From: Malacoraja senta
Lineage: Eukaryota
DNA length: 64,000 nt
NCBI GenBank assembly: GCA_038087875.1
Contig: CM075984.1
Coordinates: 43,524,001 to 43,588,000 of the forward strand
Reading direction: 5' to 3'
The position numbers were made by a program, and so were the translations under genes. The notes under the pieces are model-generated. The model made no database searches. It saw only the letters and a program-made list of their open reading frames with translations, and was not told where the DNA came from. Positions 1 through 64,000 of this stretch are shown here, piece after piece (position 1 is the first letter of the stretch; every line of letters starts with the position of its first letter).

Positions 1-734
1 GGTGTGACTTGGTCGGCCGAAGGGTCTGTTTCACGTTGTATCACTAAAATTTAAAGACTCTTTGGTTACAGTTTTTGGCACTTTACCCAAACAATCACTC
101 GACTTTTCCTTGTTAATGAGAAATATTTTGGGGCAATGGGAATGCAATTTTCCATTTCATCATTTTGATATTCTGTTCCACCACCTCTCTGCCTTGTCCG
201 CTACTTAACATTTCAAGTTCAAGTTTTACATTCTTGAGGCATGATGGGCTCAAATAATTCACTCCATTTCTCACAACATAAATCCAACTGACATACAAAT
301 ATTTCTAGGGTTTTGTTTTTTATTTCCAGTATTTTGTACTTATTTCACAAACCTTTCTTCACTCAGTTCTGAACACCAATCTCCTAATTTCCTCCAGCTC
401 CTCTGCCCTACAATCCTCGCTCTTATCTACCGCACTCTGTAATCTGCAGCCCACTAGGCTTCTCCATCTACTTCTATCATAGAAGAGCAAACAGATCAAA
501 TACCTTTGTGCACAGTATCTTGGCTATGGCATGCAAAAGAAACTTGCTGCTGGGTCTCTTGCAGCTCCACTTCTATGTGTTTGGACACTATCCAGTAGTT
601 TGGACCATCATCTTTATTGTGTTACATCTAAAATACATTGTTCAAATATATTACACTGCCTATTGGGATTTAATAATCACCTTTGAAACAAGCTCCCTGA
701 AGAAAATAGTTAATGAAAGGTTCATAACTTCATG

Positions 735-985
735 TCTTAGGAGCAGAAATAAGCCATTCGGCCCATCGAGTCTACCCTGCCATTCAATCATGGCTGATCT
801 ATCTTTCCCTCTCAACCCCATTCTCCCGCCTTCTCCCCGTATCCTTTGTCTCGTTTACTATTCAAGAACCTATTAATCTCCACTTTAAAAAATACTCAAA
901 GGCTTGGCTTCCACAGCCGTCTACAGCAATGAAATTCCCCGATTCACCACCCTCTCTGGCTAAAGAATTCCTCAACTCCTTTCTA
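735..985 (-). mobile_element. CR1/HER1-type LINE 3' end fragment
   Basis: ccattcggcccatcgag...catggctgatctatct...ctcaaccccattctcc; same 3' UTR type as the CR1 copies at 8890 and 52925. Confidence 0.8.
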
Positions 986-1677
986 AAAGGTGCGATGATA
1001 ACGTTAAGTGATAAAAGTGGCTTAAAATACATTAAAAATACCATTTCAAAACTAAAAGATTAGCCATGTGGAGTTATGGTCTATGGCATGGGTTGGCAAT
1101 TGGAGGTGTGAAAATAACAATTTAGGCAGATTAACTGATGTCAGGAGAGGCCATGTCCTGTCTGCAGTAACTAGGGTGCCAGTAGAACACAGTGTCCAGG
1201 ATCCTGCAGGAAAATGTAACATGGCCAAGTAACAGGTGAAAAATCTGTTCCAATATTTTAGGCATAATTACTTAACTAGAAAAGGACCAATTGGTTGAAA
1301 GAAACAGTAAATGCGACAATAAACAGATTAGATGCCAAAGAATGAACGTCTGTCAGCTGATGGGTTTAAGCATATCGTATGAATAGCAATCAAGAGAAAA
1401 AAGCAAACCATACAATTTAGGAATATAATGCCACATGATTCAGGAACTTGAAGGGAGAATAATTGATCGGAAAGATACAGAAATGGAGGCAGGTTTGGGG
1501 GATGTCATGGCGATGCAGCATAACATTATAGAAGTATACAGTACACAATCAACAGATAGGAATAAGGACACTATAATTACTGTTCTTAGTGAAAGTAAAA
1601 AAGAAACAAGCCAGGCTTGTCCACTCCTAACTGCCCAGGACTTCCATGCACAGTGGAAGCACAGTGGGAGCCACTTG

Positions 1678-1950
1678 ACGGCACAATGGTAGAGCTGCTG
1701 CCTTACAGCATCAAACACCAAAGTTCGATCCTGACCTCAGGTGTGGACTTTGCACATGCCCTTTGTGACCTTAATGGTTTCCTCAGGGTGCCCCGGTTTC
1801 CTCCCACATCCCAAAGACATGCAGGTTCATAGATTTATTGACATCTCTAAATTGAATACATAAGGGGTGGACGAGAAATTGAGAAAAAGTAGAACTAATA
1901 TTAATGGGTGATCAATAGCCAGTGTAGGGCCCGTTTTCATGTAGATGAAT
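1678..1950 (+). mobile_element. tRNA-derived SINE (HE1/V-SINE-like)
   Basis: ggcacaatggtagagctgctgccttacagc...gttcgatcctgacc (A/B box-like), then cggtttcctcccacatcccaaagac. Confidence 0.75.
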
Positions 1951-2258
1951 TTCAGTTGTTGAATTGAATTGAATACTTTTGTCACATGTGACAAGTCAGT
2001 GCAATTCTTTGTTTGCATTCCCAGGGTATGCAATAGTCGCTACTTAAGGGCGCTGTGGTTGTGGCATTATACATGGGTAAAATGCTGGGTGACATTCAAG
2101 ACAAGTGCTCGCAATAAAAGGATCAATCATTTAAAAATAGGCATGGGAAACAGTCAACCACTCACTCGACATGCAACTGATTAAAAAAAATGGCCAACAG
2201 TACAAGCTAAAGAGGTATTCGGGGCAAATTTACATCTTGGGGGATATCCAGTACTTAC

Positions 2259-2429
2259 TTTAAGCAATGCAGAGGGCCAGGGGAAACACGAGCCACCCGA
2301 CCCACGCGGGCTCCATTTATTGTGTTGAGATGAACTTCTGGGATATAGAATGTAACAGATGATGACTGCAGTCTAGTTTTCACCACTTCCAGAGGACAGG
2401 TTAAAATGGCTCCCACTGTCCCCCCGCAG
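2259..2429 (-). CDS. SLC25A36: SLC25A36 coding exon 2 (171 nt)
   Basis: Minus strand reads tttttctctctgttttggcag|C TGC GGG GGG ACA...TGC TTA AA|gtaagt and translates to [56 protein letters not shown](K). It has the SLC25 signature PxExxKxR and the SSSVT.YI.EV.LNT..GA / SPGPLHCLK segments of SLC25A36 rather than SLC25A33. Phase 2 matches exon 1. Confidence 0.95.
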
Positions 2430-2619
2430 CTGCCAAAACAGAGAGAAAAAGAATCAATTTAGTGGGGGGGAAAAGGGTCCAACACAGAAACAACTAAGTC
2501 TTTGGCAGTGTTTACAGAATGATAATGGCTCAGCAGAAAAAAACTTTATACCAATGAGGATTGCAAACCAGGAAATTCCTAGTCGCTGCCTGGATTTTGA
2601 CAATTTGGCATCCCTGCCC

Positions 2620-3510
2620 ATTTATTTATTTATTTATTTAATTCTTTATTTCGAGCAGAAAAAAAGAATAAAAAGCAAGTGTGAAACAACATACAAAAAA
2701 AAACACACAAAAAAAACAAGAATATTTATAAAGTGTCATAAACAATAGTTATAAATAAATGAAATCATATGTGTCCGAAAAGGAGCAGGAAGAAGCCAAA
2801 GCTTATTAATTCCCACCCCTTACTCAACTGCTTATAATTATCTTATACAAATTTAGCAGCTATAAACACCTATTTCCATATGTACACCAAATTATTTACA
2901 TTTATACACTAATCAAATATTTACAAAGCCATACAAAAAAAGAGAAAAAAATAAAAAACCCTCATATACTATACAGTATCTCTTAGTCATATATACAACC
3001 CATCACCCTATAATCACCCTTCCTAATACAATCAGTATAACAAACATCCCACTCAATCACCTATCCTCATCCCAATATCCTTTTTAAAAAAAAGTGTTTT
3101 TGTACATCTTTTTAAACTGAATTATGTTTGTGCTAAGTTTTATCTCCTGTTCCAAACCATTCCACAAATTCACCCCAGATTGCTATGCACATACTTTTAA
3201 GAGATGTTCTGACATTGAGTTTTTTCTAATTAAGTTCCCCTCTCAAATTATACCCACCCTATCTTTCCATAAAGTTTTTGTATATTTCCCAGAAGTAAAT
3301 TATTTCTTGCTTTGTACATGATTTGTGCAGTTTTAAATTTAACCAGATCAGTGAACTTCAGTGTCTGTGACTTTAAGAATAATAAATTGGTATGTTCAAG
3401 ATATCTAACGTTATTGATAATTCTTATTGCTCTTTTTTGTAATGTGCATAACGGCTGTAGGTTGGTTTTGTAGGCGTTACCCCATATCTCCACACAGTAA
3501 CTCAGATATG
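2620..3510 (-). mobile_element. LINE 3' part (Crack/Daphne/L2-like group), split by the hAT insertion
   Basis: ORF 3248-3493 (EIWGNAYKTNLQPLCTLQKRAIRII) is a typical post-RT region; (TAAA)n tail near 2620; the reading frame continues at 14172-14290. Confidence 0.75.
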
Positions 3511-4271
3511 CAGGGCCGGCCCTGGGCCGATTGAACCGATTTTTCCAAATTGGGCCCCGCGTTAATTTTCCCTATTTCATATGGAAAATACAAATTCGCT
3601 TTGTTAAATAAAGATTTTTTTAAAAACATTTGCCATACGGATTTTTTAAACAAAATTTACATGGTTTTGTACATCAGACACAAACGATGTATTAACAGCC
3701 AGTAGTGTTAACAGCCAGTAGTTAACAAGTAGTTATCCAATGCATCATCAATGCATCGATCCACATTCCTCAGTAAATGTGTAATTGTGTTTTAGAAGTA
3801 TTAATGATGCTGCGTTCCTTTGAATACAATTAACGCGGCGTCATCAACACTTCTTCAAAACATAATTACATTTTACTGAGTAATGTAGATTGATGCATTA
3901 ATGACACATTGAGAATTTCTTAAAACTCACCATCATGATTGAGAACTTCTTCTTGGTCTGCAGGTTAGTCATTCAATTTACCTATCGACCCACGTTGTGT
4001 CTGTCTTTCGCTCTCTCCCTTCCTCTCTCTCTCGCGCGCTCTCGCCCCCGTGCGCTCTCTCTCTCCCGTGCATGCTCTCTCTCTCCCGTTCCCCACCTCT
4101 CGCTAGCTCTCTCGGCATTCCCGGAATCATTGACGTTTTGCGGTATACAAAAATGCTGGAGAAACTTAGCGGGTGAGGCAGCATCTATGGAGCAAAGGAA
4201 ATATGCAACGTTTCGGGTCGAAACCCTTCTTCAGACCAGGCTATTTCCTTCGCTCCATAGATGCTGCCTCA

Positions 4272-6439
4272 AGCCCTGTCCCACTGTGCGAGTTCACCCA
4301 AGAGCTTAAAATCTCTGTGTAGCATCTCTGTCCCTATCTTCAAATTCCCACTTTGAAATAAAATACAGTTTTTGACTTAAACATTTCGCAGAAGGATCGC
4401 AATTAGTCGATTCCCACGCATTTTCAATCATCATTCGATTCAGTGTAATTTTCATAGTTTTTATGATATAGTTTTTTTTTTTTTTTAAAGATACAGAACA
4501 TTACAATAAATTGTTTCAAGCATACCCGGTACTAAACGCACGGACATTAAGGTGGTTACTGATGTTACAAACGGTTATAAATGAAAATAATTTCAAAGTG
4601 AAATAGGAGATTTCCGTGGAAAGAATATTTAACCAGAATATGGCGAGGTCGCTGCAAAATGCTCACTTAAAACAATACGCCGTCAACTCAAGATTGTTTC
4701 TTAGACCTCTGACAGGTGTTTCAATCTAACCTCGTAGCTCGCTGTTAATCGATTCATAGCTATTAATTTTCATTCCTGGTCCGTATCGAACTTCTCCAAA
4801 TGTAAATGCTTCAAGTTACGCTTCTTGTGTGGTGGTAAGGGGGAATGCTAGGATAAAATACCATATATTTGTATTTATATAGCGGTCCTGCTGCAAAAAT
4901 GTTGTCGAAAGTTGTATTTTATTTCAAAGTGGGAATTGGAAGATAGGGACAGAGATGCTACACAGAGATTTTGATAGGAAGGAAACGTTACAGCAGCTGA
5001 GTAAAATATTAGTCAAATGAATTAGTCAAATTAGTTCAATGAAGATCGGGCGAGGGGGATGGGGGTGGGGGAAAAGACTCTATAGCTTGGGACTTGCCTA
5101 AATGAGTACTGAGATGGATTATCATTCCACACCAAATTTTAGACAATAATACATTTTATGCAATTATCACAACATTTTGTTGGATATGGATCAACCTATG
5201 GTACATGCTCGTAAATAAGTAAAACAAATGTTCTTTAAGTACTGTTTCTGGGATGGGATTTCTGATAACAAATAACCTACATTCTATATTTGTCATAATG
5301 TGGCTGAAACAATGGCATATTTTGTGATATTTATTGAGATAGAAAGATACAACTGAGTTGGGCAAGATATTACCTTGCAACATTCTGTATGTCTGATAGA
5401 TATTGTGAAATGGAACTCAGAAATTATGGGAGGATTACATAAAACTACAATTCAAAGGTAATGAATATACAGAGTATTCTTATTTCCATTATGAACATAA
5501 AATAGTGATATAGGACACCAGGTCCTACTACGGTAAACTCACGAGCTACTACGGTATGACTATGTGTTAAAAAGTATCAAATTTTTACATCCTGAGTATA
5601 TTTTACTTGTGGACATTTTTCAACATGTTGAAAAATCTTCACGAGTTACCACGTTTCCCGAGTACCTGCCGTTAGCGCTAAGAAATGGCATGTTGGCCTT
5701 TATAACAAGATGAATCAAATATAGGAGCATAGAGGTCCTTCTGCAGTTGTACAGAGTTCTAGTGAGACCGCACCTGGAGTATTGTGAGCAGTTTCGGTCC
5801 CCTAATTTGAGGAAGGACATTCCTGCTATTGAGGGAGTGCAGCGTAGGTTTACAAGGTTAATTCCCGGGATGGCGGGACTGTCATATGCTGAGAGAATGG
5901 AGCAGTTGGGCTTGTACACTCTGGAGTTTAGAAGGATGAGAGGGGTATCTCATTGCAACATATAAGATTGTTAAGGGCTTGGACACGCTAGAGGCAGAAA
6001 ACATGTTCCCGACGTTGGGGGAGTCCAGAACCATGGGCCAGAGTTTAAGAACAAGGGGTAAGCCATTTAGAATGGAGGTGAGGAAACACTTTTTCTCACA
6101 GAGATTGGTGAGTCTGTGGAATGGGCGGTGGAGGCAGGTTCTCTGGATGCTTTCAAGAGAGAGCTAGACAGGGCTCTTAAAAATAGCTGAGTCAGGGGAT
6201 ATGGGGAGAAGGCAGGAACAGGGTACTGATTGTGGATGATCAGCCATGATCACATTGAATGGCGGTGCTGGCTCGAAGGGCCAAAAGGCCTGCTCCTGAA
6301 CCTATTGTTTATTGTCTATAGAAACGTCCCGAGCTCTGATGTACCCGCTACGTTCATCCTACGTGTTTACCATGAGTTTTGATTTATTTTTTTTAACTCG
6401 GGAGAGCTCTTGGGTGAACTCGCACAGTGGGACAGGGTT
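4272..6439. mobile_element. PIF/Harbinger-type non-autonomous element nested in a Penelope-derived repeat
   Basis: About 35-bp TIRs agccctgtcccactgtgcgagttcacccaagagct / agctcttgggtgaactcgcacagtgggacagggtt; 3-bp tca duplication; internal ttcaacatgttgaa palindrome. Confidence 0.8.
5680..6318 (+). mobile_element. CR1/HER1 LINE 3' fragment
   Basis: YRVLVRPHLEYC...GVQRRFTRLIPG; 3' UTR gaagggccaaaaggcctgctcctg with ctattg tail. Confidence 0.9.
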
Positions 6440-8889
6440 TCACACCCGCTGAGTTTCTCCAGCATTTTTGTCTACCTTTGATTTTCCAACATCTACAGTT
6501 CCTTCTTAGACGTTTTGCGGTGATGGCTGCATCTGCGGTTCCTTTCTGTTAGGGGGGGGGGGGGAAGAGTCCTGGCCCATGGCGGCTCCTGATAAGTGAT
6601 ATGTTCCCTCCGCGGGTGCTGCCTTGCCCGCTGAGTTCCTCCAGCACTCTGTTTTTGTTTGGCTCTGTAGTTGAAGGTGGACCCCCCCTGTGTCTACCTT
6701 CAACTTCCTGTCTGTGGTGGCTCAGCGGACGGGCAGGGGCTCTGGGGAGAGGGTTGCGGTTTTGGTTGAGACCCTTCTTCAGACAATCACAAGTACTCTC
6801 ACCGACGAGAGTTCAGTTCAGTCTGAAGAAGGGTCTTCTCTCCAGAGTCGCTGCGCTGCCTGTCCGGCTGAGCTACTCCAGCTTTTGTCTATCTTCCATT
6901 TCAGAGTCAGATCAAATTTCTCATGGGGGGCTTATAGCGTCTACCCCCCCCCCCCTCACCACCCCTTCCTTCCCAACCTCAGCCTCACGGACCCGAGCGT
7001 ACCCCTAGTTCCTAAAATCTATTTCCATCACTGATTGAAATTTATATGTAACACCACATTGCAGGTTCTACAGAGATTTTCGTGGTTTCTGTAGATATGA
7101 CTAAAAGACTAAGGGACATCGGCAGAACATATTTGAGTGGCAGTAAGCAGAAAAGGAGAAAGGTGCATTAGATAAGTATTTCAGCAAAACTATCTCAGAA
7201 AATGCAGAAGAGCAAGTGGAGCCACAACACAGTGAAGATGACACTAAAGGAAGCCAGTCTGAAGAAGTTATGCAAGACGATCAAAGTGGGAATTCATTTA
7301 CGGTAAGTGAGATCGCCCATTTCGAAAGTGTTGAATTTGACAAACAAGGAAACTTTCCTGTTGACATGACTTCTGGTGCCTCTGAGGCAAGGGAGAACGG
7401 GAATTCAAAATCTGCCAGTTTTGTAGAATTAACAGAAGATCCTGCAACATGGCCAGAAATGATGGATCAGAGTGTCAGGGACTATTTAGTGAAAAAAGGA
7501 CCACCTACAATTATAGCAGAATTTTTCCCCAAGAATGACAGTGGATCACGTTTTTCAAAATTTCACTGCAAAAGAAAACTGCCAAATGGTGAAATTGTAG
7601 ATCGTCCATGGCTAATATACTCTGCACCAACTGATAAAATCTTCTGTTACTACTGCAAGCTTTTTGATAATAACACAGCAATTGCACTTGCAAGTTGTGG
7701 TTTTAATAACTGGCCGAACATTCATACAAGACTAGCTGAGCTTGAGAACTCAAAAAAGCATTTGCAATCTATGCTCAGTTGCTGTGAACTACAGCAAAGA
7801 TTATCTACTGAAAAAACTATTGATGAAGTGGTAGAAAAACTAATCGGACAAGAAGCAAAATGCTGGCATCAAGTTTTTGAGCGACTGGTAGCCACTGTAC
7901 AGTTCCTGGCAGAAAGAAACTTGCCATTCCGGGGATCTGAGGAACACATAGGAACACCACATAATGGAAATTTCCTTGGTGTTATTGACTTGCTCGGAAA
8001 ATTTGATCCAGTAATGCAAGACCATCTGCGAAAAATCCAGAATAAGGAAATACATGATCATTATTTAGGAAAAAGAATCCAGAATGAGCTTATTAATATA
8101 ATGGGTCACGCTGTTCTACAGGAAATCATTTTGCGAATCAAGGCTGCTAAGTATTTTGCAATAATTCTTGACTGTCCTCCTGACATCAGCCATCAGGGGC
8201 AAATGTCGATGGTAATTAGATATGTAGCTGATGGTGTACAATCAAATGCTCCAGCAGGAATATATGAACATTTCATCAAGTTTTTAGTGGTGGAAAGTAG
8301 CACAGGTGAAAATTTGTACAACACCCTTCTACATGAACTTGAAACATTAGGGCTGGATGTTGAAAATATCCGTGGACAAGGGTATGATAATAGTGCCAAT
8401 ATGAAGGGACACACCTCAGGTGTGCAGGCACGACTTCTACAGAAGAATTCAAGAGCTTTCTTTACACCATGCGCATGTCACAACTACAACCTAGTTTTGG
8501 GAGACATGGCCAAGACATGTCCAGATGCAATGACTTTCTTTGGAACTCTGCAGCGTATTTACACCATTTTTGCATCATCTACTAAAAGATGGACTGTTTT
8601 TAGAAAACATGTGACAGGTCTGTCCATGAAACCTCTCTCTGAAACACGATGGGAATGTAGAATGGAAAGTGTCAAAGCTGTACGGTACCAAGCTGCTGAA
8701 GTTTGTAATGCACTAGAAGAGTTAGCAGAAAACACTGATGACGCTCAAACAAAAAGCGATGCTGAATCGTTAGTCAGTCAAATGAGAGATTACAAGTTTC
8801 TGGTCTCACTATTTTCTGGCACTCCTTACGCTTTCAAGTAAATTTTGTGAGTAAGGAACTTCAGAGTGATACCATGGATGTTGCTACAT

Positions 8890-10521
8890 AGATACATAGA
8901 TACATAGAAAATAGGTGCAGGAGTAGGCCATTCGGCCCTTCGAGCCTGCACCGCCATTCTGATCATGGCTGATCATCCAACTCAGTATCCCGTACCTGCC
9001 TTCTCTCCATACCCCCTGATCCCCTTAGCCACAAGGGCCACATCTAACTCCCTCTTAAATATAGCCAATGAACTGGCCTCAACTACCCTCTGTGGCAGAG
9101 AGTTCCAGAGATTCACCACTCTCTGTGTGAAAAAGTTTTTCCTCATCTCGGTCTTAAAGGATTTCCCCCTTATCCTTAAGCTGTGACCCCTTGTCCTGGA
9201 CTTCCCCAACATCGGGAACAATCTTCCTGCATCTAGCCTGTCCAACCCCATAAGAATTTTGTACGTTTCTATAAGATCCCCTCTCAATCTCCTAAATTCT
9301 AGCGAGTATAAGCCAAGTCTATCCAGTCTTTCTTCATATGAAAGTCCTGACATCCCAGGAATCAGTCTGGTGAACCTTCTCTGCACTCCCTCTATGGCAA
9401 TAATGTCCTTCCTCAGATTTGGAGACCAAAACTGTACGCAATACTCCAGGTGTGGTCTCACCAAGACCCTGTACAACTGCAGTAGAACCTCCCTGCTCCT
9501 ATACTCAAATCCTTTTGCTATGAAAGCTAACATACCATTCGCTTTCTTCACTGCCTGCTGCACCTGCATGCCTACTTTCAATGACTGGTGTACCATGACA
9601 CCCAGGTCTCGCTGCATCTCCCCATTTCCTAATCGGCCACCATTTAGATAATAGTCTGCTTTCCTGTTTTTGCCACCAAAGTGGATAACCTCACATTTAT
9701 CCACATTATACTGCATCTGCCAAACATTTGCCCACTCACCCAGCCTATCCAAGTCACCTTGCAGTCTCCTAGCATCCTCCTCACAGCTAATACTTCCCCC
9801 CAGCTTAGTGTCATCCGCAAACTTGGAGATGTTGCCTTCAATTCCCTCATCCAGTTCATTAATATAAATTGTAAATAGCTGGGGTCCCAGCACTGAGCCT
9901 TGCGGTACCCCACTAGTCACTGCCTGCCATTGTGAAAAGGACCCGTTTACTCCTACTCTTTGCTTCCTGTTTGCCAGCCAGTTCTCTATCCACATCAATA
10001 CTGAACCCCCAATACCATGTGCTTTAAGTTTGTATACTAATCTCTTATGTGGTACCTTGTCGAAAGCCTTCTGAAAGTCCAGATACAACACATCCACTGG
10101 TTCTCCCCTATCCACTCTACTAGTTACATCCTCGAAAAATTCTATAAAATTCGTCAGACATGATTTACCTTTCGTAAATCCATGCTGACTTTGTCCAATG
10201 ATTTCACCACTTTCCAAATGTGCTGCTATCCCATCTTTAATAAGTGACTCTAGCAGTTTCCCCACTACCGATGTTAGACTAACTGGTCTGTAATTCCCTG
10301 TTTTCGCTCTCCCTCCTTAAAAAGTGGGGTCACGTTTGCTACCCTCCAATCCTCAAGAACTACTCCAGAATCTAAAGAGTTTTGAAAAATTATCACTAAT
10401 GCATCCACTATTTCTGGAGCTACTTCCTTAAGTACTCTGGGATGCAGCCTATCTGGCCCTGGTGATTTATCGGCATTTAATCCATTCAATTTACCCAACA
10501 CCACTTCCCGACTAACCTGGA
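8890..10521 (-). mobile_element. Young 5'-truncated CR1/HER1 LINE inserted in the hAT transposase
   Basis: Intact RT frame, (ctatgtat)n tail, tacat duplicated at 8885-8889 and 10522-10526. Confidence 0.93.
8982..10265 (-). CDS. CR1 reverse transcriptase, C-terminal 427 aa (5'-truncated)
   Basis: QHGF, YLDFQKAFDKVPH, GVPQGSVLGP, KFADDTKL, RPHLEYCVQFWSP. Confidence 0.9.
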   Translation of the reverse strand: MGKLLESLIKDGIAAHLESGEIIGQSQHGFTKGKSCLTNFIEFFEDVTSRVDRGEPVDVLYLDFQKAFDKVPHKRLVYKLKAHGIGGSVLMWIENWLANRKQRVGVNGSFSQWQAVTSGVPQGSVLGPQLFTIYINELDEGIEGNISKFADDTKLGGSISCEEDARRLQGDLDRLGEWANVWQMQYNVDKCEVIHFGGKNRKADYYLNGGRLGNGEMQRDLGVMVHQSLKVGMQVQQAVKKANGMLAFIAKGFEYRSREVLLQLYRVLVRPHLEYCVQFWSPNLRKDIIAIEGVQRRFTRLIPGMSGLSYEERLDRLGLYSLEFRRLRGDLIETYKILMGLDRLDAGRLFPMLGKSRTRGHSLRIRGKSFKTEMRKNFFTQRVVNLWNSLPQRVVEASSLAIFKRELDVALVAKGIRGYGEKAGTGY

Positions 10522-11797
10522 TACATGGCTTTCTTCATTTCAAAAGCTTTGTAACTGGTTAAAGACATACAGGGAAAAAGGTTTTGATGACGCCTTGATT
10601 GACGCTAGTGAACTTGCCAAAGACCTAGATGCTGAGCCCGTATTCAAGACTCGGCTTATGCAAAAAAAAGAAAATTATTTGATTATGAATCTGCAGATGA
10701 ACCTTCGCCAGATCCAAAAACCGCCTTCAGAGTGCAATGTTTTAATCAAGTGGTAGATAAAGCACTGCAAACACTTGAGCCACGGTTTGAACAACTGAAA
10801 AAGTATCAAAATGTATTTGGATTCTTGTGCAATTTTCATGACCTGTCCAAGGACACCATAAGAAAATGTGCAGCAGATCTGGAAATGGCATTGACAGAGG
10901 TCAAGCTGGGACAGGAAAAAGATTAAGTTAAAACCACAAAACTGGCTGATGTGGATGGATACATGCTTTGTGAGGAGATGGAAGCACTTAAGCCAATTCG
11001 GCCACCAGAGATTCAAAGCCCTATGAAAATGCTTGAATTCCTTGCTTGCAACAACAGGTCCATAGCATTTCCAAATGTATTTATTGCTCTTCGGATTTTC
11101 TTGACAATCCCAGTGACTGTGGCATCTGGAGAAAGGAGTTTTTCCAAGCTGAAACCGATCAAAACTTACTTGAGGTCATCAATTCAGCAAGAACGTTTGA
11201 ACAGTTTGGCAATTATGTCCATTGAATCTGAAATTAGCAGGAGTTTAAACGTTGGCAAAATTCTAAAAGACTTTGCAGAGAAAAAAAGCAAGAAAGATAA
11301 CTTTCTTATAAAAGGCAATAATAATATGACCCGTCACGTGCCGTCAAGGTAGGCAAGGAAGGCACTGCCTACCCTGACTAAAATTATATAATGATATTTA
11401 TTAAATATAAATAATAAAGGCACGGGAGAATTATGCCTAACTAAGAGATCGATTTCTTAGGTAGGCATAATTATCTGTGCCTTTCATGCGCAGTACATGT
11501 AATACGGGAACGTGTGTGCAGCTGACGTGCCGTCGGCGCTGCTTTAAGCCGTCAATGACAGCTGATATTCTGCATTTGCAGCAGGCTACTGCACATGCAC
11601 AGCGCAAGTTTCTTGGCGGTTTTTTCAAACATTGGATTGTCATTATCTTATGAGTATCTTAGGAAACAAAGAGAGAAGAATAGAGTTTGTGTACGAATAA
11701 TGTGGTAAGTAGATTTCTTTGAGCTAAATGTTTTTAAATACCGTATTTCCCAGCAATGAAGACGCTATTTTTTACCCAAAAATAAGACATGAAAATG

Positions 11798-13316
11798 TAG
11801 CAATGTTACAAAACCTACCTTCAGCGGCGCTGCAGTTCTGCCACTGGCCATGTGTGCGACTTTGGTGCCTTTGAGGGGGGGGGGAGGGGATTAAAATGCA
11901 GGTTTGTATCGCTTGTATCTGCTAGCTGATGAAGAAAATCGATTGGACTTTCGTTCCTGGCTTTAAAAAAAAATAATTAAAATCGCTAGATAATTTAATA
12001 ATTGGATTAAAATAAAATGCGACTTTGAATGCCCTCAACGCCTACAACGTGACGGATCGTAATAACAGGACAAAATGAAGGGTAAGTCGTTTATGTTACA
12101 TATAATCTTGCTTCTTGGGATGGCTTTAATCTAAATTTTACGTTGCGAAAATGTTATTTGGGCCCCATACGAACCGGCAGTGTCTTTCCTGCCGATATGG
12201 GATTAAAACTCACTGCACCGGCAACGTTCCAATCGATCTCATTCCAGAAACACCCACTCGCAAGATGATTTAAATGCTCATTTTTGTTGGACAATCATGT
12301 CATAAAAGCATCTAAACGATCTATATTTTGTGTTATTGTCTATCCATAGTCAATATTTTTATACTAAATATACACATGTATTGTGCAAAAAATAATTTTG
12401 ATCATCCTGAGTGGATGTTTCCAGATTAATTTATGAGAATTAAAAATTAAATTCCTTCCATCTGGCTTATAAATTCATGACAGTGAGATTTAAAAATCAT
12501 GTTATATTGTAAATTCTTGTGTGAATGGGATTAGTTTGTTATTTGGATACAGGCTATTTTTAAAAATTATCCTTTTCTTAAGAAATTGAATCTACAGAAC
12601 ATTCTTAATGAGAAAGTAGTGGGCAGAAAGGCATGTCATGCGTGGTTTGAAGAGCAAAAACTTGTAGTTTACAATGCCAAAATTGAAAAGTTGAGGAAAA
12701 ACAAGGTGTACAGAGTTGCTTATTGGTTACAATCCGAGGAGTATGATGATGCTACTGGTTATGTACCAACTAGCAACTGATCTTCTCCATAAAGACCTGG
12801 TCTATTGCTAGAAATTGTAATTTATTTACCTGTTACGGACTTACAGCATATAATACAATAATATTAAAGTTCTGATCTTGAAAATATCACATTTTTGAAT
12901 TTAAGGCAGTCTGGGTGTTTATTACTACTTCCGTCACAACGGTCAATTTTGTAATTAGCTACAATTAGGTAATTAGCTAATTATATGCTTTAATTTCAGG
13001 TCATCCAAGTAAGATGTTTTATATTTGTTTCAGAATGCTTTAATCTATAATAACTGAAAATGTCATTCAGTTCTCTTAATTTTTATGAACGTTATGGGCT
13101 TTTGACTATCCTCGATCACAGCTTTTGTGTTAAGTCAATGGAAAAGCAATAGGGAACAAGATGCTAATTTCCGAGTATGAAAATGGCCATAACATTTTTT
13201 AATACTGAAGATATGAAAGTGAATTAGGTGTCAAATTAAACTTCTTTTTAAGCTTTATCTGATGGGATTAATTGCAGACTTGATTTTTTAAATCTCCAAA
13301 TTTTGTAACATTGCTA
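11798..13316. mobile_element. Non-autonomous TIR DNA transposon nested in the hAT
   Basis: Perfect 16-bp TIR tagcaatgttacaaaa / ttttgtaacattgcta; gaaaatg duplicated at 11791-11797 and 13317-13323. Confidence 0.85.
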
Positions 13317-14171
13317 GAAAATGTACCTGCATCTTGGAGGCCGAAGGTTAGGTTGTTAGCCAAGAAAGATAGACTTCGTTATCCCTCAGTACAGCAACAT
13401 CAAGAACGATGTTGCTGTACTGAGATATAGCCAAGTCTATCCCTCATTGCTAGCAGCTGATGGGAAGCGGCTGTAAAGTGGGAAGCGGCTGTAAAAGGAC
13501 AGCGCTGCTGGGGGGGGGGGGGGGGAGTTCCTTTCACAGCGTGTGGGTAGTCTGTCCAGGGGGAAAGTTGCGGGGATGGCAGGAGGGTTGAGAAGGAGAG
13601 GGTCGGCCGGGCATCATGCAGCTCAAGAGCGGGTCAGCGGGCGATGGATAACAGGACAGCGGCTTACTCTATGTGTGAGTAACCTCAATTGATCCCTTGT
13701 TCGCGCGCTGACACAGGAGTAAGCTCCACCGCCCGCTGTGATGTTATCCATCACCCGCTGACCCACTCCGCTCTATGATCTTTGCTCTTGAGCTGGTCCC
13801 CTCACTGTTCAGACGGAGAGCACTGCCAGCGGCGAGCTGGCCAGCAGAAGGCGCTGAGATGGCAGTCGGTTCTGCTGTCCGGTGATGGCGGCCGCTCGTG
13901 GGCGAGCTGCTTCCCTCCCCGGCCACAATGTGGTAGCTCCGCGCCCGGAGCGCCGCGGCAGCAGTGAGTGAGTTACTGGCATGAACCCGACCCTCTCCTT
14001 CTCAACGCTCCTTCCAACTTTACCCCTGGCTAGACTCCCCACACGCTGTGAAAGGAACTCTCCTCCGAATTGTCATGTTACTCACGACATGCGACTCATT
14101 TATAATTATTTATTTATATTTCTACGGAAAAAAATCCCAATTGAGCCCCGCACCTCCTAAGGCCGGCCCTG

Positions 14172-14290
14172 CAGATATGGCAATATGAGTGTATTATACG
14201 GAGTATGTAATGATTTGTGGTCCAGAATGTGTCTTGATTTTCCCAATATTGCTATAGACGTTGCCGGTTTTGCTTTGACGTGGTTTCATC
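14172..14290 (-). mobile_element. Upstream continuation of the LINE interrupted by the hAT
   Basis: Minus strand reads NHVKAKPATSIAILGKSRHILDHKSLHTPYNTLILPYL and joins SYCVEIWGN across the TSD. Confidence 0.8.
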
Positions 14291-14639
14291 ATCAAAATAA
14301 ATCAGTGTAAATATTATACAAATATGCAGTGATACCCACATTACCCGAAGAGACAGACAGTGTGTTGTTGCTGGACAAGTAGCAGAAAGATTAAAATGGA
14401 ATAATTTATTGTCCAAGTAAAAGCCGTGAATATACCGAAGAACAATTTCACTCTTTGTTCAGTACAGTGGCTCGAGTAATGACTCTTATTTAGAAAAGTT
14501 ATTTGAAATCTTCTTAAGCTGTCCTTCAGGACCAAGAAATGGGGTGGCACAGTGGCATAGCTGTAGAGTTGCTACCCTACAGTACCAGAGACCCAGGTTT
14601 GATCCTGATTACAGTGGGGGTGGAGGGGGGGGGGGGAAA

Positions 14640-15330
14640 GGGGGAAAACTACTTTTCAGGGTCCCTACCTGGTCGGAGAGGCAGCTTTTCTCCGGGCTGC
14701 ACTTTCGACCCGTCCTCGCTGCCCAGCGGGCCTGGAGCAGCGTTTCCTGAGGGGTTCGGCCAGAACCTCGGCTTCGGCGGCGGCACAGCACTGGAGCGCT
14801 ATCACGGAGCGGAGAGGGTGATTGCCCGGGTCGCCGCGCTGGAACTCCGGTGAGCTGAAGACCGCCGATGAAACATCGCAGAGCTATGGAGCGGCCAGCT
14901 GCGGCGCTGAACTTCAGACCGGGAGCCTGGGTTCTCTCGCCGAGATCACCAGTGGTGGAGCTCCATCCAGCGCGGCCTGTCGGCTTCGGAAACCGCGGTC
15001 TCCAGTAAGGAAGCGGCCGCTCCAGGTGTCCCAAGCCGTTGTGAGGATTCTCCCGACGCCAGAGCACCATCACCCGGCGAGAACGGCCTGGAACATCGGG
15101 TCGCCGTAGCGGCGACTGCGGAGGCCTCAATAGGCCAAACTATGGGGTGGACAAGGGGATGGGGACAGGACTTTGTGCCTTCCCTCACAGTGGGAACCAT
15201 TGTGGGGGGATGTTTTTATGTTTATTGTTAAATTTTTTATAAAGTTGTGTCTTATCTTTATCTGTGTGCTGCATGGCAAGTCAAATTTCACTACACCAAT
15301 TTGTGTGTGACAATAAATGTCCTTTGTCCT
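14640..15330 (+). mobile_element. Unclassified GC-rich non-autonomous retroposon, following a SINE head at 14543-14615
   Basis: Shares ggacttt..gccttcc.tcacagtg and a gtgacaataaa tail with the element at 21720-24975 and is related to 40895-41165. Confidence 0.5.
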
Positions 15331-15399
15331 TTGTGTCTAACCTGTTTCCATTCAAGTGTTGTGGCCTCTGAGATAGATGATGAGGGCAATGTGGAACGT

Positions 15400-15665
15400 T
15401 ACACTCTTCTAGAGATGGGGCAAGAAGTGGCCGACATGGTAGCTGGATTGGCCCTATCCCCACTCCACTGTTTACGCGTATTGACTATTCCTACCCTACT
15501 ATGTTCCCAACACATGACCTTGAGATTATCCGCACAACTCGAAATACTCCTCCACGTAGAGCATTCAAGGCCCAGAGATTCCCAGGAATTAGTGAGAATG
15601 TTGCGTTTCTTGAAGGACACCGAGCATATCCTTGAATCATTTATTTGTCTGCCTGGTAATCTTTT
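15400..15665 (-). mobile_element. RTE-clade LINE 3' fragment
   Basis: Minus strand FKDMLGVSFKKRNILTNSWESLGLECSTWR (across a frameshift) resembles the RTE C-terminal motif RFKDxLKxSLK...WExLAxDRxxWR. Confidence 0.6.
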
Positions 15666-17066
15666 TCCAGGAATAGAAGCGAGCTTGGAATAGAATGCAT
15701 TTTAGAACATAAATTAGGAGCAGCTGTAGGCGGAGGTCTGATGTCAGACACGCTACATTGGCCACAACATGCTGTTTACAAACAAATGTTACCAGAGCCT
15801 CAGCATTGGCAATGTTGGTGTGGTAGAGGACTATCTCGTGCCATCTTCAAAACAAAATGTCCCACGCACACACAATTTGCAATATTCATTTAAAAGGCAG
15901 TGGTCAATATGTTTAAGGAGTTATTAATTTCAACAGAAACTACAATGCTTTCTCATTTATGTACAGATTTGTCATGTTTTCAAAAATCATTTCAAATGCA
16001 CTTTGGTTTTGGTATCAGATTTTGGTATTTTTAGCTATTGCCGGGTACTAAAATTCCATGGTGGTGAGGTTCTCTCATTCGATGATCACTATTTGTCATG
16101 TGGCGTGAAATTATTTTGCCACTGATTAGCCTAAAGATTGTATAGGTCCTGTCACATGAAGGCATATTAGTTTTTAAATTGTGAATGGAATTGAACTTAA
16201 TAGAATCTAACTAACCTCAAAATGACAACAGTATTATAAATGCATTGGAACAACTTGGCTGGGAGTTTCAGTTTAATTTATTGTCACATGTACCGAGGTA
16301 CAGTGAAAAGCTTTTGTGCATGTAACTGGTTTGGGGGCTAAAGTCTTCAGTACAAGGTTATTGTGTCCAAGGACTCTCTAGTATTAGTTGGTGTGCAATC
16401 CTCAACTCAATTTCTTAATTCATAGAGATAATTGAACTGGCTACCTGCTGTGAGGGTGGAAAACTAAAGGGAACACTGAGATAATCATCTAATCAGCATG
16501 AGCAGCTGAAGACAGTTGAGAATACTTCAGCCATTTCTTTAGCATCTACTGGCTACTGCCTGCATTAAGGACAGAATATTTGGAGACTCCCGCTCCTAAT
16601 CTTAACTGTTCACCACAATTTATAGCAAACTTCAATCTGATCCAATGGTTATAGGATTGCTTAGATATTTAATATTATGCTGTATCTTCACTAGGTTAGC
16701 CCCTCAGTGCCTCTACCAGATGTCATTCCTTGCCCATGTTTGAACATGCCATTCTGCTAGATAGTAACAGTTGAATAATGGATATGCATGTCATCGATGC
16801 CAACTTTGAGGTGCAAGTGCTATGACAGCCCTATCCCATTTACTTAATTTGTAACTGCACACAACATAATGGAGGTAGTCTTTGTGTAAAGTTAGGAAAT
16901 TGTCTTTACCGGACGGACTGTGTGATTACCATCTTATTGCATCTGCCAAAAACAGAATGGAATAGGAGGTCAGGTAGATTCACTTGCAACCTGCCATAGA
17001 CCTGGCCTGCCAGCTATGTCCTTCAGGACTCAGCCAGCTTGATGGATATTACAGACCCCACAATAA

Positions 17067-17353
17067 AGGGCCTGTCCCACTGTACGAGGTAATTCAAGAG
17101 TTCTCCCGAGTTTCCCCCGATTCGAACTCGGAGTATTACGGTAATAGCCGATCGTAGGTACTCAGGGCTCTCGTGGACATTTTTCAACATGTTGATAAAA
17201 CTTCACGAGCTTACCGCGTTTTCCGAGTAACTGCCGTTAGCGTTACGAGCCGCTAAGAGACGTCCCGAGCTCCGACGTACCCACTACGTACTTACCACGA
17301 GTTTGATTTTTTTTTTTTAAACACGGGAGAGCTCATATAGTGGGACAGGCCCT
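17067..17353. mobile_element. Harbinger MITE (287 bp)
   Basis: TIR agggcctgtcccact / agtgggacaggccct with TAA TSD on both sides (17064-66, 17354-56). Confidence 0.92.
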
Positions 17354-19869
17354 TAAATCCACTCACTACTCTTGCTGGTTGCAATGCCTCTTCCAAAGTT
17401 TGTACAACTTTGAGGAGCACAGCTAAAGGAGGACAGCTAACACCAATCACATTTCCTTGCCTATGCTTGAACTCGTGCCACAAAACATCATGAAGAATAC
17501 AGTCAATGTTGAGGAAAGGACTACTTCTTCCAGCCTGTAACTCATGGTGCTGTGACTGTAGTGGGTCCTGCAGTGGGACAAAACAAACACAAGGACTGTG
17601 ATGAAACAGTCTGGCACTCTGTCTGCAAGATATGAATCCTTACATATGTCAGGCTGTTCATCAAATAGTCAGTGGGACAATGCTCCTATCGTCAGATGTT
17701 TGCAAAGAGGACTTTGCAAGGTTGATTGTTCTGGGAATGGATTCGCCAAGTCGGAATTTGTTGTCTTGGACAATGCCAGGTAGTCACCTCAATTTTATTC
17801 TTTCCAGTAAATAGATTCTTGCCTCAGTGAACAAAAACAGTTATCCTAACAGTACCTCTGGTTGCACTGGGTGGCAACTATAGCACTTTAGAAACGTTTA
17901 AAGAATATATATATTTTTAAATTAGAGAAGCTCAAATATTAATAATTAACAGCTCTACATATTTGCCACAGCTATGGACTGGAATTGATTTGGAAATAAA
18001 GAAAAACACAACACCAGAATCTGCATTGGATAGAGAATCAGAATGAAGACCTTCCCAACATCTATCATCTCACTTGATCCAAAGGGGGCAATACATTAGG
18101 AAATAACACCATGCATCTAAAAGTAAATCTGCTTTTGGCAACTAAGTGATAAGAACATTATTACATCCACTAGATTTATGAATACATTTCAACACTAACA
18201 GAATCATTATACTGCCTTTTGCGTTTAACAAAACTGCAGAGTTAAAACAAATATTTAAATTTATCCAAGAAGGAAAACAAGCCAAATATCCGTGAGCCAT
18301 GTTTAAATACAGGGATTTCAAGACTTCAGGCGCTGAAAATTTGAACGTGGAATTTCTCAAACTTAATGGACAGGAATCTGTCAGCAACTTGTCATAGCGC
18401 TATTGCTGGAGTCGGCAAAGATTTCTACACTAGAGCATGATTTACACACTCAAGGTTCACGTAACAGAAACAGGATATTGTGTACATGGGGAAATTTAAG
18501 TGGCTTTTTAGCATTTATGCTGTTAATAATCCACAACACAAAGTAAAAGATAAATGGACTTTATGTACAAACAAATGTACTTATTCCAGCATGTTCCCTC
18601 GAGGCTATTGGAAACATTATTACTGATTTGACAGCTCTCCACATAGTTAAGCTTCAAGGATGAAAAATACAATGTACCGACTATGACCATGATGTAATAA
18701 AACTAGGTGCACTAACATGCCGAACAAATTGTATATGTAAATGTGAGCACATGACTCCTCGGCACTAGAAACAATTTAAAGGCTATTCGCCCAATTCAGG
18801 GAATTAAAAGAGAACAGAAAGGCATGTCACAAGATAAAAATAGCAACATTAAAATTGCTTTATTGGTGGAGGGGGGGTGGGTGGGAGAGGTTTCTCAGGT
18901 CAAAGACTTGTAGAGATGAGTCGGAAGAGACTTTATCAGGCAATTTTCAACAAGATCAAGAAAATAAAATGCAGGAAGATTTGCTTATTTGCAAGCAAAT
19001 GAATGCAAATTTTTCTTGAGGCGGCAAGTTCAACATTTAAAAAAATATACAAAGCATCAGAGAAATGGGACATAGCTGAAGCACACATTTGCAGGCATAA
19101 AGGTCACCAACAGCTCTTAAAATGAGCAACTATAGGTGGTTAATTCCAACTGAACTTCCAGCAAAGTTTTTAAATTAAAAATCTGGAATTATGCCCTGTA
19201 CTTCTTGAGAGAAACACACGTCTTGAGAGAATACTGACACTTGGAACACAGCTGAACTTTAAGAGCTGTCAAATACATGCACCTGAAATCCTATGGGGTT
19301 GAGAAATAAGAATGAAGATCTCCAAAGTAAAGAATATCAGTGTCAGCAGGCAACCAACAGGTCACTATTTAGGGTCCTTTTAGGTTTCTATAATCTGCTG
19401 AGTTGACATGGTTGGGTGTACAGAGTGTTCCATGAAGAGCTTTTCAAAATATCAAGAGTGAAGATTATAGATTTTACAGACACTCTACTTCGAGTGAGTG
19501 AGTGATCGGACATCAGTCAACCTTCAAACAAAATGTTGTAATTTTTGTTAGAAAACAAAATTACAGTTAAAGAAACCAAATAAATATTCCAGTTTCCCTG
19601 CAGCAGTTTCTGAAAGCAAGCCTTGAGCTTTGTAGCCTTCAAATACTTTTCATTGAGCAGGTGACGACATTTATTAAATATTAGAACTGAAATCAGGAAC
19701 CAGTGAATCGGTTACCCCGATTAAAGGAACAGATAGACTTGCCGGCTTCATCTTAAAGTACAACTCCATGCATAAATAAGTGATGATCAAAAAGTAAAGT
19801 TGGAGACCACAAAAGTTTCTCCTTCAGAATGATCAAGCTTTAATAGCCAGAGTACAAGAGAAATCTACT

Positions 19870-20090
19870 CAAGTCAAGTCAAGTGAGTTTATTGTCATGT
19901 GTCCCTGATAGGACAATGAAATTCTTGCTTTGCTTCAGCACAACAGAACATAGTAGGCATTGACTACAAGGCATTCTATAAATATATACACACATGAATC
20001 AATATACTGATAAAGTGCAAATAACAGTATTGGCTAATAAAGTTCAGTGTTATGTCCGAGCCAGGTTTAATAGCCTGATGGCTGTGGGGA
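19870..20090 (-). mobile_element. Rex1/Babar-like LINE 3' end
   Basis: (caagt)n tail, then gagtttattgtcatgtgtccc...aatgaaattcttgc...tagcctgatggctgtggg. Confidence 0.55.
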
Positions 20091-21209
20091 AACTATGTGA
20101 AATAAGAACTTTCAGATCAGACTCCATTAACTGATCTCAGCCAGGATAGCAACCGAAAAGTTACCATTGCTTGCACTGCTCTTTGACTGAAACAAATGGT
20201 TCTGTCCTATTTTACACTTCAAAATACAAGTATTATGTGAATGCTGTGACAGAAAGTATCAGGCCCTGGGCAGAAGGTTGTTCAAAGTACAACCAGCCGA
20301 GGTTATTGTCCATGCTAATGTTGAACTAAAAACGTACAAGTAGTTTTCTCCTCAAAATCTTTGAAACTGTACCTCATTAAGTGTCGTCATATTGCAAAGA
20401 GAAGCAAAAAAACACACAAAAAACCCCAACTCTCACTGTTGTAACATTAACCTCATTGTTGCAGGCCGTTTCTCTACCATGTTGAGCTGAACAATATAGG
20501 TTCACAACATTGACCCTTTTACATAATTGGGTGCGATAAGAAACAAATAAAAATGCCTGTGTGCAGCATAATCATTGGACTAATGGCACCCAGGAACAAA
20601 ATGATCTTACTAAAACCAGGGAAGCACATTCACATACACTGGGAAAATAGGCATTTGCATCTCATTTCCAGGTTTACAAAAAAATATTATCAGCACAAGG
20701 AATTCAAACAAGACCATTTGCCTTTGCAAATTATGAACTAGGATTTATAGGTTTGTCATGCAACGGCAAGCTAGTACAGATAAGCACAATTTCAAATTAA
20801 ACTACAGATATTGGAAGATCAAGATTATGCCCTAACAATTTTTAAATCCAGATGTCCATAGTTTCTGTAAAGATGGGGAATGGAATGCCTTTCTTTAATG
20901 AGACACATCAGTAATGGTATTCACTGGTGTGTGACTTACCAACAGTATAACATGTTTCCATTTCCCACAAGGCATCTCGTGGCCCTCCATTCAGATTGAC
21001 AAATTATTAAGATGACGTGGCATTTTGCACGTTTCATATTGAATTTCATTGTAAATTGTAATTTAAATTGGACTGCATGCATTTTAACAAGAGCTCGTTT
21101 GTGTGTGCAATTATACAACATATATTTAATAACAAACATAAATAGTTCACTACGCAACAAATGAATGCACAACTAGGACCAGTTCTTCTCATTAACCTCA
21201 TTTTAAAGT

Positions 21210-21715
21210 TCACAGCAGGGACAGGCCCTTCAGCCCACCATGATGTCAATTTGAGATAATCTCATCTGCGTGCACATGATCCATATCCCGCCGTTCTTGA
21301 CGATTCATGCATTTGTCCAAATGTCTCCCAAAAGATGGTGGAAGCAGTTGTTATCGTATCTGCTTCTACCAGCTCCCCTGGCAGCACATTCAAGACACCT
21401 ATAACTGTGTAAGAAATTTGCTTTGCACATCTCCTTTAAATTTCCCCCCTCTCACTTTAAAACAATTCCGTCCAGTATATGGGATTTCTACCCGGGCTAT
21501 CTACCCTATCTGTGGTTCTCACAATTTTATGTAACTCCATCGAGTCTCCCCCTCAGTCTCTGATGCTCAAGAGAAAACAACTACACCCTGTAGCTGATAT
21601 CATCTAATCCAGGCAGCATCCTGGTGATCCTTTTCTGCACCCTCGCCGAAGACTCCACATCCATCCTTTAATGGGGTGACCCAAACAGCACAATGTATGG
21701 CCTAAACAAAGTCTG
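21210..21715 (-). mobile_element. Old CR1-type LINE 3' fragment
   Basis: caggcccttcagccca...aatccaggcagcatcctggtga...ggggtgacccaaacagcacaa, a degraded CR1 3' region. Confidence 0.65.
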
Positions 21716-21790
21716 AAGAAGGGTGGGGCCAGCAATGGCTGCCTCGACAACAGTCTGTCTGTCCTTTTCTTCTTTGTGTTTTAATTGTAT

Positions 21791-22210
21791 GTGGGCAGGT
21801 GCTATAGACATGCATGGAAAGGTAGACGCTCCCGCCCTCACGAGTCTCGGGCAGATGGGGCTTGTCACCCTGGGAAGGCAGTCCATCTAGGAGAGGGAAA
21901 ACTCTGATTTAAAACCTCCACTACCTTGTGGCCCTATCCAGTCATGGAAAAGGCTCCAGGAGTAAACCTCAAGAAAATCCGGAGCCCCTATGGCAGTTCG
22001 TCGTTGTCTACAACCTCGCTCTGGTAGCTCCTGCGACAGCGAAGGTGCCAAACTGTAACAGCCCTGCTGTTCCTTTGGATTGATCAGCGACGTGGAGAGG
22101 GGAGACGTGCTGCATGGGCAACAGCCCGTCCTCCATAGGACATCGCCCAGGCTCGCATCCGCATCCGATCACCCATGGTCAGTCATGACCGAGGGGGGCC
22201 TACCACTACT
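21791..22210 (+). mobile_element. RTE-derived short non-autonomous element
   Basis: ggcagtccatctaggagagggaaaactctgatttaaaacc resembles RTE 5' UTRs; ends in a ccactact microsatellite-like tail; interrupts another repeat. Confidence 0.55.
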
Positions 22211-22749
22211 AAATGTGTTTTTAGTGTTCTTTAGCTTGTTTTATGTGGGGTGTGGGGGGGGGGGGGGGGGGTTGGGGAAAACCTTTTCTAATCTCTTACC
22301 TCGATGGAGATGCGATTTTCTTCCGTATCGTGTCTCCGTCCACATTGCGGCCTAACATCGAGGAACTGGCAGCCTTTGCTGGAGACCAAATTTGAGAGCT
22401 CCACTGTGGTCGCCTGCGAACTTACCATCGCGGAGCTCGCGATCCCTTTGTCAGGGGTCGACCTCGGTGCTCCAACCGTGGGTGCTTGCAGACTAACCCT
22501 AACCCTTGGTCTCTGGTCAGAGACCGACTTCGGGAACTCCAAGCCGCGGGACTTTCGACCGTCCCGACGCGGGGGCTTTGGCCGCCGGAGCTTCGATCGC
22601 CCCGACGGATGGTTCGACTGCCCCAATCGCGGGAGAATAAAGAGAAAGAAGATTGGACTTTGCCTTCCATCACAGTGAGGAATGTGGAGAATCCGCAGCA
22701 GTGGATGTTGATGTTAACCCAAGTGGTTAACAGCAACATGATGATGTTA

Positions 22750-24864
22750 ACACCAGAGTATTCGGTTAGATCCCCATATTCATGGTTACGACACGAAAAA
22801 GACTACAAATAAAATATCTTTATACGCGGATGATATCCTCCTGTACATAACGGAACCTCAAACCACTATTCCAGCGATACTGGGAAAAATTAACCTTTGG
22901 TACATTTTCAGGCTACAGTATTAATTGAAATAAAAGTAAACTGTTGCCAGTTCATACCATCCCCTCAGATACATTAGAGAATTCTCCTTTCAGAGTAACA
23001 ACAGATAAATTTACCTATCTAGAGATTGAGGTTACAAAGCGTTACTCTTCCCTTCTACAGGCCAATTTCCTTCCCTTATTAGAAAACCTAAAAAGCAAAA
23101 TACAATTCTTCCAATTTCCTTGTGAAGAGTGAATACCATTAAAATGATCTTTTTACCCCAGTTACTATATCTAATTCAGAACATTCCTATTTCTCTTATA
23201 AAAACATTTTTTAAGAGATTAGATTCGATAATAATACCTTTCTTGTGGAATTACAAAACTCATAGGATAAACAAAAATCAGCTCTACAAATCAAAAACTA
23301 AGGGCAGGCTTGCTCTTCCAAATTTCAGATTATATTACTGGGCCTCTGCCATCGAGTCCTTTGCTTTCTGGCTTGACACCTCAAACATCCCTCTGAATTT
23401 GGCTAAAAATAGAACAAGAAGATTGTCACCCATACTCAATAGGTACCATCCTACTAGCTCCTACTTCAATTGATAAATCATATTATGGAATTAATCCTGT
23501 TATACACAATTTGATAGTATATAGAAACAAATCAGAACCCATTTTGAACTTAAACCTATATCTCTCGTTTTGCCCATAGCAAACAATCCCACATTCAAAC
23601 CATCTATTTTAGATAAGACTTTCTCTACATGGAGTGAATTAGGAATCCACAGTGTCGGAGACCTATATATCGATGGCACATTTACCACCTTTACACAGCA
23701 ACAAAAGAAATTTGAACTCTCAAATAGTAACTTCTTCAAATACTTGCAAATCAGGGCTTATATGCAAAAGCATCTGTCGGGATTTGAAGTTGAGAGGCAG
23801 TCTCAAATAGATGACTGCCTTAAAACATCACCATATAAAGACAAATTAATCTCCTATATGTATGATGTCCTATCAATAACCTCTCCATCCTCTAGCAAGT
23901 ATAAGATCAATTGGGGAAAAAGACATAAATGTGCAAATACCAGATGAAATATGGGAGGAAAGCCTCAAACTTGTACATAGGTGCTCAAACAATGCTAGAC
24001 ACTGCCTCATACAGTTCAAAATTATACAGTATATATCCAAATGTTTCTCCTACTTGTGATAAATGTCACTCCTCAGATGCTACTCTTTTTCATAACTTTG
24101 TATCGTGCCCTAAACTCACCTCTTTCTGGTCTGATATATTTACTCTCTCAGACATATCTCTATAGATATATCTCAGACATTCTAGACATCCCATTAAACC
24201 CAGAGCCCTTATTAATCATCTTTGGGGTATCTGAAACATCAAGACAACTCACAACTGCTCAACGACAACTCTTCTCCTACTGTCTCATTACGGCAAAGAA
24301 ACTACTGCTCATGTCATGGAAAAAAACAACAGCTCCTAATTCCAGAACGTGGCTGCATGACTTGACCAGTACATTACATTTAGAAGGAATAAGGTATGTT
24401 CTAAAGGATAGAGTCAACCGATTTAATAAAATCTGGCAACCATTTATGTAATTTCTTGCACAGAATATTGACATAACACAAACCTATCTACACTCTAAAC
24501 CATCGATTTTAATGAAATTATGAGTAAGGGATAGAAGACAAGAGAGTTTGAAGCTTTAGAAACAAGTCTTCACAAATAATTATTGCACTGAACTGCTCCC
24601 TATGCACTGTAGTCGCCTTCTGCACTTTACTTATGTATTTATTTTATTTTAATTTTTAACCTTTCCCCGCCCCATTATCGATTTCTTGATTTATTTATTT
24701 ATTTATTTTAAATGTTGTTTTTATAAACATGCCTGTCCATATTGTTTGAATAATACTCAAATGTTCTGTTTTGATATGTACATTTGGGAAAAATGAGCTT
24801 GCATATGGCAACATAATCTGTACCCATTTTTTGATGGCTCAATAAAATTTATTTTTAAAAAAAA
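22750..24864 (+). mobile_element. 5'-truncated degenerate L1 (ORF2 3' half, 3' UTR, polyA) nested in a GC-rich retroposon (21720-24975)
   Basis: ISLYADDILLY at about 22815, GRLALPNFRLYYWA, SPTCDKC zinc knuckle; aataaa at 24841 followed by an A tail. Confidence 0.9.
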
Positions 24865-27254
24865 CGTGTGGTTGTGTGCCTTGTTGCTTTTTTTTCGTAT
24901 GGCTGTATGGTAATTCGCATATCACTGTACCTTAATTGGTACATGTGACAATAAAAGACCTTTGAAACCTTTGACCCAAAATGACACGTATCCGTTTTCT
25001 CCATGGATGCTGATTGACCCGCTGAGTTACTCCACTATTTTGTACCTAACTTTGGTAGTATTTCCCTTTTAATGCACGTCTAAGGGCGTTTACAGTTTGT
25101 TTCTTATCAGTTTACTCTCATCTATGATCGTGTCTTTCTTCATCACATTCCTGGTGCCAAATTCTAAATTGCTCCAAGTCCTCAGACCCACTTCAGTTTC
25201 TGACAACGTTAAAAAGCAACCTCCTTTAACTTTTTCCTGTCAGCCAGAACCACTTTTCCTGTTGAGCTTTTTAAGTCTTCAAGGAATGTTAGTTTCCCAA
25301 CTAATCCATCACCCATTCCTTATCTCCAGAGATGCTGCCTGTCCCGCTGAGTTACTCCAGCATTTTGTGTCTATCTTTGATTTAAATCAGCATCTGCAGT
25401 TCTTACCTAGACATGGAGATCATGTTGCTCTGCAACAATGCTGGGAGGAGTGATTGTTTGTACCTCTCATCTCAAACATCATCAATTGCCTCAAATAAGG
25501 ATTTCAATTAGATATATTTTGAGAATTAATGTTTTTTAGTAATAATGGTTGTTAAAATATTGTTAAAATTACAACGACCCAATTCACATGACTAACTGTT
25601 GTTGGTTTGAATAGTACTCTCCAGCTTTGAATTAGGAGTAATAAACAAAGAATGACAAAAGTCCAATGCCAACGAGATAAGGCAGAGGCAAAAAAAGTTT
25701 TGGTCACATCACTTTATTTTAATAAAGGGATATAATGTTAAAAAAAAAGGCAAAATGTTTATGGAGTATAAAAGGAGTTGAAAATTAAGTGAAGTGAAAA
25801 ACAAAACAGAAAAGGAGCACATTCAGGGACATAGTACACATATTTGACCACAACTAAATACAGGCTGAAACAAATAGTGAATTTAGCATACAACACATTA
25901 AGGCATCAAATTTAGAATAAAAAACACCAATATAAAATGTGGCTAATTTTGCTATCACTTCATCATAGTTATTCACTAAATAGTATTGTTTCAGTAGTTC
26001 ATGACAGATAGTAATTGAACTCGACAATAAAAATGGTCGTAATCCAAGTAATTTTGTAGCACTAATAATCATTGACACTAATCAACTTCTCTGGTACCAA
26101 AAACCAACTGCAATTCAACTATTATTTACCGGAGACATGAAGACAATTTGAATAATTTGTGCAGACATATTATTATTTCTCTCTCAAAATATCTTTCATG
26201 CCTTCTGCGAATTAATTCACTGATTTACACTTCTGATGTTTAAATTCCAATTCTTCAATTCAAATTTGTTTTTAAGATACCCATTGATTGCTCACCAATT
26301 TTTTTGCTGCACTCTCTTCTGCTCTCATTCCAGCAACTTTGTTGAATATCAGTTGAATGATGATTAATGGTTGCTGATGAAAGTCTAGCTATTCTTAAAA
26401 ATCAAAAATTTAAATTCAAAAAGGTTTGAACAAAAATCAAATCTATAAAATAGTATGCAATGGGTGAAACAAAAAGGTCATTCTATATCCCAGCATAACT
26501 TGAAACAAAATGTCTGGAGAAAAGGAATAAGTCTTTGCACAACTGCAAAGGGCGTTAAGATATTGGGGGCCCTGAATACAACTACAAATTTTAATGCATC
26601 CCAAACATCCTTCAAAACGATTGTAACCCTCAGTGCACAAACAGCATGTTAAGTAAAATGAATTATAAGCACAAATTTAGTTTAAAGCCAATGACACAGT
26701 AATCATTACAAACCAAACATAAGTGGATGCTAAATAAGTGAGTTTGGGAGGGAAGTGACGATTTTGCAAAAACAAGTTCTGTGCCTATTCAATACAGCTC
26801 TTTCAACACTTACTAACAAATGATAAAAGAACAGCTTTAAGTACTGAAACAATACAACATGCATCATCAAAAGAGAAGAGAGTCTTAAATGTAGTGGCCT
26901 AAATTAAGATTCAAATTTATAAAGCTCCTTATCGTTCAAAGGATTGGAGAAATCTGGAAACCAACCCCAACGTCCTGTATGGTAATTGATCAATCGAAAT
27001 TTAGGGAAAATCTATGGACTACGAAGAAGATATCAAAGGCAGATAAGTAATAGGTCTTCATCTCTATTTAGTTCATCCAAAAGAATATTAGATGCTTGAG
27101 GAACAATTGGCCTTCCCATTTGCAATTTCCTGAAGCCTTTCAACAAGTTCAATCGAAGTAGTTACCGGTAATAAAGTTCTTTCTCAAACCTCACCCCTCC
27201 CAATATTATTCACAAGGCATTAACTCACACTGTAATTGTGCAATTTTATAGGCA

Positions 27255-27640
27255 CTCTGGAATTTAGAAGGATGAGCAGGGATCTTATTGAAACATAAGA
27301 TTGAGTGTTTGGACACGCTAGACGCTGGAAACACGTTCCAGATGTTGGGGAAGTCCAGAAACAGGGGTCACAGTTTAAGGGGTAAGCCATTAGAATGGAG
27401 ATGAGAATTTTTTTTTTCAGTTGTGAATCTGTGGAATTCCCTGCCTCAGAAGGCAGTGGAAGCCAATTCTCTGTATGATTTCATGAGAGAGTTGGATAGA
27501 GCTCTTAAAGATAGCAGAGTCAGGGGATATGGGGAAAAAGCAGGAACGGGGCACTGAGTGCGGATGAACAGCCACGGTCACAGTGAATGGCGGTTCTGGC
27601 TCGAAGGGCCGAATGGTCTACTCCTGTACCTATTGTCTAT
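27255..27640 (+). mobile_element. CR1/HER1 LINE 3' fragment
   Basis: ctggaatttagaaggatgag...gaagggccgaatggtctactcctgtacctattgtctat. Confidence 0.85.
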
Positions 27641-27818
27641 CAGAAACACTCTTCAGGAGTCAGGTGTGGATTTGTGAATGTCCACTGTGCGCAGACTTCA
27701 TGAACAGAAATACAGAGGTTACACTGCAAGATGCAAACCACCGTTAGCTGCAACAATAGGATGGCCAGGTTACAGTTTGCCAAGAAGTACTTAAAAGAGC
27801 ACCCACAGTTCTGGAAAA

Positions 27819-27872
27819 GGGGTGGGAGATTGCAACCTTCTCGTGGTCCGCCCTGTTTCGACAAATGCAATC
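27819..27872 (+). ncRNA. Minimal HDV-like ribozyme (predicted)
   Basis: P1 GGGGUGG/CCGCCCU (G1.U wobble), P2 GAUUGCA/UGCAAUC, P3 ACC/GGU, L3 UUCUCGU, GU, UUCGA in place of P4, J4/2 CAAA with catalytic C at 27862. Confidence 0.85.
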
Positions 27873-27962
27873 GACCCGGCGTGCACAATCAAATAAGATC
27901 AAATAGAACAAGTTGTCCGACAACTTTAGGCTGTGCACGCCATACGCAAGAAGAAGAAGAAG
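27819..27962 (+). mobile_element. 144-bp ribozyme-headed short retroposon (family B) inserted in the Tc1 transposase
   Basis: TSD agttctggaaaa (27807-27818) / agttctagaaaa (27964-27975); (AAG)5 tail; no Pol III boxes; 5' end coincides with G1 of an HDV-like fold. Confidence 0.88.
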
Positions 27963-29186
27963 TAGTTCTAGAAAAAGGTCTTGTGGACAGATGAGACGAA
28001 GATTAACTTACATCAGAGTGATGGCAAGAGCAAAGTATGGAGGAGAGAAGGAACTGCCCAAGATCCAAAGCATACCACCTCCTCTGTTAAACACAGTGCT
28101 GGGGGTGTTATGGCCTGGGCATGTATGGCTGCTGAAGGTACTGGCTCATTTACCTTCATTGATGATACAACTGCTGATGGTAGTAGCATAATGAATTCTG
28201 AAGTGTCTGCTCAAGTTAAAAAAAAATGCCACAACTCATTGGCCGGCAGCTCATTCTACAGCAAGACAATGATCCCAAACATACTGCTAAGTAACAAAGG
28301 AGTCTTTCCAAAGCTAAAAAATGGTCAATTCTTGAGTGGCCAAGACAATCACCTGATTTGAACCCAATTGAGCATGCCTTTTATATGCTGAAGAGAAAAC
28401 TGAAGGGGACTAGCCCCCAAAACAAGCATAAGCTAAAGATGGCTGCAATACAGGCCTGGCAGAGCATCACCAGAGAAGGCGCCCAGCGACTGGTGATGTC
28501 CATGAATTGCAGACTTCAAGCAGTCATTGCATGCAAAGGACATGCAACAAAATACTAAACATGACTACTTTCATTTCCATGACATTGCTGTGTCCCAAAC
28601 ATTATGGTGCCCTGAAATGGGGGGACGGTGTATAAATACTGCTGTAATTTCTACATGGTGAAACCAAAATGTATAAATATGGCCTTTATTAAAATCTGAC
28701 AATGTGCACTTTAACCACATGTGATTTTTTTTGTATTACAAATCTCAAATTGTGTAGTACAGAGGCAAATAAATAAATGATGGGTCCTTGTCCCAAACAT
28801 TATGGAGGGCACTGTACTTTCACTCAATCTTTGCTTGTTTCACATAAGATTCACATCATTCAAAGCTCTGTACTTCTACAGCAAATATCCAACAAACTGC
28901 TGGTCTAACCTCTGCAGTTAATATTCTGCTCTCAAAGATAGTCTTCAGAATTCTCTAAAATTGGAAGTTATCAGTGGCGACTTTGCATCATCAGAGGTCA
29001 ACAAAGAACATTCATCAGCTTTCAAAGTTACACCAAAGAACATGTGTTCTAAGCTGGCAATGTTGTTGGACCCACTGCTTGCGAGGAAATGATGTTGCTT
29101 TGAGCAAGTCTGAAGGAAAATGGAGCTTGTACAGGTTAAAAAAACTCATCTTTGAGTCCTACATTCAACCCAATAAGCGTTTCTAA

Positions 29187-29950
29187 TGGGCCTGTCCCAC
29201 TTATGCGATTTTTCAGCGGTCTGTGTGAAGTTGCCGCCAGTCACCTGAAACCACCCACCCACACACTCTGAAGAAGTCTCGACCCGAAACGTCGCCTATT
29301 TCCTTCGCTCCATAGATGCTGCCCCACCCGCTGAGTTTCTCCAGCATTTTTGTCCACACTCACATCGCTTCCTTCACCAACCCATTATGCAGGCAGGGGA
29401 CAGGGCAAGCGGGAGGAGCGCTGTCTAAAAAATTCACACGATGCACAGCCAAGGTGAAACAGACACACACCACGATGAACAGGAAGGTTGGCGCTGTAAA
29501 AAGACAGCTAAAGCACAGTGTACGGTAAGTCCTTTAAAAGAGGGGGGAGAAGGAGTGGAGACAACTTTTAAGAAGCCAGAGATACACGGCTGTGAAGCTC
29601 AGCAGACATTTAACATTACTGGTTGGTTATGCTTGGTTTTGAAAACTACTGCTTACGTTTTTTTTCCTTCCCAATGAAATTCACCAGTCAGCACCGGCTA
29701 CAACCTACGAGAACCTCCGACTTCCTAGCAACCCATTAGGCCCTCTTGGCGACCCACCTACGGCTCTAGAATTCTCGCTGCTCTCCATGGTGGCTTCATT
29801 CTAGTCGCCGCTAATTTTTCAACATGTTGAAAAATTCATGGCGACCATAATGAGGCCGCGACTAGTTCCGAGAATGCGGGAACTCCTCACGGCCATTAAG
29901 GCGACTCCCGGCAACCACCCGCGAACATGTTGCGACTGCATAGTCTCCTG
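29187..29950. mobile_element. Harbinger-type element, right end not found, with a nested Penelope-derived repeat
   Basis: taa tgggcctgtcccactt left TIR; ttttcaacatgttgaaaa palindrome at 29816-29833. Confidence 0.65.
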
Positions 29951-32749
29951 CACCAGACATCCATCTATTATAAATATCAGTGTTTGTGCAGTACTCCCAA
30001 ACACCCTGCTTCTAGCAGATATCCTGTCAATACAAACAGCTGTGATACAATTTTATTTACCAGTTTTGCCAAAAAGACTGCAGATGCTACTATAAGGTGG
30101 TGACAACACTCATTATTCACAACTAACTATTTTTGACAAAATGTATTAGAGTTGAATCCCAACCAACATCTTGCAACTGCAAGTTCTGTATTGCAACAGC
30201 AATGAAAACCAATAAGCTTTACAGCAGGGTCACCTTACTACTCTGATGCCAAATGACTGGGGGGGGATCGTTTTAAATAGAAACAATCTGGAAGTGTATC
30301 AATAAGCAGAGCTGAAAAGAAAAATTCCATTGAGGTTTTACATTGACAGAGCTCAAACAAGTTTATATTGTTTGAGCTCATTAGACATTAAATAATCTGG
30401 GAAAATAACGACCGATATGCAAGCTCATTATCCTTATTAAACAAAGATAAACAGAACATTTTACAGTGCTATTTCAGTGAATGGCAACAAATACAACTGG
30501 CTACCTGCAATATTACAAACAATAATCAGTCTAGTCATAAACAAAATGCTATTTTTCTTCATCACCATTTTTACACATGCTGATAGATTATAAGTGTAGA
30601 CTAATTGTACCAAGTAAAACAAGGTTTAAAAAAACAACTTATTTTTGGGATGAGGTGTCATCAGCAGGGACAATATTTATTGCCCATCTCCTAACTTACT
30701 GAAGACAATGGTGGTGACTCTCTTTACATCCACAATACTGCAAGGAGATGCAGGATTTACATCTAGGTATGAAGGAATGACAAAAAATTCCAGAAGATTA
30801 TTGCTCCACTTTCCCCTCAAACTTGCTTAAATTAAAACAATTTTGTTAGTTGTTCTGTACTGTCTTTTCCAAGTTTTAACATTTGAGGGTTTACTTCTGA
30901 TACAACTGGAGGGCATTCAGCTCATCGAGTCCACGTCAGCTTTGAGAAGGGCAATCCCACAAATCCCATTTCCCTTTCCTTATCTCCCTCTAACTCTACA
31001 TATTCTCTCCCATCTGCTTATCAATGCCTTTGGTTATTTTGCTACATGTCTACACAAAGGTAATTTACAGTAACCAAGAATCTCTGGGATATGGAAGAAA
31101 ACCAGAACCAGTGGCAGCAACACATTGGTCACATGCAAACTCCATATTGATGCACTGAACTCAGGAATGAACTTGGGTCTCTGGAGCGATAAGGTACTAG
31201 CAACAAAAGATGTGCCACCAAGCCAACAAAACATTAGTATCTATCCAATTCTGTATAAAATTGCTCTGCTATCTAGAAAGCATGGGATAACTCCAATCTA
31301 ACCACTGTGTGATGGGGTGGATGGCATTTACAGTGCTACTGAAGCAGGACTTATGAATAACCTGCTCATCAATGCCCATTTTGCAATTGATCAGAACCCC
31401 AGACACTAAACAGCCTTGGAGAATATAAATGCCAACGTAGGCCAAATAATTGGATTCAAGGGTAGAGCAACTGATCTGGTGCCAGGACGTTTGATGGAAC
31501 ATGGTAATCTTAGCAGTGTTTGACCAAAGGGAGGACCCAGATGGGAGAGGTCACATGTGCCTACTGTGTGGTTCTTCCTTGCTCACAGCGGTTGTGGAGT
31601 ATTTTTGGAATAAGAGGCAAGAAATTACAGTGCACTTTGTAGATAGCATTCATAGCAGTGGAGGGAATGAATTTGCAGGGTAATGAAAGAATAACTCAAT
31701 AAGCTGCTTGATTGTCTTGGATGGTGGCATTCAAGCTTGGAGTGCAGTTGAACATACACTCATCCAGTGGACAGCATTTCACCACTCTTGAACTGTAGTG
31801 TTGAAAAAGTTTTAGAGCATTAGGACAATATCTTGACACTGGATATCCCAACCCTCAAGCTGATCTTGTCGCAGCTGCATTTATCTGGCTGGTTTATTCA
31901 AATTAGTGGACAACATTAACCTTGGGGTCAGATGGGGAATTCAGCAGTGGCATGGTCACTGAATTTATCAAGGGCAACTATTGGAGATGGCCATTACCGG
32001 GTACTTGTGTGGCATAATCATTACTTGCCAATAGCAGCTCATATCTGGATGCCATCTGCATTCAGACATGGGCTGTTGTATTTCCCAAGGGATATGAATG
32101 CAAGCAAACAATTCACAACCATAGGCTAACATTGCCTTTTTTTGTCCTTGTAATACAAGGTCAGTCATTGGTTGAAGCAGCTGAATTTGGGTTCAGGACA
32201 CTGCCCAGAGGAATTCCTGTAGTAATATCCTCAGGTTAGGATGATTAATCTCTAATAATCACAATCACCCCCTTTAGTGTTAACTATGTCCAACTACTGG
32301 ACCACATTTCCACCTTGCCTGCTGACTTCTGTTTTATCACACAGAGTCAAATATTACCTTGATGTCCAGGTCTATCATTCGCACCTTGTCTTGAATTTAG
32401 GTGCTTGATCCATATTTGCACCAAGACTGATTGGCCCGGGTAAAGCTCAACCTGGGTATTTATGTAATTATTCACAAATGCCACTTGATAGCTGTGTCAA
32501 TTACAGCTTCCACCTGGTGACGAGTGTAAATTAATTGGGAAGCAATTAGCTGGCTTGAATTTGTCCCAATTTTATGGACAGGGCATAACTATGAAAATTT
32601 CGTAATTGTTGGATTGACATTACTGTTGTATCTGTCCTGGAGCAGCTTTTCTACAGAATTGACTCATTTTGAAGCAGAAATCTTCATTTCTGCAGATAAG
32701 ACACCACATGACCAGTGTGCTAAAGTATGGTTTGGGGCACTTACATTTA

Positions 32750-33045
32750 GTTTAGTTTAGTGGTACAGTATGGAAATAGGCCCTTCGGCCCACAGAGTCC
32801 ACGCCAACCATCGATCACCCGTTCACACACTTTATGTTGAATTCCATTTTCACATCCACTCCCTGCACACTGGGGGGAAATTTAAAGGGACCAATAAATC
32901 TACAAACCCACACGTCTTTGGGATGCAGAAGGAAATTGGAGCACCAGGAGGAAACTCATGCAGCTACAGGAAGAACATGCAAAATACAAAGCCAGCACTT
33001 GGGGGTCAGGATCAAACCAGGGTCTCTGGCACTCTGAGGCGCCAG
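32750..33045 (-). mobile_element. tRNA-derived SINE (HE1-like)
   Basis: tttagtttag tail, aggcccttcggcccaca, gtctttgggatg core; same family as 39795-40072. Confidence 0.7.
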
Positions 33046-33414
33046 TTAGTAAGGACAAATTAAATACTGTCCATTTAACTTTGTGTCAAACATGATAGAC
33101 AAATTGCACTGAAGGGTTAGAATCAACAACATTATCAGTAAAGGAACCATGTGATAGCTATTAAAATAATTTCAGCAAAATCTCATGTAATATTCAGGGT
33201 GCTCAGAATTTTAAAATAACTTTGTTTTCCCTCAGTACTAACCTTTGGGGTGCGAGGTCAGTGGCTGTTGTATAGTACATAAATTACAAATCTTACACAA
33301 TTACAATGTTTATCTTCCTTCACTGTCAAATAACACCCCTCACTGCACAAGTATTTAATCTTATTACCAACTCACCTTAACCCACAAACTTTAAACTCCC
33401 CAAACTCATTGTGA

Positions 33415-33790
33415 TAGTATGAGACCACACCTGGGGTATTGTGTGCAGTTTTGTTCTTCAAATTTGTAGAAGGACATTCTTGCTATTGAAGGAGTGCAGC
33501 AGCATAGGTTCACCAGGTTAATTCCCGGGATGGCGGGACTGACATATGATGAAAGAATGGGTCGACTGGGCTTATATTCACTGGAATTTAGAAGGATGAG
33601 CGTGGATCTTATAGAAACATAACATTCTTAAGGGATTGGAAGATGCAGGAAAGAATTTCCTGATGTTGGGAGAGTCCAGAACCAGGGGTCACAATTTAAG
33701 AATAAGGGGTAGGCCATTTAGGACTGAGATAACAAAAAACTTTTTCACCCAGAGAGTTGTGAATCTGTGGAATTCTCTGCCACAGAAGGC
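33415..33790 (+). mobile_element. CR1/HER1 LINE fragment
   Basis: gagaccacacctggggtattgtgtgcagtttt...aatctgtggaattctctgccacagaaggc. Confidence 0.85.
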
Positions 33791-34364
33791 AACTTTTAGC
33801 ACCATTTAGGATTTGTTGCACCAGATCCAAACAGACACCCTCACTTCAGCATTGTGTATCAGTCCCTCTTGTGTTTTTATTCACTACTCCAGCATCTAGA
33901 GTTCCAGGTCTCCCCATTCCTCTACCAATATATAAAAATACAGCAAAAAACAAATCTGCTGGAGGAACTCACTGGTTGAGCAGCATCTTTGGGGAGAGTG
34001 GGATGAAGAAAATGTCAATATTTCAGGTGGAAACCTTGAATGAGGACAAGAGTGAAGAGGGGAGTTACCCAGTATAATGTGGAAAGTGGTAAGACAAGGG
34101 CAAAAGTCTCAGATACAGGAACTACAATTTAGCTTGACTTACTGTGAATGAAACTGCAGCAGAGCTGAGAATAAACTGCTCGTATCATTTTCTGGGTCAA
34201 GCAAACTATTCCAACCATTTGCATTAAATATTGATGGAAGCAACAGGATATCTGCAAGAATATCAATCAGACTCACAGAGTAAGTTGCAGTTTATGGATT
34301 TCAAGCTTTTAAGCTTCCCTCCCTTGATTATGTTGTTTAGTATTTAGCTATTCTTGAACAAAAA

Positions 34365-35125
34365 AGACTGCTGGAGAAGCACAGCAGGTCAGGCAGCAAC
34401 TGTGGATGGAAATCAACGCACAATATTTCAGTCAGGATCGAAGATAGACACAAAATGCTGGAGTAACTCAGCAGGACAGGCAGCATCTCTGGAGAGAAGG
34501 AATGGGTGACGTTTCGGGTCGAGACCCTTCTTCAGACCGTCACAAGAAGGGGCTCCACCCAAAATGTCACCTATTCCTTTCCTCTAGAGATGCTGCCTGA
34601 CCCATTGAGGTACTCAAGCATTCTGCATCAATCTTTGGTGTTAACCAGCACCTGCGGTTCCTTCCTACTCATGGGTTGAAATGTGTAGGGGAACTGCAGA
34701 TGCTGGTTTAAACCAAAGATACACTGTCACAAAAAGGGTCTTGACCTGAAACGTCACCCATTCCTTCTCTCCAGCGATACTGCCTGACCCACAGAGTTAC
34801 TCCAGCTTTTTGTGTCTATCTTGGGTTGAAATGTCTGAAACGTTGCCCTGAAACGTTGTCCGTCCACTTCCCTCCACAGATGCGGTCTGACCCACTGAGT
34901 TATCCAGCACTTTGTTGTCTGGTTATGATTCCAGCATGTGCAATGTCTTGTGTGGAAACCCTGAACTTTTACAGCAAAGATTTTAAAAGCGATCAACTGC
35001 AAAAGATAAACAACATGACCATGACAGAAGATAGACACAAAAAGTTGGAGTAACTCAGCAGGGCAGGCAGGCAGCATCTCTGAAGAGAAGGAATGGGTAA
35101 CGGTTCGGGTCGAGACACTTCTTGA
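34365..35125. repeat. Cluster of Penelope-derived terminal repeats in both orientations
   Basis: Several copies of agatagacacaaaatgctggagtaactcagc...gacgtttcgggtcgagacccttcttcagac and its complement. The same family occurs near 4145, 6440-6900, 25310, 29270, 37910, 39375, 41820, 42290, 54781 and 55288. Confidence 0.85.
34505..34538 (-). ncRNA. Penelope-type minimal hammerhead ribozyme motif
   Basis: Minus strand GGU-CUGAAGA-A-GGGUCUCGACCC-GAAA-CGUC-ACC: complete core, palindromic ACGU helix III, GUC cleavage triplet, 3-bp helix I. Confidence 0.7.
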
Positions 35126-35434
35126 CATGTGTAAGGTTAAATTAATGTTTATCTTTGTTAAATTAATGTTTGTCTCTGCCTGTGCTGAAGGACTGGCCGC
35201 CTGTTTATCTGCAGCTCACCGCCGCGTCGTGGTCCCGCTGGAGGCGGCGGCTGAGTGAGGGCAGGTCGGCCGGGGAGTCAGGCAAGCCCGAGGATCGGCC
35301 GCGGCCTCCTGTCCGCGGGGCTGTGGAGGACAACCTCTCTCACACGGAACACCAAGGCGTCCCTCACGTAGAAACATAGAAACAGAAGCAGACGGAGCCA
35401 CCACCACCACCACCGGACAAAACAACCGACCTAC

Positions 35435-35475
35435 CCGCCAGCAAACAGATGTATCAAGGGCTCCCTCTGGTTCAT
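35435..35475 (-). CDS. SLC25A36: SLC25A36 coding part of exon 1 (41 nt, MNQREPLIHLFAGG)
   Basis: accATGAACCAGAGGGAGCCCTTGATACATCTGTTTGCTGGCGG|gtaggt. Resembles the SLC25A36 N-terminus MSQRDTLVHLFAGG and splices in frame (GG|C) to exon 2. Lies in the CpG island. Confidence 0.93.
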
Positions 35476-35693
35476 GGTGAATCATTATTGTCCTGAGCCA
35501 GCGGGGACGCCGCCTTCTCTCTGCCGGGGCCGCCGCCTCCTCCTCCCGGCCCGGGACGCCGCTTCGTGCCGCCGCCGCCTTCTCTCTGCTCGGGTCGACG
35601 ATAACGGTGGTGCCGCCGCCGCCGGCTACTCCCAGCCCGGGTCAACGCTCACGGTGCTGCTCGAGCCGCCGCCGCCGTCGCCGCCTACTCCCA

Positions 35694-35786
35694 GCCCGGG
35701 ACGCTGCTCGAGCCGCTACACACTCCGGGCCCGGGACGCTGCTCGAGCCGCTACACACTCCGGGCCCGGGACGCTGCTCGAGCCGC
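35694..35786. repeat. 35-bp GC-rich tandem repeat (about 2.6 units) in the presumed 5'UTR
   Basis: Unit gcccgggacgctgctcgagccgctacacactccgg repeated head to tail; related diverged units at 35625-35693. Confidence 0.9.
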
Positions 35787-38534
35787 CGCCGCCGCCACCA
35801 CCACCACCAGTGACCGGGAGAAGAGCAGCTGCACTGAATCGCGCGGGCACTCACTCCGCCGCGATCAATTACTATTAATCTTCCCGCACAAGAACGAGGA
35901 TGCCTGTCCTTCGCTTTTTAATATTTCCTCTGGCCCTACCGCCAGCACCAGCACGACACCCCCTTTGACCCCACCTCTCCCCTTTCGCCCAATCGCGCTG
36001 GGTGCATTCACTTTGCTCGAATGCAGTGCAGTCACGCTGCTTTCCTCGGCGCAATGTTGAAATTTTACAATTGCCCATGCCTGCAACGCGTGGGGAGACT
36101 ACAATATCGCGAGGAATGTAACAGCAGAAACACTACACTGCTTTACCGAAGATACTAGAGCCTTCTATGATCTTTGGTATTTACCCTCCAGTACTCGAGG
36201 GTTTCCAATCTGTAAGGCCAGGATATGTGTAGGTGCACGGGAAGGAATTAGACCATTCAACAGTTCGAGTCTGTCGAAAATGCCTGAAATGTATTTAAAA
36301 TCTATTTAACAGACTTACATCATGAAGCTAAATAAACTTGCCCATCAAAATCACCATGATGAGGATTTAAATTGGACTGAGAAAGAACCAATGACAAATA
36401 CAGACAATGAGTAAAATACCTTTTTACTATATATATGTGTGTGTGAGTGTGTGTATATATAGATCTATACTATATATATAATCTATTAGAAAGAATTAAT
36501 GACAAATGCAAACAATGACAAAAATATCCCTTTGCTACATGTCTAAATGTTTGCCCTGCTCCGAAAACTTTTCCTGCTTTAACACAAGGTCATTGCTAAT
36601 GAAGATAAGGCCAAGGAGGATTTCAACCCTGACCTTGAAAACAAACATCTGGACATCCTCCTCGTGACTTCAAAATAATTGTGGTAAAGGTGTGATTGGC
36701 AAATGGTGGGTGGTGGGTGGTGTGCTAGGTGTGCTAGGTGTGCATAGTAAAAGCTAGTGCTAAGGCAGTACTCTTCCTGAAAAATACCTGGAACATGCCT
36801 CATCATAGACGCATTGTTTTGTAAAAAATACTAACAAAATGCCTTGTGGTAACATCCCCATTCTGGTATCAGCACATGTTGGGTTATATCAATGTCTGAG
36901 GGACAGGTCATAAAGATGCTCTGATCACACATGCCATGACATGTAAAGACTGCTGGACTGGTCTCAACCAAATCTACTGTATTATCTCTATAACCCTAAT
37001 CCTAATCCATATCCGTCTGTATCCAAGACTAGGAAGGCCGTCAATGCCCACTAGAAGAAACAGTTCTAAGACCTCCTCAACCATGAATCTGTTTTTAATA
37101 TAAGCATACTTCACTCCGTCTTACAACAAACTATTCAGACCAACCTTGCCACTGTCTGACCAACATAAGTCAAAAAGACCATAGGGTCAGACAGCTGCAA
37201 AGAGATCCAATATTTATCACTTGAATAGTTGCTGGCGTGAAGAACACAGAAGTATTTTTACTGCATTTTATATTTAGACATTGAAAGAAGGATAAGAACT
37301 GGGGACAAAACATTAGGATTATATTTGAGTGTGGTGACTTAGGTAAAGGGAAATGTGGACCTATTAAAGATAAATATTAGAAGTCAATGTTCAGTAGAAT
37401 AATTGACATTTATTATTATTAATTCATTTTCATTTCATTGTGAAGAAAGGAGACAAGGTACCAGCAGTAAAAGTGGGCCAAAAAATAAGTAAAAGGAAGA
37501 TCAAGTAGATTTTAATAGTGTCAAGGTAAAAAATGAATGGAACTTAAGGTAGATACTTGAAGGACCTGTTGATTATTTTGTTATAAATAAATTTTAGAAG
37601 TCGCCAAGATTGTGAATTGTGCTTTGGATTGGAACATACTATTACTTTACACAGAATGGAAAGAAAAACAAGTAAATGTTGCTCTGTTAATTTAGCTTTG
37701 ATTGTGAAGAAGTTACAGGAATCATTGATTCCTTACTGAATTACTGAGCTCTTGGACAAGAAGGAGTTGAACATAATTTATTTTTGACTTGCAATGGGTT
37801 GTTCATGTGTGTTTAAGCCAGTTTAATTTTTTGAGATGGTCACTGTGATGGATAAGGAAATGTCTGTGGATATTGACTCTGGTTATCCTACATTTGAAAA
37901 GGCACAACGTGCTGGAGTAACTCAGCGTGTCAGATAGCATTTCTGGAGAACATTGATAGGTGACGTCACTTATCCATGTTCTCCAGAGATGCTGCCTGAC
38001 CCGCTGAGTTATTCCAGCACTTTGTACTTTTTTTTCTAAACCAGCATCTGCCGTTCCTTGTATCTACATACCCTACATTTCCCAGAAGATACGATGAACA
38101 CAGATAAAAGCAGGAGGGGGTTATTTGATGTGGTGGTTAATTGGCTATGTGGTCAAAGGCAAAAGATGGAAGTAAAATGAATATACACTAATTTTTGAAT
38201 ATGATAAATAAATGTTTTTTGGGGAACTGTACTAGGGCATCACAGGCAAATGACGATGAATAGTTAAAATCAACAACATTATATGTACACAAACCATATG
38301 ATAACTGTCAAAGCAATTTACAGCAAAATCTCATGTAATATTCAGGGGTACTCAGAATATTAAAAGAATTTCATTTTTTTCTCAGTCATAACCCCAAGTG
38401 GTCCAGTGCAGAGTTGAATGTCAGTGTACCGTGTCTGCTGCCCATCTGTTATGGCAGTAGACAAATTGAAGTTGGTCTTGGTCCTTACTGAGGTAGCAGT
38501 TGATTTACATCATAACCAGCCTTCATTAGAATGG

Positions 38535-39160
38535 GGGAAAGGAAGAATTGACAAGGGAGTTACGGAGGGAGCGGTCTTTGCGGAAGGCAGACAGGGGGGG
38601 AGATGGGAAGATGTGGCGAGTGGTGGGGTCACGTTGGAGGTGGCGAAACTGGCGGAGGACTATTTGTTGTATGTGCCGGCTGGTGGGGTGAAAGGTGAGG
38701 ACCAGGGGAACTCTACCCTTGTTGCGAGTGGAGGGATGGCGAGAGAGGGCAGTGTTACAGGGTATGGAGGAGACCCTGGTGCGAGCCTCATCTATAGTGG
38801 GGGAGGGCAACCCCCGTTCCCCGAAGAATGAGGACATTTGTGATGCCCTGGTGTGGAACACCTCATCCTGGGAGCAGATGCGGCGTAGACGGAGGAATTG
38901 GGAATAGGGGATGGAGTCCTTACAGGAAGCAGGGTGGGAGGAAGAGTAGTCAAGATAACCGTGGGAGTCAGTGGGTTTATAGTGGATGTCGGTCAGAAGT
39001 CTATCTGCGATGGATATAGTGAGGTCAAGGAATGGTAGGGAAGTGTCGGAAATGGTCCAGGTGTATTTGAGTGCCGGATGGAAGTTGGTGGTGAAGCGGA
39101 TGAAGTCAGTCAGTTGTGTGTGGGTGCAGGAGGTGACACCAAAGCAATCGTCGATGTGTA
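38535..39160 (-). mobile_element. Penelope-like element RT/linker fragment
   Basis: FHTRASQMSSFF..RG.P...RVPLVLTFHPTS...PPLSAFRKDRSLRNSLV; upstream IDDCFG and FLDL motifs on the minus strand. Confidence 0.88.
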
Positions 39161-39794
39161 GTCATTCATTAGAATGGACTTCATTAGAATGGACATGAGT
39201 ACCACCACTAGGTAATCCCTATTAATTTCCAGTTTCTATATCCGTGCCAATAATGTCTATGGTGAAATTGTCACAGCCAGGACAAATTGCTAAATGCGAA
39301 ACAAAATAGTCTGGTGATGGAAACTTAAAAGCATGAAAACCATAAACTGCAACTTACTTTGTTAGTTAAGACACAAGAGACTGCAGATGCTGGAATCTTA
39401 AGCAGAAAATTAAGTGCGAGAGGAACTCAGTGGGTCAGGCAGCATCTGTGGAGGGAAATGGACAGACGACATTTCAGGTCTGGACCCTTCTGATGATAAT
39501 CTGAAGAAGGGTCTCGACCAATACATTGTCTGTCCATTTACCTCCGCAGACCTGCTGAGTGCCTCCAGCAGTTCGTTTTTTGTTCAAGGATTGCTAAATA
39601 CTAAACAACATAATCTCGGGAATGAAACTTAAAAGCATGAAATTCATACACTGCAACTTACTCTGCAAGTCTGCTTGATATTCTTGCAGTAATCCTGTTG
39701 CTTCCATCAATATTTAATGCAAATTGTTGGATTATTTTGCTTGACCCAGAAAATGATATGTACATTTTGTTGCAGTTTCATTCCCAGCAGTTTA

Positions 39795-40072
39795 CTTCAG
39801 TTTAGAAATACAGCGTGGAAACAGGCCCTTCGGCCCATCGGGTCCGCGCCGACCAGTGATCAACCATACACTAGTAATGTCCTGTAGACTGGGGACAATT
39901 TACAATTTTTACCGAAGCCAAATTAACCTGCAAACCTGTACGTCTTTGGAGTGTGGGAGGAAACCAGAGCACCCGGGGAAAACATGCAAACTCTGTACAA
40001 ACAACACCCTTCGTCGGGATCGAACCCGGGTCTCTGGCGCTGTAAGGCAGCAGCTCCATCGTTGCGCCATCG
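39795..40072 (-). mobile_element. tRNA-derived SINE (HE1-like)
   Basis: Minus strand gatggcgcaacgatggagctgctgccttacagcgccagagacccgggttcgatccc (B box), with a CR1-like tail gatgggccgaagggcctgtttcc. Confidence 0.85.
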
Positions 40073-40164
40073 TTCCGACCCTAATCAAGTAAATCAAGCT
40101 GACTTGAATTCCCTTTATCCAAGTCTCTTTATACTGGCATCTCCCCGTTTCATTCTCAATTGAT

Positions 40165-40428
40165 AGAGAAAAAACTTTTTTCACACAGAGAGTGGTGAAT
40201 CTCTGGAACTCTCTGCCACAGAACGTAGTTGAGGCCAGTTCATTGGCTATATTTAAGAGGGAGTTAGATGTGGCCCTTGTGGCTAAAGGGATCAGGGGGT
40301 ATGGAGAGAAGGCAGCTACGGGATACTGAGTTGGATGATCAGCCATGATCATATTGAATGGCGGTGCAGGCTCGAAGGGCCGAATGGCCTACTCCTGCAC
40401 CTATTTTCTATGTTTTCTATGTTTCTAT
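40165..40428 (+). mobile_element. Young CR1/HER1 3' end
   Basis: Nearly identical to the reverse complement of 8900-9140; (ttctatgt)n tail. Confidence 0.9.
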
Positions 40429-41618
40429 GATAGATTAAGAGTTTCCACCTGAACTGTCGACAAATTATTCACCTCCCTTACTCCAAAGACACTGCTCAAT
40501 CTGCTGTGTTCCTCCAGCAGATTGTTTGTAGCTGTAATTTTATTAGTTGGTAGAACACAGAGATCTGTTTTGATCTAGTGCAATCAAAACTAAATTGTGT
40601 TAAAAGTTGATCCCATATTAATACTATCACCGAAAGTGAAGGGGGTAAAGCTTGTGGGTTAGGGCTAGTTGATGATAAGATTCAAATACTTATACAGCGA
40701 GGGGGTTTATTTGAGAGTGAAGAAACAGTTCAGAAACAGTTAGACAGGTACGTGGATTGGGTAGGTTTAGAGGGATATGGGACCAAACGCAGGTAGGTGG
40801 GACAAGTGTAACTGGGACATGTGACCGGTATGGGCAAGTTGGGCCAATGGGCCTGTTTCCACGGTGTATGACTGTGACTCTATGAAGGAAGGGAAAGAAT
40901 TGCAGGCCGTGGTTGGAGCGATCCCAGGCAATTGATCGGCTCCGATGTTAAGTCCACGCCCCGCGGATGGGCTCAAAGTCAGTTCGAGGAAGTCTCCAGT
41001 TCCATCAATGTTAGGCCGCAGAGCGACCGGAGATGCGACCTGGAAAACAATCGCATCTCCGGCAAGGTAAGAGACTGAAAAAAAGTTTCCCCCGAACCTC
41101 ACCCTCCACATAAAACAAACCGGAGAACATTTACACAAACTTTAAAAACACGCTAAAAATAAAAACTTTACTATGCATTTTACAGAAATCTCTGGGGTCA
41201 AGGAAAGAGCGATCACTTCGCGGCCCACATCACATACCAGGAATTTTCCTTGGTGGCAACCATTCTGCACAACCCTGACCACAACCCTAATTCAACACCA
41301 AATCAATTGGATTTTGCACTACTATGATTAATCTATGTACATTTGGGTGTTTTTTGCACTATCGATTTATTAGTAATTTTGAATAATTGATAATCTATTA
41401 CATATTTATTTGGTTTTGCTTTTGTGGTTCACATGTCTGTAAAGTTGCAGCAAGTAGAGCTTTCATTGTTCTGAAGATAGATACAAAATGCTGGAGTAAC
41501 TCAGCCGGACAGCATTTTGTGTCTTTCTTCGGTGTATACCAGCATCTGAATTCATTGCTCCTTTACATATCCAGTGCATTCTTGAATTTTGAATCTTGAA
41601 GTTTTCAGATATTTCTGT

Positions 41619-41789
41619 CTTCTTCTTATCAAGTCCACATCATAAGATTAGAAATTGTTCAGCCAGAGCTGAACACACTTCTTGGCATCTGCAAACAGTT
41701 GTGTCTTGCGCTTCTTGTGCTTCTTGTGCGTGGTGGTAGAAAGATTGGTGGAAACAGGGCCGCGACGTGAACGCTCTTTCCTTAACCCC
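41619..41789 (-). mobile_element. 171-bp ribozyme-headed short retroposon (family A), copy 1
   Basis: TSD cagatatttctgt at 41606-41618 and 41789-41801; minus-strand tail gat(aag)3; 5' end is an HDV-like fold. Confidence 0.88.
41738..41789 (-). ncRNA. Minimal CPEB3/HDV-like ribozyme (predicted), copy 1
   Basis: P1 GGGGUU/GGCCCU, P2 GGAAAGA/UCUUUCU, P3 GCG/CGC, L3 UUCACGU, GU, UUCCA in place of P4, J4/2 CCAA with catalytic C at 41748. Confidence 0.82.
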
Positions 41790-42427
41790 AGATATTTCTG
41801 TAAAATGCATAGTAAATTGTGTAGACACAAAAAGCTAGTTTGTAGCTAGTTTGAGTAACTCAGCGGGACAGGCAGCATCTCTGGAGAGAAGGAACGGGTG
41901 ACGTTTTGGGTCGAGACCCTTCTTCAGATCTAGAAATTGTGTAGATGGCCGTAGAAAATTAGGAAGGGACATGGTCAGATTAAGTGAGTATGCAAAATTA
42001 TGACAACGTTCTAAAGAAATATATTGAATTCCACGTTGTATTCAAGAAAGATGACAGGGAATTTCCTTCACGAAGTTCAAGAGTAGTAAGCAGCAAAGGA
42101 ATTTGAAACCACTGAAACCTCTCAGGTTGTACTCACAAGAGATAATTTGGCGATTGCAATTATTGCAGGTCTTATGTAAAACCAATTTGAGTAAATGCTG
42201 CCTCAGGCATAAAGGACCTGGTTTGGTTACAGGGAGAGATTTACATTCAGTTCTTAGCATTACACCTAAGGGAAGAACTGTTCGGAGGGGGATAGACACA
42301 AAATGCTGGAGTAACTCAGCGGGTTTTGCAGCATCTCTGGAGAAAAGGAATAGGCGACGTTTTGGGCCAGACACTTCTTCAGACTAACCTTGGAGGATTG
42401 ATCTTGGAAGGGGTGCAGATATCCCAA

Positions 42428-42627
42428 TGTTAATTCTGGCTAAAACAGAGCAGCCATAGCACCAAAATTTAGTGAGGACTTATGTACTGTTAGACCATTT
42501 TGGTCAAGTTTGATGTGCTCTGCAGAAGTAAGACAAGCTGCTGAATGGTGTCAGCAAGTCTGGGGATCAGATCAGTGTTGCAGAGAATGAATTAGACATC
42601 TGTAGAGTTCTTACAATGTGTAAAATG
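42428..42627 (+). repeat. Extra 200-bp copy of the ERV LTR U3 5' end
   Basis: tgttaattctggctaaaacagagcagcc...tgtgtaaaatg, truncated at the duplication junction. Confidence 0.92.
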
Positions 42628-43574
42628 ATGATAAGATTCAAATACTTATACAGCGAGGGGGTTTATTTGAGAGTGAAGAAACAGTTCAGAAACAGTTAGA
42701 CAGGTACATGGATTGGGTAGGTTTAGAGGGATATGGGACCAAACGCAGGTAGGTGGGACAAGTGTAACTGGGACATGTGACCGGTATGGGCAAGTTGGGC
42801 CAATGGGCCTGTTTCCACGGTGTATGACTGTGACTCTATGAAGGAAGGGAAAGAATTGCAGGCTGTGGTTGGAGCGATCCCAGGCAATTGATCGGCTCCG
42901 ATGTTAAGTCCACGCCCCGCGGATGGGCTCAAAGTCAGTTCGAGGAAGTCTCCAGTTCCATCAATGTTCGGCCGCAGAGCGACCGGAGATGCGACCTGGA
43001 AAACAATCGCATCTCCGGCAAGGTAAGAGACTGAAAAAAAGTTTCCCCCGAACCTCACCCTCCACATAAAACAAACCGGAGAACATTTACACAAACTTTA
43101 AAAACACGCTAAAAATAAAAACTTTACTATGCATTTTACAGAAATCTCTGGGGTCAAGGAAAGAGCGATCACTTCGCGGCCCACATCACATACCAGGAAT
43201 TTTCCTTGGTGGCAACCATTCTGCACAACCCTGACCACAACCCTAATTCAACACCAAATCAATTGGATTTTGCACTACTAAGATTAATCTATGTACATTT
43301 GGGTGTTTTTTGCACTATCGATTTATTAGTAATTTTGAATAATTGATAATCTATTACATATTTATTTGGTTTTGCTTTTGTGGTTCACATGTCTGTAAAG
43401 TTGCAGCAAGTAGAGCTTTCATTGTTCCGAAGATAGATACAAAATGCTGGAGTAACTCAGCCGGACAGCATTTTGTGTCTTTCTTCGGTGTATACCAGCA
43501 TCTGAATTCATTGCTCCTTTACATATCCAGTGCATTCTTGAATTTTGAATCTTGAAGTTTTCAGATATTTCTGT

Positions 43575-43745
43575 CTTCTTCTTATCAAGTCCACATCATA
43601 AGATTAGAAATTGTTCAGCCAGAGCTGAACACACTTCTTGGCATCTGCAAACAGTTGTGTCTTGCGCTTCTTGTGCTTCTTGTGCGTGGTGGTAGAAAGA
43701 TTGGTGGAAACAGGGCCGCGACGTGAACGCTCTTTCCTTAACCCC
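43575..43745 (-). mobile_element. Family A ribozyme-headed retroposon, copy 2 (made by the tandem duplication)
   Basis: Identical to 41619-41789 with the same flanks. Confidence 0.88.
43694..43745 (-). ncRNA. Minimal CPEB3/HDV-like ribozyme (predicted), copy 2
   Basis: Same sequence as 41738-41789. Confidence 0.82.
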
Positions 43746-44383
43746 AGATATTTCTGTAAAATGCATAGTAAATTGTGTAGACACAAAAAGCTAGTTTGTA
43801 GCTAGTTTGAGTAACTCAGCGGGACAGGCAGCATCTCTGGAGAGAAGGAACGGGTGACGTTTTGGGTCGAGACCCTTCTTCAGATCTAGAAATTGTGTAG
43901 ATGGCCGTAGAAAATTAGGAAGGGACATGGTCAGATTAAGTGAGTATGCAAAATTATGACAACGTTCTAAAGAAATATATTGAATTCCACGTTGTATTCA
44001 AGAAAGATGACAGGGAATTTCCTTCACGAAGTTCAAGAGTAGTAAGCAGCAAAGGAATTTGAAACCACTGAAACCTCTCAGGTTGTACTCACAAGAGATA
44101 ATTTGGCGATTGCAATTATTGCAGGTCTTATGTAAAACCAATTTGAGTAAATGCTGCCTCAGGCATAAAGGACCTGGTTTGGTTACAGGGAGAGATTTAC
44201 ATTCAGTTCTTAGCATTACACCTAAGGGAAGAACTGTTCGGAGGGGGATAGACACAAAATGCTGGAGTAACTCAGCGGGTTTTGCAGCATCTCTGGAGAA
44301 AAGGAATAGGCGACGTTTTGGGCCAGACACTTCTTCAGACTAACCTTGGAGGATTGATCTTGGAAGGGGTGCAGATATCCCAA

Positions 44384-45182
44384 TGTTAATTCTGGCTAAA
44401 ACAGAGCAGCCATAGCACCAACATTTAGTGAGGACTTATGTACTGTTAGACCATTTTGGTCAAGTTTGATGTGCTCTGCAGAAGTAAGACAAGCTGCTGA
44501 ATGGTGTCAGCAAGTCTGGGGATCAGATCAGTGTTGCAGAGAATGAATTAGACATCTGTAGAGTTCTTACAATGTGTAAAATGCATAGCGTCGATTGGAT
44601 CAATGCAAACTAAGTGTACATAGTATAAATAATGTTGCGGGACGGTTACCCTGTTAATTGTTGATTGGTTTAAATGTTGACCCAATTAATTGTTGATTGG
44701 TTGAAATGTTGAGCCTTGGAGGAACTGTTCGAATCCCAGGGAAAAAGTTGCACTATTCATTTGTGTTGGCTTCCTTCTGGAAGCTTCTTTCAAATACAAT
44801 GTATTTAAGATTATGTTATTGGGCTGGGGAGTTGTCAATTATATAGTGTTGTAATTAATATGTTTGATTGGATTGTACAGAGACCACCTCCATGTAGGTC
44901 GGCCCCTCAAGGTTCGGGGACCTATAAAAGGCAGCCTCCACGGTGTCCTTTGTCGATCTTCTGGAAGAGTGCTTGGGACTGCGTGACCTTTTGTAGTGTC
45001 TCTGCTTGCACGAGGCTAGAGGGCTTGGCCAAGCAGATACAAGGATCGAACCCGCGGTGGTTTAGGTATTGTATAGGGGAATTTGTTGTGTTATCCAAAA
45101 ATAAAGTTTAGTTCAAGTGCTTCAATCAGTATTTTATTGACTGAACTAGACTGGGGGGAAGCTTAGAAAGAGCATATTTACA
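44384..45182 (+). repeat. 5' LTR (799 bp)
   Basis: tgttaa...tttaca; TATA-like ctataaaagg near 44922; aataaa near 45100. Confidence 0.93.
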
Positions 45183-45183
45183 T

Positions 45184-45201
45184 TGGGGGCTCGTCCGGAA
45201 T
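45184..45201 (+). other. Primer binding site, tRNA-Pro
   Basis: tgggggctcgtccggaat, one mismatch from the canonical TGGGGGCTCGTCCGGGAT, 1 nt after the LTR. Confidence 0.92.
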
Positions 45202-46561
45202 CTCAACTGACCCCCAAACGCAAGCTTGCGATTAAGGGTGTTGAGCTGTTCCCGATTGCGAGTGCAGAAATCGGCGCCACAGTGCGGTTTTCGTATCGAT
45301 TTTCGTCACTTTGCTAATCGGAGCAGATCGATCATTTGCGGGCTTGGGAAATGGTCCCAACGAGATCGTACGAGTGGGTTAAAGGCCCATAAAACTAGGG
45401 TTGGGTTAGAGGCCCTCTCCTTTGGGTTAGAGGCCCGTAAAACTCGGGCTAGAGGCCCAGCCCAGAATTGGATATCCGATTGACGGGATATTTAAAGACA
45501 AAACTGGGTTTAAGCAGTGCTAAGTGGCAAAGTACTGCGTCGTTGCTGGTGCTGCAGATTAGAAAGGCACGCATCGACTGCCAGCGTGAAGAGGTTACGC
45601 GCTGATACACGATACTTAGCAGGTAAGAAGGGAAACCCCTTGCAAGGGTGTACCTAGGTGGGTTAAAATCCCCGCCTGTGTGAGATATCTGGATCCCTGT
45701 AATACGGAGGAAGGAGTCTCGAAAGGTATCGGGAACTCAGTGGTTAAAGTATAAATTGGTCCAAAAATACTTTAATCAATCTGAAAATTTCATATCCCTA
45801 GAGACGTTCCGTACAAATTTTGAATTTGAACGCGTCAAAATATCAATTGGATAAAGACTAATGAACTAAAAATTCTCCGATTCAAATTCAATAATATTCG
45901 GTATCTCATATTGAGGTGCTGGTTAATTCCGAATGTATATATCTTTCTTTCCAAGTTAACTTGTGTACAAATACCTTGTAAAGACTTGTTAATAATTAAA
46001 ATTTGTAAATATACCTTTCAAAAGTATATTTAAAAATGTGAATCGATTTCGATTTGATGTGTATAGATTTCTCTCCAGATTAACCTGGGCATAATAAAAC
46101 TGAAGTAGTAGTTATAGTGTATTAAGATTGCCGGTATTGCATTGTATTTACTGTGTACTGAGTATTGTTTATGATTTAAATTTTGAATGTTAGATACACT
46201 GTTGTGATATTGGTTTGAATCGGCTGTAGAGATAAATAGTTGATTAAGACTACTATTGTAATTGGAGTCCGAATCACGGCTGATCAACCAGGAGTTCGTA
46301 CCCCCTCTGATCGATTGTTGATTAGTACCTGATAACGAAGAGCAACTGAGAAAAGGGAAACTGATTTTTTTTAGTAAAAAGTAACTGGACGGGAAAAAGT
46401 ATCCCTAAGTCTGAGAACTTAGAGTGGAGGGAAAGGTCCCCCAATAGAAGTCTGAGGCTGCAAATAGAGAGAGGAAAAGTATCTGAAGGTGAAAAGTAGC
46501 TAATTAAGAAGTAGTACTCCTCAGCAAAGAGTACCCTAGGAAGGGGAAAGTCTTCGGTATT

Positions 46562-46780
46562 GAAGTCAAGTCACATTTATTTATATAGCACATTTAAAAA
46601 ATAACTCTCGTTGGCCAAAGTGCTTTACATTTGTTATAAGAATAATATAAACCAACAAACTACATACATATATACATATAGCCCTCGCTCAGAGGATGTC
46701 AAGAAAGGCTTGGGAGTATAGATACGTTTTTAGTCTTGACATAAAGGAGTCGATGGAGGGGGCAGTTCTGTGGGAGAGGT
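46562..46780 (-). mobile_element. L2-type LINE 3' end inserted in the ERV leader
   Basis: aagtcaagtcacatttatttatatagcac...aaagtgctttaca...gatacgtttttagtcttgac is typical of fish L2 3' ends. Confidence 0.7.
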
Positions 46781-47311
46781 TCACTGGTTGATAGCAGCGT
46801 GACGCGGGATTGAAATATTGTGATTTGCTTTTGGAACTGTACAGTTACTGAATGCGATATTAGACGAATGATTGGTTTATGTAGGAGTGTGGTTGTGCAA
46901 GATAATAATAAGTGGTGTGATTTCTTGTTTGTTGCTTGCGTGTTTGGAGCTCATTTTCATGTGTTTCGATTGAGGGTTCTCTAGGTATAGGAAACAGGCT
47001 GCGGGAAAGTGTTTGATTGTGCTCGACTGTGTTTGATTGTTCCCTGGAGCACCTTGATCTTTAGATGACTGAGGATTGTGGAAACTGCAAGGTTGAAAGA
47101 GTGTGGACTTGTGGGAGATAGGAGAAGAATTTGAATAGTAGATTGGAAGGATTGACTGTGCAAATGAGTGAAGAGGTGGGAGGCTGCTAACGCTTCGTAG
47201 CCATAAGCCACTGTTCAGGAGCGAGCTTGATAACTTTAGAGATCGAAAGGGAGGAGTGAATTATTGGAAAGGTGTGAAGGACTTAGGAATTTGTTTCGGT
47301 TGTCCGGGGGC

Positions 47312-49728
47312 ATGGGGAACAGCCTATACCCATATATGACAGAAGATGCTAGGAGCCCATTGCAAATAATATGCAATGAGTTCCCACACAAGGCAGAGAA
47401 ATTAAGAAAATTGTCGTGAGCGCTAAATAAGAAATTAGGAAACAAACTATGGCTGCCAGGAGGCATTAGAACAGTAAAAGGGATAAAGTACATAGAACAA
47501 ATCATTTGGCAGCAATAGTGAGAGTGTAAAGGAATTAATAGGATTCTGGAAGAAATATTATGAGGAATGAAAGGCGAATAAAGAAGTTAGGTGGATGGCG
47601 AGTTGGGAAAAGTCGATTTCTAAACTTGGAATAGAACTGAAAGAAGGTGAAGTAGATCAACCTCCAGGCAGTAGGAAGGAAAGGGGTAGAGATGAATGAA
47701 AGCACAAGGAACAGGGAAGAGGTAGATCTCCTGAAAGGAAACTAGTCCCTGTAAATTTAAAGTATAGAGATCCGATGGTTAGTGTTGACTTCGAGGAGGA
47801 AGAAGATGAATATTTGGAAGATTGGACAAATGTTAACACTAGTGGAAATTTGCAGCTCTCACCATGTTCCTCGTGCGTTCCCCAGGCTTCACTTACACCA
47901 TGTATGACTTGTGTCCATAATAAATATCTCAGGTCTGCAAAACCTATAACAACTTCTGCAGATTCCACGTCAGAACATACTCTACCGATAGCAGCGGCTG
48001 GGGTGCCAGATTCTTTGACTATATCTACTCCACCATTAATAGATCGGCCAGTAGCTTATGGCACCAGGAGTAGAACGAAGAGGTTAGCCCCGGTATTTAA
48101 AGAAAAGGAAGGTAGGATAGATATAGTGCAACTGCCAGAATAATTCTGCGAGCCACATCCTAGACAAATTAGACGAGTAGCGAGAAAGAGGAACAAATTA
48201 TTTAGACAGTATCAGGAACCCCCTAGTGAACGGGAAGATTCATCTGAGGGTGAGACAGTAATTGAAGATACCGAGATAGATTTTGATGTAACCGAAAGTC
48301 TACAAATTGAACAGATATCCCATAGACAGTTCCCAGTTAGGGAAGGGATGAATCCTGCCTATGATTCGACCAGCGCAGTGGGTGTAAATAATCCCCGCAC
48401 CACAGATGTCCATACTCCATGGAAGCCCCATGAAATAATAGCAGTTTGTGCTAAACAAAATCCCTGATAGAAAGAAGTCACCTGCTGCCTTTATAGATTA
48501 TTTAAGAACCACAGTGCGTGTATATCATGCAGACTCCTGAGACCTATGGGCGACTATACAACAAATAATTACTCCAGCTGAAAACACCAAATTTCAAGCA
48601 GCCCTAGGACACCCAACATATGAAGCATTGGCAAACATAATAGTGGATGATAGTGCAAGAGAAGAGGCTGTTTTAACGGCCCTTGCAAACACTCTTCAAA
48701 AGCCAATTGATTTAACACGAATTCTGGAGATAAAACTAAAAAAGGGAGAGGGAGTGGATGAATCTTTAGAACGATTCTCAAGATTATACATGGACCAATC
48801 AGTTGATTTAAACTATCAAAATGGAGTGAGTTCCCCACAATATTGTGCCATCTTATTGAATTGTCTCCCCACTACAGTAGCTGACTCAATTAAGACTGAT
48901 AACAGGGAATGGTCTGAGAACCGCGCCAGTCAAATGGCCAGAGCTGTGAGGCACTATTGGAAGGATGGTAGCAAACAGGAAGATTATCCTGTAACCAAAA
49001 GAGAAACTGAACGTATAGTTAAGAAGGAGGGACCAAGCTCTGGCTCAGGACCATGCAGTCCTCAAATGTTAGTAAGGAATGGAATGGGAGAAATTAGAGT
49101 CCCAAACTACCCAGATTATTATTACAATTATACTCCCAATTTACAACCAATTCTACTGGAACCAAGCGGTAAAATAAATTCAACCACATTACCTAATCAA
49201 TGTTATACTTGTGGGGGAATGGAACACTGGAGTCGAGCCTGTCCGACAAGGGAGCGAGTGAGAGAGACGGGTCAAGGAAAGAAGTTCCAGGATCATGAGG
49301 AAATTCGGGAACCTAGAAATATCCAAGATAATTATAGGAGTTCCTTCAATTCAAGAGACTACTGGGACCCGAGAAAACAGAGAGAGAGCTGGCCAGAATG
49401 TCAGGAACCAAGAAGACACATACCGTTTACTCAAACTAACCCATTCTCTCAGTCCTGACTTAACAACCCGTCCAGGAATTGTGGACTTGGTAATATGACC
49501 TCTACCCTAGAACCCACTCAAGTAATTTACCAGAATGAAAGAATTGGATGTACTATCATAGTAAAAACTGAAGATCACATAAGTAAAAATTGTAAGCAAT
49601 TCTATAACTGTCCAATAAAAACCCATAAAGCAAAGAACTCTGATAATCTAGGAGCTGGTTGTATCTGTAAACAATTAGGTTATTGGAGTAAAGAATGCCC
49701 AGCCAGAAGGAAGAATATAGCAGAGTGA
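47312..49728 (+). pseudogene. gag: ERV gag, interrupted by stops and frameshifts
   Basis: Starts MGNS (myristoylation-type) at 47312; capsid-like 48628-49458 with MHR-like IKLKKGEGVDESLERF; CYTCGGMEHWSRAC knuckle; second degenerate knuckle ICKQLGYWSKECP. Confidence 0.8.
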
Positions 49729-49999
49729 AGTTGATATCAAGGAGCAATAAAGAAATTAAGAAAAGGAACACAGTAGCTGGTGTCAAAAGAAAACGAAATG
49801 AATTGAAGGGAACTCAGATTGGCACTAGGGAAAGTATAAATTAATTTATTGTGCAGGATGTGTAGGAGTAAGGAATAGGAGCAATTGTATACTTGATTAA
49901 TAACTTGTCATTAAGTTGTTGTGCCTCCAGGACACATACAACACGCCGTTATCTGGAGAGTGAGGTAAAAGAGTATGTGGACCCTCAAGAACGGGCAGA

Positions 50000-51300
50000 A
50001 GACACAGCTCAGGTAGGACGTGTAGCCATCATCTCCATCCAGGTAGATCCCCAGAGACAAGGACAAACCACAAGGAAGAAGTGATACTATTCTGTCCCTT
50101 TAATATATACCATCTGGGAAAGGTCAACAGACAAAGAAGGCTGCTCCTCAGTATTCCTACTCCTTCAGAATTAACATAGAGAAGGAAAAAGAAGATACAT
50201 ACCCTGGTGCCCAACTTTATCAATATAAGAACATAACATATTTGACACCAGTGAAGGGAAAAGAAAAGAACTACGTCCAAAACTTTCTGAAGAAATACAG
50301 ATAGCCTCTGAAGCCCATTGGGGCAAGCTCCAACTTGAAAAATTAAATTTGGAAATCTGGAAATGAATACTCCTCTGTGGTTCGGGGACACCTACTCTGC
50401 GCCTAAATTTTAGTTATTAGAAATAAATTGACAAAATTCTGAATTCGATCTCTAAATTGTGTAGTGATGAATTGGAAGGACTTTAAAATTTGAGATTTGG
50501 AAATGGCTTATGGGATATCATTTAAAAAATAATTGGAAAATTGATTGTTGACATGGCATTCTTTTCCTGTCTCACCCATAGGAGGATAATCGAAGATGGG
50601 ACGGGACTGTTTAGTGGCTATCAAGAAAGGGACAGACCTTCGCAGGTATCAGGTTAAGAAATACCCTGGGAACATAGGTGGTGGTGTAGAATGATGAGGC
50701 AGCCTGAAAGTTTAAATAACGAGTTCCTCTCGGAAAGGTCAATACTAACCATCCAGAAAGTTACTCAGTGGTAAAAGGAGACTAGTTATAGTGAAGAATC
50801 CCTATTGTCTGTGAATCTGTTCAACGTACTAAGAAAAGGTTACATTGGATTAGAAGTACTGGGGGAATGGGTACATGTTGTCAGAGTCGATGTATTTGAC
50901 CGGTGAATCAAAATTTATCTAACCCTTGATAATAAAGCGTCTCCTATTAGCAAGGTGTAAATAAATTGCTCCTAGATTCGGCATTCTTAATTGGCTCTAT
51001 AGTAATCTACAACATATGGAAATTAATTGATTAAATTAGAACAGCTGAGAATTCCACAGCAATTGAATTGAATTGTGCTTATCGACCACAAGCTGTAGAA
51101 TGGAAAAGGGTGAGACGGACCCTGAAGCTCAAAATATTAAATTGAAGGCTGAGACTGAATTTGGCTGAATTGGAGCATTCCCCATGGTTATTTTGAATAC
51201 GAGTCACGCCTGTAGGGAAATCTGGACTGAACCCAGCTGAAATTTATATAAGAAACCCTCATCATGAATACATTGGAAACCACCATGTGACTGCGGAGAT
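50000..51300 (+). pseudogene. pol: Heavily deleted pol remnants (integrase core recognisable)
   Basis: NCAYRPQ at about 51070, RTLK at about 51115 and IRVTPVGKSGLNPAEIY at about 51197-51250 match retroviral integrase segments; no YxDD found. Confidence 0.65.
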
Positions 51301-51393
51301 AACTGACTACATGTTTGTGTTGATCCTAGTATGGGAAAGATCGTATCACAGAATAGTACAGAAAAAGGGCATGTGGTTGACAGTGGATGACAG

Positions 51394-51827
51394 GAATGTA
51401 TGGGAAAGCATCAGTGCATGAATGGTTACTTACTTCATCCCAAGTTCTCTTAGGAATTATAGGTTCAACTATGGATCAAATACAGAGGGATTGACAACAC
51501 AGATGGAGGGGATTCGCACCCACGAAAACTCGGGAGGTGAAGAATCATCAGACGGAAATTATGAAGCTACACCCACGAAAACTCGGGAAGCTTGATGAGA
51601 TTCTGGGAAGAATGTATGGGAAAGCATCAGTGCATGAATGGTTACTTACTTCATCCCAAGTTCTCTTAGGAATTGTAGGTTCAACTATGGATCAAATACA
51701 GAGGGATTGACAACACAGATGGAGGGGATTCGCACCCATGAAAACTCGGGAGGTGAAGAATCATCAGACGGATATTATGAAGCTACACCCACGAAAACTC
51801 GGGAAGCTTGATGAGATTCTGGGAAGA
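51394..51827. repeat. 216-bp tandem duplication in the ERV 3' region
   Basis: gaatgtatgggaaagcatcagtg at 51394 and 51610; each unit contains cacccacgaaaactcggga (or a 1-nt variant) twice. Confidence 0.93.
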
Positions 51828-51929
51828 TACATCATCATCTTGTTGTTAATATGATTTATAATGTAACGATCACCCATGTATATCTGATTATCATAAATGA
51901 TGGTTATCATATATGATAAAAGGGAGGAA

Positions 51930-52674
51930 TGTTAATCCTGGCTAAAACAGAGCAGCCATAGCACCAAAATTTAATAAGGACTTATGTACTGTTGGGCCAT
52001 TTTGGTCAAGTTTGATGTGCTCTGCAGAAGTAAGACAAGCTGCTGAATGGTGCCAGCAAGTCTGGGACCCAGATCAGTGTTGCAGAGAATGAATGAGACA
52101 TCTGCAGAGTTCTTACAATGTGTAAAATGCATAGTTGATTGGATCAATGCAAACTAAGTGTACATAGTATAAATAATGTTGCGAGACGGTTGAAATGTTG
52201 AGCCTTGGAGGAACTGTTCGAATCCCAGGGCAAATGTTGCACTATCCATTTGTGTTAGCTTCCTTCTGGAAGCTTCTTTCAAATACAATGTATTTAAGAT
52301 TATGTTATTGGGCTGGGAAGCTGTCAATTATGTACTGTTGTAATTAATATGTTTGATTGGATTGTACAGAGACCACCTCCATATAGTTCGGCCCCTCAAA
52401 GTTCGGGGACCTATAAAAGGCAGCCCCCACAAGTTCCTTTGTTGATCTTCTGGAAGAGCGCTTGGGACTGCATGACCTTTTGGAGTGTCTCTGCTTGCAC
52501 GAGGCTAGAGGGCTTGGCCAAGCAGATACAAGGATCGAACCCGCGGTGGTTTAGGTATCGTATAGGGGAATTTGTTGTATTATCCAAAAATAAAGTTTAG
52601 TTGTTCAAGTGCTTGAATCAGTATTTTATTGACTGAAATAGAATGGGGGGAAGCTAAGAAAGAACATATTTACA
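51930..52674 (+). repeat. 3' LTR (745 bp)
   Basis: Follows the PPT; tgttaa...tttaca; aligns to the 5' LTR but lacks about 52 bp. Confidence 0.93.
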
Positions 52675-52799
52675 CCTCCGCACCAAATATATTTTCACAT
52701 GACTGATCCTAGAGCTAGTATTTTTCTAAAACCGTTAACACCATTAAGTTCCTTAATTATATGATCTCTTATTCTTCTAAAATTAGCCCAGCAAACGTA

Positions 52800-53270
52800 A
52801 CCTCTCCCTGCACAACAAAACACTTCATCCAAGGAATTAATCTATTGAATGTTTCCTGCACTCCCTCAATTACACGATATCCTTCATTAGGAAGGGCAAG
52901 CAGAATTGTACTCCATAATTCATGTGATAGGAGCTTAAGTAGGCCATTCGGCCCATCAAGCCTACTCTACCATCCAATCATGGCTGATCTATCTCTCCCT
53001 CCTAACCCCATAGCTCCTGATACTCATACCAATCAAGAGCCTATCTGCCTTAAACATATCCATTGACTTGGCCTCCACAGCCTTCTGTGGCAATGAATTC
53101 CACTGATTCACCACCCTGGGCCATATGTATGTGGAATATGTTTTCTCTATTCTTGTAATAGAGGCCAAAGTATCTTTAGCCTTCCTAATTGGTTCCTGTA
53201 CATGCATGGTAACTTTCAATAATTCATATGCAAGAAAAGAGGTATCAAGGTCCTTTTGAATGCCATTACC
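52800..53270 (-). mobile_element. CR1 3' fragment nested in an older CR1
   Basis: RVVNQWNSLPQKAVEA on the minus strand; aggccattcggcccatc 3' UTR at about 52940. Confidence 0.7.
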
Positions 53271-53601
53271 TTTCAAATTCTCACAAGGTTTAATATATTC
53301 CACCCTTTCAACAAAATAGATGACAGTATAATTGTTCATTTTGTATTCCATCTTGCCCATTTAGTTATTCCACTAATATCTTCTTGAACACTCTCCATTA
53401 TTTTCGAAGGCTATAGTGATAGGGTCAAAAGAGACTTCAGAAGAACTTGAAAGGAGAGGAAATATTAAAATCAAGACATTGCTTAATGCTAATCCAATGT
53501 AAGGTAGATACATGTAATGCTGGCTCGAAGGGCCGAATGGCCTACTCCTGCACAAATTGTCTATTGGTCATAACACATAGATAATAGGTCAATAGAATTT
53601 A

Positions 53602-53941
53602 TGGGCCTGTCCCCCTTATACAACTTTTTTGGCGACTGCCGGCACCCGTCATAGGTCGTTGCAGGTTGCCGAAAATGTTCAACATGTTGAAAATCCAGCG
53701 GCGACCAGAACAAGGTACGACACTTTGGGTGACTGCTCACGACCATACAGGCTTCACCCCACGACATGTCACCGTCATGTCGCTTGTGTGGTCGTGAGTA
53801 GTTTCCTCAGTCACCCAAAGAGTCGTTGCGTCTTTCTGGTCACCGCTGGATTTTCAACATGTTGGAAATTTTCGGCAACCTGCAAGGACCTGTGCCGGGT
53901 GCTGGCAGTCGCCGAAAAAGTCACGTAAGTGGGAAGGCCCA
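53602..53941. mobile_element. Harbinger MITE with fold-back arms
   Basis: tgggcctgtccc / gggaaggccca TIRs, TTA TSD, long internal inverted arms each holding ttcaacatgttg. Confidence 0.88.
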
Positions 53942-54780
53942 TTAGTATGAGTCAGGACAGTGGCAGCAGAATTTTATATAACATTCAGACTTTGGAAGAT
54001 GGTATGTTAGCCAGAAATGCATTGGAATAAGTTTGTGGATTACAAAGCTTTCGTGACAGCTGTGCAGATTCAATAATGATATGGAGCTGGCAATAGACAG
54101 TTTCAGTAACAGAAGGTACAAAAGACTGCAATGCTGGAAACTTGAAAAAAGCATATGTTTTACATAAACATGTGGATATGCAGGGAATGGAGGAATATTG
54201 ATCATGTTGCAGGCAGATAAGAGTTGGTCTTGGCATCATGTTCGGCACAGACATTGTGGGCCGAAGGACCTGTGTTTGTACTGTACTGTTCTATGCTCTA
54301 TTGGGGAAACACATACAAGAGCATCTGTGAGAATTATATTTGCCAAAATATATAGCAGAGAGAACCCATTTTAAAATCTCACTCACCATCCCTACAATCA
54401 TGTTACTTGATTTTGAGGAGTACAGATAACCTCGAGAGGGTGTACAATGCAAGCCTACAAGTTTGATGAATAACACTGAATAGAGTAATTCTCTATTAGG
54501 TACAATAGAGTATCTGGATGCAGTGTTATTACGGTGACAGGGTGTAATTACATGATGATTAGTTTACCCAAGTAATTTATATTATATATGAAAACATAGA
54601 ATTTTTATGATGTGAAATGTTGGCACTAAAATGCTTTGTTATAAGATTTTCAGCACATTCCATGTTGATCACTGGAGCCATAAACTAACTTTAACTTGCA
54701 TCAATTGGGCAACATGTGAGGTGTTACATCCTTTGATCATTACACGATTCACCTTCACTGATCTCATTGGCAAATGCCGA

Positions 54781-55121
54781 AGATAGACACAAAATGCTAT
54801 AGTAATTCAGCCGGACAGGCAGCATCCCTGGAGAGAAGGAATGGGTGACATTTCAGGTCGAGACATTTTTAATTCAGACTGAGAGTCAGGGGAGGGGGAG
54901 ACTAGAAACGTTGGATGGCACATCGTTAACTGAGGGGAAGTTTTCACACCTTACCCTACCATATCTCTAGTCTCCCCCTCCCCTGATTCTCAGTTTGAGG
55001 AAAGGTCTCAGCCAAAACGTCACCCATTCTTTCTCTCCAGAGGACGCTGCCTGTCCCGTTAAGTTACTCCAGCATTTTGTGTCCATCTTCAGTATAAACC
55101 AGCATCTGCAGTTCCTTCCTA
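54781..55121. repeat. Inverted pair of Penelope-derived terminal repeats
   Basis: agatagacacaaaatgct... mirrored by ...agcattttgtgtccatctt; inner arms gagtcaggggagggggagactaga / tctagtctccccctcccctgattc. Confidence 0.8.
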
Positions 55122-56015
55122 CATCATTGGTAAATGCATTAGGTCATGGTACGGTATTAAAGAACACCAAGTTTAATTCCTGTTGCTTGCTACTTTAAAT
55201 GGTCTTGATCTAACACAGGTGTTACTGTGCTTTAATGAGCCTCTAAGTTTCAAGGGTGGAAAAAAATATTAATGAGTTCTTCCATGAAGATAGACACACA
55301 AAGCTGGAGTAACTCAGCGGGCCAGGTAGCATCTCTGGAGAAAAGGAATAGGTTTTGGGTCGAGATGCTTCTTCAAACTGTTCTTACATGACCTTTGAAT
55401 AGTAAATGTGTGAACATCAGGTGAGAATTAGGTTAGGTACTGCTCAGGTGTCTTATATTTAAATGGCTCGGGAACATTTTTGTTTATCTTTGGCACACAT
55501 TAAGAAATAAATATTGAGGGAATAATGGAAGATGCAAATTTTTTTCAGAGCTCTGCCAGCATGAGTTAATGAGGTAGATTTTAACCATTATGTGACTGGC
55601 AGCCAAGTACACTAGGATGCCAAATGACTGAGATGTAGTATTAATGAGTGACCTAGTCTGTGCTGAAGGTTACATCTCTTAATCCTACAGTTAATAATAC
55701 ATTACTTTAAATAAAAAAGTATTCCAAGGAAAGTCAGTGAAGATTTACCAAAGAATTGCCTGGTAACATCCATCAGAGTCAGGGAGCAGATATGGCTGGT
55801 AGGAAATGGTGCCAAATATCAATTGAAATTTAGATGCATCAAAATTTATTGATCGAGGACTTCCGGTGGCGCTATGGAGTAGGAGAGACTCGCGCCGACT
55901 AGCTCCGTGAAAAAAACGTTGAAAACGGGGGAAAAAGACGGGACCTACTTGCAGTAGACGGCACCGATTGTTTGCAGTAAGTCCGTGACGTCATCAGGCG
56001 TGCGACACCGGCAGC

Positions 56016-57029
56016 ATGTCGACTCAACATACCCCCCCCCAAGGCGAGAAAAACCGGCAAGGGAAAAGAGGTAGGCCCAACTGAAGCCTCGGCTTCAGTT
56101 TTAACAGCATCCCGAGAAGATATCTCAAAGAAGAAAAAGACAGATGTGGAAGAATTAAAAATCTTCCTCACACAGGAAATCTCTAATATAATGAACGAAT
56201 TTAAAAGTCTTAAACAGGATTTGACTTCTTTTAAAGAGGAAATTAAAGAAGAAGTTACTGCTTCTGTACATGAAGTTCTGGAAGATTGGAAGTTAGATAT
56301 GGAAGAAAATTTGAAACAAAATATTGAAGAAGTAAATGATAAACAATTCGATGGAATCTAGATTTGATTCTAAGTTGGGGCCTATCCTCCAGACATTAAA
56401 TCAACACCAACAGGTCGTAACGGAATTAGAGGAAATTGCTGAGACGAGCACAGAAACTACAAATAAACTTATTGCCAAGAATAAACGCCTATCAAAGTTA
56501 TTACATCAAATAACCAAAAAATGTATTGACTTGGAGGGACGACAGAGACGCCAGAATTTAAGAATTGTGGGCGTCCAGGAAGGCAGAGAGGGGAATCGTG
56601 ACCCCCGTGAATTTGCTGCAGATCTACTGAAAAAAGTCTTGAATCTGGATTAAGCACCACTACTTGCGCGAGCGCACAGAGTATCGAGACGTCGCCCAAG
56701 GGAGGGCGCCCGCTCCAAGACAACTGATAGTGAAGGTGCAATATGACCATGTTTTGGATAATATGATGAAGATAATTGTTCAAAGCAGAAACCTCGTATT
56801 TGAAGGAGACAAGATCAGTATATTTAGAGATTATCCTGTGGAAGTCGCCAAGAAGACAGCGCTGTTTACAGAAACAAGAAGAATACTTAAGAATATAAAC
56901 AATTTGAGATATGGACTGTTATATCCCGCAACATTAAGAGTAACCTATGAGCGGAAGGAACATTTCTTCATCAAGCACACAGAAGCACTTGAATCCGCCC
57001 AGAGCATCGTGAATGAGACCGAAGATTGA
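56016..57029 (+). pseudogene. L1 ORF1 (coiled coil, RRM, CTD), broken
   Basis: DLEGRQRRQNLRIVGVQEG, APRQLIVK, ISIFRDYP, YGLLYPATLRVT across several frames. Confidence 0.9.
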
Positions 57030-57837
57030 ATAATACACTACACCCAACATTCACCTGAAGATATCGGACATTGTTACCCTGCAGAGAAGAAATGGAACTT
57101 TAAACTATTATACTTAAGAACTGTCCAAAATCTGCAATAAGAATTGGGCAATTAGATTGCTACTGATATATAATATTTACATTTTAGTACTAATTTCTAA
57201 CAACTATTACTAATCATGAATACTACTCAATACTAATTATTGTTAACTGGATCAACTCTGAATTAATTAAAAGTATGAAATATAAGTATAGTGTGATTCA
57301 GGTAATTTATTAATAAAAATGTAGGAAGTTTTTTCTTTGATATTTTTGATTTTACTCTTTAACAATGTTTTCTTTTTAATTTTTTGCAACTAACATTTCT
57401 ATTGGAGACTAATAATTATTTCAATTATGGAATATAACTATTGTTTCCCTCCCCCCCATAAATTGTTTTCATTGTAATTGAAACTTTCCTTCAAAGGAAA
57501 GTACGGAGATAGTAATATTTTTGTTTTTAACCAAAAGCTACGGAAGTCCTTAGATGCTTAGCCACACTAGGGTGGCTATCACTAACTGCACTAATCATAG
57601 TTGTGGTTTTCTTCTTTTTTTACTCTTTACACGCTATTAATGCAACTTTTTTTTATTTTTACTATCTTATGTTATATTATATTTTGTATTTGGTATGGAA
57701 TTGTATATTTTATTTAAGGAGATATGTCCGGATGGAAAATCGACGAGACTTAAAATTCATCTACCTGATGTTTGAGTATAAGGTAGGGTTTAATGTGCTG
57801 AGCCATCTGTTCTAACATAGACCACTTTAATCACAAG

Positions 57838-60800
57838 ATGCAAGACGTCAATAGGAAAATTGGGGGTGAAGGAATTAAATTCTGTAGTTGGAATGTTAAG
57901 GGAATTAATGAACCAATCAAGAGAGATAAAGTATTAGCTCATTTAAAATCACTTAAAGCAGATATAATATTTCTCCAGGAAACACATCTTAAAAAGGAAG
58001 AACAACATAGATTGAAAACAAAATGGATTGCTAAAGCGTATCACTCTTCTGTCTCACATAAATCTAGAGGGGTTGCAATATTAATTCGTAAAGGTATACC
58101 CTTTAAACATATATCAACGATAGAAGATATTGAAGGCAGATATATTGTATTAGTAGGGGAGTTATATTCAAAAAAAGTAACTCTCCTTAATGTGTATGGA
58201 CCAAATTTTGATAGCCCCCTGTTTTTTAAGAGAATACTTAACACTATCACGGAATGTACACAACATAACTTAATTATCGGTGGAGACTTAAATTGTACAC
58301 TGGATGCTTACTTGGATAGATCATCAACTCAAAGAAAATTAAAATCTCAGTCAAGTGAATTTCTAAATTCATATATTAATACTACCAACATTAAGGATGT
58401 TTGGAGAATTGAAAATCCATCTGGTCGAGAATACTCATTTTACTCACCAGTGCATAAAACTTACTCAAGGATAGACTACTTCTTAGTAGACTCTAAACTT
58501 ATCCAATTTACCTATAACTCGCAATATCATAATATTATAATATCAGATCATGCTCCACTAACATTTATGATTAAACTAAATGGAATGACCGAGACACAGT
58601 CACAATGGAGACTTAACCCCCAAATCTTAAAAGAAAAACTATGTAATGAATATCTCGTAAAACAGATTAATATGTTCTTTGAGGCTAATGATAGCCCTGG
58701 AATCTCTGCCTCCCTTCTTTGGGAAACATTTAAAGCATTTGTGCGAGAAGCATTAATCTCTTCGCAATCATTTCTTAACAAAGAGAATAGTGCCAAACAA
58801 CAGACTTTGGAAACGGAAATAAGGCAATTAGACATAGAAAATGCAATAGCACCATCTATGGCAAAACACAATAAAATTGCAGTACTGAAATATAAGTTAA
58901 ACAAGATATACTCAGACCAAGTTATAAAACTATATCAACATACAAAACAATTAAACTTTGAATTTGGTGATAAACCACAAAACCTATTAGCGCGTCAACT
59001 TCGTAAACTGGACGGGGAAAAAACAATTTACAAAATTAGATCAGACAAGGGAGAAATATTAACACTGCCTAAAGATATTAATGATAGATTTTTACAATAC
59101 TATCAAAAACTGTACTCATCTAAAACGACACAACAATCAGCAGGAATGGAAACATTTCTACAGAAATGTAACCTTACAGGTTTAGATCAGAAAGAGAGAG
59201 AATCACTAGATGCAGAAATTACGGTAAAAGACATCGAAGAGTCAATTAGATCTTTAAAAAACAGAAAGGCCCCAGGTCCTGATGGTCTAAGCTCTGAATT
59301 TTATTTAAAAAATTACGATCTGATTTCTCCACGCCTACAGACACTATATAAATACGTTTATACTCAACAGAAACTCCCAGAAACTCTAAATGAATCTACA
59401 ATCATACTTATACCAAAAACGGATAAGGATCCTGAAGACCCAGGTTCATATAGAGCAATAGCTCTCTTAAATACTGATCAAAAAATATTAACCAAAATCC
59501 TATCTCATAGATTGAGCTTAGTGATTAACAAATTAATACACCCCGACCAAACTGGTTTTATTCCAAAACGTTACTCATTTTATAATTTGAGAAGACTATT
59601 CAATATTATATATACAAATAGAATTCCTAATGCAGACCTAGCAATTATATCATTAGATGCTGAAAACGCATTTGACCAGGTAGAATGGTCATATTTATTT
59701 TCGGTAATGGAAAGATTTCATCTTGGAGAGAATTACTGTACATGGATTAAACTGTTATACTCCAATCCAACAGCTAGAATATTAACAAACCAAATGTTAT
59801 CAGTTAAATTTAATCTTTCTAGAGGTTGCAGACAAGGATGTTCACTATCTCCACTATTATTTGCTCTTGCCATTGAACCATTAGCAGAAAGCGTTAGAAC
59901 CCATCCAGGAATACATGGGTACAACACTAGAGATACAAGGAATAAAATGTCCTTATATGCAGATGATGTACTAATATATATTACAAAGTTAGAAACTAGT
60001 ATTCCAAATCTATTAAATCTAATAACTCAATTTGGTCAGTTCTCAGGATATAGAATTAACTGGAATAAAAGTGAAATCATGCCAATAACAAAATTCAATT
60101 TAAATACATTACAACAATCCCCTTTTAAAATAGTTAAAGATAAACTTAAATATTTAGGAATCAATGTAACTAAGACATAGACCTCTTTATTTAAACTAAA
60201 TTTTCCACCCTTACTTAATAAATTACACAAGAATATTCAGTACTGGAAAACAATTCCCATTTCAATGCTTGGTAGAATTAATGCTATAACAATGATCTTC
60301 TTACCGCAACTACTGTACCTATTTCAATTAATTCCGATATATATCCCAAAAAACTTTTTCAAAAAAGTCGACTCCATTGTTACAAGCTTTATCTGGGATT
60401 ATAAGAATCATAGAATAAGTAAAAAACCTTTATGTAAGTCAAAGAGCAACGGAGGTTTGGCTTTGCCAAATTTCTTATTTTATTTTTGGGCAGTCCATAT
60501 TAAAAACATAAATTTCTGGCTGGAAGAAATGGATCAATATCCAGATTGGTTAAGGATGGAAAAGGATTTGAAATTGGTTCGATTATATTTGCTCCCACAA
60601 AACTGCATAAAAAAACCTATAAGGAAAACCCTATAATACATAGTGGAATATGAATTTGGAAACAATTAAAGAAAGCTTTAAAACTGAATAAAAGAGTTAC
60701 AACAGAATCATGGACTGCACTCAAATAATTTTTTCAGATATCTACAAATTAGAGATTATGTTAAATCTAATACACAAGTATATAGGACTAGGGAACCAGA

Positions 60801-61472
60801 AATTCTTGATGAATGTTTGAATAAGCATCCTAACTGAAAAATTAATACCTTATATTTATAATACCCTCTTAAACAATGAGGTACCACCGATGGAACTATA
60901 TAGACACACATGGGAAAATGAGTTAGGTCATTCTATAACGAAAGACATTTGGGACGAAAGTTTACAACATATACATCAATGCTCGTTAAATGCCAGACAT
61001 GCTTTAATACAATTTAAAATCTTACACAGATTACATTATTCCAAAGTAAAACTAAATAGAATCTTCCCACATATTTCTTCTATCTGTGATAAATGCTTAC
61101 ATCTAGAGGCCAATTTAACACATACTTTTGCCAATTGTATAAAAATTAAAAATTTCTGGATTGATATTTTTGAAATAATTTCTGAAGTTGTTAATACTAA
61201 ATTGGATCCAGACTCAAAATTAATAATACGGGATATCAGAACAAAGTTTAACACTCACAACAAACCAAAGAAACTTCCTTGACTACAGTATAATAACTGG
61301 GAAAAAATTAATATTAAAATTTTGGAAAGGTCCTATAACCCCCACAATTAAAATGTGGATTGTGGAAATGTCAGAGACCCTACATCTAGAAAGAATTAGA
61401 CTTGTCTTAATGGACAAACAAGAACTTTTTGTTAAAATATGGGCTCCATTCGTTAACTATTTAAAGGGATAG
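57838..61472 (+). pseudogene. L1 ORF2 (APE endonuclease and RT); open for 780 aa, then a stop at 60178-60180 and frameshifts
   Basis: SWNVKG, FLQETH, NVYGPN, GGDLN, SRIDYF, SDH; KAPGPDG, RGCRQGCSLSP, LYADD; CDKC...HTFANC. Confidence 0.93.
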
Positions 61473-61802
61473 ATGGGCCCAGCACGAAAACCCAACTGAA
61501 GCTTGAACTCAGGATTAGATGTAAAATTATATTTCATAACCTACGAACTTATCTCCAAAGACGTATTATAAGTAGTTCATTCCACCTCTTTTTTTTTTCC
61601 ATGATATTTGTAATGCGTTTTTCTTTCTATCTTTCTTTTTCTATCTATATAAAAAAAAACACTAGAAGCAGAATTAATCGACAATTGACAATTTTAATAA
61701 TGTATGATTGATGTATATGAAAAGTTTGTATTTCTATTATAATATGTTACCATACCTTATAATATGTTTGCTTCTAATAAAAATATTAATCAAAAAAAAA
61801 AA

Positions 61803-62465
61803 TTCTGGAGTGATATTTTTGAAATATTTACAAAATTGTTCAAGATAAAAATGGAACCTAATACTGAAATGGTTATATTTGGAGTAACGGAAGACGGGAA
61901 CAAATTGAACACATTTCAAAATTTATTTTTTAATTATGGGTTAATAACGGCAAAAAAACTTATACTTAAATTTTGGAAAAATACACCCATACCAACGCTT
62001 AAAATGTGGATTTCAAACATGTTGGATACCACACATCTTGAGGAAATGCGATTCCTCCTAATAGATAAATCAGACCAATTCTTAACGAGTTGGTCTCCAT
62101 TTATCGACTTTTTGGAAGCATATGGTGCAACAAAATTGTAGAAACTAACTGTTTCAGGACTGGGTGAAGGATGGTCAAGAATATAAATAACGATCTCCTT
62201 AATTTCTTACTCTTTACTCTACTCTTTCTCTCTTCTTTTCTTATCTTTATTTTTCCCCTTTCCCCCCTTTTTTCCTTTTCACACACCATATATCACACGT
62301 TTTTCTATCTTTTATTATCTATTCTCTCTTTTTCTCTTTCATTATAAAAAAAATAAAAGAAGAAGCTGTACATAAAATGTAAAATGTCAATATATATTAG
62401 GCACCTTGGTGCCATATTGCTGTACTCACTTCTAATAAAATTAATTAAAAAAAATAAAAAATAAA
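61803..62465 (+). mobile_element. Second, different L1 3' fragment directly behind the first polyA
   Basis: FWSDIFEIF...AKKLILKFWK...WSPF, its own 3' UTR, aataaa and A-rich tail. Confidence 0.88.
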
Positions 62466-63051
62466 TTATTGATCGTGAAAAGTGGAGAACAGAAAATAAG
62501 GAATACCCAGTAGGTCAGGCAGCATCTGCGGAGAGATACAGTGGTATAATTTCAGCTTGATGACCTTTCATCCGAACTAGCTCAGTAAAACATTAACTGT
62601 TATCACCATCTTCGGTCTTAATTTCAGGTTTCCAGCATTGACTGCCAGAGTGGAAAGTTGTTTGATTCTGTCTGAATCACTGGCTGAGACAGGGTGGAAT
62701 AGGTAGCAAAATAATAGAAATTGTAGTGTTGACGATGGCTTCTCAGTACTTAGCTGTGGAAAATTTTAAGACTCATCCAAACTCCTTGGACAAATTGGCA
62801 AATGAGGTAGAAGCAGTGAATAGGCTGAAGGAGATATTGGTGCCATGTTTAGCTAATAATAAGGATGGTTCTTTGCAGCACACTGATAATAAAGGCAACT
62901 TATTGGTAGGTAGTGCCCAACCTTTTGCTGGCCTCACATTGCCAGAGCCTCGGGTTTGATCCCGACCTCGGGTCCTGTGCGAAATCTGCATATTCTCCCT
63001 GTGATTGCATGGGTTACCTCTGAGTGCTCCAGTTTCCTACCACGTGCCACG

Positions 63052-64000
63052 TTTCAGAAGGCCTTCGATAAGGTGCCGCACGTCTGGCTGCTATGGAAGA
63101 TGAGAGCCCATGGTATTGAAGGCAAGATACAAGCATGGATAGCAAGAAGGCTGGATGGCAGAAGGCAAAGAGTTGCAATAAGAAGCGCTTTTTCAGGTTG
63201 GCTGCCAGTGACTAGTGGAGTTCTGCAAAGGTCGATGCTGGGGCCGCTTCTCTTCACGTTGTGCATTAATGATTTGGATAAGAGGATTGAAGGCTTTGTG
63301 GCCAAGTTTGCAGTTGATGCTAAGATTGACTTGACTTAACTTGATAGGTGGAGGAGCAGGCAGTGTAGAGGAAGCAAGGACTCTGCAAAAGGACTTGGAC
63401 AGGTTAGATGAGTGAGCAGAGAAGTGGCAGATGAAATTCAGAATAGCAAAGTGCGGAGTCATGCATTTTGGTATTAAGAATAAAAGCGTAGATTATTTTC
63501 TAAATGGAAAGAGAATCCAGAAATCGGAGTTGCAAGGGGACTTGGGTGTGCTGGTGCATGACTCCCAAAAAGTTAATTTGCAAGTCGAATTGATAGTAAG
63601 GAAGGCAAATTCAATGCTAGCATTTATATCAAGAGGGCAGGAATACAAATAAAGATATGTAATGCTGAGGCTGTATAAAGCGCTGGTCAGGCCACATTTG
63701 GAGTACTGTCAGCAGATTTGGGCCCCATATCTGAGGAATGATGTGCTGGCTCTGGAGAGGGTTCAGAGGAGGTTTATAAGAATGATTCCAGGAATGAGTG
63801 GGTGAGCATATAATGAGCACTTGACAGCACTGGGCCTCTACTTGCTGGAGTTTAGAAGGTTGAGGGGGGACTTCATTGAAACTTACAGAATAATGAAAGG
63901 CACAGATGGAGTGGATGTGGAAAGGTTGTTTCCACTGGTGGGAGAATCTAGAAGCAGAGGTCATAGCCTCAGAATTAAAGGCCGCCTTTTTAGAAAGGAG
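63052..64000 (+). mobile_element. CR1 LINE RT region, degenerate, runs off the window
   Basis: FQKAFDKVPH, VTSGVLQRSMLGP, KCGVMHFG and LVRPHLEYC, with stops. Confidence 0.9.

What the first reader, a model, noticed from the sequence alone, without database searches (positions are those of the whole stretch)
27807..27975. Tiny retroposon whose 5' end is a complete minimal HDV-like ribozyme (family B)
Seen: a 144-bp insert in the Tc1 relic, bounded by a 12-bp TSD (1 mismatch) and ending in (AAG)5. Its first 54 nt fit every HDV-fold element in order: 7-bp P1 opening with G.U, 7-bp P2, 3-bp P3, L3 UUCUCGU, and C-A-A-A J4/2. P4 is reduced to UUCGA. The TSD edge falls exactly on G1, the predicted cleavage site. 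Established: HDV-like ribozymes process the 5' ends of R2, RTE and L1Tc/ingi retrotransposons, and P4-less forms are best known from microbiome and phage sequences. Inference: a promoterless SINE-like element that cuts itself out of host read-through transcripts instead of using a Pol III promoter.
Basis: partly seen in the sequence, partly recalled or inferred. Interest (0 to 1): 0.92.

Follow-up and report, generated by a model that had tools for sequence, protein, structure and literature searches.

The report
Ribozyme-headed mini retroposon, P4-less HDV type
A 145-base jumping element, present in very many copies in this fish and its relatives, begins exactly at the predicted cut site of a stripped-down hepatitis-delta-type self-cutting RNA, which most likely trims the element out of longer host transcripts; cutting itself has not been shown.

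Summary
Window 27819-27963 is a 145-bp insertion in a Sleeping-Beauty-like (Tc1) transposase relic. It has a 12-bp target-site duplication with one mismatch and an (AAG)5 tail.

Its first 54 nt satisfy a strict minimal HDV descriptor. That descriptor hits nowhere else in the window and in none of 40 shuffles.

Assembled contigs from two species show it is a high-copy family. Hundreds of contigs diverge into unrelated flanks exactly at G1 (27819).

A second family in the window (41789-, 43745-) keeps the same fold, with eight two-sided compensatory pair changes and a near-identical unpaired core. That family scores 32.3 bits on Rfam's CPEB3 ribozyme model (threshold 35).

Family B's core (P3, L3, UUUCGA linker) is identical to a subclass of phage "theta" minimal HDV-like ribozymes, except for one missing A that leaves P1.1 with one Watson-Crick pair.

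Best reading: an ORF-less non-autonomous non-LTR retroposon whose head self-cleaves and whose tail recruits a LINE.

Cleavage, absence of a promoter and the partner LINE are untested here.

The scan has already reported this family many times elsewhere in this genome. The design is known (R2 SIDEs, NARTc). The P4-less vertebrate version appears undescribed.

The parts
27807..27818 (+). left copy of the 12-bp target-site duplication (agttctggaaaa)
   Evidence: Paralogous transposon copies without the insert run straight on from 27818 into the sequence that follows 27975.
27819..27963 (+). the whole retroposon copy (145 bp)
   Evidence: The family's 5' limit is at 27819 and its 3' limits at 27957-27962, shown by contigs that diverge into unrelated flanks.
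27819..27872 (+). 54-nt minimal (P4-less) HDV-like ribozyme fold. The predicted cut is 5' of G27819.
   Evidence: descriptor scans; segmentation and pair table
27819..27825 (+). P1 5' strand GGGGUGG; pairs with 27848-27854 (CCGCCCU), G1.U first
   Evidence: 7 of 7 pairs. The CpG transitions seen in other copies at 27849/27850 keep pairing as G.U or U-A.
27828..27834 (+). P2 5' strand GAUUGCA; pairs with 27866-27872 (UGCAAUC) to form the pseudoknot
   Evidence: 7 of 7 pairs. Five of them are changed on both sides in family A and still pair.
27835..27847 (+). P3 (ACC/GGU) closing L3 UUCUCGU (27838-27844). C27840 is the P1.1 partner of G27855.
   Evidence: Identical to the P3+L3 of the phage theta ribozyme at L048:3134-3191.
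27855..27861 (+). J1/4 G plus UUUCGA linker that replaces P4 (it can be drawn as a U-A-closed UUCG loop)
   Evidence: The same 6-nt linker occurs in the 'TC/GA' subclass of theta ribozymes. Family A has UUUCCA.
27862..27865 (+). J4/2 C-A-A-A. C27862 is the predicted catalytic cytosine (C75 equivalent).
   Evidence: The second position, 27863, is the family's most variable site (G 38-49%, T 23-30%), as expected for the free N of C-N-R-A.
27873..27947 (+). body and tail domain: long stem 27878-27887 with 27932-27941, enclosing hairpin 27910-27916 with 27920-27926
   Evidence: MFE and centroid fold; inverted repeat found by BLAST. In contigs the tail part 27905-27952 is 2-4 times deeper than the middle 27873-27904.
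27948..27963 (+). (AAG)5 microsatellite tail plus one T
   Evidence: The repeat number varies between copies (loose ends behind 27957, 27959, 27960 and 27962).
27964..27975 (+). right copy of the target-site duplication (agttctagaaaa)
27650..28300 (+). host of the insertion: decayed Tc1/Sleeping-Beauty-like transposase gene
   Evidence: the translation of 27975-28205 matches SB100X (5cr4_A, E 3.9e-15)

Best explanation
This is one copy of a high-copy, ORF-less non-autonomous non-LTR retroposon built from two working modules.

The 54-nt head folds as a minimal, P4-less HDV-like double pseudoknot. When the copy is transcribed as part of any longer RNA, the head cuts the chain immediately 5' of G27819, using C27862 as general acid. 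This creates the element's exact 5' end and leaves a compact knot there.

The 3' domain (a long stem, a hairpin and the (AAG)n tail) is recognised in trans by the reverse transcriptase of an endonuclease-bearing LINE. That LINE copies the RNA into a staggered nick and produces the 12-bp duplication.

Shown here: the insertion, the family, its precise 5' limit, the fold and its covariation.

Inferred: catalysis, dependence on read-through transcription, and the identity of the LINE.
For: Insertion anatomy: the duplication, the tail, and empty paralogous sites.

Family and its ends: the element is held by runs of eight coded organisms. In two species, 238 and 285 contigs diverge exactly before 27819 into flanks whose consensus agreement is only 0.34-0.35. 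The 3' ends lie at variable AAG counts.

The fold is beyond chance: it is the only hit in the window, with 0 hits in 40 shuffles. In 44 metagenome contigs that carry the same 18-nt core pattern, none has P1, P2 and P3 together.

Covariation: compared with family A (41789-), there are 8 pairs changed on both sides that still pair (5 in P2, 2 in P3, 1 in P1). 15 of 18 unpaired core letters are identical.

Core identity with catalytically validated kinds:
- P3, L3 and the UUUCGA linker equal those of phage theta ribozymes.
- That class shows Mg-dependent cleavage, abolished by C-to-U.
- Family A reaches 32.3 bits on Rfam CPEB3_ribozyme.

The only highly polymorphic site in the head is the free N of J4/2. 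The CpG transitions in P1 preserve pairing.

There is no tRNA-like head.

Precedent: ribozyme-headed non-autonomous LINE derivatives exist in R2 and L1Tc/ingi (PMC3414825, PMC3185411, PMC5786205).
Against: - No cleavage assay and no read-level RNA 5' ends were available. All RNA runs exist only as contigs.
- One RNA-library contig runs 141 nt upstream across G1 (X18 record 21). It is either uncleaved RNA or DNA.
- P1.1 has one Watson-Crick pair plus a U.U. The roughly 120 theta sequences I read have two pairs, one of them with a G.U wobble.
- The exact skate-type core has no match in IMG/VR.
- Rfam gives no hit for family B.
- Copies are too alike for covariation within the family.
- No partner LINE lies in this window.
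- The MFE z-score of the whole element is unremarkable, -0.92. Pseudoknots are not modelled there.
Confidence: 0.8

Rival explanations
1. The head descends from an HDV-like ribozyme and keeps its shape, but it no longer cuts. It would serve as an internal promoter, a 5' protective knot, or a recognition or priming structure for the LINE machinery, and the sharp 5' end would come from precise transcription initiation.
For: P1.1 is reduced to one Watson-Crick pair and P4 is absent. The Pr77 head of L1Tc/NARTc is both a promoter and a ribozyme (PMC3383444). An RNA-library contig crosses G1 uncut.
Against: All catalytic-core letters are kept in two families whose helices have diverged completely. 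P4-less theta ribozymes with the same core class cleave fast. From memory, not tested here: the CPEB3 ribozyme has the same weak P1.1 and is active.
Confidence: 0.13
2. An ordinary Pol III SINE with an unrecognised small-RNA-derived head. The HDV-like drawing would be incidental.
For: Its size, copy number and LINE-type tail are SINE-like. UUCGA faintly recalls a B box.
Against: ARAGORN finds no tRNA and Rfam finds no small RNA. Family A replaces the B-box-like letters (UUUCCA) yet keeps the fold. The fold's chance expectation is below 0.025 per window.
Confidence: 0.04
3. Chance resemblance: a random 54-mer that happens to fit the descriptor at the edge of an insertion.
For: A reader scanning many windows will meet rare chance fits. 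Rfam is silent for family B.
Against: 0 hits in 40 shuffles. The fold begins exactly at the family's 5' limit. There is covariation with family A. The core is identical to theta ribozymes. None of the 44 core-pattern controls folds.
Confidence: 0.01

Closest known systems
R2 SIDEs (short internally deleted R2 elements of Drosophila; Eickbush & Eickbush 2012, PMC3414825)
   Same: ORF-less elements that keep only the LINE's 5' HDV-like ribozyme and its 3' recognition end. The ribozyme makes the 5' end from a co-transcript.
   Different: R2 SIDEs are site-specific in 28S rDNA, low in copy number, carry a full-size ribozyme with P4 and use a restriction-like endonuclease LINE. Here insertion is dispersed, with a 12-bp duplication and an (AAG)n tail, very many copies and no P4.
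NARTc / RIME / SIDER, non-autonomous partners of L1Tc/ingi in trypanosomatids (PMC3185411, PMC4035085)
   Same: Abundant dispersed non-autonomous elements whose first ~77 nt are an HDV-like ribozyme shared with the autonomous LINE. Ingi is the sister clade of Vingi, which scan notes propose as the partner here.
   Different: They occur in protists, the head is longer, and that head is also a proven promoter. No sequence similarity was tested.
Theta ribozymes / minimal HDV-like ribozymes of gut phages (Kienbeck et al. 2024, PMC10879173; Riccitelli et al. 2014)
   Same: The same 52-56-nt P4-less architecture, segment by segment. P3 ACC/GGU, L3 U-UC-NCGU, the UUUCGA linker and C-N-A-A are identical to the 'TC/GA' subclass.
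   Different: The skate form lacks the A after the J1/4 G, so P1.1 has one Watson-Crick pair. It has no match in IMG/VR. The context is a vertebrate retroposon head, not the 3' end of a phage tRNA.
Mammalian CPEB3 ribozyme (Rfam RF00622)
   Same: Sister family A shares a 19-of-20-letter run (P3-L3-P3'-P1') with the Rfam consensus and scores 32.3 bits. From memory, both have L3 UUCACGU with J1/4 GU.
   Different: CPEB3 is a single-copy intronic element with a full P4. Family B itself gets no hit, and family A stays under the gathering score of 35.
Bipartite non-autonomous derivatives of Vingi and RTE LINEs (Kojima 2018, PMC5786205)
   Same: Short elements made of a LINE's 5' end joined to its 3' end. 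The paper links this habit to 5' ribozymes.
   Different: Vingi is not among the six clades listed there as carrying ribozymes. I could not check the partner.

Membership tests
HDV-like self-cleaving ribozymes (drz) | Nested double pseudoknot: P1 (about 7 bp, G1.U), P2, P3 and L3 in the canonical order | tested here: met
   P1 7/7, P2 7/7 and P3 3/3 pairs. Only hit in the window, 0 hits in 40 shuffles.
HDV-like self-cleaving ribozymes (drz) | Catalytic cytosine as the first letter of J4/2 (C-N-R-A) | tested here: met
   C27862-A-A-A. In the family the N position varies while C stays at 96-98%.
HDV-like self-cleaving ribozymes (drz) | Two-pair P1.1 between L3 and J1/4 | tested here: inconclusive
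   Only C27840-G27855 is a Watson-Crick pair. The second position is U.U.
HDV-like self-cleaving ribozymes (drz) | Mg-dependent self-scission 5' of G1, lost on C-to-U | not testable with these tools
   This needs an in vitro transcription and cleavage assay.
HDV-like self-cleaving ribozymes (drz) | Helices supported by covariation | tested here: met
   8 two-sided compensatory changes against family A. P1 and P2 differ entirely from the phage members yet pair.
Theta ribozymes (PMC10879173) | P4 replaced by a 5-8-nt linker; fixed U, NCGY in L3, C-N-R-A(N); total about 52-56 nt | tested here: met
   Segment-by-segment comparison with supplementary sequences and IMG/VR loci.
Theta ribozymes (PMC10879173) | Complementary 2-nt P1.1 (CC/GG, UC/GA, GC/GC) | tested here: not met
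   UC opposite G plus U. 0 IMG/VR matches for the skate form against 5 loci for the GA form.
Theta ribozymes (PMC10879173) | Phage genome context, usually abutting a tRNA 3' end | tested here: not met
   The context is a vertebrate retroposon inside a Tc1 relic, with no tRNA.
CPEB3 ribozyme (Rfam RF00622) | Score at or above the gathering threshold of 35 bits | tested here: not met
   Family B: no hit at E up to 10. Family A: 32.3 bits.
LINE-mobilised non-autonomous retroposon | Target-site duplication, 3' microsatellite or poly(A) tail, many dispersed copies with unrelated flanks | tested here: met
Bipartite non-autonomous LINE (5' end plus 3' end of a LINE) | Head and tail shared with an autonomous LINE | not tested
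   No partner lies in the window. Contig depth shows head and tail 2-4 times commoner than the middle, which fits modular reuse. The Vingi lead comes only from unchecked scan notes.
Classical SINE | Head derived from tRNA, 7SL, 5S or snRNA with an internal Pol III promoter | tested here: not met
   ARAGORN found none and Rfam found none.

The most novel reading that the evidence does not exclude
The skate retroposon heads, the P4-less 'theta' ribozymes of gut phages and the mammalian CPEB3 ribozyme belong to one lineage of HDV-like cores. On this reading, minimal HDV-like ribozymes are native 5' processing modules of a vertebrate LINE group (possibly Vingi, not so far credited with ribozymes), and the CPEB3 ribozyme is an exapted retroposon head.
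Probability: 0.2. Interest if true: 0.85.

Novelty: new variant of a known kind. Interest (0 to 1): 0.62.

Why it matters
Ribozyme-headed retroelements are known. Three points here are not in the literature I could search.

(1) A P4-less, theta-type HDV-like ribozyme serves as the head of a very abundant vertebrate retroposon. The theta paper reports nearly 99% of such minimal forms in phages and calls their origin open. Its eukaryote search covered only human, mouse and protists.

(2) It gives minimal HDV-like ribozymes a clear eukaryotic job: defining the 5' end of a 145-nt mobile RNA.

(3) The sister family's near-threshold match to the CPEB3 model offers a concrete, testable source for a ribozyme so far known only from mammals.

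If the partner is a Vingi-type LINE, this would also bear on why the 5' UTRs of such LINEs are kept in gene-writing constructs (PMC13708176).

Tried and rejected
- Rfam cmscan of 27600-28200 at E up to 10, and of the whole window at gathering and E-value thresholds: nothing for family B.
- BLAST of the insert against the window: no second copy of B.
- Raw-read DNA runs X22 and X23: no read laid, so no read-level census.
- No raw-read RNA run exists, so 5' ends of transcripts could not be mapped.
- Metagenome scan with the A/B core pattern: 44 hits. All lack the helices and come from microbial-looking contigs, so they served only as a negative control.
- IMG/VR scan for the skate-type core: 0 hits.
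- A loose descriptor also hit 40009(-). This lies inside a tRNA-derived SINE at an expected chance rate of 0.5 per window, so I rejected it.
- Looking for the partner LINE in the window: the RT genes at 57838-60180 and 8982-10265(-) have no (AAG)n tail and no HDV-like head.
- Pfam on the 77-aa flank gave nothing. The PDB sequence search settled it.
- The whole-element MFE z-score is not significant.
- The Kojima 2011 Vingi paper is not held.

Full report
**What is in the sequence.**

Window 27819-27963 is a 145-bp insertion. It is flanked by agttctggaaaa (27807-27818) and agttctagaaaa (27964-27975), and it ends in (AAG)5 plus one T.

The host sequence is a decayed Tc1-type transposase gene. 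The translation of 27975-28205 matches the Sleeping Beauty transposase (5cr4_A, E 3.9e-15). Pfam was silent on this short piece.

Other genomic copies of that transposon lack the insert:
- Contigs join 27813-27818 directly to 27970-27975.
- Loose ends at 27818 and 27964 carry the uninterrupted transposase sequence.

So the insertion and its 12-bp duplication are real.

**The fold.**

The first 54 nt parse as follows:

| Element | Sequence | Window position |
|---|---|---|
| P1, 5' strand | GGGGUGG | 27819-25 |
| J1/2 | GA | 27826-27 |
| P2, 5' strand | GAUUGCA | 27828-34 |
| P3, 5' strand | ACC | 27835-37 |
| L3 | UUCUCGU | 27838-44 |
| P3, 3' strand | GGU | 27845-47 |
| P1, 3' strand | CCGCCCU | 27848-54 |
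| J1/4 | G | 27855 |
| Linker | UUUCGA | 27856-61 |
| J4/2 | C-A-A-A | 27862-65 |
| P2, 3' strand | UGCAAUC | 27866-72 |

All 17 helix positions pair, and P1 opens with G1.U.

I used a strict descriptor: G1.U, 7-bp P1, P2 of at least 7 bp, 3-bp P3, L3 of 7-8 nt, a linker of at most 12 nt, and C-N-R-A. It hits only 27819 on either strand of the window and nothing in 40 dinucleotide-preserving shuffles.

As a second control I scanned metagenome contigs for the 18-letter unpaired-core pattern shared by the two skate families. It found 44 matches, and none carries P1, P2 and P3 together. The helices are therefore not a by-product of the core motif.

Rfam has no hit for this element. That is expected for models that include P4 and ignore the pseudoknot.

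**It is a family, and its 5' end is G1.**

Runs from eight coded organisms hold the 145-mer.

I laid the contigs of two species on 27785-27995:
- 238 contigs (organism A) and 285 contigs (organism C) stop matching exactly before 27819. They run on for a median of 255 and 111 letters into sequence whose consensus agreement is only 0.34-0.35, meaning unrelated flanks.
- The only other well-supported 'before' positions are the empty-site signal at 27964 and, in organism C, 27897. There a different sequence precedes the shared tail.
- The 3' limits fall at 27957, 27959, 27960 and 27962, which reflects different AAG counts.

Depth is 2-4 times higher over the head (27825-27872) and the tail (27905-27952) than over the middle (27873-27904). 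This suggests that head and tail are modules reused by related families.

**Variation.**

Copies are too alike for covariation within the family. Within the head, the differences seen at 4% or more are:
- CpG transitions at 27849/27850. Both keep P1 paired, as G.U or U-A.
- CpG transitions at 27859/27860, in the linker.
- C27862 to T, at 2-4%.
- 27863, the most variable site (G 38-49%, T 23-30%). This is the free N of C-N-R-A.

One inconsistency remains. One search lists A as the overwhelming letter at 27841 (L3 position 4), and one search does not list that site at all. Both A and U occur at this position in active theta ribozymes, so nothing here depends on it.

**Covariation from a sister family.**

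The window holds a second element at 41789 down to 41619 on the minus strand. A copy of it sits at 43745(-), inside a 1,958-bp tandem duplication. This element has its own 12-13-bp duplication and an (AAG)3 tail.

Its head has the same architecture with a 6-bp P1. Compared with family B:
- Five P2 pairs, two P3 pairs and one P1 pair are changed on both sides, and all still pair.
- 15 of 18 unpaired core letters are identical: L3, the J1/4 G, the linker and J4/2.

This is the classic signature of a conserved RNA structure.

Family A scores 32.3 bits on Rfam's mammalian CPEB3 ribozyme model (gathering score 35; E 1e-4 for the whole window). It shares a 19-of-20-letter run with the model consensus.

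**Comparison with phage theta ribozymes.**

The supplementary sequence lists of Kienbeck et al. 2024 show a 'UC/GA' subclass. Its segments read ACC|U|UC|NCGU|GGU ... GA|UUUCGA|C-N-A-A.

Family B reads ACC|U|UC|UCGU|GGU ... G|UUUCGA|CAAA. That is the same core minus the A after the J1/4 G.

I fetched natural examples from IMG/VR. The phage form is present in five loci, and the skate form in none.

The pair table shows P1 and P2 entirely different but paired, with P3, L3 and the linker identical.

Theta ribozymes of 56 nt cleave in a Mg-dependent way and are killed by C-to-U, so P4-less cores of this type are catalytically competent.

The difference that matters is P1.1. The skate forms have one Watson-Crick pair plus a U.U. 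From memory, the CPEB3 ribozyme has the same arrangement.

**Mechanism.**

The most likely mechanism is this:
1. The copy is transcribed within a longer RNA.
2. The head folds and cuts 5' of G1.
3. The tail is bound by a LINE reverse transcriptase that integrates the RNA by target-primed reverse transcription. The tail consists of the stem 27878-27887 with 27932-27941, the hairpin 27910-27926 and (AAG)n.

The anatomy and its conservation are shown. Cleavage, the lack of a promoter of its own, and the partner LINE are inferred.

- No raw RNA reads were available.
- One RNA-library contig crosses G1, which says nothing decisive.
- The window contains no candidate partner.
- Unchecked scan notes name a Vingi-like LINE.

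**Known and new.**

The design, a non-autonomous element that keeps a LINE's 5' ribozyme and its 3' end, is established for R2 SIDEs and for NARTc/RIME.

[quoted passage not shown] The same paper notes bipartite derivatives in RTE, Ingi, Vingi and R2.

I found no paper on HDV-like ribozymes in skate or shark retroposons, nor on minimal HDV-like ribozymes in eukaryotic transposons.

The scan itself has reported this family many times on other DNA of this genome. I re-tested the fold, the boundary and the theta comparison independently.

I class it as a new variant of a known kind.

Noticed in passing
window 41619-41789 (-) and 43575-43745 (-): Sister 'family A' retroposon, with a 12-13-bp duplication acagaaatatct(g) and an (AAG)3 tail. 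Its head scores 32.3 bits on Rfam CPEB3_ribozyme (threshold 35) and shares a 19-of-20-letter run with that consensus.
   Followed up: partly
window 41182-41250 (+) and 43138-43206 (+): Decayed relatives of the family A head (25 bits on CPEB3_ribozyme). G1's partner and the catalytic C are both changed, and a longer insert sits where P4 would be. They share about 27 nt of upstream flank (tttactatgcattttacagaaat.tct) with the minus-strand family A copies, in inverted orientation. This could mean the same target repeat hit twice at the same position, or an old inverted duplication. Unexplained.
   Followed up: partly
window 40670-42627 and 42626-44583: A 1,958-bp tandem duplication at 99.7% identity, which doubles the family A copies.
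   Followed up: yes
window 27500-27640: Extremely high-copy repeat just upstream of the Tc1 relic. Summed contig depth is up to 10 million, several times that of the retroposon.
   Followed up: no
window 57838-60180 (+): Intact-looking 780-aa LINE ORF with an AP-endonuclease and a reverse transcriptase domain. It has no HDV-like head and no (AAG)n tail nearby, and its clade was not determined.
   Followed up: partly
window 8885-10265 (-): Reverse-transcriptase fragment of 427 aa. An 8-nt tandem repeat (TACATAGA x3, 8885-8908) lies at its 3' side, a CR1/L2-style tail.
   Followed up: no
window 39800-40060 (-): tRNA-derived SINE. It gave a chance hit to the loosest HDV descriptor.
   Followed up: yes
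window 27937/27946 joined back to 27819/27822 (organism C contigs, table 5c): Some contigs join the element's tail region back to its head with 3-7 letters between. This suggests head-to-tail dimers without an AAG tail in a related species.
   Followed up: no
window 35500-35810: GC-rich block (GC 0.53 for 34-36 kb) with several 21-47-bp tandem repeats and GCC/CCA triplet runs.
   Followed up: no
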